NCBI GenBank assembly: GCA_034190465.1
Contig: JAXINV010000018.1
Coordinates: 1-49,247 of the forward strand
Source of the DNA: Candidatus Asbonarchaeum danakilense
GTDB lineage: Archaea; Nanohalarchaeota; Nanosalinia; Nanosalinales; Nanoanaerosalinaceae
DNA length: 49,247 bases
Direction: 5' to 3'
In this document: piece by piece, positions 1 through 49,247 of the stretch
Numbering within the stretch: the first letter of the stretch is position 1
Layout: every line of letters begins with the position of its first letter
Position numbers and translations under genes: made by a program
The notes under the pieces: generated by a model
The model's database searches: none
Told to the model about the DNA's origin: nothing
What the model saw: the letters and a program-made list of their open reading frames with translations, nothing else

Positions 1-11
1 CCGGCAGGGAA

Positions 12-245
12 CGGGTGGCGAGAAGATCTCTGATCTTCGATCCGCTCGGACCCATTCTGTAAAGCGGACCCTTCCTTTAGCAATCACAGCACCGTTCGGT
101 GCTGTTCGAACCTGCTTCCTCGTGAAGCAGGTGAGGTCCATCAGGTTCCACTCTCGCTATCGCTCGAGTCCGGTTCGGTTCTTCTTTGCCTGCATGAACG
201 TTCCTGCTGGAACTGTCGCCTGCTTCCTGGCAACCGGTGGCGAAA
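12..245 (+). repeat. Hairpin-rich tRNA-3'-end repeat/anti-repeat region (parent tRNA probably just left of window)
   Basis: 36-54 TTCGATCCGCTCGGACCCA looks like a tRNA T-loop, T-stem and acceptor 3' strand. It is preceded by an anti-copy (12-21) and hairpin GAAGATC-TCT-GATCTTC (22-38). Further hairpins at 86-105 and 110-132. Shares motifs with the Leu and Pro arrays. Confidence 0.6.
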
Positions 246-288
246 CCCATTTAGGTCCCCGCCCGCAATGGGGCTGTGGTGACCGGCC

Positions 289-525
289 GTGCCTGAGGAC
301 GAGAACAAGCAGCGCCGCCTGCAGGTGTTCAAGGAGACGTTTGAAGAACTCCAGCAGAAGGTCGACAGGGTCGAAGGCGAACTTGAGGAGCTTGAGGAGT
401 CAGGCGACGCTGATAGGCAACCTGTCAAGCATCAGCAGGCCGTTGAAAAAGTAAGCGAGATCAACGAGCAGCTGGAGAAGCTTCAGCAAGCTATCAGGGA
501 GGTAGAGGAAGGTGACCGCAGGTGA
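289..525 (+). CDS. small acidic coiled-coil hypothetical protein
   Basis: 78 aa E/Q/K-rich heptad pattern, GTG start preceded by GGTGA, host-like codon usage. Confidence 0.7.
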   Translation: MPEDENKQRRLQVFKETFEELQQKVDRVEGELEELEESGDADRQPVKHQQAVEKVSEINEQLEKLQQAIREVEEGDRR

Positions 526-1150
526 CCGCCTGCAGCAGGGTACAGACCGTTTCCTCCGCCATCCTGAGTTCATCGTCCCCGCCGTTCTTGGCTCATTCTT
601 CAGCGGTCTGATCGGGTTCACCATCGAGCAGAGGGCAGCCCAGCTGTCCCTGGCGGGTCTGGCTGACATCGTCTTCCTTGGGACGATGGATACGATGCTG
701 TCAGTGTTCTTCACAGGGCTCCTCATCGCGTTGATCCTTGCCAGTCAGGAAGAGGGTGAACGGGGGCCGTGGACCGTGGCGTTTATCCGGTACCCTGCCC
801 TCGTCTTCGCATCAGTCCTCTACGCGGTCGCTGTCGGAATCGGTCTGCTCGCATTCATCGTGCCCGGCATCTACATCGGTGTCAGACTCGCGTTCTTCCC
901 GTTCCGCGTCGTTGCCGGTGAGTCCTCGTTCACCGCTCTCGGCCAGAGCTGGGACAGGGCGTCCGGTCACGTCCTGCAGACGGGTGTCGTCCTGTTCATC
1001 CTCTCTGGAATCGGGGCCGCGTCGTTCCTGTTCCTTGATCTGTTCCCTGAAGGCCTTGTCGAAGTGCTCGATATGGTTTACGTCTCGCTGTACCTGCCGT
1101 GGAGTACCTGTGTCCTCTACGCTGTGTACCGTGACATCTTCAACCGCTGA
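512..1150 (+). CDS. multi-pass membrane protein (PGIYIGVRL-type family)
   Basis: about 5 hydrophobic segments and a 'LLAFIVPGIYIGVRLAF...ALGQSW' motif typical of an uncharacterised membrane family. Confidence 0.75.
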   Translation: MTAGDRLQQGTDRFLRHPEFIVPAVLGSFFSGLIGFTIEQRAAQLSLAGLADIVFLGTMDTMLSVFFTGLLIALILASQEEGERGPWTVAFIRYPALVFASVLYAVAVGIGLLAFIVPGIYIGVRLAFFPFRVVAGESSFTALGQSWDRASGHVLQTGVVLFILSGIGAASFLFLDLFPEGLVEVLDMVYVSLYLPWSTCVLYAVYRDIFNR

Positions 1151-2523
1151 GTTCTCGTTCCTTCCATCGTCCAGGAGCTTTCAGACAGAGTCGGTAGCCG
1201 ATCCAGCCCAGCATGAACGAGCCCAGGACCATGACCCCTGACGCCCAGAGCGGGACAAGGCTGTAGACAAGCGACCAGATGAACAACGGGACGAACGCGA
1301 CACCCATCACCAGCGTGTAGGCGAGGAAGTACGTCCCGTTCAATAGCAGTCGATTCGGCTCCAGGCCGGTCAGGTAGGCGGTGGTGCCGAGCAGATACAG
1401 CATCAGCGGCAGCAGCACGACAGCACCGGTGACTCCTCCCTGGAAACCGTACATGTAGCCGATGAGCAACAGGTACAGGCCGATTATCGGTGTCGCGAGG
1501 AGGAAGTACGTGACGTACTTCGCATAGAACACGTTCTCGAATCCGACAGGGAACTTGAGGTAGTTGTCACCCTTGTCGAACCGGTTGATCCAGTTGTACA
1601 CCGACACCGATGCGATAGACAGGATCAGGGCGAACGAGAGTGCAGGTGCCGCCATGAAGCCCTGTGCGAAGAAGATCTGTTCCGCGAGGAAGACGAAGAC
1701 GGCCAGGATGACGCCGACGGAGAACACTAGCTTCAGCAGCCCGCCGCTGCTCCGCCGGATGTCCAGCAGGAACTTGGTGACCAGTCCTGTGTCATCGATC
1801 CGTTCCAGTCGTCGATGCAGGCCGCTGAACACCGCCCGGTACGTCCGCCGCATGTGCCGGAACCGTGGCTTGAACAGCATCAGCCCGACCATGATCATCA
1901 CCAGCGTCGGGGTGAAACCGAAGAACAGGTTGCTGAGGAACGGCTCATGGTAGAAACTGAGCGGGGTGAACGCTAGGATTCCGGACCGGAAGTACCAGAG
2001 CAGCAGACCCAACCCCGTCAGACCGGCAAGGAGGAACAGCTTACCGCGGTTGTACAGGCTGGCGAGCATGAAGCTAGCCCCGACACCGACAAGGAACATG
2101 CCGGAGACCGTGAACCACAGCAGTGCAAGATCGATACCAACCGAACCGCTGCTGTACACGGTAACAGGGACGATGCCGGCGATCAACGGGATGAGGAACA
2201 GGAAGGAGTAGTACAGCAGATCCTTCGCCAGGAACGTCGCCACCAGCCGGAACCGTGAGACCGGCAGCGTCCGCGAGGAGAAGATGAGCAGGTTGGACTC
2301 TCCGAGCAGGTTCTTGATTGCGTCCCGGCTGACGAAGCCGATTGCGCCGACGTTGAGTCCGAGGAAGAACGTCATGTAGTGGAGGCCGATCCTGACCTCG
2401 GCCAGCGCAAACCCTGAGGCGACAAGCGCCCAGTAGCCGGGGATGGAGAGCAACAGGATGATGAGCGGGAACAGCAGGAAGTTCCGTTTCCCGAAGAGCA
2501 GCGTGTGCATCCGCCACTCTTCC

Positions 2524-2549
<26 letters not shown>
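1140..2549 (-). CDS. ABC transporter permease (putative)
   Basis: 469 aa with about 12 TM helices, overlapping and downstream of the ABC ATPase. 'EEWRMH' N-terminus is seen in archaeal ABC-associated membrane proteins. Confidence 0.8.
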
Positions 2550-3252
<703 letters not shown>

Positions 3253-3295
3253 TGTCCTCTGCTTGCACCTTGTCGCTGCTGGTTGAAATATCCTA

Positions 3296-3877
3296 CTATC
3301 TCAGCATGATGAGGGCCGTCAGCACCGTGCCGACGACGAACCCGGCGACGACCTGTTTCCGGGTGTGGCAGTCGAGCGCCAGGCGTGAGACGGCGACGGG
3401 AACGGCAAGCGGGGTGGCGAGCAGTGCGACGTTCCCGTACGTGAAGTAAAGCGCTGTCAGGCACGCTCCCCAGGTCGTGGTGTGGACGCTGATCTTCCAT
3501 GACCGGTTGATGAACGCGACGATCAGGACCAGCACTGTCTGGACGATCCCGAGCTTCAGGAGCAGCCCGGGAGCGTTCAGGTACTCCAGCGCTGCCAGTC
3601 CGAGCAAAGAGGACGCCAGGCCGGTGAGGAACAAGGGGTGACGTTCCTCCCTTTCCCTTACCTCGATGTCGGAGATTTTCCCCTGCCAGAGGAGATAAAG
3701 CGTCACGAGCGCCGGCAGGACGGCGAACAGGGCGGTGAACACGCTGGCGTGGAACAGGGCCTGCGACCCGCCGACGGAGACAGCCATCAATGCTGCTGTG
3801 ACTGCTATCGTCGGTGGGAAGGAGGCGGCGAGGGAGATGATCTCCCAGTGCCGTCGTCGCAGCCCGAACGACGTCAT
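3296..3877 (-). CDS. PAP2-like membrane phosphatase family protein
   Basis: TM helices with KISVH and SRLALDCHT..QVVAG motifs of the PAP2 superfamily. Confidence 0.75.
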   Translation of the reverse strand: MTSFGLRRRHWEIISLAASFPPTIAVTAALMAVSVGGSQALFHASVFTALFAVLPALVTLYLLWQGKISDIEVREREERHPLFLTGLASSLLGLAALEYLNAPGLLLKLGIVQTVLVLIVAFINRSWKISVHTTTWGACLTALYFTYGNVALLATPLAVPVAVSRLALDCHTRKQVVAGFVVGTVLTALIMLR

Positions 3878-4374
3878 ATGAGGTACTTGCTTTCGTTCTG
3901 GTCCATGTCGATGAACTTGTTCGCCGTTTCCCGCAGTTCCTTGGCAGTCGACTTGCCGAACGACATGACCTCGACACGGACACCGCGTGCCTGGAGGTGT
4001 TTGACGAGCGAGGCGAAGTCGCCGTCACCGGTGACTAAGACCAGGGAGTCGAACTTCTGCGCCATCTTGATGGCGTCGATCGCCATGCCCATGTCCCAGT
4101 CGCCCTTTTTCTGCCCGCCGTGGAACTCCTTCAGTTCCTTGATGCGGACCTCGTACCCGATCTTGCGGAGGGCCTCGAAGAAGTTGTCCTCGTCGGGTGT
4201 GTCTGCCTTGATGACGTATGCAAGCGCCCGTGTCAGCTTCCTGCCTGCGACGGCACTCTTGAGAAGTCTGTCGAAGTTTACTTTAGTATCGTATAGATTC
4301 TTCGCGGAGTAGTACATGTTCTGTACGTCGACCTGTACAGCTACTCGCTGGTCTTTGTGTACGTTGCTTGGCAT
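3874..4374 (-). CDS. NYN domain (LabA/DUF88, PIN-like) protein
   Basis: VDVQNMY, KGDWDMGMAID and LVTGDGDF motifs. Start placed at the ATG at 4374. Confidence 0.92.
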   Translation of the reverse strand: MPSNVHKDQRVAVQVDVQNMYYSAKNLYDTKVNFDRLLKSAVAGRKLTRALAYVIKADTPDEDNFFEALRKIGYEVRIKELKEFHGGQKKGDWDMGMAIDAIKMAQKFDSLVLVTGDGDFASLVKHLQARGVRVEVMSFGKSTAKELRETANKFIDMDQNESKYLI

Positions 4375-4445
4375 CGTAGGTTCACGTCGTGCTGCCACAT
4401 TGAGTCTTAAAATGTTTTATATCGCCGGGATGCACAGTGGAGCAT

Positions 4446-4883
4446 ATGGCCAACAAATCGGGTGAATGGGACGCGGATCACGGCTACAGCTTCAACCCTG
4501 AGAAGGAACGGGTACCGCTCCCTTCCGACGACACGGCTGGCGGAGAGCCGATGGTCCGGGATACTGAACGTTCCTCGACGGACCGGGACATCGAGGAATC
4601 GGTCAGGGACGTGGAACTGATCGACCGGAAGGTCGACGCTATGCGGACGGAGCAGGGCGACGACCGCGATGAACGCGTCGACATCACGCGGAGTTCAGAA
4701 CGCCCGCAGCGCGGTGTTTCAAGCAGCGAGACGGAGAAAAACGAAGAATTCAGGCGTCGAAGGATTATCAACAGGGCCGTCCGGAAGGTGAAGTCTCATC
4801 TCAGGTCGAAAGGGTACGAGGATACCTTCATCGAGGACAACGAGGACTTGATACGGCGCAAGGTCCGGGATTTCCTGGCTTAA
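4446..4883 (+). CDS. hypothetical protein (acidic N-terminus, basic helical C-terminus)
   Basis: ORF with host codon usage downstream of TTTTATAT (4415-4422). Confidence 0.65.
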   Translation: MANKSGEWDADHGYSFNPEKERVPLPSDDTAGGEPMVRDTERSSTDRDIEESVRDVELIDRKVDAMRTEQGDDRDERVDITRSSERPQRGVSSSETEKNEEFRRRRIINRAVRKVKSHLRSKGYEDTFIEDNEDLIRRKVRDFLA

Positions 4884-5044
4884 CGCCGGACATAGGCCGT
4901 GTGGCCGCATTCCTGGCAGACCAGCTTGTGGATATCCTCGCCTTCGAGATGTTCGTTGTCCTCCTGCAGCCGTTCGAGCTTTTCAGGTTCGATCTCTTCT
5001 TCCTCGACCTCACCACCACAGATGGCGCATTCGTCGTCGGACAT
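4880..5044 (-). CDS. small zinc-ribbon protein
   Basis: CAIC...CQECGH double CxxC, 54 aa, TATA-like TTATAA about 25 nt upstream. Confidence 0.75.
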   Translation of the reverse strand: MSDDECAICGGEVEEEEIEPEKLERLQEDNEHLEGEDIHKLVCQECGHTAYVRR

Positions 5045-5220
5045 ATACCTACAGTTGCGCAGTTCCACTTCTTATAAGGTGTGGTATCCGCCGGCCGAAT
5101 GTACTTTCTGGATGCGCCGCACAGCGCTTCTCCTTCAGGAGAATGCTGTTCAAGCAGTGGCAGCGGAGCTGTCGATGTGCTGTTCCAACATATTTATGCC
5201 GGCCGGCGTAACAGCACCCC

Positions 5221-7038
5221 ATGGCGCTCTCATCCCTCCTAGCAGGCATAGATCCAGGCATGGCCGTGGTATCGGGTATCGTGCTGGTGGCACTGTTCCT
5301 GTTCTACACCGAGATCGTGCCGATCGACATCACCGCGATCGGTATTCTAGTCGCGCTCGTTGTCTTCCAGCGCTGGACAAGGGTGACCCCCGAGGACGCG
5401 CTGACGGGATTCGCGAGCAAGGCCACGATCACGATCATCGCGTTCTTCATCATCAGTGAGGGGGTCCGTGAGACCGGGCTGGTGCAGATGATCAGCAGGA
5501 AGATCGCGTCGTTCACCGGCAGCAGTGAGAAGAAACAGGTGTTCGCCGTCACCAGTATCTCGGGCACGTTCTCCGGGTTCATCAACAACGTTGCGGTCGT
5601 CGGCGTCATGATCCCCGTGGTCAACGACCTGGCGGAGAAGGCGGGTGTTTCGCCGTCGAAGCTGCTGATGCCGATGTCGTTCGTCGCAATCTCCGCCGGC
5701 CAGCTGACGTTGATCGCGTCGACCGACAACTTGGTGATCAGCGACATCTCCACACGGCTGCTCCAGCACCCGATCGGCATGTTCGAGCTAACGGCTGTCG
5801 GCTTCTCGATGATGGTCGTGGCGATCCTCTACTTTATAACGGTCGGCTACCGGCTGGTGCCGGACAAGGGAGAGAGCGGCAACAACCTGCTGCGGTTCGA
5901 CCTGAAGGACTATCTCACCGAACTGACGATCCCCGAAGGATCCTCGTTCGTCGGCAAGACAATCGAGGACGTGATGGAGGAACTGGAGGTCGAGCTGGAG
6001 GTGCTGCAGATCACGCGGAACGGCCAGCAGCATGTGCCGCGGCAGGCGCACCGGCTGCAGCCGGGCGACGTTCTCGAGGTCAAGACGGACCGGGAGAGTC
6101 TGATGAACGTCATCGACAGGAAGGACATCGACCTGGTTCCCGAGACGACGGAGGAACACGAAGAACTGGAGGAGAAAGAGCACGCCTACACGCTGGTCAG
6201 CGCGATGATCCCGCCGAACAGCTCGCTGGTCGACGAGACCCTGGGAGGTCTGAACTTCCGGCAGCACTACAATGCCAGCGTCCTCGCCATCAAGCGTGAG
6301 GCTGAGGTCATCAGGTCGAAGATGAAGGACGCCCGGCTCCGGGCGGGTGACGTCCTGCTGCTCCAGACCTCGGAGGAGAACCTCGATAATCTGGCGGAGA
6401 ACACCAACTTCGTGCTGGCCCACGGCTCGGAACGGATGTCGTACCGGTCGGAGAAGGCGCCGATCGCCGCCGGCATCGTCGCAGGGGTCATCGCCATCAC
6501 GGCGCTCGGCTACCTGCCCGTCGAGATCGCCGGGCTGGCAGGGGTGTTCGGCATGGTGCTCTCGGGCTGTATCGCGCCCCGCAAGATGTACGAGAGCGTT
6601 GACTGGAACATCATCTTCCTCATCTCCGGTGTCATCCCGCTCGGTATCGCGATGGCGAAGACAGGGATGGCTGACGCACTTGCTGGAGCACTCACAAGCG
6701 CGGGATCATCGCTCTCGCCTGTGGCTGTGCTAGTGTTAGTGTACCTTGCCTCACAGCTGACAACCTCGCTGATGAACGACAACGCGGCGATGGTCCTGCT
6801 GGCGCCGATCGCGATCGAGGTCGCCAGGAACATCGGCGCGGAGCCGTTCTCGTTCCTGATGGCGGTGCTGTTCGCCGGGGGGACGGCGGTCCTGACACCG
6901 ATGGGCTTCCAGACCAACCTGATGATCTTCGGACCGGGCGACTATTCGTTCAAGGACTTCCTGAAGGTCGGCCTGCCGCTGAACATCCTCCTCAGTATCG
7001 TGGTCCTCACCGGTATTGTGACTATCTGGGGTGTCTAG
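5221..7038 (+). CDS. SLC13/CitMHS-family anion permease with two TrkA-C domains
   Basis: SGFINN, PSKLLMP, TPMGFQTN and GPGDYSFKDF motifs, with a central soluble TrkA-C pair. Confidence 0.92.
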   Translation: MALSSLLAGIDPGMAVVSGIVLVALFLFYTEIVPIDITAIGILVALVVFQRWTRVTPEDALTGFASKATITIIAFFIISEGVRETGLVQMISRKIASFTGSSEKKQVFAVTSISGTFSGFINNVAVVGVMIPVVNDLAEKAGVSPSKLLMPMSFVAISAGQLTLIASTDNLVISDISTRLLQHPIGMFELTAVGFSMMVVAILYFITVGYRLVPDKGESGNNLLRFDLKDYLTELTIPEGSSFVGKTIEDVMEELEVELEVLQITRNGQQHVPRQAHRLQPGDVLEVKTDRESLMNVIDRKDIDLVPETTEEHEELEEKEHAYTLVSAMIPPNSSLVDETLGGLNFRQHYNASVLAIKREAEVIRSKMKDARLRAGDVLLLQTSEENLDNLAENTNFVLAHGSERMSYRSEKAPIAAGIVAGVIAITALGYLPVEIAGLAGVFGMVLSGCIAPRKMYESVDWNIIFLISGVIPLGIAMAKTGMADALAGALTSAGSSLSPVAVLVLVYLASQLTTSLMNDNAAMVLLAPIAIEVARNIGAEPFSFLMAVLFAGGTAVLTPMGFQTNLMIFGPGDYSFKDFLKVGLPLNILLSIVVLTGIVTIWGV

Positions 7039-7078
7039 GCCAAACGTTAAAACGGCCGGCTGCCAACCTGTTCCCGGC

Positions 7079-8269
7079 ATGAAACGGATCGAGGTGACCG
7101 TCCCGGCGGAGAACGAGGAAGAGGTCGAGGAGGTCATCACTGAGTTCGACGAGCCGGCGGTCTCGGAGATCGAGAAGGATGACCGCGAGTTCGTCAAGTT
7201 CGAGCTCTCCATCAATTCGGAGGAGATCGACGAGCTGACGGAACAGGTCAAGGCGCTCACCGACCTGGAGACCGGCGAGCTGACGATCAACGTCCTGGAG
7301 GAGACGGCGTTCATCGAGAAAGGCAAGCGCCGGGAGGGCGGTTCGCAGGCGCTGTCCGTCCAGGAGATGTACACAAAGGCGTTCGGGTTCTCAGAGTTCA
7401 ACAGGACGACCTGGGCGTTGATCGCGCTGGCGACCAGCATCGCTGTCTTCGGAGCGGTGACGCAGAACGTGATGGTTGTTATCGGAGCCATGGTTATCGC
7501 GCCCATGCTCGGCCCGTTCATGTCGGCGTCGTTCGGCCTGGTGATCGGCGATAGAAAGATCATCGAGCAGAGCGTGTTCTACGGCTCGATGAGCATCCTG
7601 TTCGCGATGGCGGTCAGTTTCCTGATCGGTCTGCCGATCCCGCTGGAACCGAACCCGCTGATCCGTCTGATCGCCAACCCGGGATTCACGACGGTCCCGC
7701 TGTCACTGGCGGTGGGAGCTGCCGCGGCCCTGACGTTCGCGACCGAGGCACGTGAAGCTCTTGCCGGTGTTGCCGTTGCGATCGCGCTTGTTCCGCCGTC
7801 AGCGATCGCTGGGTTGGCGCTTGCGATGAGCAACATGGATATACTGTTCGATGTCCTGCTGGTGATCGTCAGCAACGTCATGTCTCTCATCCTGGCGGGT
7901 TCGTTGACCTTCAAGCTGCTGGGAATCAAGCCCTCGACGTACTACCGGAAGAAGGTCTCCGAGACCAGTCTCCGCAGGGCGCTGATCATCTCGTCCGTCA
8001 CACTGGTCGTCATCGCTTCGTTCGTGGCGTACGTTTCCTGGCAGGAGCTTGACAGGAGCTACGCCCGGCAGGATATCGAGCGGGAGCTGCAGGAACAGTT
8101 CGGTGATCGGATCATCAGCCAGGAGGTGACTGTCGATCCTCGGTTGTCCTCGGTCACGCTGGTCGTCGTTTCCCCGAACGTGACGGAACAGCAGCTTGAA
8201 GGGCAGCTGGAACAGGTCGTCCGGTATCCGGTGGAGGCAAAGCTGATAGCTGTGGCGTCCCAGCCCTGA
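7079..8269 (+). CDS. TIGR00341/DUF389 family membrane protein
   Basis: VIGAMVIAPMLGP and LAGVAVAIALVPP motifs. Start at the ATG at 7079. Confidence 0.9.
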   Translation: MKRIEVTVPAENEEEVEEVITEFDEPAVSEIEKDDREFVKFELSINSEEIDELTEQVKALTDLETGELTINVLEETAFIEKGKRREGGSQALSVQEMYTKAFGFSEFNRTTWALIALATSIAVFGAVTQNVMVVIGAMVIAPMLGPFMSASFGLVIGDRKIIEQSVFYGSMSILFAMAVSFLIGLPIPLEPNPLIRLIANPGFTTVPLSLAVGAAAALTFATEAREALAGVAVAIALVPPSAIAGLALAMSNMDILFDVLLVIVSNVMSLILAGSLTFKLLGIKPSTYYRKKVSETSLRRALIISSVTLVVIASFVAYVSWQELDRSYARQDIERELQEQFGDRIISQEVTVDPRLSSVTLVVVSPNVTEQQLEGQLEQVVRYPVEAKLIAVASQP

Positions 8270-8308
8270 CCACCCATTCATAAAAAGACAGGGACCGGTG
8301 ATGGTACC

Positions 8309-8548
8309 ATGGTCGAGTTCGAGACGGTACGGAGCGATGAGGTCGAGTTCGGTGACGGTGAGTTCATCGAGGTCGCTGTGAAACGCGCTGTCTCCGGTGA
8401 AGGCGAGGATCAGTTCATCTCGCTGACCCGTGGCTATGTGAACGAGGAAGGAGATAAGCGGTACAAGAGCAATTTCTCAATCCCGCGTCAGGATGATGTC
8501 GTCACGTTCCTTGCCGAGAAGCTGCCGGACATGCTGGAGAATGAGTAA
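8309..8548 (+). CDS. small conserved protein, possible PC4/PUR-like nucleic-acid-binding fold
   Basis: 79 aa, beta-rich FIEVA...FISLTRGY...KRYKSNFSIP followed by a C-terminal helix. GGTGA Shine-Dalgarno. Confidence 0.6.
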   Translation: MVEFETVRSDEVEFGDGEFIEVAVKRAVSGEGEDQFISLTRGYVNEEGDKRYKSNFSIPRQDDVVTFLAEKLPDMLENE

Positions 8549-8565
8549 AAACCGTGCGGAGGGCG

Positions 8566-9738
8566 TTACTGCTGGTACTTGCCCTCCTTCCATCGCTCAC
8601 GGACCTGATCACGCTTCTTTTCCTTCGCCTCACGGCACTGTTCACGGAGCGCGTCGATGACCTCGTCGACGGTGTCTGGCAGGCTCCAGCCGTGCTTCTT
8701 TGTCATCGTGATGCCCAGTTCTGAGAACAGGCGGGCGTGGAGCGAGTACTTCTTCTGGTTCCCGCCGTCTTCATCGTACCGCTTGACATGGATGTTGAGC
8801 TCCCGCGGGGTCTCGACGACACGGCCAAGCTTGCCTTTCAGCGCGGTCTCGAGCTTCTCATGGATCTGCTGTTTCTCGCCCTCTTCCTTGACGTTGATTA
8901 GGTTGACGAGCACTGCTTCCTCCGCTTCCAGGCTTGCGGCGTAGTCCAGGATGTCCTTCAGCGTCAGGATCGCCTGAGGTCGGTCGTCGTTGTCTGTGAT
9001 GATCATCTCTCTGCATCCCCGGCTCCGCATCTTCCGGATGCCGTCGGTGATCGTGGTCTTGGGGTCGCCGATTGTGAGCGGATTCGGGTCCATCAGTTCG
9101 CGGCAAGGGATGTCCGACATCTCGTCCTTGTGCCCTTTCAGGTCACCTCGATCCATCTGCTGCTGCGGGACCATTGCCCGCATCGCGTCCTTGCTGGACA
9201 GGATGCCGGAAAGCTTGCCGTCGCTGTCGACGATAGGGAGCCGTGATATGTTGTGCTCCTGCATCTTCTTGACGGCTTTGTCGTGCTTGTCGGACTCCGT
9301 GAGGGTGACGAGGTCGTGGCTCATCAGGTCGCCGACGTTCATCTTACGGAACTCCTCGATCCCGTCCCCGAGCGGATAGACCATATCTTCCTCGCTGATG
9401 ACGGCCTTCAGCCGGTCACCGTCCGTGATGACGAACTTCTTGTCGCCGGAGTCCTTCCGCAGGCGGCCCAGTTCGACCATGTTCGCCTCGGGGTCCGCCT
9501 CCGCTGGTTGGTACATCACGGCCTCGGCGTCGATGTTCGTCGGGTCGTTATGGACGTTCCGCATCAGTTCGGTGTAGCTGACCATCCCCTTGAACCTCTT
9601 GCCGTCGACGACAGGAACCTCACGGAGGCCGTGTTCCTCCATGGTTGCCTTGATTTTGGAGAGAGGCTGTTCAGGGTCGACAGAAACGAAATCGGTGTCC
9701 GCGACGCTTTCTGCTGAGATCTCATTGAGGGATTTCAT
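8566..9738 (-). CDS. tandem CBS-domain protein with C-terminal HPF/RaiA-like domain (putative archaeal ribosome hibernation factor)
   Basis: Four CBS repeats (VPVVD, RLPIVDSDGKLSGILS). The C-terminal 'ELNIHVK...KYSLHARL...GWSLPDTVDEVIDALREQ' matches the HPF beta-alpha-beta-beta-beta-alpha pattern. Confidence 0.8.
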   Translation of the reverse strand: MKSLNEISAESVADTDFVSVDPEQPLSKIKATMEEHGLREVPVVDGKRFKGMVSYTELMRNVHNDPTNIDAEAVMYQPAEADPEANMVELGRLRKDSGDKKFVITDGDRLKAVISEEDMVYPLGDGIEEFRKMNVGDLMSHDLVTLTESDKHDKAVKKMQEHNISRLPIVDSDGKLSGILSSKDAMRAMVPQQQMDRGDLKGHKDEMSDIPCRELMDPNPLTIGDPKTTITDGIRKMRSRGCREMIITDNDDRPQAILTLKDILDYAASLEAEEAVLVNLINVKEEGEKQQIHEKLETALKGKLGRVVETPRELNIHVKRYDEDGGNQKKYSLHARLFSELGITMTKKHGWSLPDTVDEVIDALREQCREAKEKKRDQVRERWKEGKYQQ

Positions 9739-9855
9739 AGTGCCACCTGGCGGGACACTGCTGTTGCAGGTTCTGAAGCTTTTAAGCTTAAGCACGTGCT
9801 TGCCGGGCCAGCGGCGGACCTAACTCATTTATTCGTCGAGGGAAAAGGTGCGACT

Positions 9856-10737
9856 ATGCGTTGTGTTGCGCCCCCCGGCCTCGACACTGAGTTCTACGAT
9901 AAGCAGGTACAGGCCGTCATGCAGCAGCTGGAGGGGGAAGAAGGGCTGGAGTTCACGTTCCTCTTCATCCGTGGCCCCAACGACATCGACGGCATAGTGG
10001 ATCAGCTCGACCTGTCCGACGAGGACAGCAGGATCATGCAGGAGAAGCTGCAGGAGGAAGGATCGTCCAATTTCGCCCTAGCGGATGAGGACTTTCTGGT
10101 CATCGATGTGGACAGCCCGTTCCTCCGGGACAACGCGGCGGCGGTCCGGGGACTGATCGGCCATGAGCTGATGCACACGGTCCACCGCGACACGGAGCTG
10201 GAGGAGAGGATCCAGAAAGCAGCCCTGCAGCGTTCTGAACGGATAATAGAGGAGCTTGCTGACCGCGGCTACACGAAGGACGAGGCGCTCCGCTTCTTCC
10301 GGACCGTGGTCTCGACCGCGGTGCTGTGCCTCAAGGACCTGTTCGCCAACGCCGAGCTGATCGAGCAGGGGTTCGCCGCGGATCTGGAGGAGTACTACTA
10401 CGAGATGCTGGACGTCGACGACTACTGCCCGCTCCCCCGTTTCTACAGCGAGGAGGAGAAGCTCGAAGAGGTGGAGGAAGCGATCGCGTTCGAACTGCAG
10501 CTCATCCCGTCATGGCTCCCGTTCAAGGGACTGGATCGTGAGAAGGCCGAGGAAATCGAGGCCCGTATCGAGGAGTGCTACGAGCAGAACATCCCTGACG
10601 CCGCCTACGAGATGGAGCGCATCGAGGAGCTCTACGTAGAGGAGTTCAGCAAGGATGAGGCGTTCATCGACGAGTTCTTCCAGCAGGTCATCGAGTCGGC
10701 GCTCGCGGTCATCGACACCAAGCTGATGGAGGATTAA
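9856..10737 (+). CDS. HEXXH-containing acidic protein (DUF5781-like putative metallopeptidase)
   Basis: GLIGHELMH motif, then KDLFANAE, as in a haloarchaeal family. Confidence 0.7.
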   Translation: MRCVAPPGLDTEFYDKQVQAVMQQLEGEEGLEFTFLFIRGPNDIDGIVDQLDLSDEDSRIMQEKLQEEGSSNFALADEDFLVIDVDSPFLRDNAAAVRGLIGHELMHTVHRDTELEERIQKAALQRSERIIEELADRGYTKDEALRFFRTVVSTAVLCLKDLFANAELIEQGFAADLEEYYYEMLDVDDYCPLPRFYSEEEKLEEVEEAIAFELQLIPSWLPFKGLDREKAEEIEARIEECYEQNIPDAAYEMERIEELYVEEFSKDEAFIDEFFQQVIESALAVIDTKLMED

Positions 10738-10801
10738 CGAGCGTTTAACGAATCCTCCTTCTTTCAGCAGTGTTTAAAGCTTTACCTATTGCGTTTAACA
10801 C

Positions 10802-11248
10802 ATGTCAGGTATCGTCGATCGGTGGGTTGATCAGCTGGAGGAGACGCTGCTGGAGGCGGCAGACCGGTTCCCGCAGCAGGAGACGCGTGCAGGAGTTCTT
10901 GGCGGCTTCCACGGCGCGGACTTTCCTTCATACCTTGCGGAACAGGCATCCGCCTATACTGGAGAAGAAGCATATGCTGATGAGCTTGACGACGATGCAT
11001 CGTACACGATAGGAGGCAAGGCCATGGACCGCTTCCTGGACAGGGAGGAGTACGGCGGGTGGCGAGATATGACGGAGTCGCTGTCGTTCGCCGCCGGTCA
11101 GTTCGGCGGTCTGATGGCGCCGGGTCTGCTGTACGCGGCGACGATGAACCCGGTCTTCCTCGCCGGGTACGCGGTCGGCCCTGCCGTGAATGCTGCCAAC
11201 TACCTGGAGGACATGTACCGCGACGACACGTTCGACGAACACGTCTAA
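10802..11248 (+). CDS. hypothetical protein with C-terminal hydrophobic hairpin
   Basis: 148 aa acidic ORF, TTTAAA about 27 nt upstream (leaderless). Confidence 0.65.
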   Translation: MSGIVDRWVDQLEETLLEAADRFPQQETRAGVLGGFHGADFPSYLAEQASAYTGEEAYADELDDDASYTIGGKAMDRFLDREEYGGWRDMTESLSFAAGQFGGLMAPGLLYAATMNPVFLAGYAVGPAVNAANYLEDMYRDDTFDEHV

Positions 11249-11622
11249 CCGCTGCGTTCGGTTTCAAGGAGCTTCTCTTTCAGTCCTGGATACTGGTAGC
11301 CGCCGATCCCGTCCGCCGCGACAACACGGTGACAGGGGACGATGACCGGGACAGGGTTCCGGCCGCACGCCCGACCGACCGCGACCGCTGCGGTGTCAAG
11401 CTCGGCGGCCAGTTCTCCGTAGGTGCGCTTCTCGCTGTACGGGATCTCCGCTATCGCCTGCATCGCCCTGCCGAGGAACGAGTCCGGGAACGCGACGGCC
11501 AGGTCGAATGAGTGGCGTCGCCCGTCCAGGTACGCGTTGACCTGCTGCCGGATGGCGTCAGTTTCCGCATCGATCAGGTCCGCGTCGACCGTGACGTTGG
11601 TGCCGAGCACGTCAAGCTCCAT
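11245..11622 (-). CDS. ogt: methylated-DNA--protein-cysteine methyltransferase
   Basis: TYGELA, AVGRAC..NP and the catalytic PCHRVV motif. Confidence 0.95.
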   Translation of the reverse strand: MELDVLGTNVTVDADLIDAETDAIRQQVNAYLDGRRHSFDLAVAFPDSFLGRAMQAIAEIPYSEKRTYGELAAELDTAAVAVGRACGRNPVPVIVPCHRVVAADGIGGYQYPGLKEKLLETERSG

Positions 11623-12223
11623 CGTCCGCTACCAGCTCCCTGATATCGTCCTGCACCGGGCCGATGTCGCGTTCCGCGTCCACGATCGCCCACTGTTCCG
11701 CGAAGACGCCGTCGTCGATCAGGGCATGGTACGACCGGTCAACGGCTTTTTGGTTCGCGGTGTCCTCCTCGTACCGGTCCAGCTCGTCTTTCTCACCTTG
11801 TTTCCGTTCCTGGGCGGTAGCGACGTCGCAGTCGAGGTAGATGGCGAGGTCGGGGACGGGGAAGTCGAACAGCTCGGCGAACGCCAGCATGTCGTCCAGC
11901 TCCATACCGTTGACAGCCTGGTAGGCCAGCGTTGAGGTGAGGTACCGGTCGCAGACGACGGTGGCGCCGCTTTCCAGCTGCTCTCGGATCGTGTCGAGGT
12001 CACGGACCATGTTGGCGGTGTAGATGAGGAACTGTTCCTCGGTGGTCAGGTCGAACGCGCCGTCGAGGAACCGGTCGAGCAGGTCGCCGGTCGCCCGCGT
12101 GTAGTCGGGATAGGTGTAGAAGTATGCGTCGCCCTGCTCATCCAGCTGTTCGTGCAGCAGCTTGGCCTGTGTACCGCAGCCGGCCCCGTCGATTCCCTCG
12201 ATGACGACGAGCTTCCCGTCCAC
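11612..12223 (-). CDS. tmk: dTMP kinase paralog with degenerate P-loop
   Basis: IEGIDGAGCGTQ, DRY..STLAYQ and PDLAIYLD motifs. GTG start at 12223 with GGTGA SD. Confidence 0.85.
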   Translation of the reverse strand: MDGKLVVIEGIDGAGCGTQAKLLHEQLDEQGDAYFYTYPDYTRATGDLLDRFLDGAFDLTTEEQFLIYTANMVRDLDTIREQLESGATVVCDRYLTSTLAYQAVNGMELDDMLAFAELFDFPVPDLAIYLDCDVATAQERKQGEKDELDRYEEDTANQKAVDRSYHALIDDGVFAEQWAIVDAERDIGPVQDDIRELVADDGA

Positions 12224-12227
12224 GGAA

Positions 12228-12911
12228 TCACCGCTGCAGGTCTGCTTCGAGCATGGTTTCGAGACGGTCGACCAGGTCGCTGTGGATGTTGTCAATGGAA
12301 CGGATGTCATCATCTTCCACGCAGTCGATGACTGTCCAGTGCTCCTGTTCCGCCAGGTCGAGATACCGCTCCGCGACCTTTCGCTGGAACTCGACGTCTT
12401 TCTCGTGGATGTCCTTGTTCTCCCCGTCCAGATAGTCGCGTTCGCCCTTCTCCGCCATGAACTTCCGTGCTGCCTCGATCGGAAGGTTGAGGAAGAAGAC
12501 GTGGTCGGGCTGCGGCAGCCGGGAGTCGACCTGTTTCATCCAGTCCACGAGCTCGTCCTGTTCGTCCTCAGGGACATCGACGGTCTGGTAGGCGAAGTTG
12601 GACTGGGAGTACCGGTTCGCGATCAGGATGCCGCCGCTGTCGAGGAAGTCCTGGTACTCGTCTTTGAACTGGTACCGGTCGAGCGAGTACAGCAGGGAGC
12701 GGAGCTCGACAGGGAGGTCATCCATATCCCCGTACTCGCCGCGGAGGTAGTCGGCGACGAGCTGCCCGAACTCGGTGTCGTAGGCGGGGAACTCGGCGTA
12801 TTTGACATCGTGGCCGTTCTCCTCCAGGCGTTCTGTGAGGCGGCGTGCCTGTGTTTCCTTCCCCGATGCGTCGGTCCCCTCGATGACGATGAACAGCCCG
12901 TCGTCTGGCAT
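12228..12911 (-). CDS. tmk: dTMP kinase
   Basis: IEGTDASGKETQ P-loop, NRYSQSNFAYQ, PDHVFFL and DIHE motifs. Confidence 0.92.
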   Translation of the reverse strand: MPDDGLFIVIEGTDASGKETQARRLTERLEENGHDVKYAEFPAYDTEFGQLVADYLRGEYGDMDDLPVELRSLLYSLDRYQFKDEYQDFLDSGGILIANRYSQSNFAYQTVDVPEDEQDELVDWMKQVDSRLPQPDHVFFLNLPIEAARKFMAEKGERDYLDGENKDIHEKDVEFQRKVAERYLDLAEQEHWTVIDCVEDDDIRSIDNIHSDLVDRLETMLEADLQR

Positions 12912-12995
12912 GCAGTCTCTTTGTCACGAAGTCATAAAAATCTCGTTCATCTTGATATCGGCGGGGTTGGCTGTCGATGTTGGTGGTGAACGAGG

Positions 12996-14144
12996 ATGGC
13001 GCTTGATTTTGAATTCGTCCTGGTGCTGGCTATCGTCTATGCCACGACGTACGCGTTCAAGTTCCTTGAGCAGTACGATATCCCGGTGCTCGCGGTCGAG
13101 ATACTTGCCGGGCTTGTCTTCGGATCGATGCTGGGGCTTGTCGGGCCAGGAATACACGGTTATGAGGTCCTTATGGCGATGGCGTCGTTCGGGTTGATGA
13201 TGATAATGTTCGACGCTGGACTGGAGCTTGATCCGGAGATCGTGCTCGAAAACCCGCGGATGATCTCGAAGCTGGCGGTGCTGACGTTCTTCCTGCCGTT
13301 CCTGGCGGGTATCGGACTGGCGCTGTTCCTGGAGCTCGGTCTGTTCGCCGCGTTCCTGGTCGGGATCACGATATCGACGACCTCGATGGGGCTGGTCTAC
13401 CCGTTGCTGGAGGATTACGGGATGCTGGAGACGGAACGGGGACAGGTGATTCTGTCGGTGACGGTGATGAACGATATCCTGTCGATGGTCGCTCTTGCCT
13501 ACGGGATCACATTCATGGTGTCGTCGAGCCCGGTGACGGGCGCTGTCGTTGTGACGGCGGTACTTTTGTTTGTCTTCGTCGCTGCGCCGCTGTTCCTGGT
13601 GGATCGGCTGTCGGAGCTGCTGGAGGAAAAGGTGTTCGACAACCCTGTCAAGGTTGGGGTGCTCTCGATGCTGGCTGTGTCGTTCCTGATGGAGGTCATC
13701 GGTATCCACGCCATCCTGGGAGCGTTCTTCGCCGGGCTGCTGATAGCTGAGATAACGCATGCCGGGCACAGGGTTGAACGGTCGATGAAACCGATCCTGG
13801 ATCTGACGGCCCCTGTGTTCTTCTTCTACGTCGGGATGAACATCAGTTTCGGAGGGGTGGTGTCCGGTGCCCCGCTCCTGCTTGTGGCGGTGATAGCGCT
13901 GGGCCTGCTGTCCAAGATGGTTGGGGCGGCTATCGGTGGATGGATAACGGGCATGGGCCGGAAGACGACGGCTTTACTGGCATCGGCGATGCCAGGACGG
14001 CTCAGCATCAGCGTGGCGGCGGCAGAGATCGGACTGGCTCAGGGCGTTCTTTCGCAGGAGCTGTACAACACGTTCATCGTCCTCTCCGTGCTCTCGGTGT
14101 TCGTCGCCAGTCTGCTGTTCCGGCACTTCGTGGATGAGAACTAG
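12996..14144 (+). CDS. cation:proton antiporter (CPA2/KefB-like)
   Basis: about 12 TM helices with MFDAGLE, STTS, ND, ILGAFFAGL and PVFF..VG motifs. Confidence 0.92.
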   Translation: MALDFEFVLVLAIVYATTYAFKFLEQYDIPVLAVEILAGLVFGSMLGLVGPGIHGYEVLMAMASFGLMMIMFDAGLELDPEIVLENPRMISKLAVLTFFLPFLAGIGLALFLELGLFAAFLVGITISTTSMGLVYPLLEDYGMLETERGQVILSVTVMNDILSMVALAYGITFMVSSSPVTGAVVVTAVLLFVFVAAPLFLVDRLSELLEEKVFDNPVKVGVLSMLAVSFLMEVIGIHAILGAFFAGLLIAEITHAGHRVERSMKPILDLTAPVFFFYVGMNISFGGVVSGAPLLLVAVIALGLLSKMVGAAIGGWITGMGRKTTALLASAMPGRLSISVAAAEIGLAQGVLSQELYNTFIVLSVLSVFVASLLFRHFVDEN

Positions 14145-14150
14145 TGCGGG

Positions 14151-14573
14151 CTATCGGACGCGTTCCAGCGCGGTGGTCTCGTTCGCGGTGACTATCTCTC
14201 TGAACGTCTCCCGGTCGATCCATCGCGCCCTGTCGTGCTCGTCGCTCAGCTCGAGGTCAAGCTGTCCGACGGTCAGCAGGACGGGGTGGAACGTGATCTC
14301 CAGACGCTGCCCGTCCTCGTCCTGCGTCCGTTCGTACGTTCCACCGATCGACATGACTGTGCCGTCCAGGCCGGTCTCCTCCCGGAGTTCCCGCCGTGCC
14401 GCGTCGCGGATGTCCTGGTAGCTGTACGGTGGTTCTGCCTCGATCTTGCCGCCTGGGATCTCCCACGGGTTCCTGCTGTACCGTTCCCGTTCCTCGCGGT
14501 AGTCCCTGGCCTTGCTGAGGATGAGGAGTCTGTCTTCGTGCCTCACAACGTCCATGACGACGTCAATCTGCAT
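14151..14573 (-). CDS. NUDIX hydrolase
   Basis: WEIPGG...AARRELREETGL Nudix box (with a short insertion) and LSDEH. Confidence 0.9.
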   Translation of the reverse strand: MQIDVVMDVVRHEDRLLILSKARDYREERERYSRNPWEIPGGKIEAEPPYSYQDIRDAARRELREETGLDGTVMSIGGTYERTQDEDGQRLEITFHPVLLTVGQLDLELSDEHDRARWIDRETFREIVTANETTALERVR

Positions 14574-14577
14574 TGAG

Positions 14578-14781
14578 CTATTCGGCGTCCCCGCCTGCCA
14601 GGTACCAGATGACCATGGAGGCGAGGAAGTAGAAGGCGGTGAAGCCGGTGAGGAAGGTGAGGTTGAAGATCTGCTGGTCGGTGAACTGACCCATGATCGC
14701 TATGCCGATGATACCGGCAAGCCATCCAAGGCTGGCCTGTTTGAAGTCGATGACCGCCTGCTTGTTCAGTGAAAGGTCCAT
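14578..14781 (-). CDS. small two-TM membrane protein
   Basis: 67 aa from the ATG at 14781 (MDLSLNKQ...), two hydrophobic segments. Confidence 0.7.
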   Translation of the reverse strand: MDLSLNKQAVIDFKQASLGWLAGIIGIAIMGQFTDQQIFNLTFLTGFTAFYFLASMVIWYLAGGDAE

Positions 14782-14786
14782 GGGAG

Positions 14787-14897
14787 CGGACCCGGTGGGA
14801 TTCGAACCCACGACCTACAGCTATCGCCGAACTCCCGCGTTACGATCCGCCAGGGTTCGTAGGAGGCTGTCGCTCTGTCCAGCTGAGCTACGGGCCC
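14787..14897 (-). tRNA. tRNA-Arg(CCT) with 37-nt intron at canonical 37/38 (intron 14823-14859)
   Basis: GGGCCCG/CGGGTCC acceptor, GCTC/GAGC D-stem, ACAGC/GCTGT anticodon stem and GTGGG-TTCGAAT-CCCAC T-arm. The intron forms a relaxed bulge-helix-bulge (CTCC:GGCG central helix, GAAC:GTTC outer helix). Confidence 0.95.
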
Positions 14898-14993
14898 ACG
14901 GTACCGATGGACAAGGTTCTGACAGGGCAGGCTTAAAAATATCGCGCCGGGGCTGGTGAAAGCATAAAAAGCATCCAGACGGTTTATACATGT

Positions 14994-17507
14994 ATGCTCG
15001 GGGGTTGTCACGCAAAACGTCTCGTTCTTGCAGTGCTGGTGGCCGCCTGTGCCAGCACCGGCTTGGCAGGCGCGACGATCAGTCCCGATGTCGTCAACGA
15101 CAATCCACCGGTGACGCTCGAGTTCTCGATCACGAACGATGGCGGCCAGACGAACGAGGTAACGATCAAATCTCCGCTGACGAACGGTGGCTCGGAGGCG
15201 TTCTACATCTTGTCCGAAAACGAGGTGGACGCGCCCCAGGGATGGAACATCACGCTGCTCAACCGGGATGGTGACGGCACAAACGATGCGGTCCGGCTGA
15301 CGGATAACACGCTCTCGGGTGGTGGTTCCCTCTCCGTGAACATCACGTACAGCGGTGCCGGGCCGCAGGGGCAGTCGTTCGGCGTCAATCTGAGCAACGG
15401 TGAGAGCTACTCGGGGACGATCTTCGTCGACGGCACCGCGCCACAGGTCTCGTCGAAGGAGCCGACACGCGTCAACCTGACGGATGACCGACCGAGCATC
15501 GAGGCGTCGTTCAGCGACGGCCAGGGCATCGGTGTCGATACGGCGGAGCTCCGTCTCTTCCTCGACGGAACCGACATTACGGATAATTCATCGTTTTCGA
15601 CGACCAGCGCCAGCTACGATCCTACCGACGACCTCGCCGAGGGCCGGCACAACGTCTCGCTCTACCTGGTCGACAGGTTCGGCCACGACCGGTGGGTGAA
15701 CTGGACGTTCTCCCTTGCCGTGGCCCCGCTCCTCCGCAACCCGCGGCCGACAGGCGTCATCACTGAGCAACGGCCGACGTTCGAGGCAACCTACCTGGAT
15801 CCGTCGGCACTTGCGACTGACAGTTCTTCGGATACTCACTACTGGTTCCACGGAACGCGTTATGATGGAGGGGACGAGACGTTCTCCACAGAGAAAATCA
15901 ACGACACCGCATGGTATGTCAGACTTGATACCCCGGTCGAACTGTCTGATGGTTTCCACTGGATAAACCTCACGGCGCAGGACAGCAACGGGAACACGGC
16001 TACGCTGGACTGGAACGTGACGGTGGACACGACACCGCCGGTGTTCGATTCGATCTCCGTCTCCGACGGCGACACCTACACCGGCGATATGCCGATTTTC
16101 GTCACGGCGAGCGATGCGACGACGAGCGTCACGCGTGTCACGATGGAGATAGCCGATGAGGAGGACGAGGTCTCGGAGGAGATACAGGACGAGTTCCGCG
16201 GCCACATCGACACGACCGAGGTCGGCGACGGCACCCACACGCTGGAGGTGACGGCGTACGACGCGGCGGGCAACACACGGACCCGCAGGTTCGAGGTCAC
16301 GGTCGACAACAAGGAGCCACGGATTACGTACACCGACCTGTTCCCTGATCCGACCAACGTCCCGCCCCGACTCCAGGTGACGGCACGTGACGATGCGACA
16401 CAGGTGCTGGCGGCTGAGTACTACATTGGCGACGATCCCGGCACCGGCCAGGCCAACCCGCTGACCGTGACGAAACGGAACGAGCTGGAGACGACGTTCG
16501 AGGAGACGATCGATGTCAACGACCTGGAGAACGGCAATTATACACTGCACGTCAGGGTCAAGGACGGCGTTCAGCACTGGTCGGAGACACGGGAGATAAG
16601 CTTCGCGCTTGACAGGTCGTTGAAGGCAGCCATCGCGTTCGCCTCCGTCCCGGCCATCAGGAGCACTCAGGGCATCAGCACCACGACCCGGATCGATATA
16701 AAAAACACCGGGAAGGTTCCGGGCAAGGTCAACCTTTCTGTGGACGCCCCGTTCCCCGCCCAGGTGGTGAAGAACAACCGGCTGCTGCAGGCCGGTGCGA
16801 CCCGTGCCTTCTACGTGAACGTCTCTGTGCCAGAGAACACCTCGATCGGGAACTATACGGTCGATCTCGTCGCCTCGACGTCCTCAACGCTCGCCAATAC
16901 TTCGACAACCCTTGTGGTCGAGGCAGACGAGGAGACGCGGGCGGCGATCAATGGAACGTTCAGCGACCTGGAACAGCGTATCGAGAGACTTCAGGAGCGG
17001 AAGAACAACTGGAAGAAGCAGCTCAGCGATCACGTCATCCAGAACATCACGGAGCGGATAGCCGATCTGAACAGCACGTTGCAGCAGGCGCAGGATTCGA
17101 TGGAGGTCGGTAACTACCGGTATGCGAGGTCCGTAGCCGACGATCTGGCGGCGAACGTTGAGGAGGCCAGAGGAGACCTGGATACACAGATCCGGCAGTT
17201 CAAGCAGGCACGGAACAGGCGGAATATCATCATTGTCGCCATCGCCCTCATCATCACGACCGCTGCCGTGCTCTGGCACCGGTACACGCCGCCCGAGGAG
17301 GGCTTCCGCGGTGAGGCGGAACGGTTCATCCATAGGCCCGGTGGCAAGCACCCGCTCCAGGTCAGGGGCGAAGAAGTCCTTGAACGGCTCCGCGAGCGGC
17401 TGGAACACCGGAAGGAACAGGCCGCCCGTCTGATGCGCGACTACCGCTCAGACAGAGGGGACGAGGAAGAGCCCGAGGGCTGGGGCGGCTACAGTCCAGA
17501 GGCCTAG
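14994..17507 (+). CDS. large surface protein: signal peptide, Ig-like (Big) repeats, coiled coil, C-terminal TM anchor
   Basis: Repeated 'VDTTPP/VDGTAP/VDNKEP' and 'DGTHTLEVTAYDAAGN' Ig-like motifs, many N-x-S/T sequons, TM IIIVAIALIITTAAVLW. Confidence 0.85.
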   Translation: MLGGCHAKRLVLAVLVAACASTGLAGATISPDVVNDNPPVTLEFSITNDGGQTNEVTIKSPLTNGGSEAFYILSENEVDAPQGWNITLLNRDGDGTNDAVRLTDNTLSGGGSLSVNITYSGAGPQGQSFGVNLSNGESYSGTIFVDGTAPQVSSKEPTRVNLTDDRPSIEASFSDGQGIGVDTAELRLFLDGTDITDNSSFSTTSASYDPTDDLAEGRHNVSLYLVDRFGHDRWVNWTFSLAVAPLLRNPRPTGVITEQRPTFEATYLDPSALATDSSSDTHYWFHGTRYDGGDETFSTEKINDTAWYVRLDTPVELSDGFHWINLTAQDSNGNTATLDWNVTVDTTPPVFDSISVSDGDTYTGDMPIFVTASDATTSVTRVTMEIADEEDEVSEEIQDEFRGHIDTTEVGDGTHTLEVTAYDAAGNTRTRRFEVTVDNKEPRITYTDLFPDPTNVPPRLQVTARDDATQVLAAEYYIGDDPGTGQANPLTVTKRNELETTFEETIDVNDLENGNYTLHVRVKDGVQHWSETREISFALDRSLKAAIAFASVPAIRSTQGISTTTRIDIKNTGKVPGKVNLSVDAPFPAQVVKNNRLLQAGATRAFYVNVSVPENTSIGNYTVDLVASTSSTLANTSTTLVVEADEETRAAINGTFSDLEQRIERLQERKNNWKKQLSDHVIQNITERIADLNSTLQQAQDSMEVGNYRYARSVADDLAANVEEARGDLDTQIRQFKQARNRRNIIIVAIALIITTAAVLWHRYTPPEEGFRGEAERFIHRPGGKHPLQVRGEEVLERLRERLEHRKEQAARLMRDYRSDRGDEEEPEGWGGYSPEA

Positions 17508-18364
17508 AGCTCTGTAAGGAGGGAGACATCCTCGATCTCTTCTTTCGTCCCGTAGCCCTGGACGACAGCACCCGTGTCTCCCAGTTCTTCAGGACGGTGC
17601 TCCAACGCCCGTATGGCGGCGCTGGTGCCGAGTCCTGATATACCGGCTACAAGCATCCGCCGCCGCCCGTCGATCTCCGTCCGGGCAATGAGACCGGTCT
17701 CACCCCCGCTGAACGTGCCGCCGTCCTCCGTCAGGATGGTGTCGCCAGAAGGGTCGAACCGTGCTGGCATCGCGTCGTTCAGTTCGGCGGAGAGCGTATT
17801 CACGCGGAACCCAGCAACGCTGATCAGCGGATTGTTCCGTAGTTCATCCCGTTTTGCCACGTCCTCATCGGTGTAGATGAGCTGTGTGCTCTTCTTCCCG
17901 TAGTTTCCCAGCGTGCAGGCGATCTCTCCGGCCTTGTAGGCTGTCTGGTGTCGCCTCCCGTGCTGGCCGTGCGGGTACGGCGCCCCGACGACGATCTTCG
18001 TCCTGACCCGCCGTTCCCGGATGAACCCTTCCAGGATCGGCGGTACGTCGGATAGCATGACGGGGTTGTCCAGCGGCGAGAGGTCTTCCGGTCGGTAGTA
18101 GTACGCGGTGTCCGACGCGGTATAGTAGGACGGATGGCCGCCATCCTTCTCGAGCAGTTCGGCTGCCTCAAGCTGCTGGATGTGGTAGTACGTTGTCTGG
18201 CGGTCCTTCCCTATCTCATCAGCGATGTCCTCGACGGTCATCGACCGTTTCCGACAGATTTTCAGGATGTTGCGTCTGTCCGGGTTCGCCAGCGCCTCGA
18301 TCCCGCCGGTATCGAGCTGCTGGACGGGCAGGAACTCGTCCTTCGCCACAAGGTAGTCGAACAT
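17504..18364 (-). CDS. ArsR-type HTH regulator with C-terminal alpha/beta domain (VGAPYPHG family)
   Basis: LANPDRRNIL...TTYYHIQQLEAAELL winged HTH. Paralog of 24776-25723. Confidence 0.85.
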   Translation of the reverse strand: MFDYLVAKDEFLPVQQLDTGGIEALANPDRRNILKICRKRSMTVEDIADEIGKDRQTTYYHIQQLEAAELLEKDGGHPSYYTASDTAYYYRPEDLSPLDNPVMLSDVPPILEGFIRERRVRTKIVVGAPYPHGQHGRRHQTAYKAGEIACTLGNYGKKSTQLIYTDEDVAKRDELRNNPLISVAGFRVNTLSAELNDAMPARFDPSGDTILTEDGGTFSGGETGLIARTEIDGRRRMLVAGISGLGTSAAIRALEHRPEELGDTGAVVQGYGTKEEIEDVSLLTEL

Positions 18365-18462
18365 TGTATTACTATTTTGATAATTGATGGCCTGAATTTA
18401 AAATACTTTGATACAGACTCGATTTAAACATCCGGCTCGTTTTAACCACGCGGTGATCAACG

Positions 18463-19053
18463 ATGGCAGATACACTCATCATGATGCACGGCTACGACCC
18501 GGAAGGGATGGACGGCGGCCGTGCACCGGAAGACGTCTGGCAGGACAGGCTCGAGAAGACGTACGAACTGGCGGAAACACGTACAGCCATGGGGCTCGAT
18601 GTCGCGGTCGGGATCTCCGGCGGTGGCGACTACGACGGCAGGACCGAGGCCGAGATCGTCCGTGACTACGCGGAGGAGGAGCTCCCCGAACTGACCGACG
18701 ACTACACGCTCCACCTCGAGGAGGCTTCTACCGATACGCAGGAGTTCGTGGAGAACATCTACGACATCGCGAAGGAGGAAGGCGCTGGCGAGGTCACGAC
18801 AGTGACGAGCAAGGACCACGCCCCCCGTGTCCAGCGCAACCTGAGCAACGCAACGGAGGACATCGATGACGTCGTCTTCACCGTCGCTGCTTCGGAAGAA
18901 CACTACAGCGAGAACGGAAAGGATCCCTACATCGTCGAAGGAGCGTTCTCCGGCGACCTGATCGATGCCTTCAACCAGGTCTGGGGCGTCCCTGGCGACG
19001 CGTTATCGGACGCTGCTGAGGACGTGAAGGACGTCTTCGAACGCTACACATGA
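18463..19053 (+). CDS. YdcF/ElyC/SanA (DUF218) family protein
   Basis: ISGG...TEAE, LEEASTDTQE and VTSKDHAPR motifs. Confidence 0.8.
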   Translation: MADTLIMMHGYDPEGMDGGRAPEDVWQDRLEKTYELAETRTAMGLDVAVGISGGGDYDGRTEAEIVRDYAEEELPELTDDYTLHLEEASTDTQEFVENIYDIAKEEGAGEVTTVTSKDHAPRVQRNLSNATEDIDDVVFTVAASEEHYSENGKDPYIVEGAFSGDLIDAFNQVWGVPGDALSDAAEDVKDVFERYT

Positions 19054-19064
19054 GGAGGCGGGGG

Positions 19065-20342
19065 CTATCCCCGCTCCTCCAGGTACGCGTCCGCGACAGA
19101 CTCCAGCGCGTTGATGTACGCCGCAGTTCGGAAGCTGTCCAGGTCCTCGCGCTCGTACACCGCTGTCAGGTCGTCGAACGCATCCACCATCTTGTCCTCC
19201 AGCCGGTCGTTGACCTCCTGCTCGCCCCAGGTCTCGTCGGCCAGGTTCTGCACCCATTCGAAGTAGGAGACCGTCACGCCGCCGCTGTTCGCCAGGATGT
19301 CCGGCACGACATGGGCGTCCAGGTCGTCGTCCGCCGCGTACGTCACCGGACCGTTCGCTCCCTCCGCGACGATGTCCGCCTCGATGTCGTCCACGTTGTC
19401 CTCGTGGATCACGTCGCCGAGCGCTGCCGGCACCAGCAGGTCGACGTCCAGGGACAGCAGTTCGTCGTTGGTGAGCTCCTCCTCGGCGTCATACGCCGTC
19501 ACGGCACCCTGCTGGTCCTTGGTCTGTCTCACGGCATCGACGTCCAGCCCGTTCGCGTCGTACACCGCGCCGCTGGAATCACTGACCGCGACGATGTCTG
19601 CGCCCTTGTCTTCCAGCAGGTCAGCGGCGATCGAGCCGACGTTGCCGAAGCCCTGGACCGCGACCGTCGCGCCGTCCAGGTCTCTCCCGAGGTAGTCGAA
19701 CATCTCGCGGGACGTGATCGCGACCGAGCGGCCTGTCGCCTCGACCCTGCCGGCGCTGCCGCCGTCGGCAACGTCCTTGCCGGTCACGACACCGGGAGCG
19801 TCGCTGCCTGTCCCCTCTTCGTACGTCTCTCGCAGCCAGCCCATCTCCTCGGGGCCGGTGTTGACGTCGGGCGCGGGCACGTCGGTCTGCTCGCCGATGA
19901 ACGGTGCCAGCGCCTCGGTGTACGCCTCGGTGATCCGCCTGACCTCGTCCTCCGAGTAGTCATGCGGGTCGAAGCTGATCCCGCCCTTGCCGCCGCCCAT
20001 CGGGATGTCAGCGACCGCGGTCTTGTACGCCATCCAGCCGGACAGCGCCCGGACCTCGTCAGGGTTGACGTCTTCGTGGTAGCGGATTCCCCCCTTGTAC
20101 GGTCCGTTAACGTCATCATCGAGCTCGTCGACATCTGCGGTCCTGCCGCGCGAGTTGTTGAACTGGCTGCGGTATGCTGTAAAGTTCTCGTAGCTGCCAT
20201 CGTCCATCTCCGCGGAGATCTCGAACTGCAGGAACCGTTCCGGCTGTTTCAGTCGCTCCACCACCTGGTCATCGAGGTCGAGGTAGTCGGCTGCTTCGTC
20301 GAGTTGACCGTGTAGGCTTGCAAACGGGTTGCTGTCACTCAT
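19065..20342 (-). CDS. gdhA: Glu/Leu/Phe/Val dehydrogenase (glutamate dehydrogenase)
   Basis: [37 protein letters not shown] and [20 protein letters not shown] motifs. Confidence 0.96.
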
Positions 20343-20416
20343 GGGGCACCACGCCTATCGCTACCTCACGGTCACACTTTAAACTATCCGGCCGCCCGGA
20401 GAAGGGTTAACGTTCG

Positions 20417-20770
20417 TTAGATATCCATGAAGTACTGCTTGTCGTAGTCGACGATGTCCTCGAAGTCCGGCCGGTAGATCAGGGCGGTGATGAAATCCTT
20501 GTACGCGTCCTGCACCTGCTCCCGCTTCCGCTGCGCGATGTACGATGTGATGGTGTCGGCCTTGGTGTGGAGCTCATCGTCCTCCCGGATGGCGTCGAAC
20601 GCCGCGCCGCGCTGCTCGTTCAGGTACTGGGAGACCGCCGGCTGCGTCACCTCAAGCAGTTCGGCGATCTCGTCCTGGGAGTAGCCCCGGGAGTCCAGCT
20701 CCTGCGCCACAAAGCTCCGCAGCGCCGGCAGGACCTCGTTGATGATGGGTTCTGAGACGGGGTTGATCAT
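20417..20770 (-). CDS. HTH transcriptional regulator (COG2522-like)
   Basis: VLPALRSFVA...SQDEIAELLEVTQPAVSQYL..RG. Confidence 0.88.
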   Translation of the reverse strand: MINPVSEPIINEVLPALRSFVAQELDSRGYSQDEIAELLEVTQPAVSQYLNEQRGAAFDAIREDDELHTKADTITSYIAQRKREQVQDAYKDFITALIYRPDFEDIVDYDKQYFMDI

Positions 20771-20858
20771 GGCTGTGTATGCTGCTCCGCGACTTAAAAA
20801 TCACACCGTTATGCGCTGCCGTGTGGCTTTTAATTCCTTGGCTGGCAATCAATGCGTG

Positions 20859-22124
20859 ATGCAGGCAGTCATCCTGGCAGCCGGTGCAAGCAGCAGGTTC
20901 TGGCCGCTGAGTGCGGACAGGCACAAGTGTCTGTGCCGGGTCGCTGGACGGACGCTGATCGGCCACACGATCGCGAGTCTGGAGGAGGCCGGGCTCGATG
21001 AAGTCATCGTCGTCCAGTCGCCGGCAGAGGATGTGGAGCAGGAGCTTGACGATGGTTTCGACCTCGACGTCTCGTACGTGGTCCAGGAGGAGCCGCGCGG
21101 GATGGCACATGCGCTCCGCCAGGCGGAGGAGCTGCTGGATGAACGGTTCTTCGTGCTGACGCCGTACCGGAAGAACACGGGGTCGTTCATCCGTGAGATG
21201 GTTGCGAAGCAGGAGGAGGGCGCTGATGCGGTGCTGATCGCCAGGGAGACGGAGACGCCGTGGAAGTACGGTGTCCTGGAGACGGACGACGACCGTGCGG
21301 CATCGATCGTGGAGAAGCCGGCGAAGGGTGAGGAGCCCTCTGACCAGCGTGTCGTCGGGATGTACCTGCTGGAGACGGGGTTCTTCGACTATCTGGACCG
21401 CGTGGAGGAGCACGAGTACCAGTACGAGGATGCGCTCGACATCTATATGGATGAGCGCGATGTTGGGGTCGTGTTCACGGAGCAGGATACGGCGTCGATC
21501 AAGTACCCGTGGGACCTGTTCGGTGTGGTCCGTGACGTGTTCGACGACATGGAACGGTCCGTCTCGCCGGAGGCCGATGTGGCGGAGTCGGCGACGCTCG
21601 ACGGCACGGTCGTGGTCGAGGACGGTGCAACGATCTACGAGAACGCGGTGATCCGCGGCCCGTGCTACGTCGGCGAGGACTGCGTCGTCGGCAACAATGC
21701 GGTGGTGCGCGCCTACACGGATCTGGAGCGGGGCGTGGTCGTCGGTGCGAACAGTGAGGTCCGCGGCTCGGTGATCCAGCAGGACAGCCACACGCACCAG
21801 GCGTTCGTGGGGGACTCGCTGATCGGCCGTGACGTGCGGATCGGTGCAGGCACGGTGTTCGCCAACCGGAACGTCCGCAGTGAGGACGGCCGGGACAACG
21901 TGACGGTTCACGTCCAGCTGAAGGAGGAGGACATGGACACGGGCCGGGACCGGCTCGGCGGTATTGTGGGCGATGGCGTGGACATCGGGACGCAGGCCAA
22001 CATCATGCCTGGCGTGGAGATCGGGCCGGACAGTTTCGTCGGTCCGTCGACGATGGTCCGGAACAACGTCGATGCGGGGCAAACTGTGTATACGAAACTT
22101 GAGAACGTGAGGCGGGAACGATGA
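20859..22124 (+). CDS. glmU: archaeal bifunctional sugar-1-phosphate nucleotidylyltransferase/acetyltransferase
   Basis: ILAAGASSRFWPL, QEEPRGMAHAL and IVEKP motifs, with a C-terminal hexapeptide LbH domain. Confidence 0.9.
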   Translation: MQAVILAAGASSRFWPLSADRHKCLCRVAGRTLIGHTIASLEEAGLDEVIVVQSPAEDVEQELDDGFDLDVSYVVQEEPRGMAHALRQAEELLDERFFVLTPYRKNTGSFIREMVAKQEEGADAVLIARETETPWKYGVLETDDDRAASIVEKPAKGEEPSDQRVVGMYLLETGFFDYLDRVEEHEYQYEDALDIYMDERDVGVVFTEQDTASIKYPWDLFGVVRDVFDDMERSVSPEADVAESATLDGTVVVEDGATIYENAVIRGPCYVGEDCVVGNNAVVRAYTDLERGVVVGANSEVRGSVIQQDSHTHQAFVGDSLIGRDVRIGAGTVFANRNVRSEDGRDNVTVHVQLKEEDMDTGRDRLGGIVGDGVDIGTQANIMPGVEIGPDSFVGPSTMVRNNVDAGQTVYTKLENVRRER

Positions 22125-22780
22125 GGATTGCTGCGAAACGTCCACCGGAACGCGATGAACTACGTGAGGCAGAGGAATTTGGCTACGAGCACGTGGAGCT
22201 GTACCTGGAGAAGCAGCACCTGGACCGGTACGAGGTGGCTGTTGAACACCTTGAGGATACGGATCTGGAGATTGTGTCGGTCCATACGCCGCATGTTCCA
22301 CGCTCGGAACGTGAGTACCTGCAGCGGGCGGCGTACCTGGCGGACAGGTGCGACGCGCTGCTGGTGTTCCACAGCGGCCAGATACCGCTCCGCTGGTCGC
22401 TTGAGGAGGGGCGGAAGCTGGGGTACGACAGGGTGGCGTACGAGGCGAACCCCGGGGTCTCACGCCATGCGATCGAGAACATCGTGCTGGGGCAGAACAG
22501 GAAACTGGTGCTGGATGCTGCGCACCTCTACATCGCTTCCAAAGACTTCGAGGAGGATTTCGCGGCGCTGCTGGAACATGCAGCCCACGTCCACCTCTGT
22601 GACGCGACACTGCTGGAGGACGGACTGGGCTTCGGTGAAGGCGGCATGGACGTGGAGCGGATGATCGAGCAGGTGCTGGATTCGTCGTACGACGGTGATG
22701 TGGTGCTTGAAGTGATGCCGGAGCACCAGGAGAAGGCGAAACAGGTGTTCGAACGTGTCAGAGAGGGATACGATGGTTAG
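22121..22780 (+). CDS. sugar phosphate isomerase/epimerase-like TIM-barrel protein
   Basis: VELY, SVHTP, LDAAH, HVHLCD and VVLEV metal-ligand pattern of the xylose-isomerase-like family. Confidence 0.82.
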   Translation: MRIAAKRPPERDELREAEEFGYEHVELYLEKQHLDRYEVAVEHLEDTDLEIVSVHTPHVPRSEREYLQRAAYLADRCDALLVFHSGQIPLRWSLEEGRKLGYDRVAYEANPGVSRHAIENIVLGQNRKLVLDAAHLYIASKDFEEDFAALLEHAAHVHLCDATLLEDGLGFGEGGMDVERMIEQVLDSSYDGDVVLEVMPEHQEKAKQVFERVREGYDG

Positions 22781-23459
22781 GGCTGTCATCTTCGATGCGG
22801 ACCATACGATCTATGTGCCGAGGACGGAGCAGGCATACCGGGAGAAGTTCAAGTACCTGTCGCAGCGGCTCGGCGTGTCGCAGGACCGGCTGCGGTCGAT
22901 CTGGGAGGAGCAGGTCGATGAGGCGCTGAACGCGGACGACCCGGAGAAGCGGAAGCGCGAGGTTGTGCTGGAGAAGACGCTGATGGAGACGGAGCTGCCG
23001 GCGGACCAGCGCGGCGAGCTTGCGGAGGAGGCGGTCGAACGGTTCTGGAGCCATGTGGTGGACGATATCGAGTACGATGAGGAGACGGAGGCGATGATGG
23101 ACCGGCTGCGGCAGCAGGGCCTGGACATGGTGGCCGTGGCGTCGGATGAGTTCCGTGAACCGCTGGAACGGAAGCTGAACCATATGCTGGGCGACTGGGA
23201 GAGGTATTTCGACATGCTGGTGACGCCGGAGTCTGCGGGCAGCATGAAGCCGTCGAAGGACTTCTACCGGTCGATCCTGGCTGAGGAAGATCTGGAGGCA
23301 GAGGAGGTCGTCGTGGTCGGTGATTCCTGGGAGCGGGACCTGCAGCCGGCGGCTGATATGGGGCTGGTCACGGTGCTGCTGTCGGACGAGGCTGACGGCG
23401 ACCCAGATTTTGTGATCGATAAACTCGCCAAGCTGGAGCAGATCATCGAGAAGCTATGA
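22773..23459 (+). CDS. HAD-superfamily hydrolase
   Basis: FDADHT motif I, KPS, VGDSWERDL motif IV. Confidence 0.9.
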   Translation: MVRAVIFDADHTIYVPRTEQAYREKFKYLSQRLGVSQDRLRSIWEEQVDEALNADDPEKRKREVVLEKTLMETELPADQRGELAEEAVERFWSHVVDDIEYDEETEAMMDRLRQQGLDMVAVASDEFREPLERKLNHMLGDWERYFDMLVTPESAGSMKPSKDFYRSILAEEDLEAEEVVVVGDSWERDLQPAADMGLVTVLLSDEADGDPDFVIDKLAKLEQIIEKL

Positions 23460-24769
23460 ACGCGGACGAGGTCTTCAACCGGTACGATGTCCGTGGCGAC
23501 TGGCCGGAGGAGATCGACGAGGAGTTTTCACGCCGCCTGGGGAGGGCCTACGGCACCTATGCACAGCGCGAGGCCCATGACACGGTGGTTATCGGCCACG
23601 ATACACGTGAGCATTCCGAGGAGGCGGCAGACGCGTTCGCGGAGGGCGTCCGTTCGACGGGCGCCTCGCTGGTCAGGGTTGGGCTCGGGACGACGGACCG
23701 TGTCGCACTTGCTGCGGAGCATTATGGTGGCCTGGGAGCGATGGTGACGGCATCGCACCATGAATGGTCGCGTACCGGGTTCAAGTTCCTGTATGAGCAG
23801 GGCTACGGCTTCGGGAACGAGGACCTGGGCGAGGTCAAGCAGCTGTTCCGCGAGGAGGACTTCGCGACGGGGGAAAGCCACGCGCTGGACATGGAGGCTG
23901 AGTTCGATGAGGAGTACGTCGAGGCGGCGCTGTCGTTCCTGGACGACCACGGCGACGCAGAAGGGACCGTCGTGCTGGACTGCTGTAACGGCGGCGCGTC
24001 ACGGCTGGCCCCGGAGATCTTCGAGGAGCTTGGCTTCGAGGTCGTGACGGTGAACGACGCGACGACCGGCGGCGGGGTCGACCCGGAACCGGACGAGGAC
24101 AACCGCCGGTCGATCAAGGCGGCGATGGAGGAGCACGACGCGGGGATGGCGCTGGGCTACGACCCGGACGGCGACCGCGTGTATGCGTTCCACGCTGATG
24201 AGGGAGGGATGGACGGCAACGAGCTGTTCTATCTGCTCGGCCGACTGACGGAGGCTGAGACGATCGCTGCGTCGATCGATACCTCGGATCTGATCGAGGA
24301 GCTGGACGCTGCGGTGGAGTACGCCCGGGTCGGCGACGTGTTCGTCTCGGCGCTGGGCGCGGAGATGGATGCGGACCTGCTCGGGGAGCCGAACGGCCAT
24401 TACGCGGTGACGGAGTTCTGCTGGTACAATTCAGGGATCCTGTGCTCGGCGCTGCTGGCGCTTCACCACGACGATCTTCCGGCGCTACTGGACGAGGTGT
24501 CGGCCTACACGACGGAACGCCGCGTGCTCCACGTGGCGTCGTCGGAGGAGAAGGACGATGCTGTGCAGGACGCGATCAAGTACGCGGCGAAGAACTTCGA
24601 GGTCGTGTCGACGATCGACGGGGTGAAGTTCACCGGTGACGGCTTTACGGCGCTTGTCCGGCCGTCGGGGACGTCGAACAAGGTCCGGCTGATCGTCAAC
24701 GGGACGGACGCCGACCGTGTCGCTGAGAGGGCGGATGGGCTGTTCGATGCGATGTTCGGGGATTACTGA
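23456..24769 (+). CDS. glmM: phosphohexomutase (phosphoglucosamine mutase / PMM-PGM)
   Basis: YDVRG, TASHH (variant of TASHN), DPDGDR, GEPNGH and RPSGT motifs. Clustered with glmU and glmS. Confidence 0.8.
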   Translation: MNADEVFNRYDVRGDWPEEIDEEFSRRLGRAYGTYAQREAHDTVVIGHDTREHSEEAADAFAEGVRSTGASLVRVGLGTTDRVALAAEHYGGLGAMVTASHHEWSRTGFKFLYEQGYGFGNEDLGEVKQLFREEDFATGESHALDMEAEFDEEYVEAALSFLDDHGDAEGTVVLDCCNGGASRLAPEIFEELGFEVVTVNDATTGGGVDPEPDEDNRRSIKAAMEEHDAGMALGYDPDGDRVYAFHADEGGMDGNELFYLLGRLTEAETIAASIDTSDLIEELDAAVEYARVGDVFVSALGAEMDADLLGEPNGHYAVTEFCWYNSGILCSALLALHHDDLPALLDEVSAYTTERRVLHVASSEEKDDAVQDAIKYAAKNFEVVSTIDGVKFTGDGFTALVRPSGTSNKVRLIVNGTDADRVAERADGLFDAMFGDY

Positions 24770-24775
24770 TCGAGG

Positions 24776-25723
24776 TCATTCGACGACTTCGACCTCGTCG
24801 ATCTTGCCGTCGCTGTCCATGTCCCGGCCGCGGACGACCCGTGCCCAGGTATCCTCGTTCTCGTAGTCGTCGAGGATGTCGTCAGCGTGCTCTGTCAGGC
24901 CGAGGACTGCGGCGGTGGTTCCGGTGTTCCGGATGCCGGCGATGACGATGATGAAATGGTCCTGGTTCTTGGGATTGCGGGCCTTGGCGATGAGGCCGAT
25001 GCTGTCGTCGCTGTACTCTTCGCCGGTCTGGTCGGAGAGGAGTCGTCGGTACGGGAAGTTCTCCTGGTCGAACCGGACGGGCAGGTAGCTGTTGAACTCG
25101 GCGGTGATGGTGTTGGTGAGGGGTCCACCGACGAGGACGAGGTTGTCGTCGTAGGCGTCCTCGTTTTTGACCTCGGTGTCCAGCTCTGCGACCTCGCGTT
25201 CGATGCTGCCGTGCCTGCCGAGCAGGGCGCCGATGTCGACGGCGTAGTGCCCGTCACGTCCCCGGACCTGGTGCGGGCCGTGGGGATCGGGCGAGCCGAC
25301 GATGATACGGCAGTCGATGGTGCCGTTGCTGATGAAGGGGTGGAGGAAATCGCGAACGGGGCTGGATGTCCCGCTGATAGGCATGTCTGCTGGTTTTCCT
25401 TCGCCTGGAAGGTCGAGGGCGTACGCCTGCGCTGTCGGCTGATAGTATTTGGCGAGCGAGCCGCCACGTTCCTCCCGGGAGGCGACCTCGATGATGCCGC
25501 TGTCCCGCATCTCCCGGATGTGGTAGTAGACGTTCTGGTCGTTGATGTCGAGCTCGTCGGCGATGGCTGCGGGATAGGATGGTTTCTCGGCGATGTGCTG
25601 GAGGATCTTCCACCGGGTGTCGTTGAGGAGGCCGCGCAGCGCTTCCGGCTGTTCTTCGACCTGCGTCTCCTTGACGTATCTCGTCCCGTCGGTCTCCTGG
25701 ATGAGCTGCGCCACGCCGATCAC
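24776..25723 (-). CDS. ArsR-type HTH regulator with C-terminal alpha/beta domain (VGSPDPHG family)
   Basis: RWKILQHI...YPAAIADEL...VYYHIREM HTH, plus LVLVGGPLTN and IAGIRNTGT. Confidence 0.88.
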   Translation of the reverse strand: MIGVAQLIQETDGTRYVKETQVEEQPEALRGLLNDTRWKILQHIAEKPSYPAAIADELDINDQNVYYHIREMRDSGIIEVASREERGGSLAKYYQPTAQAYALDLPGEGKPADMPISGTSSPVRDFLHPFISNGTIDCRIIVGSPDPHGPHQVRGRDGHYAVDIGALLGRHGSIEREVAELDTEVKNEDAYDDNLVLVGGPLTNTITAEFNSYLPVRFDQENFPYRRLLSDQTGEEYSDDSIGLIAKARNPKNQDHFIIVIAGIRNTGTTAAVLGLTEHADDILDDYENEDTWARVVRGRDMDSDGKIDEVEVVE

Positions 25724-25812
25724 CGCTGTAGTCTTTATTGTAGTCGGTCCGTGGCTGCCCCGGTTCCGTCGGTGTGAGAGGGCCGTGGCACTATAAACCG
25801 TTTTGGTACGTT

Positions 25813-25828
25813 TTGTAGCATACTACAA
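25813..25828. promoter_or_regulatory. inverted repeat TTGTAG-N4-CTACAA between divergent TATA boxes (candidate operator)
   Basis: Perfect 6-4-6 palindrome between the minus-strand TATA (TATAAA at 25792-25797) and the plus-strand TTTATAT (25844-25850). TGTAGTC half-sites also at 25727 and 25739. Confidence 0.6.
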
Positions 25829-25882
25829 TATGTTTTAGAAGGGTTTATATGTGTTGGCTTGGAAGAATGGAGGGTGTAAGCA

Positions 25883-27619
25883 ATGTGCGGCATCATGGGC
25901 TATATCGGTGACGACGAGGCATCACAGATCATCCACAATGGACTGCAACGACTCGAGTACAGGGGCTACGATTCTGCCGGGATAGCGACCCTGTCCGGCA
26001 ACCCGGGGCTGCAGGTGACGAAGGATGAGGGGGAGATCGCGGAGATCCATGAGGAGCATGGTTTCCACGGCATGGAGGGCTCGATCGGCATCGGCCACAC
26101 CCGGTGGGCCACGCACGGCGGTGTGACCAAGGCGAACGCCCACCCGCACACGGACTGCGATGAGCGTCTGGCGCTGGTCCACAACGGGATCATCGAGAAC
26201 CATGAGGAGCTCGCCGACGAGCTTGACGGCTGCACGTTCGAATCGGAGACGGATACGGAGGTCGTGGCCCACTACTTCGAGCAGAAGCTGGATGAGGGTC
26301 TGGGCTACGAGGAGGCGATCGAGTCGTTCATGGACGATGCTGAGGGCACGTTCGCCGTCGTGATCCTGGACAGGGAGCATGAGAAACTGTTCGCGATGAA
26401 GCGGAAATCGCCGCTGGCGCTGGGTATCGGTGACGGCGAGTTCTTCCTCGGCTCTGATCTGTACGCGTTCTCGATGCATACCGATGAGGCTATCTTCCTG
26501 GAGGACGGTGAGTACGCGATCGTCTCGTCGTCGGGCTACGATATCTATGAACGTGGCGGAGCCGCAGTCCAGCGTGAACCGGAGACGTTCGAGTGGGAGG
26601 AAGAGGAACGCGGCAAGCAGGACTACGACCACTACATGATCAAGGAGATCCACGAGCAGCCGCAGGCGATCCGCCGTCTCCTGAAGACGCTTGAGACGTC
26701 GCAGGCGGATGAGCTGGAGGACATGGTCCAGCGTATTGAGGACGCGGACAAGGTGATCTTCACGGCGGCCGGCACGTCGTACCACGCGGCGCTGCTCGGC
26801 GTGTATCTGTTCCAGCGTGCGGGGATCGAGGCCCAGGCGCTGATCGCGTCGGAGTTCCAGAACTATGAACGGGTCGATGATGACACGCTGGTGATCGCGG
26901 TCTCGCAGTCAGGAGAGACGATGGACGTGCTGGAGGCGATCGACCATTCGCGCGAGAAGGGCGGGGATATCGCGTCGATCGTGAATGTGCCGCATTCGAC
27001 GATCCAGCGGGAGTCGTCCGTGTCGCTGGAGGTCCATGCCGGCCAGGAGATCTGTGTTGCGGCGACGAAGTCGTTCACCAACCAGGTCGTGACGCTGATG
27101 GCTGTCGCTGAGGGCCTGGGCCTGGACATCGGCCTGGAGTCGGTCGGCGATGAGATCGAGCGGGTGATCGAGCAGAACGAGGGATACGTACAGGAGCTTG
27201 CCGCGGAGCTGGAGGACGCGGACGATATGTACGTCATCGGTCGGGGTCCGACGTACCCGATCTCGCGGGAGCTTGCGCTGAAGCTGAAGGAGATCCCGTA
27301 CATCCACGCTGAAGGGATGATGGGCGGGGAGCTGAAGCACGGGACGCTCGCACTGATCGAGGAGGGGACGCCGGTGGTGTCGCTGATCCCTGAGGAAGAC
27401 GATGCGATCCTGTCGAACGTCGAGGAGGTCGAGGCACGCGATGCCGATTCGATCCGTGTCTCGCCGTTCTACGGGGAGTTCGAGATGCCTGAGGAGCCGT
27501 CGAAGTTTGCGCTGTACTCGACGACGATAGGGTTCCTGCTGGCGTACTATGTGGCGAAGCGCCGCGATCTGCCGATCGACAAGCCCCGGAACCTGGCGAA
27601 GTCGGTGACGGTGAAGTGA
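25883..27619 (+). CDS. glmS: glutamine--fructose-6-phosphate transaminase (isomerizing)
   Basis: MCGI N-terminal nucleophile, LEYRGYDSAG, GHTRWATHG, SQSGET and PRNLAKSVTV motifs. Confidence 0.98.
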   Translation: MCGIMGYIGDDEASQIIHNGLQRLEYRGYDSAGIATLSGNPGLQVTKDEGEIAEIHEEHGFHGMEGSIGIGHTRWATHGGVTKANAHPHTDCDERLALVHNGIIENHEELADELDGCTFESETDTEVVAHYFEQKLDEGLGYEEAIESFMDDAEGTFAVVILDREHEKLFAMKRKSPLALGIGDGEFFLGSDLYAFSMHTDEAIFLEDGEYAIVSSSGYDIYERGGAAVQREPETFEWEEEERGKQDYDHYMIKEIHEQPQAIRRLLKTLETSQADELEDMVQRIEDADKVIFTAAGTSYHAALLGVYLFQRAGIEAQALIASEFQNYERVDDDTLVIAVSQSGETMDVLEAIDHSREKGGDIASIVNVPHSTIQRESSVSLEVHAGQEICVAATKSFTNQVVTLMAVAEGLGLDIGLESVGDEIERVIEQNEGYVQELAAELEDADDMYVIGRGPTYPISRELALKLKEIPYIHAEGMMGGELKHGTLALIEEGTPVVSLIPEEDDAILSNVEEVEARDADSIRVSPFYGEFEMPEEPSKFALYSTTIGFLLAYYVAKRRDLPIDKPRNLAKSVTVK

Positions 27620-27656
27620 GTAGGGTTTAAATATCAGTGTCGGGTCATCTAGGGGT

Positions 27657-27926
27657 ATGTCTAATCTCGCTCTGTCAGCGTTGACGGTATCTCTGTCGGC
27701 AGCGTTTATCATCGGTGCCGTGGTCTATTATCGGGGAACAGAGTTCAAGACGGAGCGGAACGGTCGACGGTTCGTCGCACTGGGGGTGATGCTGTTCCCG
27801 GTGTACGGGATCATCGAGTTCAGTGGTGTGTTTTCTACTGAACTGATCCCGCTGCTCGTGCTGAACCTGGCGGCTGTGATGATACTTTATGGTTTCAAGG
27901 AGCAGTATGAGAGGGTGATGCACTGA
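27657..27926 (+). CDS. small 3-TM membrane protein
   Basis: 89 aa hydrophobic ORF, own TTTAAATA box about 27 nt upstream. Confidence 0.7.
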   Translation: MSNLALSALTVSLSAAFIIGAVVYYRGTEFKTERNGRRFVALGVMLFPVYGIIEFSGVFSTELIPLLVLNLAAVMILYGFKEQYERVMH

Positions 27927-28264
27927 TGGTGAGTATCACGCCTGAACTGGTGCTGTCTGTCACGGCTTCGATCCTGTTTACCGCTGCGTTCATCCTGAGC
28001 TATTTTGTCTACCGGGAACGGACGAAGGGGCGGGATGTGTGGTTCTTCTTCGGCCTGACGACGATATTCGCTGCGATCCTTGCGTATACGCATGTTCTGT
28101 GCGCGGGGGTGGTCTGTCTCTACGGCAGCAATGTTGGTGGGTTGCCTGGCCCGTTGCTCGATCCTGATTCGATTGAAGCGGTGGAGGCGGTGATGGTGCT
28201 GCTTGCCTCGGCATTCGGATTCACGTCCCTTTACACTGTGTTCGATGCCGTAATGCGTGAGTAG
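27926..28264 (+). CDS. small 3-TM membrane protein
   Basis: 112 aa hydrophobic ORF, TGATG-coupled to the previous gene. Confidence 0.7.
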   Translation: MVSITPELVLSVTASILFTAAFILSYFVYRERTKGRDVWFFFGLTTIFAAILAYTHVLCAGVVCLYGSNVGGLPGPLLDPDSIEAVEAVMVLLASAFGFTSLYTVFDAVMRE

Positions 28265-28276
28265 GAGGGATTTCCG

Positions 28277-28963
28277 GTGGATGTCGCCTGTCTCTGTCCG
28301 ACGGACACGTTCGATTACAGCGGTATCATCGAGGGGATCGTGAGGGATCGGACGCCGTTTGACGCGTCGTTCTCCCGGTTCAAGCCCCATGACGGCGGTA
28401 TCCCGGAACGACTTGGCTGGGATGCGGTCGTGGTGACGGGGTCGGAGCACCATGTCTATGATGAGCAACGGTGGGTGAAGGAGTCGCGGACGTTCCTCCG
28501 TGCGGTACTCCGATCAGAGATCCCTGTGTTAGGGATATGTTACGGCCACCAACTGCTGGCGGACACGCTCGGCGGCGCGGCTGAGGAAATGGCTGAACGA
28601 GAGATGGGCTACCGGCAGGCCACGCTGACCGACGCGGGCCGGGACCACCCGCTGTTCGACGGGGTCGATGCCCGGTTCACGTCGTTCTTCTCGCACCTGG
28701 ACCGTGTCGCTGAGCCGCCGGAGGACGCTGTGGTGCTGGCGGAGAACGGCTACGGGATCCAGGCGTTCGCGGTGGATGCGCTGGACGCGTACGGGATCCA
28801 GTTCCACCCTGAGTACAGCAGGGAGATGGCGGAGGAGTTGCTCCGGGAGAAGGAGATGGATGCGGCGGCGAAGGAGGCGGTCCGGGCGACGTTCACGGAC
28901 GACAATGTGGCGGCGGCCAGGGAGTCACGCCGTGTGTTCGACAATTTCTTCGGTATGGTCTAG
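28277..28963 (+). CDS. type 1 glutamine amidotransferase (GMP synthase GAT-like)
   Basis: VVTGS, LGICYGHQLL and QFHPE (Cys-His-Glu triad). Confidence 0.92.
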   Translation: MDVACLCPTDTFDYSGIIEGIVRDRTPFDASFSRFKPHDGGIPERLGWDAVVVTGSEHHVYDEQRWVKESRTFLRAVLRSEIPVLGICYGHQLLADTLGGAAEEMAEREMGYRQATLTDAGRDHPLFDGVDARFTSFFSHLDRVAEPPEDAVVLAENGYGIQAFAVDALDAYGIQFHPEYSREMAEELLREKEMDAAAKEAVRATFTDDNVAAARESRRVFDNFFGMV

Positions 28964-29637
28964 TCCTCGGGCTGGAGTATCTGGACGGTGATCGCGGTGT
29001 CGCGTTCGATCTCTCGCTTGAACGCCTGCGGGTCTGCCTCGGTGCCGTCGATCATGTTGTAGTGGATGGGGATGACGACGTCGGGCTGGATGGCTTTCGC
29101 GGCTTCGACGGCTTCTTCGACGTCCATGGTGTAGGTGCCGCCGATCGGCAGGAAGGCGACGTCGATCTCCTCGACGTCGAGCCGGTCCATCTCGTCGATG
29201 TAGTCGGTGTCGCCGGCGTGGTAGAACCGTGTGCCTTCGAAGTCGACGATGACGCCCATGCCCTGGCCGGGCGGGTGGAAGGGCTCGCCGGGGTTGCGGA
29301 ACCGGTGGTCGTTGTACGCCTGGACGGCGCGGATGACGGTGTCGCCGACCTCTTCTTTGTCGCCGGGGGTGATGAGCCGTGCCTCGCAGTTGAGCTGGCC
29401 GATGTCGCAGCTTTCATGTGCGACGGTGACAGTGCCCTCGGTGACGAGGTCGTTGATGGTCTCGGGGTCGAAGTGGTCGAAGTGGGAGTGTGTGCAGATG
29501 ATGAGGTCGGCGTCGTCCACGGTCCCGGGCATCGCGTCGCTGAACGGGTCGATGCAGACTGTCTGTCCGTCTCGCAGCTTGACTGAGGCGTGGTCCAGCC
29601 AGGTGATAATGGTGCCCTGGTAGGTGGTCGACCCCAT
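28960..29637 (-). CDS. MBL-fold metallo-hydrolase (UPF0173-like)
   Basis: THSHFDH, YHAGDT, LPIGGTYTM and IPIHY motifs. Confidence 0.93.
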   Translation of the reverse strand: MGSTTYQGTIITWLDHASVKLRDGQTVCIDPFSDAMPGTVDDADLIICTHSHFDHFDPETINDLVTEGTVTVAHESCDIGQLNCEARLITPGDKEEVGDTVIRAVQAYNDHRFRNPGEPFHPPGQGMGVIVDFEGTRFYHAGDTDYIDEMDRLDVEEIDVAFLPIGGTYTMDVEEAVEAAKAIQPDVVIPIHYNMIDGTEADPQAFKREIERDTAITVQILQPED

Positions 29638-29641
29638 GGTA

Positions 29642-29998
29642 TCACTCTTCTTCGACCACGACGGCTGTGCCGGTCGCTTTGACGTTCATCATGCCGCCGT
29701 TCTGACCAATGGCTTCGTCCTCCATCTCGATGGCGATGACGGCGTTGGCACCTTGTTTCTCTGCTTCGTCGACGAGTTCGCGGAGTGCCTGCTGCTGTGC
29801 TTCGCGGAGGGTCTTCTCCCAGGACTTGGACCTGCCGCCGAAGAAGTTCCTGATGCCGGCGAGGAAGTCTTTGCCGACGTGACGGCCGGCGGTGACGTCG
29901 GAGACGACGATTCCCTTGTATTCCTGGACGTCCAGATGTTCGACGGTGTGAGATGTTGTCGCGATGATGTCGCGGTCCGCGAAGTCGAATGCTGTCAT
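29642..29998 (-). CDS. YbjQ/UPF0145 family protein
   Basis: KDFLAGIRNFFGGRS...GANAVIA...ATGTAV. Real start is the ATG at 29998. Confidence 0.93.
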   Translation of the reverse strand: MTAFDFADRDIIATTSHTVEHLDVQEYKGIVVSDVTAGRHVGKDFLAGIRNFFGGRSKSWEKTLREAQQQALRELVDEAEKQGANAVIAIEMEDEAIGQNGGMMNVKATGTAVVVEEE

Positions 29999-30043
29999 GG
30001 TACCACGGAAGTTATTAACGCTGGCTGGTATAAAGGATTTCGT

Positions 30044-30808
30044 ATGTCGGATGACCGGCTGGGGGACATCGATCCAGGGATCAGGAACTGGGTAATCCGC
30101 AAGTACGAAGCAGGGATGAGCCGCGAGGAGATCAAGGGCAAGCTGAGCGAGGACATAGACGATCTGACGCTTGTGGATACGATCATCGACAGCGGTGAAG
30201 CCCGGCGACGTGGCGGAGCAAACGGTGCCCTGTTTGAGGATGATCTCGGGACGGTCTACCGCCGGTCTGTCCGGTCGGTGCTGGGCGTTGAGGAACGGTT
30301 CTTCCGCAACCTGTCGGAGCAGTCGGCGGTGCAGGCGACGGAGATCATGGTTGTGAACGTTGCGGTGCTGCTGGCGATTGGTGCACTGCTGCCTGCGTTG
30401 ATCGGCGCGGTGCTGCTGTCCGGCGGGCTGACACTGGGCGGGCTGGCGGTCGTCGGTGCGCTCGGTGCTGTGACGATGGTGTCGGTGGCGCTGTTCGCGG
30501 GCACGGCCCATGTGTTTGTGTTCCTGCTGGGAGGCCGCGGGCTGCGGACGACGTACAACCTGTGCGCGAACATGTCGGCGCTGTTCCTGCTGTCATGGAT
30601 CCCGTTCCTGAACCTTTTCGTCTGGCTGTACGGGCTGATGGTGCTGGTCCGGGGCCTGGAGGAGGCGCACGATCTGTCGTTCTTCCGGTCGCTGGCTGTT
30701 GCGTTCCTGGCGGTAATTGCCTGGCTGATAGTGATTGCGGTGCTGTGGCTGACGGTGGAGCCGTCCACGGCGGTCCAGACGGGCGGCGAGTTCCTGATGC
30801 CAGTGTAG
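30044..30808 (+). CDS. Yip1-family membrane protein
   Basis: AHVFVFLLGG, LLSWIPF and GLEEAHDLS motifs, about 5 TM helices. Start at the ATG at 30044. Confidence 0.82.
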   Translation: MSDDRLGDIDPGIRNWVIRKYEAGMSREEIKGKLSEDIDDLTLVDTIIDSGEARRRGGANGALFEDDLGTVYRRSVRSVLGVEERFFRNLSEQSAVQATEIMVVNVAVLLAIGALLPALIGAVLLSGGLTLGGLAVVGALGAVTMVSVALFAGTAHVFVFLLGGRGLRTTYNLCANMSALFLLSWIPFLNLFVWLYGLMVLVRGLEEAHDLSFFRSLAVAFLAVIAWLIVIAVLWLTVEPSTAVQTGGEFLMPV

Positions 30809-30898
30809 GTGAATGGTTTAAAAATCTCCCTGTCCAGCGAATACTACGCGGTCACGGGACCGACAGTCGCTCCTGACCTGTACGTTTATCCTACGCAT

Positions 30899-30981
<83 letters not shown>

Positions 30982-31200
30982 CTTTGCAGTGCTTTCGCGA
31001 GTGATTCGAACCTGATCACCGCCAGGTGAGATGTTCGAATCCTCGCCCTCGCATTTTCCTCCGGAAAATGCTCGGAACCGCCATCTGCCTGCGGCAGGAA
31101 GGCGGTGTCTCGCACTTTGGAACGGTCTTGTTTCCAGGAGGGTAATGAACGGCTTTCGCTCACGCTGTTCGATCAACCGATGTCTCGCGCTTTTTCGAGA
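30982..31200 (+). repeat. tRNA-Leu 3'-end repeat/anti-repeat hairpin array
   Basis: Exact 21-nt copy GTTCGAATCCTCGCCCTCGCA at 31033-31053, anti-copy at 30997-31012, decayed copies CTCGCACTTTG (31109-31119) and TCTCGCGCTTT (31183-31193). Confidence 0.85.
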
Positions 31201-31217
31201 AGAGTAGATAGACATTC

Positions 31218-31994
31218 TCAGTCCTGAAGCTTGTCGCTGATGTAGTCGTCCAGCGTCCGCTCTGTGTCGTACTGCTGCCAGTCGCCTGACAGGGTGACGT
31301 CCTCAGTCGGCTGGTCCCGGTCGTACTGCCGGCCGATGTCCGCCGCTGCTTCGAAGCTGTCGGCGACCTGGTTCAGGCTGTACGTGCCTTCCGCGACCTC
31401 GAGGTCGCCGTACGACGGCGCGTCCGTGATGGCGTCGACTGCGTCGTCCAGGTGGACGAACGAGCGCAGCTGTTCGCCGTCGCCGTAGATGTTCAGGTCG
31501 TCGCCGCTCTCGGCGCAGCTGAAGAAGTAGCTGATAGTGCCTTTGCCGTCGCCGTAGACCGTTCCCAGCCGGACGATGGAGGCATCCTCGTACCGGTCGG
31601 CCAGTTGTTCGCCGGCGGCCTTCGCCTCGGCGTAGTCGATCGCACCGTCGAATCCTGGCTCTGACTCGACCGCCGCTGCCGACGAGACGTAGACGAGGCC
31701 CGGCCGTTCGTCCGGCTCGACGTCCTGCAGATCCTCGACGAGCTGTCGCGTGCCTTCGACGTCGGGCGAGTCCACGGCGTCGGCCGGGTGGCCGTACGAG
31801 TTCAGGGTCGCGGCGTGGTAGACGGTGTCGAACGCTGACAGGTCCACGGGCAGCTGTTCCGTCGCGTCGGCCCGCAGCATCGCCGCCTCCTCCGTATCCG
31901 GCTGTGACCGGCCGATCCCGAGAGGATCGTCCAGCCGGTCCAGCAGTTCCTGCCCGATGTCGCCTGTGGCGCCGAGCACGAGGTCCCGCGTCAT
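31218..31994 (-). CDS. NAD-dependent epimerase/dehydratase (extended SDR)
   Basis: GATGDIG, YVSSAA, YAEAK and GDGEQLRSFVHLDD motifs. Confidence 0.9.
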   Translation of the reverse strand: MTRDLVLGATGDIGQELLDRLDDPLGIGRSQPDTEEAAMLRADATEQLPVDLSAFDTVYHAATLNSYGHPADAVDSPDVEGTRQLVEDLQDVEPDERPGLVYVSSAAAVESEPGFDGAIDYAEAKAAGEQLADRYEDASIVRLGTVYGDGKGTISYFFSCAESGDDLNIYGDGEQLRSFVHLDDAVDAITDAPSYGDLEVAEGTYSLNQVADSFEAAADIGRQYDRDQPTEDVTLSGDWQQYDTERTLDDYISDKLQD

Positions 31995-32078
31995 GCCGGT
32001 GTGTCGTCACGGGAACGTTATAAATCATCTGGTGCCGGTGGAGATAAAAGACGCGGCACCCTATGTGGCTCTGCGACG

Positions 32079-32861
32079 ATGGTACACGACGCGGCGATCA
32101 TCGACATGGACGGCACCCTGTACCGGGAGGGCACGGCCATCGACGGCGCGGCAGCTGCCGTCTCATGGCTCCGGGAGCAGGGTATCACACCGCTCTTCCT
32201 GACGAACAATGCCAGCCGGCACCGGCAGACCTACGTCGACCGGCTTGCTGACTGCGGCATCGACGCGGAGCGTGACGAGATCATCACGTCCGGCTACCTC
32301 ACCGCCCGCCATCTCGCGGACACGGTGCCGGGCAGCACGGTCTACGTTGTCGGTGAGGACGGGCTCAGGGACGAGATTCGGGAGCAGGATCTCTCACTCA
32401 CCGCTGTCCCTGACGAGGCAGACGTCTTCGTCTTGTCCTACACCCGTGAGGTGGACTACGAACTGCTCACCGAGATGCTCCGCGGGTTCGACGACGATAC
32501 GTTGATCGCCACCAACCCGGACCAGACCCTGCCGGGGGAGGACGGCCCGCTTCCTGGCACAGGAACCATCGTCGCTGCATGTGAGGCGATGTTGGGGGAG
32601 GAAGCGGAGGTCATCGGCAAGCCGTCGCTGACAGCCGCTGAGACCGCGACGTCTCTCGTTGACGCGGAGCCCGAGGGCTGCCTGATGATCGGGGACCGGT
32701 GCAACACGGACATCGTGATGGGTAAGAACGCAGGCATGACGACCGTCCTGGTGCTGACCGGTGTCACGGACCGGCAGGAAGCAACTGCGACCGCGGTGGA
32801 ACCCGACTTCGTGCTTGACTCGATAGCCGATCTGCGGGATGCGCTCGATCAGAACTCGTAG
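32079..32861 (+). CDS. HAD-IIA family hydrolase (NagD-like)
   Basis: DMDGT, LTNNA, TNPD, IGKPS, IGDRCNTDI and VLTGV motifs. Confidence 0.94.
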   Translation: MVHDAAIIDMDGTLYREGTAIDGAAAAVSWLREQGITPLFLTNNASRHRQTYVDRLADCGIDAERDEIITSGYLTARHLADTVPGSTVYVVGEDGLRDEIREQDLSLTAVPDEADVFVLSYTREVDYELLTEMLRGFDDDTLIATNPDQTLPGEDGPLPGTGTIVAACEAMLGEEAEVIGKPSLTAAETATSLVDAEPEGCLMIGDRCNTDIVMGKNAGMTTVLVLTGVTDRQEATATAVEPDFVLDSIADLRDALDQNS

Positions 32862-33613
32862 CTCCGCATCTCGTCGTTGCCTTCGTAGACGTCGACCGTG
32901 ACTGTCTCGCCGAGGTCGATGGTGGCGTTGGTGCCGGTGACGGGCTTGGAGGGGAGTTCCCTGCTGAAGGCGTTGAACGTGACGTGCTGGATGTCGGCGT
33001 ACAGGGTCCTGTCGGGCTCGTGCAGGTGGCCGTTGAAGACGGCCCTGACGTTCTCGTGTCGGCTGATGACGCGGTTGATCTCTTTCTTGTTGCCGCAGAA
33101 CGCGCGTTCAGGGTAGTTGGTCCACCAGTAGTTGCCCTGGACGTCGTGGTAGTGGATCGGGTGGTGGATGAAGATAGTCGCCTCCTTGACGTCGTCAAGT
33201 GTCTCGTCGAGGAATTCGAGCTGTTCGTCGGTGATCTCGCCCCGGGAGCCGGACAGCCACGGGGATGAGGAGTCGAGGAAGATCAGCTGTTCGCTGTTGA
33301 CGGTCTCCCTGCCCCAGAGCTCGTTGCCGAACAGGTCGGGGAGCGTGTCCCGGTCGATGTGCATCACGTCGTGGTTCCCGGCGAGGAACTGGACCGGGCA
33401 GTCGAGCTCGTCGAGGATGGCGCGGACGTCCTCCAGGTTGGAGCGGTCTTCGTGTTCGTTGTCGCCGTGCTGGATGATGTCGCCGGGCGCGACCACGATG
33501 TCGGGGTCGTCTTGGTCGAGGCGTTCGACTGCCGTGCGGAGTGCGTCGGCAATCTGGTCGTGGTGGCTGGTCCGCATGTGGATGTCGGGGAGGACGCCGA
33601 TCCGTGCTGCCAT
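32849..33613 (-). CDS. calcineurin-like metallophosphoesterase
   Basis: DIH, GD, GNHD, HHP and GHLH motifs. Confidence 0.93.
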   Translation of the reverse strand: MAARIGVLPDIHMRTSHHDQIADALRTAVERLDQDDPDIVVAPGDIIQHGDNEHEDRSNLEDVRAILDELDCPVQFLAGNHDVMHIDRDTLPDLFGNELWGRETVNSEQLIFLDSSSPWLSGSRGEITDEQLEFLDETLDDVKEATIFIHHPIHYHDVQGNYWWTNYPERAFCGNKKEINRVISRHENVRAVFNGHLHEPDRTLYADIQHVTFNAFSRELPSKPVTGTNATIDLGETVTVDVYEGNDEMRSYEF

Positions 33614-33706
33614 ACCTGTCTATGAGCGCCGCGGCTTAATAATCGCTCTGGGGACAGAGGGTTGCGGTGTTATGCCAAAGGTACAAATACCGTCTCCGTT
33701 CACCGC

Positions 33707-34450
33707 ATGCATATGGGTGACGCCCGGCCGGAGGAACTGGTGGACCTGGATGACTGGGAGGAGTTCTCCCGGCGGCTATTCGCGTCTGCGAAGCTGTTGG
33801 TGGAGGAGGCCTACGAAGAGGGAGGATACCATGAAGAAGCGGTCGACGCACTGGAGACGTTCGGCCGACCGGTGGTCCAGCACCTCCACGGCGACCGTGA
33901 CGAACCGGTGCTCGATGAAGAAGGGCTGGAGGACTGGGTGGCCAGGTACGCGGACGACATCGAACGGATCGACGAAGAGATCGGCGGGGCGGACGAGCTC
34001 GATGGGCTGTACCGCGACTACAAGGTACCGCCGGGCGATGAGCGGCTTGACACGTTCTACGACAGTCTGCAGGATCAGGTTGAACCGGACAGGTTCGACT
34101 ACGTGGTCGGTATCTACTCCAGCGGAATCCCGCCGATGTACGTGGCGGCTGACCACCTGGATGCGGACGAACTGATCGTGAAGTACTCCACGCTGCGGGA
34201 CGACGATGCGGTCGATGTCTCGCCCCGGATGGAGGAACGCGCGGAGCTGGACGATGCGGAGGTCCTGCTCGTGGATGATGCGGTCCTGACCGGCGAAACG
34301 CTGACCATGACCGGGGAGTATTTCAGGTCGCAGGGCGCGGAGGTCTATGCGGTGCCGCTGGAGCAGGAATGGCAGAAGACGGTGGATAACACGGTGCTGC
34401 GGATGGGTGAAGGAGACAATGTGGAGTGCTGGGAGCCGCTGGACGGGTGA
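33707..34450 (+). CDS. type I phosphoribosyltransferase-domain protein
   Basis: PRPP-binding loop VLLVDDAVLTGET and VVGIYSSGIP. Start at 33707 or 33713. Confidence 0.82.
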   Translation: MHMGDARPEELVDLDDWEEFSRRLFASAKLLVEEAYEEGGYHEEAVDALETFGRPVVQHLHGDRDEPVLDEEGLEDWVARYADDIERIDEEIGGADELDGLYRDYKVPPGDERLDTFYDSLQDQVEPDRFDYVVGIYSSGIPPMYVAADHLDADELIVKYSTLRDDDAVDVSPRMEERAELDDAEVLLVDDAVLTGETLTMTGEYFRSQGAEVYAVPLEQEWQKTVDNTVLRMGEGDNVECWEPLDG

Positions 34451-34489
34451 CCGCAACGGTTTTTATGTCGGTTCCGCCCATCCCCTACC

Positions 34490-34876
34490 ATGCAGGAACT
34501 GGTCGACCGGGCGGTAGCGCAGCGTTCCCGGCTTATGCGTTACGGACTCGCGGCCACTATGTTCCTCGCTGCGGCCGCGAAGTTCTTTGAACCGATCATA
34601 TGGGGGAGTTACACACCTCCATGGGTCGCTGCGATGCTCCCTGTCGGACTGGTGACATGGATGCACGTGGTGAGCGTCGGAGAGGTAGCTCTTGCTCTCG
34701 GCATCCTGACCCGGCGCTGGGGCCATATCGCCGCGTTCCTGACGGGGCTGTGGCTCTTCTCGATCACGGCTGTAACGGCTGCGGGCGGTTCCTACGACAT
34801 AGCCGTCCGTGATTTTGGTTTGACGCTGTACGCGTTCAGCGTGGCACTCGTGCTGTACGAGGGACGCACGGGGTAA
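34490..34876 (+). CDS. DoxX-family membrane protein
   Basis: RYGLA..FL, GEVAL and DIAVRDFGL motifs, 4 TM helices. Confidence 0.8.
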   Translation: MQELVDRAVAQRSRLMRYGLAATMFLAAAAKFFEPIIWGSYTPPWVAAMLPVGLVTWMHVVSVGEVALALGILTRRWGHIAAFLTGLWLFSITAVTAAGGSYDIAVRDFGLTLYAFSVALVLYEGRTG

Positions 34877-34941
34877 GGAGAAGGGGGTTGTGCTCCTGTC
34901 GGCACGGGGTCCTAATGCTGGTGTCCACGTTCAGAAGAACT

Positions 34942-36252
34942 CTACATGCCAATCTGGTCCGCTATCTCCTGCTTGATGGCGTTCTGACAGGCGTCGAGAT
35001 ACGGTTGAGGGTCCTTGACGACGTCGAGTGGTTCGGTTCCGGCCTCCAGGTATTCCTCTGCCAGTTGGCCGCCGACGTTGTGCGGGAAGTCGACGTAGCT
35101 GTCGTGGTCGGTCGATGAGCCGTTCCGCTTGTAGCCGTACTCTTCGTCGCTGATCGCGTCGTAGATGTGGTCTACCGGGGCTTCCTGTTCCAGGGTCCGT
35201 CGCCACGCGGCGACATCGTTCTTCAACTGTTCCAGGTTCATGTCGAGGGCGTATTCCAGGATTTCGACACCCTCGGCCTCGATGATCTCTGTCCTGGCGT
35301 CGTCCAGGTCGGCCGCGGGTTCGTCCTCGTCCTCGACGTGGTCCTCGAGCCCGCTGTAGACGGGGTGGTTGTCAAGGTAGTCGTCGGTCGCGTCCGCGAT
35401 GGTCTGGTGTAATGGGTCGTCCGTAGTGTCCTCTCTGTTGTTCGCGTATTTGACGTAGTTCGCTGCCAGGCCGTTGTCACGTGCCTGGACGTCCTCCAGG
35501 AGGGTTGTCAGCCGCGCCAGGCTTTCTTTCTGTCCGGCGATGTCGTCGTAGGGGAGGTTGATGAGGAACATGTCCTGTTGCTGGTCGCTGCTGTCGAGGG
35601 CGTGACCGTTCAGTTCGTATGGTGCTGGTCCGATGGACGCTATCTCGTGTGCTTGTGTCTTGATATCATCTATTTCGTCGTTATCGTTGCTTGCAAGGCT
35701 GTGAAGCTTCTTATACTCTTTTTTCCGATGGTCGAGGTCGATGAGCTCGTCCAGTGTCTCCCAGGCGTCTGCGTATTTCTCTTTTGCCGGGTCCCAGGTG
35801 AAGTGCTGGCTGTACTCCCGTCCCTGCTCATCCATGAAGTGGAGGGCGTTGAGGTGGGCGAAGAACTCGCTGAACGTCTTGGAGGCCAGCAAGTCGTGGC
35901 TTTCCTCCCGCTGCTCCCGCCCGATGTGGTATTTCTCGATGTCGTGGCCGAGTTCGTGTGCCAGGGTTCCGGCGGGGGAGTGGAAGTCTGTCAGCGCGAT
36001 CTGGGGCCGTTTACCATCTCTTCCACGATACCGGTTACCGTCACCGTCGTCCTCGACGTTGATACCTGTGAAGGTGTACTGGATCTCGCTGTAGTGGTCA
36101 TCCATTGATCTGATGGTCTCCCGGATCTGTCCGAGTTCATCGCTGCTGATTGTACCGTCGTCCAGCCATTCTTCCGGCAGTTCGACGTCTATCGTCGAGA
36201 GACCGGTATCGGTGGGACGTTCACCGAGCCAGAACGCGATATCGCGTGGCAT
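34942..36252 (-). CDS. acidic hypothetical protein with zincin-like HEXXH...E motif
   Basis: TLAHELGH followed about 25 aa later by SEFFA, with no signal peptide. Confidence 0.7.
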   Translation of the reverse strand: MPRDIAFWLGERPTDTGLSTIDVELPEEWLDDGTISSDELGQIRETIRSMDDHYSEIQYTFTGINVEDDGDGNRYRGRDGKRPQIALTDFHSPAGTLAHELGHDIEKYHIGREQREESHDLLASKTFSEFFAHLNALHFMDEQGREYSQHFTWDPAKEKYADAWETLDELIDLDHRKKEYKKLHSLASNDNDEIDDIKTQAHEIASIGPAPYELNGHALDSSDQQQDMFLINLPYDDIAGQKESLARLTTLLEDVQARDNGLAANYVKYANNREDTTDDPLHQTIADATDDYLDNHPVYSGLEDHVEDEDEPAADLDDARTEIIEAEGVEILEYALDMNLEQLKNDVAAWRRTLEQEAPVDHIYDAISDEEYGYKRNGSSTDHDSYVDFPHNVGGQLAEEYLEAGTEPLDVVKDPQPYLDACQNAIKQEIADQIGM

Positions 36253-36323
36253 CGGTACGCTTTTCCTGCGGACATATAAAAATTATAAAGCTGGATCCGG
36301 TCTGAGATGAACGCTTATTTACT

Positions 36324-37658
36324 TCATCCTGTCCGTGCGGTGGTGACGAAGACGCTGGGCTTCTGCAGGATGAATTCTTCGATGAAAGCGGTGAGGTAGA
36401 CGGTGCTCTGCAGCATGAGGTAGAACCAGAGCGTGATCGGTGCGAGGTACTCCTGCCAGTGATGGGTCTCCCCGTCCCGAAAGTCTTGGAGGAAGATTGC
36501 GGCGGCAAGGATGGCTGGACTGACGCCGACGAGCGTCCAAAGCCCTGATCCGAACGGGAGAAGGGTGCTGGCCCCGTGCCCCATCATGGCAAGGACGAAG
36601 AGAGGGATGAGGAGGACGAGGAACGTCGGGACGATGGCGTAGGTGAGGGTGTACGCGGCATCGGCCTTCTTGCGCCAGGTCATGTTGCTGTCGTTGAAGA
36701 GTCCGAAGAGGTACCTTTCTGTCACTTGCATCCAGCCACGGGCCCATCGTTTCCGCTGCGCCCACCATGAACGTAGTGTGGCCGGGTTCTCTTCGTAGGT
36801 GATGACGTACGGGTCGATCTGTATGTCTTTGCCGTGTTTGTGGATCTTGGTCGACATGTCGATGTCTTCGACGAGGATCTCTTCGTCCAGTTCGCCGATT
36901 TCGTCGATGACCTCTTTGCGGAAGAAGAACGCGCTGCCACCGTAGAAGGTGTACCCGTCGATGAGGTCTCGGGTGTAGATATCCAGCTTCTCCGCGATGT
37001 GCCGCTCGACGGTGGCGTTGAGTGCGAGGAGTGATTCGTCGGGGTTCCTGCCGTAGCACCGCCCCTTGACACACCAGATATCGTCGTCCTTCTCGAACCA
37101 CTTGACGGCACGTTTGATGGCATCGGGTTTGAACTGGTGGTCGGCGTCGATGCCGGTGAGGATGTCGTGGTCGGCGTGCTCAAGCGCGTCGTTGAATGCT
37201 GCCGCGCTGCCATTCGGCTCGTCGCTGGCGACGGCGGTGATGAAGTCGTTTTCTCTGGCGGCCTGTTCGCATATCTCCGCTGTTTTGTCGCTGGAACTTG
37301 TCTCATAAGAGATGATGACCTGTAGCTTGTCACGCGGGTAGTCCAGTTCTTGGAGGGACTCGATCGTGTCGGGGAGGACTTTGCCTTCGTTGTATGCGGG
37401 GATGATGATGCTGACGCCTGGCCATTCTCCGTTGTAGTCGGGGGGTTTTGTCTTCTGGAAGGAGAGTGGGATACCGATGAACGAACGTATGATGAGCGTG
37501 AGGATGGCGATGAGGAGCAGGGTGTTCAGGACGTTGAGATACAAGGGGCTGAACAGTGCAGGGAGGAATGCCAGAGAGAGGATCAGGACCGCAATCGACC
37601 CGTACTTGATTACTGTTCGGACGGAGAAGAACATGTCCTCCGCAGGTTTCGCCTCCAT
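36324..37658 (-). CDS. processive glycosyltransferase family 2 (cellulose synthase/PgaC-like)
   Basis: IPAYNE, DAD, ED and QRKRW (D,D,D,QxxRW), with N- and C-terminal TM helices. Confidence 0.93.
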   Translation of the reverse strand: MEAKPAEDMFFSVRTVIKYGSIAVLILSLAFLPALFSPLYLNVLNTLLLIAILTLIIRSFIGIPLSFQKTKPPDYNGEWPGVSIIIPAYNEGKVLPDTIESLQELDYPRDKLQVIISYETSSSDKTAEICEQAARENDFITAVASDEPNGSAAAFNDALEHADHDILTGIDADHQFKPDAIKRAVKWFEKDDDIWCVKGRCYGRNPDESLLALNATVERHIAEKLDIYTRDLIDGYTFYGGSAFFFRKEVIDEIGELDEEILVEDIDMSTKIHKHGKDIQIDPYVITYEENPATLRSWWAQRKRWARGWMQVTERYLFGLFNDSNMTWRKKADAAYTLTYAIVPTFLVLLIPLFVLAMMGHGASTLLPFGSGLWTLVGVSPAILAAAIFLQDFRDGETHHWQEYLAPITLWFYLMLQSTVYLTAFIEEFILQKPSVFVTTARTG

Positions 37659-37754
37659 GGGACGAGAGTTTATGTGGTAACGTTTTTATTGGTTAGTCGG
37701 GCCGATGCCTGGGACCGGAAAAAGGGGAGGCGGCCGCGGTGGCCGCCACGCCAC

Positions 37755-38813
37755 CTATGGCAGGAAAGAGGTGATGGCGTCGATGATGCCGCGTGCCGGG
37801 GAGTCGCTCGGCGGGCCACGTTCCTGCCGTCCGGTGTTGGACTGTTGCCCGGCGGTCGGCCGGCTCGTCCGGTTATCCGGCGCGGTGTCCTGTGTCTCGT
37901 TCTCCTGGTACAGGTCACGGGGTCTAGGGACCTGTGACCGGATCGTGTCCGTCATGTTCGGATGAAGCTGCGTCAGCAGGCTGGTCAGTGCGTGTACCTT
38001 CTTCTGCAGCAACCGTACCTGCTGCTCGAGCTGTTCAACCCGCTGCCTGAGGCCCTGTTCGGGAGGTTTGACCGGGGGCAGGCCGGGATGAGGCGTGACA
38101 CGGTCTCTCGGGAAGCTGTTCCGGTACGCCTGCTTGCCGTCGATCATGACGGTGACGACCGCCTCCTCGATTGTGTCGTCAGCGGAGACGGTGCGCTGCA
38201 GCGTTGTGACATCGATGACATCGGCTGCCGGTCTTGCGGGAGGGGTGATACGGACTGTGAAATGTGCTGTACCGTTGTCAACGGACTTCGAGACGTTGAC
38301 CCTGTATCCCGTGTCTCTGAACTGGATGGTCGCATGCAGCTTCGCCTGGTAGCTTTGCGTGGCGTTGACCGGGTCAGGTCCCGCTACTCCGGCTGCGGTC
38401 CAGCCCTGCTCCTGCAGTGCGCTGATGACGCACCCGTTCGGTGCCTGGTAGACGAAGCCGCTGTCGTGCGGGCAGCGGAGCTTCATCGTCTGCATGGTGC
38501 ACGCCTTGCCGGCTGCTGTCTGCTGTGCGGTGTCGATCTCCTTCCGGCACGTGGCGGCGTTGCCGCTGGTGTCGGCTGGAGCCCGTGCTGTGGATGATGC
38601 GGTGCTTATGGTGCCGAACGAGACGTCGATCTTCATATCGGCGATGTGCCGGTCAAGCAGGTCCGAGGTGTTCTGCTGTGACGTGGACCCGTGCCCCATG
38701 ATGGCCATGCTGCCGTTGCCAGGGTCGGGGCCCCCGACGACGGCGGCTGCTGTGTATGAGAGGGTTAGGAGGGCTGCTGTCACGACGCCGAGCTTGCGCA
38801 GTGTCTTGTGCAT
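37755..38813 (-). CDS. secreted hypothetical protein with Cys-rich module and coiled coil
   Basis: Signal peptide MHKTLRKLGVVTAALLTLSYTAAA, CTMQ..CP....NGC....GW module, heptad LRQRVEQLEQQVRLL. Confidence 0.7.
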   Translation of the reverse strand: MHKTLRKLGVVTAALLTLSYTAAAVVGGPDPGNGSMAIMGHGSTSQQNTSDLLDRHIADMKIDVSFGTISTASSTARAPADTSGNAATCRKEIDTAQQTAAGKACTMQTMKLRCPHDSGFVYQAPNGCVISALQEQGWTAAGVAGPDPVNATQSYQAKLHATIQFRDTGYRVNVSKSVDNGTAHFTVRITPPARPAADVIDVTTLQRTVSADDTIEEAVVTVMIDGKQAYRNSFPRDRVTPHPGLPPVKPPEQGLRQRVEQLEQQVRLLQKKVHALTSLLTQLHPNMTDTIRSQVPRPRDLYQENETQDTAPDNRTSRPTAGQQSNTGRQERGPPSDSPARGIIDAITSFLP

Positions 38814-38930
38814 GGGTATCGGAAGAACAATGGACGCTGGCGTTGATAAAGACCGTGGCTGCTGTTCGGGACGGGGCGAACGATCACAGGGGATCCGATC
38901 GTCGACGGTTGGATGCGTGAGTGAACGACG

Positions 38931-39329
38931 CTACTCCTCTGGCCTGAATTCGAGTGCTGCGGAGTTCACGCAGTATCGTTCGCCGGTTGGATCCGGCCCG
39001 TCGTTGAACAGGTGGCCGAGGTGGCCGCCGCAGTTGCTGCAGACGACCTCTGTCCGGTCCATGCCCTTGGAAAGGTCCTGCTCCAGGTCGACCCGGTCGC
39101 TGTCTATGATGTCGTAGAAGCTGGGCCAGCCGGATCCGGAGTCGAACTTGGTGTCGCTGTCGAACAGTTCTTGGCCGCAGCCGGCGCAGACGAAGGTGCC
39201 GTCCCGGTCCTCATCCAGCAGGTCGCCGCTGAACGCTGGCTCGGTCCCGCTCTCCCGCAGGATCTGGTACTGTTCGTCGGTCAGCTCATCTTTCCACTCG
39301 TCCTTGTTCGCAGAACTCTTGTCGCTCAT
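38931..39329 (-). CDS. msrB: peptide-methionine (R)-S-oxide reductase
   Basis: [29 protein letters not shown] and RYCVNS motifs. Confidence 0.97.
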
Positions 39330-40438
39330 CCTTCGCCGGCCTCCTCGTCGGGTTCATCGTTCGTGCCGCTGACCGCCTGTGCGACTTTGCCGACGAGGTT
39401 CCAGTCCTGGTCCTCTGGCTCTTCCTGTTCCTCTTCAAGCTGCCGCTGCTTCTCACGGTATGCTTCCTGGATGTCGTCGTCTGAGAACGTCTGCTGTTTC
39501 TCAGGGATCGACATACCGCCTGATGCGATGGAACCGAGCGCGAAACCGCCGAGACTCGACGCTGTCTGGAACGCCACACCTGTCATCGCTGTCTCAGGGT
39601 TGCCTGAGGTGATCATCGGCCAGGTGAAGTTGATGGTGGCAGTGCCTGTCGCTGCACCGGTGAACATGCCGGCTAGCGAGCCGTCGCTTCCTCGCGGCCG
39701 GTAACCCTCCTTGCCGAAGTCCTCGACGTCGTATTCATCGCTCTCCACGATGGCGAGCTGTTCTGGTTTGGTCATGTTGAACCAGCTCTCGTCCTCGTAC
39801 TGTGACGGGTCCATCTCCATGTCGTCGAGCCGGTACTCGTCGCTGGCGGCCATGGTGCGGCGTTCCTTGAGGCTGAGCCGGCCGCTGTACCAGAGCTGTT
39901 CGCGTTCCTCCGGGTCTTTCTGGTTCCATTCGTCCGGGCTGACCATCCAGTCCTCGTAGGTTTCGTCCAACCCGTCGTCATCGCTGAACGAGCTGCTGGC
40001 GTATTCGTTCTTGATCTTGCGCTTCTGCTCGCCGTTCATCTGCTGCCATCTCTCCTGGCGTTCCTCGGGGTCGAGCTCGTCCCAGCTCTCGTATGACTGC
40101 TGGAAACGGTCCTCGTCCAGGCCCTCGTTGTCGGCGTCGTACTCCCGCAGGTTGGAGCCGCCCTGCAGTGTGCCGTATTCCTTGCTTATCTCTTTCTGCT
40201 GCCGGTGGCTGAGACTGTCGTAGACGCGCTGGCGCTGTTCGGGGTCAAGGTCGTCCCACCGTTCCTTGAGATGGTCGAACGTCTCTTCATCCGGCCGTTC
40301 AAACCGGCCTTCGTTGTCCTCTGCCTGTGCGACGTAGGCCCGGTCGTAGTCCTTGTCCTCGAGGTTCCCGCCTTGCTCCAGCAGGAACCGTCCGTCGTCG
40401 CCGTCATCCTGCTCGTCTTGCTGGTAGTCGTCGCCCAT
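39326..40438 (-). CDS. highly acidic protein with W-x-x-L-x-P-E-x-R helical repeats and C-terminal hydrophobic hairpin
   Basis: [30 protein letters not shown] and [10 protein letters not shown] repeats. ATG at 40438 with GGTGG SD. Confidence 0.75.
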
Positions 40439-40487
40439 CGCAGCCACCTGTGAAGCATGTGTCACCGCGGGAACATAAAAATAGGGG

Positions 40488-40859
40488 TCAGTCGTCGAAC
40501 TCGGTGTACTTCTTCCGGGAGCCCTTTGCCTTCTCGACGGGGTATTTCTCCGCGGTCTTGGCCAGCTTGCGGTGGAACGCGTCTGCGAGGTCGATGTCGT
40601 AGAACTGGGCGATCCTGAGGAGGTGGTAGAATACGTCGGCAAGTTCGTCTTTCACGTCTTCGCGCTGGTCCGGGTCGTCCATCGTCGCGGCCACCTGGTC
40701 CTCGTCCATGTACCGGAAATGCTCCAGCAGCTCGGAGGCCTCGATGGACAGTGCGACGGCCAGTTCCTTGGCGTCGTGGAACTGGTCCCAGTCCCGCTCC
40801 CCGCAGAACTCACCGATCTCGTCTTTGAGCTCGTCCAGTGTCACGTCGCTGTCGGTCAT
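40488..40859 (-). CDS. MazG-like nucleotide pyrophosphohydrolase (dCTPase-like)
   Basis: ERDWDQFH..KELAVALSIEASELLE, DELADV and KYP motifs. Confidence 0.93.
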   Translation of the reverse strand: MTDSDVTLDELKDEIGEFCGERDWDQFHDAKELAVALSIEASELLEHFRYMDEDQVAATMDDPDQREDVKDELADVFYHLLRIAQFYDIDLADAFHRKLAKTAEKYPVEKAKGSRKKYTEFDD

Positions 40860-40938
40860 ACCTGACGGTTCCCAGGACAGATTCAAAAACGCTTCCATCG
40901 TCGGACGGGCGGCAGCGTGTCACGCACTACGGCCTTTT

Positions 40939-42021
40939 TCAAGAGCGCTCACTGTACCAGTCCGCAACCTCAGGCCAGACATCTTCGTGCGCTCTGCCTG
41001 AAACCGATAGCCCGACGTGGCCGGAAGAGGCTTCGATGGTCTCGGTGTCGTCGGTCGCAGCGAGGTCGTTGAGCGCTCTGGAGCTTTCTGGGGGGACGAT
41101 GTCGTCGTATTCGCCGAGCACCTGGATCAGCGGAACGTCGATCGCGCCGAGGTCGACGGGTTCGCGGTGTCGTCCGTCCTGCTCCAGCTGCATCCGGCCT
41201 TCGACCAGTTTGTTGTCCTGGTAGATGTCCTCGACGAATTTCCGGTATGCCTCGCCGGGGACGTCCTTGGAGTCGTTGAGCCATTTCTCCATCGCGGCGA
41301 AGAATTCGACACGTTCTTCGTCATCTCTGTTCTCCCAGAGGTCGATGTACTTTGTCACGGTGTTCTCCACGGGATCCTGCAGGGTGAAGCCGATGTCGAG
41401 GAGTTCTCCTGGCATGTTGCCGTACTCCTCGACCAGCAGCTCGGGGTCGATGTGCTGGCCCGCTTCCTCGATCTCACCGCCGCTGCCGTCCATCTCGAAC
41501 GCGGATGCCATGAGACCGAGTGCGTTGACCTTGTCCTGGTTGAACGAGGTATACATCGCTGCCATGGTCCCGCCCATGCAGTAGCCGAGCAGGTTGACTT
41601 CGTCGCTGTCCGCGTCCTCCCGGACGGCGTCGACAGCGTCGTCCAGATACCGTGAAACGTAGTCGTCCAGCCGCCGCGACTTCTCGGTCCTGTCCGGCTC
41701 ACCCCAGTCCAGCATGTAGACGTCGTGGCCCTCGTCCTGCAGGGTCTCGACGACGCTTCGCCCCTCCTGGAGGTCGAGGATGTAGTCCTCGTTCACCATC
41801 GATGGCACGATGAGCAGCGGTGTGTCTTCCTCACTGTCATCGGTGTAGTGCTCCAGCTGCATGTGGTGCTCCTGCCAGACCTGCTCGCTGTCGGTCGGCC
41901 CGACCTCGACGTTGACCATGGTGTCGGCGTAGTCCGGGAGCAGGCCCATATCGGACAGGGTCTCCATCCCCTGCTCGTACATCCGCTTCTGTTGCTTGTA
42001 CATGTTGATGAACGGCTCCAT
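40939..42021 (-). CDS. phaC: class III poly(3-hydroxyalkanoate) synthase subunit PhaC
   Basis: TPLLIVPSMVNEDYILDLQ, DVYMLDWG, GYCMGG catalytic box, MEKWL.D, YQDNKL, YDDIVP and GHVG motifs, about 360 aa. Confidence 0.9.
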   Translation of the reverse strand: MEPFINMYKQQKRMYEQGMETLSDMGLLPDYADTMVNVEVGPTDSEQVWQEHHMQLEHYTDDSEEDTPLLIVPSMVNEDYILDLQEGRSVVETLQDEGHDVYMLDWGEPDRTEKSRRLDDYVSRYLDDAVDAVREDADSDEVNLLGYCMGGTMAAMYTSFNQDKVNALGLMASAFEMDGSGGEIEEAGQHIDPELLVEEYGNMPGELLDIGFTLQDPVENTVTKYIDLWENRDDEERVEFFAAMEKWLNDSKDVPGEAYRKFVEDIYQDNKLVEGRMQLEQDGRHREPVDLGAIDVPLIQVLGEYDDIVPPESSRALNDLAATDDTETIEASSGHVGLSVSGRAHEDVWPEVADWYSERS

Positions 42022-42162
42022 CGTTATCCGCCTCTCCGTGTGTCGGTGAGGATAGCTTTGCGGTTGGCGTCCATGGTGTATTCCCAATTGCAGCGGCGGA
42101 TGGGAAGCTGTTAAATATGCGGGGGTGTCCCGCAGAAGGTTTACACTGGTGAAACAGGTTAC

Positions 42163-42500
42163 GGAGGAGTGACGTGGGGTGGCGCTGAAGACAGGTGCGT
42201 CCATCCGATGAGGATCGCGAGGTCTCTGTTGCCGGTTTCGGAGACAAGGAAGTTATCCTGCTCCTGCAGATGCCGATAGAGGAGGGTAATGCCCCCGAGT
42301 GGACGCGAGACGCTTGTATTACAAGACGCAGACGACCCCTTCTCAGGGGGTCTGGAAAGGTATATAAGCTCCACCCTGCCACACAGGAAACAGTGAATGG
42401 CAGATAGTGATGGCCAAAGAGCACGCCTACGATTCCTGCCGCCATGGTGAGTGGCCGGGGAGAAATTTAAAGCACAAGTTACGCCGCTTGGTACGCCTCC
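42163..42500 (+). ncRNA. candidate ~340-nt structured ncRNA (possibly divergent RNase P RNA)
   Basis: No credible ORF. The 5' end (GGAGG...GGGTGGCG) pairs with the 3' end (CGCCGCTT...CCTCC), with at least 6 internal helices. TTTACA at 42140-42145 upstream and a T-tract at 42525-42536 downstream. Confidence 0.6.
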
Positions 42501-42624
42501 TCGACCCTGATTGGCCCTGAGACGTTTTTCTTTCTTCGAGTCGCTGGAATGGGCTGCTGCGGCTTTTTGCTCCGCGTCTCCAACCTATTTAAAAATCGGG
42601 CGTCCATGGTGGGGCGTGGTTGTC

Positions 42625-43143
42625 ATGGATGATCAACAGCAAGTCGGCTATCACAAGGGCGCGCTCGAGGCCCTGGTCAATGAGAAGAACGAACTCTCCC
42701 GCCTGCTCCAGATCGTGAACTCGCTGATCGAGAAACACGCGAAGGCGCTGCAGGACGCGGGCGTTGACGTGGAGGAATACCTGAATCAGCTCGCTGAGGA
42801 GCAGAAGCAGCGCGCCGACCAGGCGAAGGCACAGCAAGGAGGCCAGCGCCAGCAGGGCGGCCAGTCCCGCGGCGGTCAACAGGAGGGCAACCAGGGCGGC
42901 GGACGCCGTGACAGGCAGAACCGTGCGGACCGCAGCTCGAACGACCGGCAGTCCCGCGGCGGTCAGCAGGGCGGTCAACAGGGTGGCCAGCACGGTGGAA
43001 CAGGAGGTGGCCAGCGCGGTGGCTCCCAGTCACAGGATGAGCCGGACAGGGCCGGCCTTGGCGGCGACCAGGGCCGTGACGGTTCACAGGACGAGGGCGG
43101 CTTCGGTATCGACGACGATGACAGCGACGAGCCCTGGAACTAG
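42625..43143 (+). CDS. small helical domain plus Q/G/R-rich disordered tail with acidic tip
   Basis: QVGYHKGALEALVNEKNELSRLLQIV coiled domain, then GGQQGGQ repeats ending DDDDSDEPWN. TTTAAAAA about 30 nt upstream. Confidence 0.78.
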   Translation: MDDQQQVGYHKGALEALVNEKNELSRLLQIVNSLIEKHAKALQDAGVDVEEYLNQLAEEQKQRADQAKAQQGGQRQQGGQSRGGQQEGNQGGGRRDRQNRADRSSNDRQSRGGQQGGQQGGQHGGTGGGQRGGSQSQDEPDRAGLGGDQGRDGSQDEGGFGIDDDDSDEPWN

Positions 43144-43781
43144 CGGAGGTGGCGGTCCTCCCACCGCTTGATTGCGTCATCGTCGACCCGTAGCTCTTCG
43201 TTTTCCTCTGTCTCTTCTTTTTCCCTGTACCGCAGCCGCAGCACTGCCCCGGTCACGATCCCGAACCCGAGGCCGTACAGGTGTGCGCCGTAGGCGATGC
43301 CTGACGCGGCGCCGGCCCCTGCCAGGTTGGTCATGATCCAGCCCAGCAGCGCGGCCCACATCGGCACGGGGACACCCCAGAACAGGCCGATCTTCCGCGG
43401 CCGGTAGACGGCCAGCGCGGCGATGACGGTTGAGATCGCTCCTGATGCGCCGAGCAGTCCGGTGTAGTCGAACAGGGTGAAGGCGGACAGGTTGGCGGCG
43501 ATGCCGCCGAGGATGAAGACCAGGAAGAACCGCCTGCTGCCGATGAACAGTTCCAGCATCGTTCCGAAGACGACGAGGAAGAACAGGTTGTTCAGCAGGT
43601 GCATGTAGTCGCCGGGGTTGTGGATGAAGACGCTTGAGAGGAGAGTCCACGGCCGTTCCGCGATGGTTGCTGGACGGAGGACGAGCAGTTCTGTGAGCGG
43701 CGGATAGAGCAGCTGCCCGATGTAGACGGCGATCAGCAGCCCGCTGATCCAGAGCGCGAGGTAGTGGTTAGACCGTTCCAA
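43140..43781 (-). CDS. rhomboid family intramembrane serine protease
   Basis: PWT..SSVFIH, HLLNN, GASG (Ser) and AHLYG (His) motifs. Confidence 0.94.
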   Translation of the reverse strand: MERSNHYLALWISGLLIAVYIGQLLYPPLTELLVLRPATIAERPWTLLSSVFIHNPGDYMHLLNNLFFLVVFGTMLELFIGSRRFFLVFILGGIAANLSAFTLFDYTGLLGASGAISTVIAALAVYRPRKIGLFWGVPVPMWAALLGWIMTNLAGAGAASGIAYGAHLYGLGFGIVTGAVLRLRYREKEETEENEELRVDDDAIKRWEDRHLR

Positions 43782-45360
43782 GGATATCCGCGACCCGTTC
43801 CTGGCCGAGGCCCATGATGAAGTTTGAGAGCCGCGGGCCGTCGTCCTGATCGAGCAGGCAGCGGTACGCGGTCTCGAAGAACTCGCCGGTGTCCAGCCCG
43901 GTCTCGTCCTTGATGCCGAACAGCCGGTCGTCCAGTTCGTTGCTGTCGAAGTCGTGCTCCCGCAGCTCCTCGGCGATCGCGCGCATCGCTTCCCGCTGCT
44001 CGGCGGTCAGGTCGTCCTGCACGTGGTCGGGGACCTGGTCCTGGATCCTGTAGACGTACTTGTCCGGGGCGTACTCCCGCGCCCAGGTCTGTGCTTTCTC
44101 CAGCCAGGCGACAAGCCGGTCGATCTGGTCGTCGCTGAGCTCGCCTTCGACGTGGCCGGTGCTGCGGAGGCTGTCGATGACCCCGCTGCGCCACTCGTCC
44201 CGAGGCCGTGTCTGGGCGAGCAGCGCGAGATGGTCGAACGGGGGTCTGACCGGCTGTTCGTCGGGGACGTCGACCATGGCGAGCTCGTAGACCCGCTTCC
44301 AGTGCTCCCGCTTCCGGTCGTTGTCCAGCTGGTCGGGGTTGAAGTAGACGTCCTCGATCCTGCTGAACTTCTCGTACCGGCTGATGACGCCTTCGTCGAA
44401 CGCGATGTCGAACTCCTTGTTGGGCTTGGTCTCGGAGAACAGGAACCGGATCAGCTCGGGTGTGTAGACCTCCTTGAGGTCGCTGAGTGTGGCGACGTCG
44501 CCGCTGGAGCTGCTCATCTTGCCCTGCAGGCCTTTGAGGGAGATGAAGTCGTACATCTGGTAGACGGGGGCGGGATGGTCGAAGACCTGTTCGACGATCT
44601 CCTTGCCGGTGTCACGCGAGCTCCCGGCGGCTGAGTGGTCTTTGCCGCCGGGTTCGAAGGCGACGTCCTCGTACTTCCACCGCATCGGCCAGTCGACCCG
44701 CCACGGTGGTTTGACGCTGTCACGGTCTCTGAAGTTGATGGCGAAGTCGTCGTCGCATTCGTTGCAGTGGTATTCGATACTGTATTCGCCGTCGTACGAT
44801 GTTATCTCGGTGAAGTCCTTGCCGCAGAACTGGCAGTAGACCCGGAGCGGCCACCAGTCGTCGTCCAGCGGTTCTTCACGGTGCTGGTCGAGGATGTCCT
44901 TGATCGTGTCCCGGTGCTGCATCGCCTGCCTGATGAGCTCGGCGTAGTCGCCGTCCTGGAACTTCTGGGACTGCCTGATGAATTCGATGTCCATGTGCAT
45001 GTCGGCGAGCTCGTCCTCCAGCTGTTCTTCGAAGTGTGCGGCGTAGCTGTCGTGGCAGTCCCACGGGTCGGGGACCTCGGCGAGCGGCTTGCCGATGTGC
45101 TGTTCCCATTCGTCGGGGACGTTGTCCGGGACCTTGCGGAACCGGTCGTAGTCGTCCCAGGAGTAGATGAACCGCGTGTCCTCGCCCAGGTGCTGGAGTG
45201 ATTTGACGACGAAGTCGGTGGTGATGATCTCGCGGAAGTTGCCGGCGTGGACCGTGCCTGACGGGGAGATCCCGGAGGCGCAGACGTAGATGTCCCGGTC
45301 CTCGAACTTCTTCGTGACACCGAACGCAATCTGGTCCGACCAGAAGAGCGGTTGTTCCAT
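43768..45360 (-). CDS. lysS: lysine--tRNA ligase, class I
   Basis: SGISPSGTVHAGN, DDYDRFRKVP, WRVDWPMRW, EPGGKDH, KMSSS and GPRL motifs. Start at the ATG at 45360. Confidence 0.97.
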   Translation of the reverse strand: MEQPLFWSDQIAFGVTKKFEDRDIYVCASGISPSGTVHAGNFREIITTDFVVKSLQHLGEDTRFIYSWDDYDRFRKVPDNVPDEWEQHIGKPLAEVPDPWDCHDSYAAHFEEQLEDELADMHMDIEFIRQSQKFQDGDYAELIRQAMQHRDTIKDILDQHREEPLDDDWWPLRVYCQFCGKDFTEITSYDGEYSIEYHCNECDDDFAINFRDRDSVKPPWRVDWPMRWKYEDVAFEPGGKDHSAAGSSRDTGKEIVEQVFDHPAPVYQMYDFISLKGLQGKMSSSSGDVATLSDLKEVYTPELIRFLFSETKPNKEFDIAFDEGVISRYEKFSRIEDVYFNPDQLDNDRKREHWKRVYELAMVDVPDEQPVRPPFDHLALLAQTRPRDEWRSGVIDSLRSTGHVEGELSDDQIDRLVAWLEKAQTWAREYAPDKYVYRIQDQVPDHVQDDLTAEQREAMRAIAEELREHDFDSNELDDRLFGIKDETGLDTGEFFETAYRCLLDQDDGPRLSNFIMGLGQERVADILGTV

Positions 45361-45448
45361 GGTGGTTGGTGGCGCGCGGGTGGTTAAAAATCTGTGCGTG
45401 AGCGGCCGCGGATCAGATTTATATACGTGGCAGGGAAGTGCTGGCCTG

Positions 45449-46963
45449 ATGCTGCCGGGATTCTTGAACATGAACATCGTCGCGATTCTGCTGCTTGTGG
45501 CGGGTGTCGCGGCCCTGCTGTGGCGCGACAGGGAGAAGATCGAGCGGCATTCGATCCTGATCGTGCGCAGGACGGAGCACGGCATCGAGTTCCTGGACCG
45601 CGTGGCCAAACGCGCGCCACGGCTGTGGAAGGTCTGGTCGACGCTCGGTGTGATCGGTTCGTTCGTCGTGATGGGCTTCATCGTCTACTTCCTGTTCAAG
45701 AACGGTCTCAAGGTCCTGATGAGCGCCCAGGCGGTCCCTGCGGTCGGGCTGCTGCTGCCGACGGTCGGCGGCCAGGCGTCGATGGGTCCTGGCTACTTCC
45801 TGGTGCCGTTCTGGTACTGGATCGTCGGGATTTCGACGGTGGCGATCTTCCACGAGATGATGCACGGTGTGATCGCCCGGAACGAGGGCTTCCCGATCAA
45901 GTCTGTCGGCTGGTTTGTGCTGGGTATCCTTCCCGGGGCGTTCGTGGAGCCGGAGGGCGAGGAGATGCTGCCCGATGCCTCGGACGATGACGAGGAGGAA
46001 GCTGACGATGATAAAGATGAGGACGCTGATGATGACGAGGACGATGACGGCCCGCTCCGCGTTGAGGGGCCGTGGGGCGACGGTGACTGGAAGTCGAAGC
46101 TGCGCGTGCTGGCTGCCGGCAGCGCGGCCAACCTGACGATCGCTCTGCTGATCTTCGGCGTGATGCTGGGTATGACGACGACGGCGCACGGCCAGCGCGA
46201 GATCAAGGGTTTGTACGAGTACAACGGCGCTGAGATCGTCTCGATTTACAATAACACTGCTGCGGATCGGGCGGGACTGAAGCCGGGGATGGTGGTGGCC
46301 TCAATGGACGGCCACACGGTCACGGATGTGCGCGACTTCCTCCGGATCGGTTCGAACTTCTCGGTGAATGAGACGGTGTGGATGGCCGGGACGTACAACG
46401 GCTCGCGGTTCAATATCTCGGCGGAGATCGAGACGCGGCAGGTCCGGAACTTCACGTACCGTCCTGCCCCGATCGACCCGCTGCTTGTGGCGCTGGAGCG
46501 GCGTGTGCCGGGCACGATCGAGAACTATGCGGCGTACAATGACTGGGTCGTCGGCGAGGATATACGGACGGAGCTGGAGCGCTGGCGGTGGATCCGGCGG
46601 AACTATGAGGGCATGGATCAGCGCGCATCGGAGCGGATCGATGCGCTGGAGGCGAAGCTGGAGGATGGTCCTGAGCCGTTCCTCGGTGTGGGTATCGTGT
46701 CGGCGACGTCGGTCAAGGCCGGCATGGCGCCGCTGGTGCCGATCGCGGAGGTGCTGCTGAAGCTGTTCTTCTTCATGGTGATGATCCATGCGGGCATCGG
46801 TGCGGCGAATATGATGCCGATCAAGCCGCTGGACGGTGGCTGGATGCTGTCGACGGTGATGGAGCGGATCAGACCGGCGTGGCAGCGCCCTGTGGTTCGG
46901 TTCGCGACGCTGGGGACGCTCTTCCTGTTTGCGGTGAACATCGCGGTGCCGTTGCTGTTCTGA
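45449..46963 (+). CDS. site-2 protease (M50) with PDZ-like domain
   Basis: HEMMH, GAFVEP, AAGSAAN and NMMPIKPLDGG motifs. AADRAGLKPG PDZ-like segment. Start at 45449 or 45470. Confidence 0.93.
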   Translation: MLPGFLNMNIVAILLLVAGVAALLWRDREKIERHSILIVRRTEHGIEFLDRVAKRAPRLWKVWSTLGVIGSFVVMGFIVYFLFKNGLKVLMSAQAVPAVGLLLPTVGGQASMGPGYFLVPFWYWIVGISTVAIFHEMMHGVIARNEGFPIKSVGWFVLGILPGAFVEPEGEEMLPDASDDDEEEADDDKDEDADDDEDDDGPLRVEGPWGDGDWKSKLRVLAAGSAANLTIALLIFGVMLGMTTTAHGQREIKGLYEYNGAEIVSIYNNTAADRAGLKPGMVVASMDGHTVTDVRDFLRIGSNFSVNETVWMAGTYNGSRFNISAEIETRQVRNFTYRPAPIDPLLVALERRVPGTIENYAAYNDWVVGEDIRTELERWRWIRRNYEGMDQRASERIDALEAKLEDGPEPFLGVGIVSATSVKAGMAPLVPIAEVLLKLFFFMVMIHAGIGAANMMPIKPLDGGWMLSTVMERIRPAWQRPVVRFATLGTLFLFAVNIAVPLLF

Positions 46964-47153
46964 CGATGAGCGCTTCGTGGGAGAGGGTGCCCTCGTGTGA
47001 CGCCGTTATGTCTTATCGAGGGATAGGGCCGTAACTTATAAGCCTGGACGTTGCAGGTACCGGTGCGTAACGTGGTGGTGTGCCTGGTTCCTCGTTTGAG
47101 GTGACGGGAACGGAAGGTCCTCGAATCTTCCAACCACCGGAATGTCAGTAAAT

Positions 47154-47202
47154 GGCGGGGTGGTGGACTGGTCGAACCGCTGTGTTCGGCCATCATCACC
47201 GC
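47154..47202 (+). repeat. upstream copy and anti-copy of the tRNA-Pro 5' end
   Basis: GGCGGGGTGGTG at 47154-47165 equals the first 12 nt of the tRNA. CATCATCACCGC (47191-47202) is its G:U-tolerant complement, enclosing hairpin GGTCGAAC/GTTCGGCC. Confidence 0.7.
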
Positions 47203-47218
47203 GTGTTGAGTGTCATGT

Positions 47219-47291
47219 GGCGGGGTGGTGTAGTGGACTATCATCGCAGCCTCGGGCGCTGTGGACCCCGGTTCAAATCCGGGCCCTGCCA
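47219..47291 (+). tRNA. tRNA-Pro(CGG)
   Basis: GGCGGGG/CCCTGCC-A acceptor, GCAGC-CTCGGGC-GCTGT anticodon arm, CCCGG-TTCAAAT-CCGGG T-arm. Confidence 0.94.
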
Positions 47292-47293
47292 TC

Positions 47294-47604
47294 TCACGTT
47301 CGTTCGCTGACAAGCCCGTGTTTTGAACCTTGAGCATGGTCTGTGATCTGCGACCGGTTCAAATCCGGGCCCTGCCATCCGACTGGTTACGCTCGGTCGA
47401 CACGCAAGAGCGGGTTCGCAAGCGAACCCACTGAAAGGCTTGTGGATTTGAACCCCAAGAAAATCTTTGATTTTCGAGTTCAAATCCGGGCCCTGCCATC
47501 GCTTCGCTCGGCAGCTGGCGGATTTTCACACTCCGGTTCTCAGTCGAGAACCTCCGAGGTACAAATCCGGGCCCCGAGAACTGCCGCCTGCTTCGTTTGG
47601 CAGG
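47294..47604 (+). repeat. tRNA-Pro 3'-end repeat/anti-repeat hairpin array
   Basis: Copies of the tRNA 3' end at 47354-47379 (26 nt exact), 47478-47500 (23 nt exact) and 47558-47575 (degenerate). Anti-copies at 47314-47329, 47444-47454 and 47510-47525. Confidence 0.9.
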
Positions 47605-47705
47605 TGTTCGGATCTGGAGGAGGTGCTGACTACGCCGGGTTCTGCCGCCGCCGGGCCGATGTTACGCGTATATTTATTAACCTGCGCGGGGAAGTGTTAC
47701 CCTGT

Positions 47706-49127
47706 ATGGACGACTGGCGACGTGGTTCCGGGTTGATCGTTCTGGCGGTGCTTCTGTTCGCTGCTCCTGCGGCGGCACAGAGCGGGTTCGATGTCACTGT
47801 CAGCAGCGAGGATACGACGGTCCGCCCGGCGCAGGGTGAGACAGCCAAGTTCCACATCACGGTCACGAACACCGCGGAACAGCAGCAGCGGTTCCGTGTG
47901 TCCTATATAACCGGGACAGCGACCGATCCGGCATGGTACTACTTGGAGAACCCGTTCATCACGCTGGAGCCGAACGAGACCGAGATGACCACCCTGTATG
48001 CTACGCCAGACATGACAGCGCAGGCAGGGACGATGGGGCCCCGTATCATCGTGTTCCCGCTGGATGACCCTGACAACCGGTTCAACAAGCTTGTGAGTTT
48101 CTCCGTCATCCGTGACACGAACCTGGAGATCATCTCGTTCGAAGGCCCGCAGGCCATGTACAAGCCTGGCGAGACAGTCAACGTCTCGATGACGGTCAAG
48201 AACGTGATCCAGCGAGACATCGCGGCTAACCGGTATCAGGTCGTGATGACGGTCAACGGCGACCAGACGACACGCCCTGTCCCGTCCATCGAGGCAGGTG
48301 AGACAGAGCGTATCACCGCAGCCCTGGAGCTGGAGAGCTACCGCGCAGGTATCTACGACCTCACGGTCGAGATCCGCGAGATCGGGGGTGAGGTCCACAG
48401 CACACAGCAGGCGAAGATCGAGGTAACGAAGGAGCGGAGGCTTGGCTACGATCATACTTCTTCCAAGTCGTTCCTGAGTTCGTCGAAGACTGTGAGGGTC
48501 ACGAACACAGGCAACGTCGTCGTGGAGGACCTGAACGTCTCGAAGTCGGCCGCATGGTACATTGATCCTTTTGTGTCGTTCCCCCAGGAGCCGGACCAGA
48601 TCGTGAACGTGGACGGTGAGCGGAAGTACGTCTGGACAGTGGAACGCCTTGAACCAGGCGAGTCCGTCTCGTTCTCCTACACGGTCAGCTACTGGTCGCT
48701 GGTGCTGGTGCTGTTGATCCTGGTCGCGGCGGGTGCGGTGCTCGTCCGCAGGTTCCGCTCGGTGACGCTCGTGAAGTCGGGCCGGCGCTCCGGTGACCGC
48801 CTGTCGATCCATCTCCGTGTGAAGAACAACACGGGCTCCAGGATCGAGGACGTGGAGGTCGAGGACTTCGTGCCCGGCATCGCCTCGCTGATCGAAAAGT
48901 TCGACTCCCGCAGCCCGGAGAAGATCCAGAGCACGGACGACGGCACGAAGATGGTCTGGAAGCTGGGCATGATGGAGCCGGGCGAGGAACGCATCATCAC
49001 GTATAAGGTCAAACCCCGTGTCCAGGTCGAGGGCTACATCTCACTGCCGGAGGCGGAGGTCACGTACGAGAAGAAGGGCCAGGAAAAGGCGCGCGAGTCC
49101 CACCCGATCTCCGCTGACTTCAGCTGA
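47706..49127 (+). CDS. membrane-anchored surface protein with CARDB/NPCBM-like Ig domains and a cytoplasm-side Ig-like domain
   Basis: Signal peptide ...FAAPAAAQ, repeated 'ITVTNT..LEPNET / YKPGETVNV / LEPGES', TM LVLVLLILVAAGAVLV. Start at the ATG at 47706. Confidence 0.85.
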   Translation: MDDWRRGSGLIVLAVLLFAAPAAAQSGFDVTVSSEDTTVRPAQGETAKFHITVTNTAEQQQRFRVSYITGTATDPAWYYLENPFITLEPNETEMTTLYATPDMTAQAGTMGPRIIVFPLDDPDNRFNKLVSFSVIRDTNLEIISFEGPQAMYKPGETVNVSMTVKNVIQRDIAANRYQVVMTVNGDQTTRPVPSIEAGETERITAALELESYRAGIYDLTVEIREIGGEVHSTQQAKIEVTKERRLGYDHTSSKSFLSSSKTVRVTNTGNVVVEDLNVSKSAAWYIDPFVSFPQEPDQIVNVDGERKYVWTVERLEPGESVSFSYTVSYWSLVLVLLILVAAGAVLVRRFRSVTLVKSGRRSGDRLSIHLRVKNNTGSRIEDVEVEDFVPGIASLIEKFDSRSPEKIQSTDDGTKMVWKLGMMEPGEERIITYKVKPRVQVEGYISLPEAEVTYEKKGQEKARESHPISADFS

Positions 49128-49193
49128 GCACTGGCAATTTATTTAAGCGTCCCCGTCTCTCTACCAGATGTTCCTACCAGACTGTGTAGGTAT

Positions 49194-49247
49194 CCCTCCC
49201 TAGCTCAGGCTGGCAGAGCGGTCGCCTGTAGAGCGACTTGTCCCCCG
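49194..49247 (+). tRNA. tRNA-Tyr(GTA), truncated by window end inside the T-arm
   Basis: CCCTCCC (C1, archaeal Tyr identity), GCTC/GAGC D-stem, GTCGC-CTGTAGA-GCGAC anticodon arm with no intron. Confidence 0.9.

What the first reader, a model, noticed from the sequence alone, without database searches (positions are those of the whole stretch)
30961..31200. Same architecture at tRNA-Leu, with a bulged T at the equivalent anti-repeat position
Seen in sequence: an exact 21-nt copy of the tRNA-Leu 3' end lies 72 nt downstream (31033-31053), followed by two decayed tails (31109-31119, 31183-31193) separated by hairpins. The anti-copy GCGAG-T-GATTCGAACC (30997-31012) differs from the perfect complement by one inserted T. 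The first tRNA-Pro anti-copy (GCCCG-T-GTTTTGAACC) has an inserted T at the same place. Each array uses the sequence of its own tRNA yet shares this bulge. Inference: a common generating mechanism or a selected structure, rather than simple tandem duplication.
Basis: partly seen in the sequence, partly recalled or inferred. Interest (0 to 1): 0.75.

Follow-up and report, generated by a model that had tools for sequence, protein, structure and literature searches.

The report
Palindromic tRNA-end modules behind tRNA genes
Behind this tRNA-Leu gene, as behind about a third of the tRNA genes in this small salt-loving archaeon and many in its relatives and in haloarchaea, lies a short self-pairing module made of a backwards and a forwards copy of the tRNA's own tail; the pattern is widespread, I found no description of it, and its origin and use are unsettled.

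Summary
An exact 21-nt copy of the tRNA-Leu(GAG) 3' end lies 72 nt downstream. It is preceded by an antisense copy carrying one extra T, and two weaker tails follow.

It is not a local oddity.
- In this genome, 13 of 35 tRNA loci carry such units.
- A covariance model finds them in 35 of 70 genomes of the phylum. Counts run from 0 to 20 per genome, and several complete genomes have none.
- A pattern scan finds the same architecture behind tRNA genes of many Halobacteria.

Each unit reads: tRNA end, short hairpin, antisense copy, small inner hairpin, sense copy.

The extra nucleotide sits opposite tRNA positions 61/62 in 10 of 23 alignable Nanohaloarchaeota-type units, but in only 4 of 43 units from other taxa. 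That spot is the border between the universal T-loop and the tRNA-specific sequence.

Unit cores are nearly identical at different tRNAs within one genome, while the outer parts match the local tRNA.

I found no link to integrase, Cas1, Y1 transposase or reverse transcriptase genes.

Best reading (about 0.4): the units arise at the DNA level as inverted-plus-direct re-duplications, and a portable core is exchanged between loci through the shared T-loop sequence. Rivals are a selected trailer RNA structure and recombinase-made hairpin cassettes or att scars.

The parts
30899..30981 (+). tRNA-Leu(GAG); no encoded CCA
   Evidence: ARAGORN; Rfam RF00005, 50.1 bits
30961..30981 (+). Source segment X: tRNA positions 53-73 (T-loop, T-stem 3' strand, acceptor 3' strand, discriminator)
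30979..30992 (+). Hairpin L1: GCAC / GTGC stem around TTTGCA. It uses the last tRNA bases.
   Evidence: read; part of the fold
30989..31012 (+). Antisense copy X' of positions 73 to 53. TGC pairs with 71-73. The 4 nt TTTC face 67-70 unpaired. GCGAG pairs with 62-66. There is an extra T at 31002. GATTCGAAC pairs with 53-61.
31013..31032 (+). Inner hairpin L2: stem TCACC 31016-31020 / GGTGA 25-29 (31025-31029), loop GCCA, with GA on both flanks
   Evidence: The stem covaries with GCACC/GGTGC in G025 and G019.
31033..31053 (+). Exact sense copy of X
31051..31071 (+). Hairpin GCATTTTCC / GGAAAATGC that uses the last bases of the copy. The orthologous hairpin follows the tRNA directly in the same-genus genome G001.
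   Evidence: I4
31078..31119 (+). Short distal unit: a 28-nt hairpin followed by a copy of the last tRNA bases plus trailer (CTCGCACTTTG, 31109-31119)
   Evidence: The hairpin is kept with two-sided changes in relatives.
31178..31195 (+). Second, decayed tail (TCTCGCGCTTT), running into a T5 tract (31191-31195) at the end of the intergenic region
   Evidence: No significant fold.
47150..47204 (+). Mirror-image unit in the tRNA-Pro leader: a copy of the tRNA 5' end (47153-47171), a hairpin, and an antisense segment
   Evidence: D2; z -2.99
47219..47291 (+). tRNA-Pro(CGG)
47314..47379 (+). Pro unit 1: antisense copy with an extra T (47314-47329), inner hairpin, and a 26-nt exact copy (47354-47379)
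47441..47500 (+). Pro unit 2: antisense copy without a bulge, GAAAATC/GATTTTC inner hairpin, and copy 47475-47500
47556..47581 (+). Pro unit 3: a decayed copy (73% identity to the reference)

Best explanation
The Leu array is one instance of a repeat class found across this genome and its lineage. I call the repeats palindromic tRNA-end modules.

Each module reads: X, L1, X', L2, X.
- X is the tRNA 3' end from about position 53 to 73, sometimes running on into the trailer.
- L1 is a short hairpin that uses the last tRNA bases.
- X' is an interrupted antisense copy of X.
- L2 is a small hairpin.

Inferred origin. The modules arise and spread at the DNA level, without a dedicated element-encoded enzyme, by strand-switching (fold-back, ODIRA-like) copying or recombination at the tRNA gene end. 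The core is the extra T, GATTYGAAC, L2 and GTTCRAATC. It is flanked on both sides by the T-loop sequence that nearly all tRNAs share. It can therefore be copied or converted from one tRNA locus to another, while the outer parts are templated by the local tRNA.

Each array carries its own tRNA's sequence, yet the extra T sits at the same place, exactly where universal sequence (53-61) meets tRNA-specific sequence (62 onward).

Inferred consequence. If transcribed as a trailer, the module folds into a rod in which the antisense piece is masked by the downstream copy, so it is tolerated. It may add hairpin structure ahead of the terminal T-tract.

Shown: the anatomy, the distribution, core sharing, local matching of the outer parts, and the lack of linked enzymes. 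Inferred: the copying mechanism, and any effect on the RNA.
For: - Anatomy repeats at 13 of 35 G000 tRNA loci that have a recognisable T-loop (sequences).
- The same anatomy appears in relatives.
- Covariance model R1, built from 25 units, hits 35 of 70 genomes of the phylum with 0-20 matches each. By family, leaving G000 out: f1 4/9, f4 7/8, f3 23/50. Six single-contig genomes that are 95-99% complete have none. Such patchy copy number is typical of a spreading repeat, not of a core function.
- The strict pattern hits 7 of 70 genomes, and the reversed control hits 0.
- Portable core: in G001, units behind tRNA-Thr, tRNA-Lys and tRNA-Gly share 50/51, 49/52 and 48/52 core bases. Only 11-16 of the 25 bases to the left and 7-9 of the 12 to the right are shared. 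The bases just outside the core complement the local tRNA in 2 of these 3 units.
- G000 Pro unit 1 and Phe unit 1 are homologous.
- Duplication can extend past the tRNA into the trailer: 18 nt in G000 Leu(CAA), and more than 40 nt in Halobellus. That makes it a DNA copy, not a copy of the mature tRNA.
- Turnover: same-genus G001 lacks exactly the 72-nt Leu unit. The orthologous Gly(CCC) locus keeps the distal unit but has an unrelated proximal spacer.
- No dedicated enzyme was found. Cas1, Y1_Tnp and RVT_1 each hit 0 of 5 unit-bearing genomes.
- PF00589 integrase counts do not correlate with unit counts (rho -0.09, p 0.47). Of the 35 unit-bearing genomes, 13 have no integrase match.
- The array's neighbours are an epimerase, a HAD hydrolase and an MBL-fold protein.
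- The units are enriched in two unrelated salt-in halophile groups. Of the 80 loci listed from a scan of 185,579 species genomes, 41 carry halophilic-archaeal titles. Four complete haloarchaeal genomes hold 1-8 units each.
- A mirror-image unit sits at the tRNA 5' side.
- ODIRA-type template switching gives triplications with inverted junctions, and replication forks stall at tRNA genes (PMC11790251, passages read).
Against: - L2 has no source in a naive tRNA locus, so a plain two-switch (ODIRA) event cannot make the first unit. The model needs an already existing core.
- The Leu(GAG) unit design (TGC, 4 unpaired nt, GCGAG, 1 extra nt, GATTCGAAC, GA-flanked CACC/GGTG hairpin) is kept between families f1 and f4, with a compensatory stem change. 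G033 in f3 shares TGCTTTCGCGAG. That looks like selection, or like transfer between lineages.
- Distal short units keep a hairpin through two-sided changes (5 of 11 pairs in 5 sequences). They also keep the last tRNA bases, which track their own tRNA.
- Even a young-looking Halobellus unit, with a long perfect direct repeat, has an imperfect antisense copy.
- The G000/G001 indel could equally be a deletion between the direct repeats.
- No experiment or read data show a switching event.
Confidence: 0.4

Rival explanations
1. The units are a selected cis-acting RNA structure. They would be part of a long pre-tRNA trailer (and leader) that folds into rods. The rod would serve as a terminator or insulator hairpin, an exonuclease barrier or a protein-binding site (for example a GA/GA kink-like motif), or as a switch in which the antisense segment pairs either with the real tRNA end or with the decoy copy.
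For: - Strong folds: z -6.28 for the Leu unit and z -2.3 to -4.1 for the Pro units.
- The Leu(GAG) design is conserved across families, with a compensatory L2 change.
- Two-sided changes occur in the distal hairpin.
- The distal tails match their own tRNA.
- GA lies on both flanks of the inner stem in 15 units, read on the tRNA strand.
- In G000 the strongest T-tract lies at the end of the array rather than after the tRNA.
- The antisense-plus-copy hairpin is more stable than the tRNA-end-plus-antisense hairpin in 18 of 21 units. This is rough, because the former includes L2.
Against: - There is no G.U enrichment: 389 Watson-Crick pairs, 1 G.U, 4 A.C and 12 transversion mismatches in 35 units.
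- The strand test is inconsistent. The minus strand folds better in 28 of 37 units of this phylum, and the plus strand in 44 of 57 units of other taxa.
- Units are absent from 35 of 70 genomes, including complete ones, and from about two thirds of the tRNAs in G000.
- Turnover between congeners is fast.
- In Halobacteria a T-tract already follows the tRNA, ahead of the unit.
- No Rfam family matches.
Confidence: 0.25
2. The units are footprints or miniature cassettes of site-specific recombination at the tRNA T-loop. One possibility is that they are what is left of elements whose attP is a palindrome (X', loop, X). Another is that they are tiny hairpin cassettes, moved in trans by a structure-specific recombinase, with the extra base acting like an extrahelical base of an integron attC.
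For: - The direct repeat starts in the T-arm and runs to or past the tRNA end, which is the classical integrase signature (PMC9897764 and PMC3119063, passages read).
- New units lie next to the tRNA and decayed ones lie distal.
- In IMG/VR, a large family of 5-20 kb bacterial contigs ends in an antisense-loop-sense tRNA-Met half. In one of them this lies directly beside a PF00589 integrase. Palindromic att sites therefore exist.
Against: - Only 15-70 nt lie between the tRNA and X', and there is no cargo.
- No integrase lies within 10 kb of units in 0 of 4 complete haloarchaeal genomes.
- There is no co-occurrence with PF00589.
- None of the 60 viral-contig hits is of the halophile type.
- The Leu unit has no match in phage or plasmid collections.
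- No intact element sits at tRNA-Leu(GAG) in 8 relatives within about 1.5 kb.
Confidence: 0.2
3. The array is a chance resemblance, simple tandem slippage or an assembly artefact.
For: - The genome is a fragmented MAG of 81 contigs. Contigs of public runs break at the tRNA T-arm.
- Two bacterial hits at contig ends look like assembly palindromes.
Against: - Shuffles give 0 matches, and Tandem Repeats Finder finds no array.
- The same architecture occurs in complete, finished haloarchaeal chromosomes and in single-contig relatives such as G026.
Confidence: 0.03

Closest known systems
Partial tRNA duplications at the ends of integrated elements (attL/attR of tyrosine-integrase islands and proviruses)
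   Same: The direct repeat of the tRNA 3' part begins in the T-arm and reaches the gene end. The complete tRNA lies upstream and the fragment lies downstream.
   Different: Here 15-70 nt rather than kilobases lie between the repeats. There is no integrase or cargo, and an antisense copy plus two hairpins fill the gap. Units stack in arrays, and a mirror form exists at the 5' side.
Palindromic tRNA-half att sites at prophage ends (seen here in IMG/VR contigs)
   Same: An antisense copy, a short loop and a sense copy of a tRNA 3' part.
   Different: Those sites are bacterial and centred on the anticodon-stem side. They sit beside an integrase and a real prophage. No halophile-type unit was found in viral contigs.
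ODIRA-type inverted triplication by replication template switching (PMC11790251, passages read)
   Same: The order is sense, antisense, sense, with hairpin-capable inverted repeats at both turn-rounds. tRNA genes are named there as fork-stalling sites.
   Different: The scale is about 70-130 bp against kilobases. No origin is included. The inner hairpin L2 is not present upstream of X in a naive tRNA gene, so the classical two-switch scheme does not produce it.
Small transposase-free mobile repeats of haloarchaea (MITEs, PATEs, SMRs; PMC3119063, passages read)
   Same: They are short (80-110 bp), palindromic or carry inverted repeats, are non-coding, show strain-specific presence or absence, and their mobilisation is unknown.
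   Different: Those elements are not tRNA-linked and do not carry locally templated copies of their target.
CRISPR arrays and casposon integration at tRNA 3' ends (abstract of PMC6614799 in a search listing; otherwise recalled)
   Same: Repeat-spacer look, newest unit next to the 'leader' (here the tRNA), degenerate distal repeats, and a repeat length of 21-28 bp.
   Different: No Cas1 was found in 0 of 5 unit-bearing genomes. The spacers are self-complementary to the repeat and are not foreign DNA.
Integron attC sites (recalled, not tested against a model)
   Same: An imperfect hairpin with an extra-helical base and an unpaired central stretch, arranged in arrays.
   Different: No integron integrase was seen. 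The conserved AAC/GTT lies at the top of the stem, not at its base. There are no cassette genes.

Membership tests
Integrase-made tRNA att duplication (genomic island or provirus) | Direct repeat of the tRNA 3' part that flanks the insert | tested here: met
   21-nt exact repeat at 30961-30981 and 31033-31053
Integrase-made tRNA att duplication (genomic island or provirus) | Mobile DNA with an integrase gene lies between or beside the repeats | tested here: not met
   Only 51 nt lie between the repeats. Neighbours are an epimerase, a HAD hydrolase and an MBL-fold protein. In 0 of 4 complete haloarchaeal genomes is a PF00589 match within 10 kb of a unit.
Integrase-made tRNA att duplication (genomic island or provirus) | An intact element at the same tRNA in relatives | tested here: not met
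   8 relatives' tRNA-Leu(GAG) loci, about 1.5 kb each side: 4 have hairpin units, 4 have no full unit (2 of these, G001 and G015, keep only the short distal unit), and none has an element. Copies lying further away were not searched for.
CRISPR array or Cas1/casposase-made duplication | cas1 present in the genome | tested here: not met
   PF01867 hits 0 of 5 unit-bearing genomes, which are 69-93% complete
CRISPR array or Cas1/casposase-made duplication | Unique spacers of foreign origin between constant repeats | tested here: not met
   The spacers hold an antisense copy of the repeat and hairpins
MITE or IS200/IS605-derived element | A matching transposase in the genome | tested here: not met
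   PF01797 hits 0 of 5 genomes. Other transposase families were not searched.
MITE or IS200/IS605-derived element | Terminal inverted repeats with a short target duplication | tested here: inconclusive
   The core is bounded by 9-10 bp inverted T-loop sequences. The flanks, however, are inverted rather than direct copies of each other, and the direct repeat is 21-28 bp or longer.
Retro-copied tRNA fragment | A copy of the mature tRNA (CCA end, no flank), with a reverse transcriptase present | tested here: not met
   The copies lack CCA and can include trailer. PF00078 hits 0 of 5 genomes.
Simple tandem repeat | Head-to-tail copies of a single unit | tested here: not met
   Tandem Repeats Finder returns 0 rows at minimum score 30 for both arrays
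Known RNA family (Rfam 15) | A match to a curated covariance model | tested here: not met
   Only tRNA matches at E up to 1 in 30700-31400 and 46900-47750, apart from one chance mascRNA hit inside the tRNA
ODIRA-like inverted triplication | Sense, antisense, sense order with inverted-repeat junctions | tested here: met
   X, L1, X', L2, X
ODIRA-like inverted triplication | Both junction repeats pre-exist around the amplified segment | tested here: not met
   No L2-like repeat lies upstream of position 53 in the tRNA. The downstream hairpin is repeated only in some loci, such as G000 Leu(CAA) and Halobellus.
Integron attC | Integron integrase, with R/L boxes at the stem base | not tested
   The resemblance is recalled. 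Only the general PF00589 search was run.

The most novel reading that the evidence does not exclude
The modules are self-propagating, structure-specific hairpin cassettes. They would use the universal T-loop as their recombination site: a folded antisense/sense rod with an extra-helical base recombines with the double-stranded tRNA end, as an integron attC or the folded CTX phage attP does. The enzyme would be supplied in trans by a virus or by the haloarchaeal host, shared between Halobacteria and their nanohaloarchaeal symbionts. Alternatively, the rods are a halophile-specific RNA device that masks and unmasks tRNA ends.
Probability: 0.15. Interest if true: 0.85.

Novelty: new variant of a known kind. 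Interest (0 to 1): 0.65.

Why it matters
tRNA gene ends are the classical landing sites of mobile elements, and partial tRNA copies are routinely read as prophage scars. These data show a different product that appears not to have been described. It is a short palindromic module with no cargo and no linked enzyme. It recurs at many tRNAs, stacks into arrays, exchanges its core between loci, and is common in two unrelated groups of salt-in halophiles.

If it is mutational, it points to a structure-driven rearrangement process specific to tRNA ends, possibly favoured by high intracellular salt and polyploidy. If it is functional, it is an unknown layer of tRNA transcript architecture. Because the units also occur in cultured Haloferax, Haloarcula and Halobacterium species, both readings can be tested directly. 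The finding also warns annotators not to count such fragments as att sites or pseudo-tRNAs.

Tried and rejected
- RNA evidence: no RNA holder is listed among public runs. Laying DNA contigs of four runs only confirmed the array and showed contig breaks at the tRNA. It gave no usable insertion polymorphism.
- Bulge-helix-bulge splicing motif, box C/D, H/ACA, t-element or minihelix readings of the unit: I inspected these by eye on the folds. None fitted the required spacing or pairing. No tool test was run.
- A specifier-anticodon (T-box-like) reading was rejected by eye, because the L2 loops do not match the codons.
- G.U versus A.C asymmetry and the plus/minus folding-energy test gave no consistent RNA-strand signal.
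- A global alignment with cheap gaps mis-aligned the antisense copies. I replaced it with a local alignment.
- Negative link between integrases and units (a 'shield' idea): rho -0.09, p 0.47; Fisher odds ratio 1.13, p 1.0.
- The Leu trailer (30983-31125) gave no match in phage or plasmid collections.
- Literature: searches found no description of such units. Subscription journals and supplements were not covered.

Full report
**Observation**

The window holds tRNA-Leu(GAG) at 30899-30981 and tRNA-Pro(CGG) at 47219-47291. The 21 bases GTTCGAATCCTCGCCCTCGCA are tRNA positions 53-73. They occur exactly twice, at 30961-30981 and 31033-31053, against 0 matches in 100 shuffles even when 3 mismatches are allowed.

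Between the two copies lies GCGAGTGATTCGAACC (30997-31012). This is the perfect complement of positions 53-66 plus one extra T at 31002.

Two tails follow. The first (31109-31119) is an exact 11-nt copy of the tRNA end plus trailer. The second (31183-31193) is degraded, and its surroundings do not fold better than shuffles.

The unit 30983-31062 folds into a rod at -34.1 kcal/mol (z -6.28). Tandem Repeats Finder sees no tandem array at either tRNA. The first Pro unit has the extra T at the same place.

**Anatomy**

- L1: the last tRNA bases GCAC pair with GTGC across TTTGCA.
- X': the antisense copy continues from that GTGC. TGC faces positions 71-73. Four unpaired bases (TTTC) face 67-70. GCGAG faces 62-66. 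Then comes the extra T, and GATTCGAAC faces 53-61.
- L2: a small hairpin follows, TCACC-GCCA-GGTGA, with GA on both flanks.
- X: the sense copy closes the unit.

The antisense copy can pair either with the real tRNA end or with the downstream copy.

The distal tails are shortened versions of the same plan: a hairpin followed by the last 7-11 tRNA bases.

The tRNA-Pro leader holds a mirror image: a copy of the 5' end, a hairpin and an antisense segment (z -2.99).

**Scale within this genome**

The window is contig C5 of a 1.2-Mb, 81-contig, 92%-complete genome. I examined 35 tRNA predictions that have a recognisable T-loop. I set aside 16 intron-mode ARAGORN calls without one, many of which look spurious.

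Of the 35, 13 have at least one copy of their own 3' end (up to 5 mismatches in 21 bases) within 700 nt downstream. One of these, Ser(TGA), spans an N gap. The first copy usually starts 50-65 nt after the tRNA.

Copies of the 5' end lie upstream of Pro(CGG), Pro(GGG), Cys, Val(TAC), Leu(CAA) and Tyr.

**Scale across taxa**

The strict pattern ATTYGAAC-N12-40-GTTCRAAT hits 7 of 70 genomes of the phylum. The reversed control hits none.

Covariance model R1 was built from 25 units. It hits 35 of 70 genomes at E up to 0.001: G000 with 20 matches, family f1 4/9, family f4 7/8 and family f3 23/50.
- Some matches are the same unit read on both strands, or redundant contigs.
- E-values from this model are rough.
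- Six single-contig genomes that are 95-99% complete have no match, while another (G026) has six.

- 41 of the 80 listed loci carry halophilic-archaeal titles. They include Haloferax, Halobacterium, Haloarcula, Natrinema, Halosimplex and Halobellus, plus one Nanohaloarchaeota record.
- 42 of the 80 have a predicted tRNA within 250 nt.
- Those I printed show the same architecture, with longer L1 and L2.
- A few bacterial cases exist (Micavibrio, Oligoflexia, Nanosyncoccus).
- Two bacterial hits sit at contig ends and look like assembly palindromes.
- tRNA-Ser(TGA) genes produce false positives.

Four complete haloarchaeal genomes hold 1-8 strict-pattern units each.

I aligned each antisense copy to the complement of positions 53-66.

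| Set | Units | Span at least 63..55 | Extra nt opposite 62/61 | Single insertions elsewhere | Perfect | Mismatch or deletion only |
|---|---|---|---|---|---|---|
| This phylum | 39 | 23 | 10 (T 8, A 1, C 1) | 5, over four junctions | 4 | 4 |
| Other taxa (mostly Halobacteria) | 57 | 43 | 4 | 1 | 17 | 21 |

The position is thus strongly favoured in this phylum, is not universal, and is not a property of the phenomenon at large.

The ten units belong to at least six different L2 types, but some are homologous. Examples are Pro and Phe unit 1, the Gly(TCC) units of G023 and G025, and Leu(GAG) of G000 and G019.

Position 61/62 is where the sequence common to nearly all tRNAs ends and tRNA-specific sequence begins.

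**Dynamics**

- The same-genus genome G001 lacks exactly the 72-nt Leu unit but keeps the hairpin and the distal short unit.
- G004 lacks the proximal Phe unit of G000.
- At the orthologous Gly(CCC) locus, G000 and G001 share the distal unit but have unrelated proximal spacers.
- In G001, units behind tRNA-Thr, tRNA-Lys and tRNA-Gly share 48-50 of 51-52 core bases. Their left and right flanks do not match to that degree.
- The bases just outside the core complement the local tRNA in two of these three units.
- Against pure turnover, the Leu(GAG) design is shared by G000 (f1), G019 and G025 (f4), and partly by G033 (f3). It shows a compensatory change in L2: TCACC/GGTGA against GCACC/GGTGC.
- The distal hairpin keeps its pairs through two-sided changes in 5 of 11 pairs, in only five sequences.

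**Enzymes and neighbours**

- The Leu array lies between an ORF with no Pfam match and a convergent epimerase gene. A HAD hydrolase and an MBL-fold protein are nearby.
- The 109-aa ORF across the array on the minus strand has no Pfam match.
- Cas1, Y1 transposase and reverse transcriptase each hit 0 of 5 unit-bearing genomes. Those genomes are 69-93% complete, so absence is not proven.
- PF00589 integrases are present in 43 of 70 genomes.
- Integrase counts do not track unit counts (rho -0.09), and 13 of 35 unit-bearing genomes have no match.
- In four complete haloarchaeal genomes the nearest integrase match lies about 16-540 kb from the unit I looked at.

**Viral contigs**

The same pattern hits 60 IMG/VR contigs.
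- Some are phage tRNA-Ser genes.
- Most form one family of 5-20 kb bacterial contigs. These contigs end in an antisense-loop-sense tRNA-Met half, in one case directly beside a tyrosine integrase.

Palindromic att sites therefore exist, but none of these hits is of the halophile type. The Leu trailer (30983-31125) has no match in phage or plasmid collections.

**RNA or DNA?**

- The antisense stems hold 389 Watson-Crick pairs, 1 G.U, 4 A.C and 12 transversion mismatches.
- Folding-energy asymmetry points to the minus strand in this phylum and to the plus strand elsewhere.
- No RNA run is listed.

There is thus no positive sign of RNA-level selection, but nothing rules it out either. In G000 the tRNAs that carry units lack a strong T-tract of their own, and the strongest T-tract closes the array. 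In Halobacteria a T-tract already follows the tRNA.

**Reading**

The data fit best with a repeat class that is made and spread at the DNA level. Its features are an inverted plus a direct re-copy of the tRNA gene end, and a core bounded by the universal T-loop sequence. That core can move or be converted between loci, while the outer parts are templated locally.

This accounts for five things:
- own-tRNA sequence with a shared bulge position;
- patchy copy number;
- turnover between close relatives;
- the mirror form at the 5' side;
- the lack of linked enzymes.

Enrichment in two unrelated salt-in groups suggests either a shared agent or a physical cause: stable hairpins at high salt, and many genome copies. 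This last point is inference.

The weak point is L2. No simple two-switch scheme creates it from a naive tRNA gene, and its conservation at Leu(GAG) suggests constraint. I therefore hold this reading at about 0.4, a selected trailer RNA at 0.25, recombinase-made cassettes or scars at 0.2, and artefact at 0.03.

**Literature**

Eight full-text searches and passages of six papers gave no description of such units. The papers were 10.1101/2025.02.15.638363, PMC9897764, PMC3119063, PMC5861418, PMC7237163 and PMC11790251. Papers outside the open library, and supplements, were not seen.

Noticed in passing
G000 contig C9 about 25305-25375 and contig C23 about 14960-15020 (outside the window); L031 (G001): One conserved structured element occurs in the trailers of tRNA-Val(GAC) and tRNA-Val(TAC). 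It also occurs inside the predicted intron of tRNA-Arg(TCT) in the same-genus genome. It begins GTTCGAACCTGCTTCG and continues CGAAGCAGGTGAG. So the same element sits in trailers and in an intron.
   Followed up: no
window 47150-47500 and G000 contig C11 36650-37000: Two tRNA-Pro(CGG) loci are identical from about -65 to about +210 (leader unit, tRNA, units 1-2) but have different flanks. This is either a segmental duplication bounded by tRNA-derived repeats or strain redundancy in the MAG. Contig C53 likewise duplicates Phe unit 2 of C29.
   Followed up: partly
window 30820-30898 and 47040-47218: TATA-like TTTAAA or TTATAA boxes lie about 75 and about 170 nt upstream of the mature tRNA 5' ends. 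This implies long, structured leaders.
   Followed up: no
G000 contig C5 about 49190-49347 (just beyond the window): A run of N lies immediately upstream of tRNA-Tyr and is preceded by a 55-nt copy of the tRNA 5' part. This looks like a scaffolding gap at a repeat.
   Followed up: no
L042-L160 (Halobacteria loci): The L1 and L2 hairpins of haloarchaeal units often have the apex GAGCGAAGCGAG. Several L2 families, for example ACGnnAGAC...GTCTnGCnATCGG, recur across genera and across different tRNAs.
   Followed up: partly
L163-L220 (IMG/VR): Many 5-20 kb bacterial viral contigs end in a near-perfect palindrome made of a tRNA-Met 3' half and its inverse. In L195 this lies beside a tyrosine integrase (604-1434, minus strand) and a holin gene.
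   Followed up: partly
relatives G011, G026, G020, G031: tRNA-Leu genes in several relatives are split by introns after position 37/38. The two halves match the query 70-90 nt apart.
   Followed up: no

Follow-up and report, generated by a model that had tools for sequence, protein, structure and literature searches.

tRNA genes are favourite landing sites of integrating viruses and plasmids, and for tyrosine integrases the classic overlap region is the 7-nt T-loop, with the inverted T-stem on either side. How introns and splits arose in archaeal tRNA genes has long been an open question. At a few bacterial loci, tandem units are found downstream of a tRNA, as in the tyrT distal repeats (rtT) of E. 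coli, 178-bp units that each end in a copy of the tRNA 3'-end, contain no inverted T-loop copy and have no known function. Attachment sites that are folded single strands are found in integrons (attC) and CTX phage, where they form imperfect palindromes of ~60–140 nt with a bulged base and a variable tip. The attC geometry is R''-L''...L'-R', with the GTT core at the outer 3'-end of the hairpin.

Accumulation of mobile DNA at tRNA genes is described in passages on CIMEs, where accretion is in tandem and elements without an integrase keep their att sites (PMC5704250), and in passages on tycheposon islands, which contain partial tRNAs and successive integrations (10.1101/2020.12.28.424599). tRNA introns, too, have been proposed to originate by integration (PMC3293823). 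No published description of the hairpin units reported here was found, the literature covering tRNA gene fragments, tycheposons and CIMEs. The passages considered from a paper on nanohaloarchaeal viruses mention spindle-virus integrases and no attachment sites, which its supplements may list (10.1101/2025.02.15.638363).

The DNA analysed here (the window) is a stretch of 49,247 nt from a nanohaloarchaeal genome (G000; 1.2 Mb, 92% complete), and all window features given below are on the forward strand.

The tRNA-Pro(CGG) locus

A tRNA-Pro(CGG) gene was called by ARAGORN at 47218–47293, and the live gene, in which CCA is not encoded, occupies 47219–47291 (Rfam RF00005, 51.3 bits, E 6.9e-10). 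Apart from this tRNA, no Rfam family was matched at E<=1 between 46900 and 47900. Behind the gene, the presence of short hairpin units without coding capacity was confirmed, each of which ends with a copy of the tRNA tail. A repeat search placed a 26-nt family (CCGGTTCAAATCCGGGCCCTGCCATC) at 47268, 47354, 47475 and 47556, with identities of 100, 100, 92 and 73% and spacings of 86, 121 and 81 nt. The positions and spacings reported in the initial annotation (47354, 47478 and 47558; 86, 121 and 81) agree with these to within 2–3 nt, and the copies decay with distance from the tRNA (100, 92 and 73%) as it had stated. The 21-nt core of the tRNA-Pro repeat, with <=3 mismatches allowed, was found three times in the window, compared with 0.00 expected from 100 shuffles.

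In unit 1 (47292–47379), a leader is followed by a bulged inverted copy of the T-arm (GCCCGTGTTTTGAACC, 47314–47329), an inner hairpin that is weak and, at 47354–47379, 26 nt identical to the tRNA-Pro 3'-end. Unit 2 (47380–47500), delimited from sequence reading, the repeat family and folding, begins with an intron-like leader made up of CGACTGGTTACGCTCGGTCGACACGCAAG and a hairpin (CGGGTTCGC/GCGAACCC), followed by an inverted T-loop (GGATTTGAACC, 47444–47454), the conserved palindrome GAAAATCTTTGATTTTC (GAAAATC-TTT-GATTTTC, 47459–47475) and a copy of tRNA positions 53–73 plus 2 nt (47478–47500). Unit 3 (47501–47581), recognised from the repeat family and its fold, is older and decayed, and includes an inverted copy (GGCAGCTGGCGGATTT, 47510–47525), a hairpin (GGTTCTC-AGTC-GAGAACC, 47535–47552) and a degenerate tRNA-end copy with 73% identity (47556–47581). 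Direct reading of the array tail (47582–47626) revealed a hairpin module (CCTGC-ttcgtttg-GCAGG, 47587–47604) and the T-loop-like GTTCGGATC (47606–47614). A match to the hairpin module (28 nt, 89%) was found in the final unit of the array behind tRNA-Val(GAC) on contig C9, and the tail may be a still older, unrecognisable unit, the fifth at this locus.

The three inverted copies and the inner hairpins of units 2 and 3 had all been listed in the initial annotation and are present. A further unit located upstream of the tRNA (47154–47217), detected as the separate repeat family D2, had been missed. It is a mirror image of the downstream units, with a copy of tRNA positions 1–12 (GGCGGGGTGGTG, 47154–47165), a small hairpin (CGAAC, 47173–47177, with GTTCG, 47184–47188), an inverted copy that has one bulge and two G.T pairs (CCATCATCACCGC, 47190–47202) and a 16-nt leader that reaches tRNA-Pro. 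The same upstream unit recurs before a second tRNA-Pro(CGG) on contig C11 and before tRNA-Pro(GGG) on C31.

The units were folded as single DNA strands and each compared with 200 shuffles. Unit 2 was more stable than every shuffle (z -3.6; 0/200 as stable), and a single shuffle was as stable as the upstream unit (z -3.0; 1/200) or as unit 3 (z -2.9; 1/200). For unit 1, z was -1.8 and 10 of the 200 shuffles were as stable. As an independent 236-nt contig spans 47264–47499 in two public runs, the array is not an assembly artefact, which the initial annotation had named as an outcome that would refute it.

Units at other tRNA genes

The other tRNA gene in the window, tRNA-Leu(GAG) (30899–30981), is followed by a single unit (30983–31053) that includes an inverted T-arm with a bulged T (GAGTGATTCGAACC), a hairpin (TCACC-gcca-GGTGA) and, at 31033–31053, 21 nt identical to the tRNA end. 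The tail of another array is found at the start of the window (1–54), with the palindrome GAAGATC-tct-GATCTTC (22–38) and CCGCTCGGACCCA (42–54), which corresponds to positions 62–73 of tRNA-Val(CAC/TAC). The first bases of the window run on from the end of contig C36, on which tRNA-Val(CAC) is located. Several contigs of the G000 bin end within units.

Of the 46 tRNA calls in G000, 42 were analysed, the remaining four having no recognisable T-loop. A 21-nt copy of the tRNA's own 3'-end was found <=400 nt downstream in 14 of the 42 (22 copies in total, two of them underlain by scaffold gaps, without which 13 calls remain), and no such copy was found on the upstream side or the opposite strand of any of the 42. 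The tRNA's own 5'-end is copied in the mirror-image arrangement, upstream of eight of the 42 calls (one of the eight underlain by a scaffold gap) and downstream of none. Repeat periods are mostly about 75–120 nt (range 53–141), and the spacers of 55–95 nt contain no ORF. In the 3' units the order is a short leader, an inverted copy of the T-loop region, a small palindrome and a direct copy of positions 53–73, and the 5' units are the mirror image of this.

The pattern GAAAATCNNNGATTTTC N1-8 GTTCRAATC was searched for in one genome of each of 185,579 species, and was found in 37 stretches (40 matches), most of them from records titled nanohaloarchaea or uncultured archaea. A tRNA call was located <=200 nt upstream in 31 of the 40 matches, the tRNAs being those for Lys, Pro, Phe, Met, Leu, Ala, Thr, Tyr, Gly and Arg. 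The 21-nt copy is identical to positions 53–73 of the upstream tRNA itself in 21 of these 31, although the pattern fixed only 9 of the 21 positions. One conserved subtype, nearly all of whose occurrences are in nanohaloarchaeal MAGs, is found behind many different tRNAs. The palindrome-plus-copy module of unit 2 also recurs behind many tRNAs in nanohaloarchaeal genomes, and the leader motif of unit 2 is seen again where tRNA introns begin in relatives. The units are spread across both the genome and the lineage, and the test set in the initial annotation, whether other tRNAs and relatives have this architecture, thus speaks for a genuine phenomenon. The Pro array is best read as one instance of a lineage-wide class of non-coding hairpin cassettes at tRNA ends in Nanohaloarchaeota.

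Gain, loss and apparent movement of units

Contigs C29 and C53 from the same bin share 99.5% identity over 3.9 kb, but tRNA-Phe is followed by two units (u1 and u2) in C29 and by u2 alone in C53. The difference is an indel of one 82-nt unit bounded by a 21-nt repeat. In run X3, which is from a related strain in another study, Pro unit 1 is identical, but the tRNA and unit 1 each precede different units. Unit 3 is missing at the duplicate locus on C11, where identity with contig C5 stops at 47499. Units are gained, lost and reshuffled between strains, and the unit number, proposed for comparison in the initial annotation, does vary.

The spacer of Pro unit 1 was found to be homologous to tRNA-Phe u1 on C29 (23 nt, 95.7%, E 1.8e-4), and leaders are common to units of different tRNAs. 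Chimeras were also identified, in which tRNA-Pro is followed by a unit with a tRNA-Arg tail, and tRNA-Lys(TTT) by a Lys(CTT)-like tail. These sequence relationships suggest that units have moved between tRNAs, which favours mobile cassettes.

A polarity like that of the Pro array is seen in the Val(GAC) array, where the copies have 0, 1 and 3 mismatches with increasing distance. Live and displaced ends differ at Leu(CAA), with CCGGC in the live end and CCGAC in both copies, and also at Arg(TCG) in L083. Most copies begin at G53, 'type C' units copy only 61/62–73, and an insert of ~50 nt is located exactly after C61 in three displaced copies, with breakpoints at both edges of GTTCRAATC.

The C29/C53 indel, being bounded by a direct repeat, could have been made by homologous recombination or slippage, and one array in G015 contains the same unit twice. 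Both would fit an origin without any mobile element, by local slippage or by unequal crossing-over of the tRNA end with a repeat that happens to lie downstream, which has been proposed for the tRNA-linked repeats of E. coli. However, adjoining units have unrelated spacers, the same spacer types are found behind different tRNAs and in different genera, and the inverted copy and the mirror-image 5' units would be left unexplained. This origin is considered very unlikely.

Search for a recombinase

No recombinase is encoded in the window, in keeping with the initial annotation, which had seen no integrase there. In G000, no matches were found to PF01867 (Cas1), PF00078 (reverse transcriptase), PF01797 (Y1/HUH transposase) or PF00239 (resolvase domain). 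On these grounds, a casposon (no Cas1-family casposase found), retro-copying of the tRNA in the manner of a SINE, REP/REPIN or IS200/IS605-type hairpins and serine-recombinase att scars, respectively, were rejected, the copies behind tRNA-Pro also being followed by genomic TC or T and not by CCA. Of the two enzyme types for which the initial annotation had suggested a genome-wide search, no Y1/HUH enzyme and a single tyrosine recombinase were found. The latter, the only PF00589 match in G000, is encoded on contig C45, is patchily distributed and is tied to no unit. It scored 40 bits against the XerA/integron-integrase model (cut-off 220), and no tRNA-Pro-like site was found on C45.

A tyrosine recombinase was detected at E<=1e-5 in 25 of 41 genomes, and none was found in unit-bearing genomes such as G004, G015 and G017, which are incomplete. 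Integrase genes are located next to tRNA genes in relatives, and at four of the six loci examined an integrase-match frame of 409–496 aa starts just downstream of the tRNA. In G001 and G040, tRNA-Pro is immediately followed by N-terminal pieces of an integrase of the G000 type. No second tRNA-end copy was found near the tRNA-adjacent integrases of the complete relatives G024, G026 and G018, or of G001, and thus no full-size element with such a unit at its boundary was found. Unit matches were also absent from 2.9 million viral contigs in a pattern scan and from phage and plasmid collections. No enzyme could be linked to the units, which counts against mobile cassettes.

The tRNA-adjacent integrase genes, and the truncated ones behind tRNA-Pro, would also be expected if the units were ordinary scars, left when full-size integrase-bearing viruses or plasmids at the tRNA were eroded by deletion to attL- and attR-proximal stubs. 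An AT-rich, repeat-bearing stretch of ~300 nt inside the tRNA-Phe array is consistent with this, and tRNA gene fragments are treated as integration footprints in passages of two studies (10.1101/2022.07.05.498093; 10.1101/2020.12.28.424599). However, independent erosion at dozens of loci should lead to a wide size range and no common structure, whereas the sizes are tight, the first copy beginning 51–64 nt past the tRNA in 10 of 13 tRNAs in G000, which random erosion of large elements would not yield. The unit architecture and modules are conserved across genera, and no coding remnants were seen among the units read. Eroded elements are therefore an improbable source of the units.

Possible roles in RNA

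The same hairpin modules were also found within spliced tRNA introns, just before the 3' exon, and behind protein genes beside T-runs, which would fit a role in host RNA too. The units could be host-encoded transcribed structures that are locally copied and kept by selection, either as pre-tRNA leader and trailer hairpins involved in termination, end-processing or stability, or as attachment-site decoys. Decoys, like processed small RNAs, were also among the possibilities raised in the initial annotation. Palindrome and leader modules are conserved across families and tRNA identities, and perfect GAA..TTC hairpins are ~13-fold enriched at tRNA loci (29 of 66 in 3.4% of the genome). A T-run often ends the arrays, and at several loci the 5' unit reads as lying between a promoter-like TATA box and the tRNA, so that it would be transcribed. 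Inserts have entered displaced copies and left the live tRNA untouched, as would be expected of a decoy.

However, units are patchy even for one tRNA, with a 3' copy at only 3 of 11 tRNA-Pro loci of relatives, and as about two thirds of the G000 tRNA calls are without a unit, units cannot be needed for maturation. Distal copies decay, and units are indel-polymorphic within the population. The sense-strand mismatches in 48 units (five G.T versus four A.C, and 11 others) show no clear excess of G.T. No Rfam family matches the units, no bulge-helix-bulge (BHB) splice motif was found above shuffles, and a scan for consensus terminators gave no sites in 46900–47800. We consider a host-encoded structure fairly unlikely.

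The covariation between repeats and anti-repeats that the initial annotation had called for proved weak. In an alignment of 23 sequences from one well-sampled subfamily, the paired percentage of inverted and direct copies was reached by 158 of 500 shuffles, and the consensus fold of a MAFFT alignment of 14 mixed units, in which left arms were misaligned, contained no pairs. Duplexes between cognate copies in G000 had an energy of -21.0 kcal/mol, compared with -16.6 kcal/mol for non-cognate copies (sd 4.8), a modest advantage. The weak covariation and the small energy difference both count against mobile cassettes.

Three further candidates were rejected. A spliceable intron was looked for by a strict BHB scan of eight tRNA-plus-array loci, in which counts were near the shuffled means in most and no consistent in-register pair was found, with the proviso that the strict motif was present at the anticodon-loop 5' splice site in four of eight control introns (with a plausible 3' site too in Asn-GTT and Ser-TGA only), so relaxed motifs could be missed. 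At the tRNA-Tyr locus, all BHB matches fall within a G-run. A C/D-box guide reading of the inverted T-loop copy was not retained, as a CTGA box was seen by eye after the inverted copy in one unit only; the C/D-box fifth-base rule points to position 57, not 56, for this copy. For a MITE or IS with terminal inverted repeats and target duplication, the acceptor sequence that follows the right arm should also be found on the left of the inverted copy, but a unique leader is located there.

Proposed mobile cassettes at the T-loop

We see an even chance that the units are non-autonomous cassettes of small size, for which recombination takes place in the tRNA T-loop, the 3'-end being regenerated and older copies being pushed downstream. 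An element of this type was among the interpretations offered in the initial annotation, and that part is favoured, whereas its CRISPR-like label fails. Integration would most probably occur by site-specific recombination with the crossover in the T-loop. Fresh 3' strands of the T-stem and acceptor would come with the incoming DNA, and because of this the tRNA would stay intact, while the old 3'-end would be shifted downstream along with the cassette body. Repeated rounds would lead to a polarised array with decaying distal copies.

Since no gene is present in the cassettes, their movement must depend on factors acting in trans, and the likely helpers are integrases of viruses or plasmids aiming at the same tRNA genes. 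Pairing between the inverted and direct copies would let a folded single strand or a cruciform restore the tRNA target in double-stranded form, and this folded form may be the one that recombines. The kind of enzyme that acts is inferred, as is an origin of the units by recombination and not by slippage. The mobile form would be a hairpin or a mini-circle, and for the latter a double-stranded circle of ~80 bp is physically implausible.

A wider possibility, which we regard as doubtful, is that Nanohaloarchaeota have an undescribed recombination system docking at the T-loop, which is conserved in all tRNAs, by which single-stranded hairpin cassettes that imitate the end of the tRNA gene would be inserted and excised as in a cargo-free integron. 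Such a system would also seed introns where a cassette enters the gene itself, the old tails would act as decoy landing pads guarding single-copy tRNA genes from viruses, and it could perhaps extend to small-genome DPANN and CPR generally.

Small structured inserts, bounded by copies of the gene's own ends and variable between strains, are found at a third of the tRNA genes in this lineage. These units break metagenome assemblies at tRNA genes, and the partial tRNA sequences can mislead tRNA annotation.

Comparison with known systems

The array resembles a CRISPR array in having direct repeats, unique spacers and polarity. However, CRISPR repeats are numerous, near-identical and regular, with spacers alike in length, whereas here four copies of decaying identity are irregularly spaced (86, 121 and 81 nt), the repeat is the end of the adjoining tRNA and differs at every tRNA, mirror images are found at 5'-ends, and no Cas1 was found in the 92%-complete genome.

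In an att duplication at a tRNA gene, the direct repeat is the 3' part of the tRNA, from the loop to the gene end, and is located downstream of an intact tRNA, as was found here. The insert is likewise present or absent between strains with breakpoints in the repeat (C29 versus C53; run X3), but an integrase gene and cargo are not found between the repeats. In the passages that describe CIMEs and tycheposon islands, the repeats are also the tRNA 3' part, the tRNA is regenerated, newcomers push older elements outward and decayed partial tRNAs pile up. However, the elements in those passages span kilobases and carry genes or remnants, whereas the units here are short and free of ORFs, with a conserved architecture of inverted copy and palindrome, mirror-image 5' units and no linked integrase. 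The rtT units of E. coli are similar in their tandem arrangement downstream of a tRNA and in each ending in a copy of its 3'-end, but here a third of the tRNA genes are involved, at both ends and across a whole archaeal lineage, and an inverted T-loop copy is present.

The units resemble the attC and CTX sites in their length, imperfect palindromy, bulged base and variable tip. As in those sites, structure is more conserved than sequence, and a polarised stack is located beside a fixed site. The geometry is reversed relative to attC, with GTTC at the loop-proximal end of the outer stem, and the repeat reaches ~10 nt past the paired region into the acceptor strand. The integron also differs in that the cassettes here have no ORF, the window has no recombinase and no IntI-type integrase was identified. 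The order within the units (direct copy, short segment, inverted arm, loop, direct copy) would be expected after integration of a single-strand hairpin.

With archaeal tRNA introns and split tRNAs, the differences are that the live tRNA is complete without splicing and that the copies decay. The structured leader of a unit precedes a piece of 3' exon, as do the leaders of split tRNAs, and modules found in the units recur in the canonical introns of the same genomes. A link between integration and intron origin can therefore be tested directly, in organisms that are now in co-culture.

The tRNA-Pro locus

The tRNA-Pro(CGG) gene of the window (47219-47291, forward strand; called by ARAGORN, Rfam 51.3 bits) was found to be followed on the same strand by three copies of its 26-nt 3' end, starting at 47354, 47475 and 47556 (identity 100, 92 and 73%; spacings 86, 121 and 81 nt). 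The repeat consists of the T-loop, the T-stem and acceptor 3' strands, the discriminator and 2 further bases, and the 21-nt core of the tRNA-Pro end occurs three times in the window, compared with none in 100 shuffles. The initial annotation described an anti-repeat and an inner hairpin in each spacer, and an imperfect inverted T-loop copy and a hairpin are indeed present in each; units 1, 2 and 3 have more stable folds than shuffled sequence (z -1.8, -3.6 and -2.9). A mirror-image 5' unit had been overlooked. It lies upstream of the tRNA on the forward strand, where tRNA positions 1-12 are repeated at 47154-47165; a small hairpin follows, and then the inverted copy (47190-47202; fold z -3.0). 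The surrounding genes, encoding a class I lysyl-tRNA synthetase, an M50 peptidase and a CARDB/DUF11 surface protein, were unremarkable. An independent 236-nt contig from two public runs spans 47264-47499; the array is therefore not an assembly artefact, the outcome that the initial annotation had named as refuting it.

Structure of the units

The 3' units open with a leader of 2-60 nt, followed by an inverted T-loop copy, a palindrome of 5-8 bp, usually with GAA at its start and TTC at its end, and a direct copy that mostly begins at G53. In the source genome bin (G000), the inverted copy often reaches into the T-stem 3' strand with a single base bulged out; examples are GCGAG-T-GATTCGAACC (Leu) and GCCCG-T-GATTTGAACC (Pro and Phe). 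In 5' units, the order is copy, palindrome, inverted copy, leader and tRNA. The 7-nt T-loop is bounded by G53 and C61. In some units the copy is limited to positions 61/62-73 (unit 3 of Val(GAC); Arg(CCG) on contig C1), and displaced copies behind Lys(TTT), Leu(TAG) and Val(CAC) carry a ~50-nt insert exactly after GTTCRAATC, which together point to a second breakpoint immediately after C61. Tyrosine integrases that target tRNA genes usually have the T-loop as their overlap region and the T-stem halves as inverted core sites.

Copies of tRNA ends in the genome

The G000 bin (1.2 Mb, 81 contigs, 92% complete, 1.3% contamination) includes the window as contig C5; genomes of its relatives range from 0.6 to 1.7 Mb. 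ARAGORN, run with introns allowed, gave 46 calls, of which the tally covered 42, 4 being left out as their T-loop was unrecognised. At least one 21-nt copy of the tRNA's own positions 53-73 was found within 400 nt downstream of 14 of the 42 calls (22 copies in total), and none upstream or on the opposite strand of any of the 42. The tRNA's own 5' end was repeated upstream in 8 of the 42 and downstream in none. Three copies proved to be artefacts of 100-N gaps with overlapping sides, namely that of tRNA-Ser(TGA), the first of two tRNA-Arg(CCG) copies on C1 and the tRNA-Tyr 5' copy. Their removal left real 3' copies at 13 calls and real 5' copies at 7, so that the architecture does recur at other tRNAs, a point on which the initial annotation had staked its reading. 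The first 3' copy starts 51-64 nt past the tRNA in 10 of the 13.

The other tRNA of the window, tRNA-Leu(GAG), carries one unit. Window positions 1-54 are the tail of a tRNA-Val(CAC) array that starts on contig C36, and the sequence from base 55 onward is identical to that behind tRNA-Val(TAC) on C23 (region 1-190). At its other end (49194-49247), the window holds the first 55 nt of tRNA-Tyr(GTA), and the whole tRNA-Tyr lies beyond the 100-N gap (G000:C5:49348-49423); as the two sides of this gap overlap, the seeming 5' copy is a product of the assembly. An overlap of this kind was also seen at tRNA-Arg on C1 and tRNA-Ser(TGA) on C17. Contig ends of the bin fall at tRNA arrays in several cases, suggesting that the units break the metagenome assembly.

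Gain, loss and reshuffling of units

Unit number, which the initial annotation had proposed to compare between strains, was found to vary. Contigs C29 and C53 of the bin share 99.5% identity over 3.9 kb, and C29 carries tRNA-Phe, unit 1 and unit 2 where C53 has tRNA-Phe and unit 2, an 82-nt difference flanked by the 21-nt repeat. In a related strain from another study's run, unit 1 of the Pro array is unchanged, different units with leaders starting ATCGGAGATATGG and ATCGAAGATATGCC follow both the tRNA and unit 1, and one contig fuses a tRNA-end copy straight to 47663. A 3' copy was present at 3 of 11 tRNA-Pro loci of relatives and absent from 8. Spacers of adjacent units are unrelated to each other, Pro unit 1 and Phe unit 1 have homologous spacers, and leaders are common to units of different tRNAs and of different genera. 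Some units end in the tail of another tRNA, with Pro followed by an Arg tail plus Arg flank, and Lys(TTT) by a Lys(CTT)-like tail.

In record L080 of the species-wide pattern scan (match 2064-2095), tRNA-Pro(CGG) is followed by a unit with the direct copy and downstream flank of tRNA-Arg(TCG), meaning that either two tRNA loci recombined in the T-loop or the metagenome contig is chimeric. The tRNA-Phe array includes a ~300-nt AT-rich stretch (G000:C29, ~250-520 nt downstream of tRNA-Phe; also on C53) with two 86-nt repeats and many GATATC motifs, after which come tails of a different tRNA. This stretch looks like a remnant of foreign DNA.

A second tRNA-Pro(CGG) on contig C11 has the same 5' unit and units 1-2 (G000:C11:36652-36998, matching window 47153-47499). 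The block common to the two loci is only 347 nt (99.4% identity), extends precisely from the outer 5' copy as far as the third 3' copy, has unrelated flanks and, in the source runs, has ~2x the depth of either flank. We infer that it was moved or converted whole between the two loci, the end copies serving as homology. The bin yielded no tRNA-Pro(TGG) call, and one of the two isoacceptor loci may have converted the other.

Distribution in the lineage

Like units, sought in relatives as the initial annotation had advised, were found behind tRNA-Met, Pro, Phe, Leu and Asn in three families within the order. One subtype with a near-invariant palindrome, GAAAATCTNNGATTTTC, was used for a pattern scan of 185,579 species, one genome each, which returned 37 stretches with 40 matches, mostly in records titled nanohaloarchaea or uncultured archaea. 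A tRNA was called within 200 nt upstream of 31 of the 40, and the 21-nt copy was identical to that tRNA's own end in 21 of these, with 1 mismatch in 4, 2 in 1, 3 in 4 and 7 in 1. Two more had an uncalled tRNA end in the flank and one was the reverse reading of another. The six lacking tRNA context came from records titled Woesearchaeota, Methanosarcinales and Bacteroidota bacterium (one each) and from two unclassified archaeal bins (three). A 3 kb contig titled Thermoplasmatales archaeon (L070) holds a typical unit in which a GAAAATC palindrome is combined with the tRNA-Thr(TGT) end, copied exactly, indicating either mis-binning or a wider range of the units.

Introns and other hairpins

Long canonical introns (31-254 nt) interrupt many G000 tRNA genes (e.g. 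C35:6546-6682, C13:18068-18213 and C12:23777-24057); plain ARAGORN found only 19 tRNAs and the Rfam model 24. These introns are made of the same small hairpin modules as the arrays. A palindrome of the GAAAATCC/GGATTTTC type lies a few bases ahead of the 3' exon in 3 of 19 introns examined, others carry the array-type hairpins CGGTTCGC/GCGAACCG and GAAGATC/GATCTTC, and the Pro unit 2 leader CGACTGGTTACGCTCGGTCGACACGCAAG also opens introns of tRNA-Thr, Arg, Ala and Val in relatives. The units themselves were rejected as spliceable introns, as strict BHB motif counts were in line with those of shuffles and no pair restored a tRNA.

Perfect GAA..TTC hairpins cluster at tRNA loci (29 of 66 in 3.4% of the genome), with a few clusters behind protein genes. 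Those immediately behind protein-coding genes at G000:C11:9070-9190 and C11:28540-28700, some with T-runs after them, may be terminators or REP-like repeats.

Recombinases and integration sites

The genome-wide search for a tyrosine recombinase or HUH enzyme suggested by the initial annotation yielded one tyrosine recombinase and no Y1 transposase; Cas1, resolvase and reverse transcriptase were likewise not found in this 92%-complete bin, where absence is no proof. The sole tyrosine recombinase (457 aa, contig C45) adjoins a Cdc6 gene. Its homologues are patchily distributed, occurring in 15 of 41 genomes, some in multiple copies and some with stop codons, a pattern typical of a mobile-element integrase and not of a housekeeping Xer. 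Truncated N-terminal integrase fragments with 53-56% identity to it lie directly behind tRNA-Pro in a sister species (G001:C2:81154-81504) and in another relative (G040:C39:282-572), and an integrase gene begins just past a tRNA gene in 4 of 6 relatives' loci fetched. The 3' ends of tRNA genes are thus real integration sites in the order. No full-size element bounded by a unit was found at the integrase loci looked at in relatives, and no unit-like sequence in viral, phage and plasmid collections.

Origin of the units and comparison with known systems

The units are of tightly limited size and conserved architecture, unrelated spacers have arrived, units are reshuffled from strain to strain and spread across tRNAs, and breakpoints lie at both T-loop edges; these features fit mobile cassettes driven by recombination better than they fit eroded proviruses or a fixed host structure. 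A role of the units as host RNA, compatible with mobile cassettes, is kept alive by weak covariation, the lack of an enzyme tied to the units, the implausibility of an 80-bp duplex circle, and the hairpin modules common to units, introns and intergenic sites. A wobble test on the sense strand of 48 units gave near-equal numbers of G.T and A.C mismatches (5 and 4).

The units may resemble integron attC sites, CTX-type hairpin integration and E. coli tyrT repeats; they do not have the attC geometry. Literature searches found no published description of these hairpin units. Among known systems, they come closest to integrative elements that duplicate their att sites and accrete in tandem at tRNA genes, accounts of which include integrase-less CIMEs and tycheposon islands (PMC5704250; 10.1101/2020.12.28.424599). 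Archaeal tRNA gene fragments are described as usually taken for integration footprints (10.1101/2022.07.05.498093), and an origin by integration has been proposed for tRNA introns (PMC3293823). Unlike the integrative-element accretions, the units found here are miniature and gene-free, include an inverted-copy hairpin, have 5' mirror units and occur at about one third of tRNA genes.
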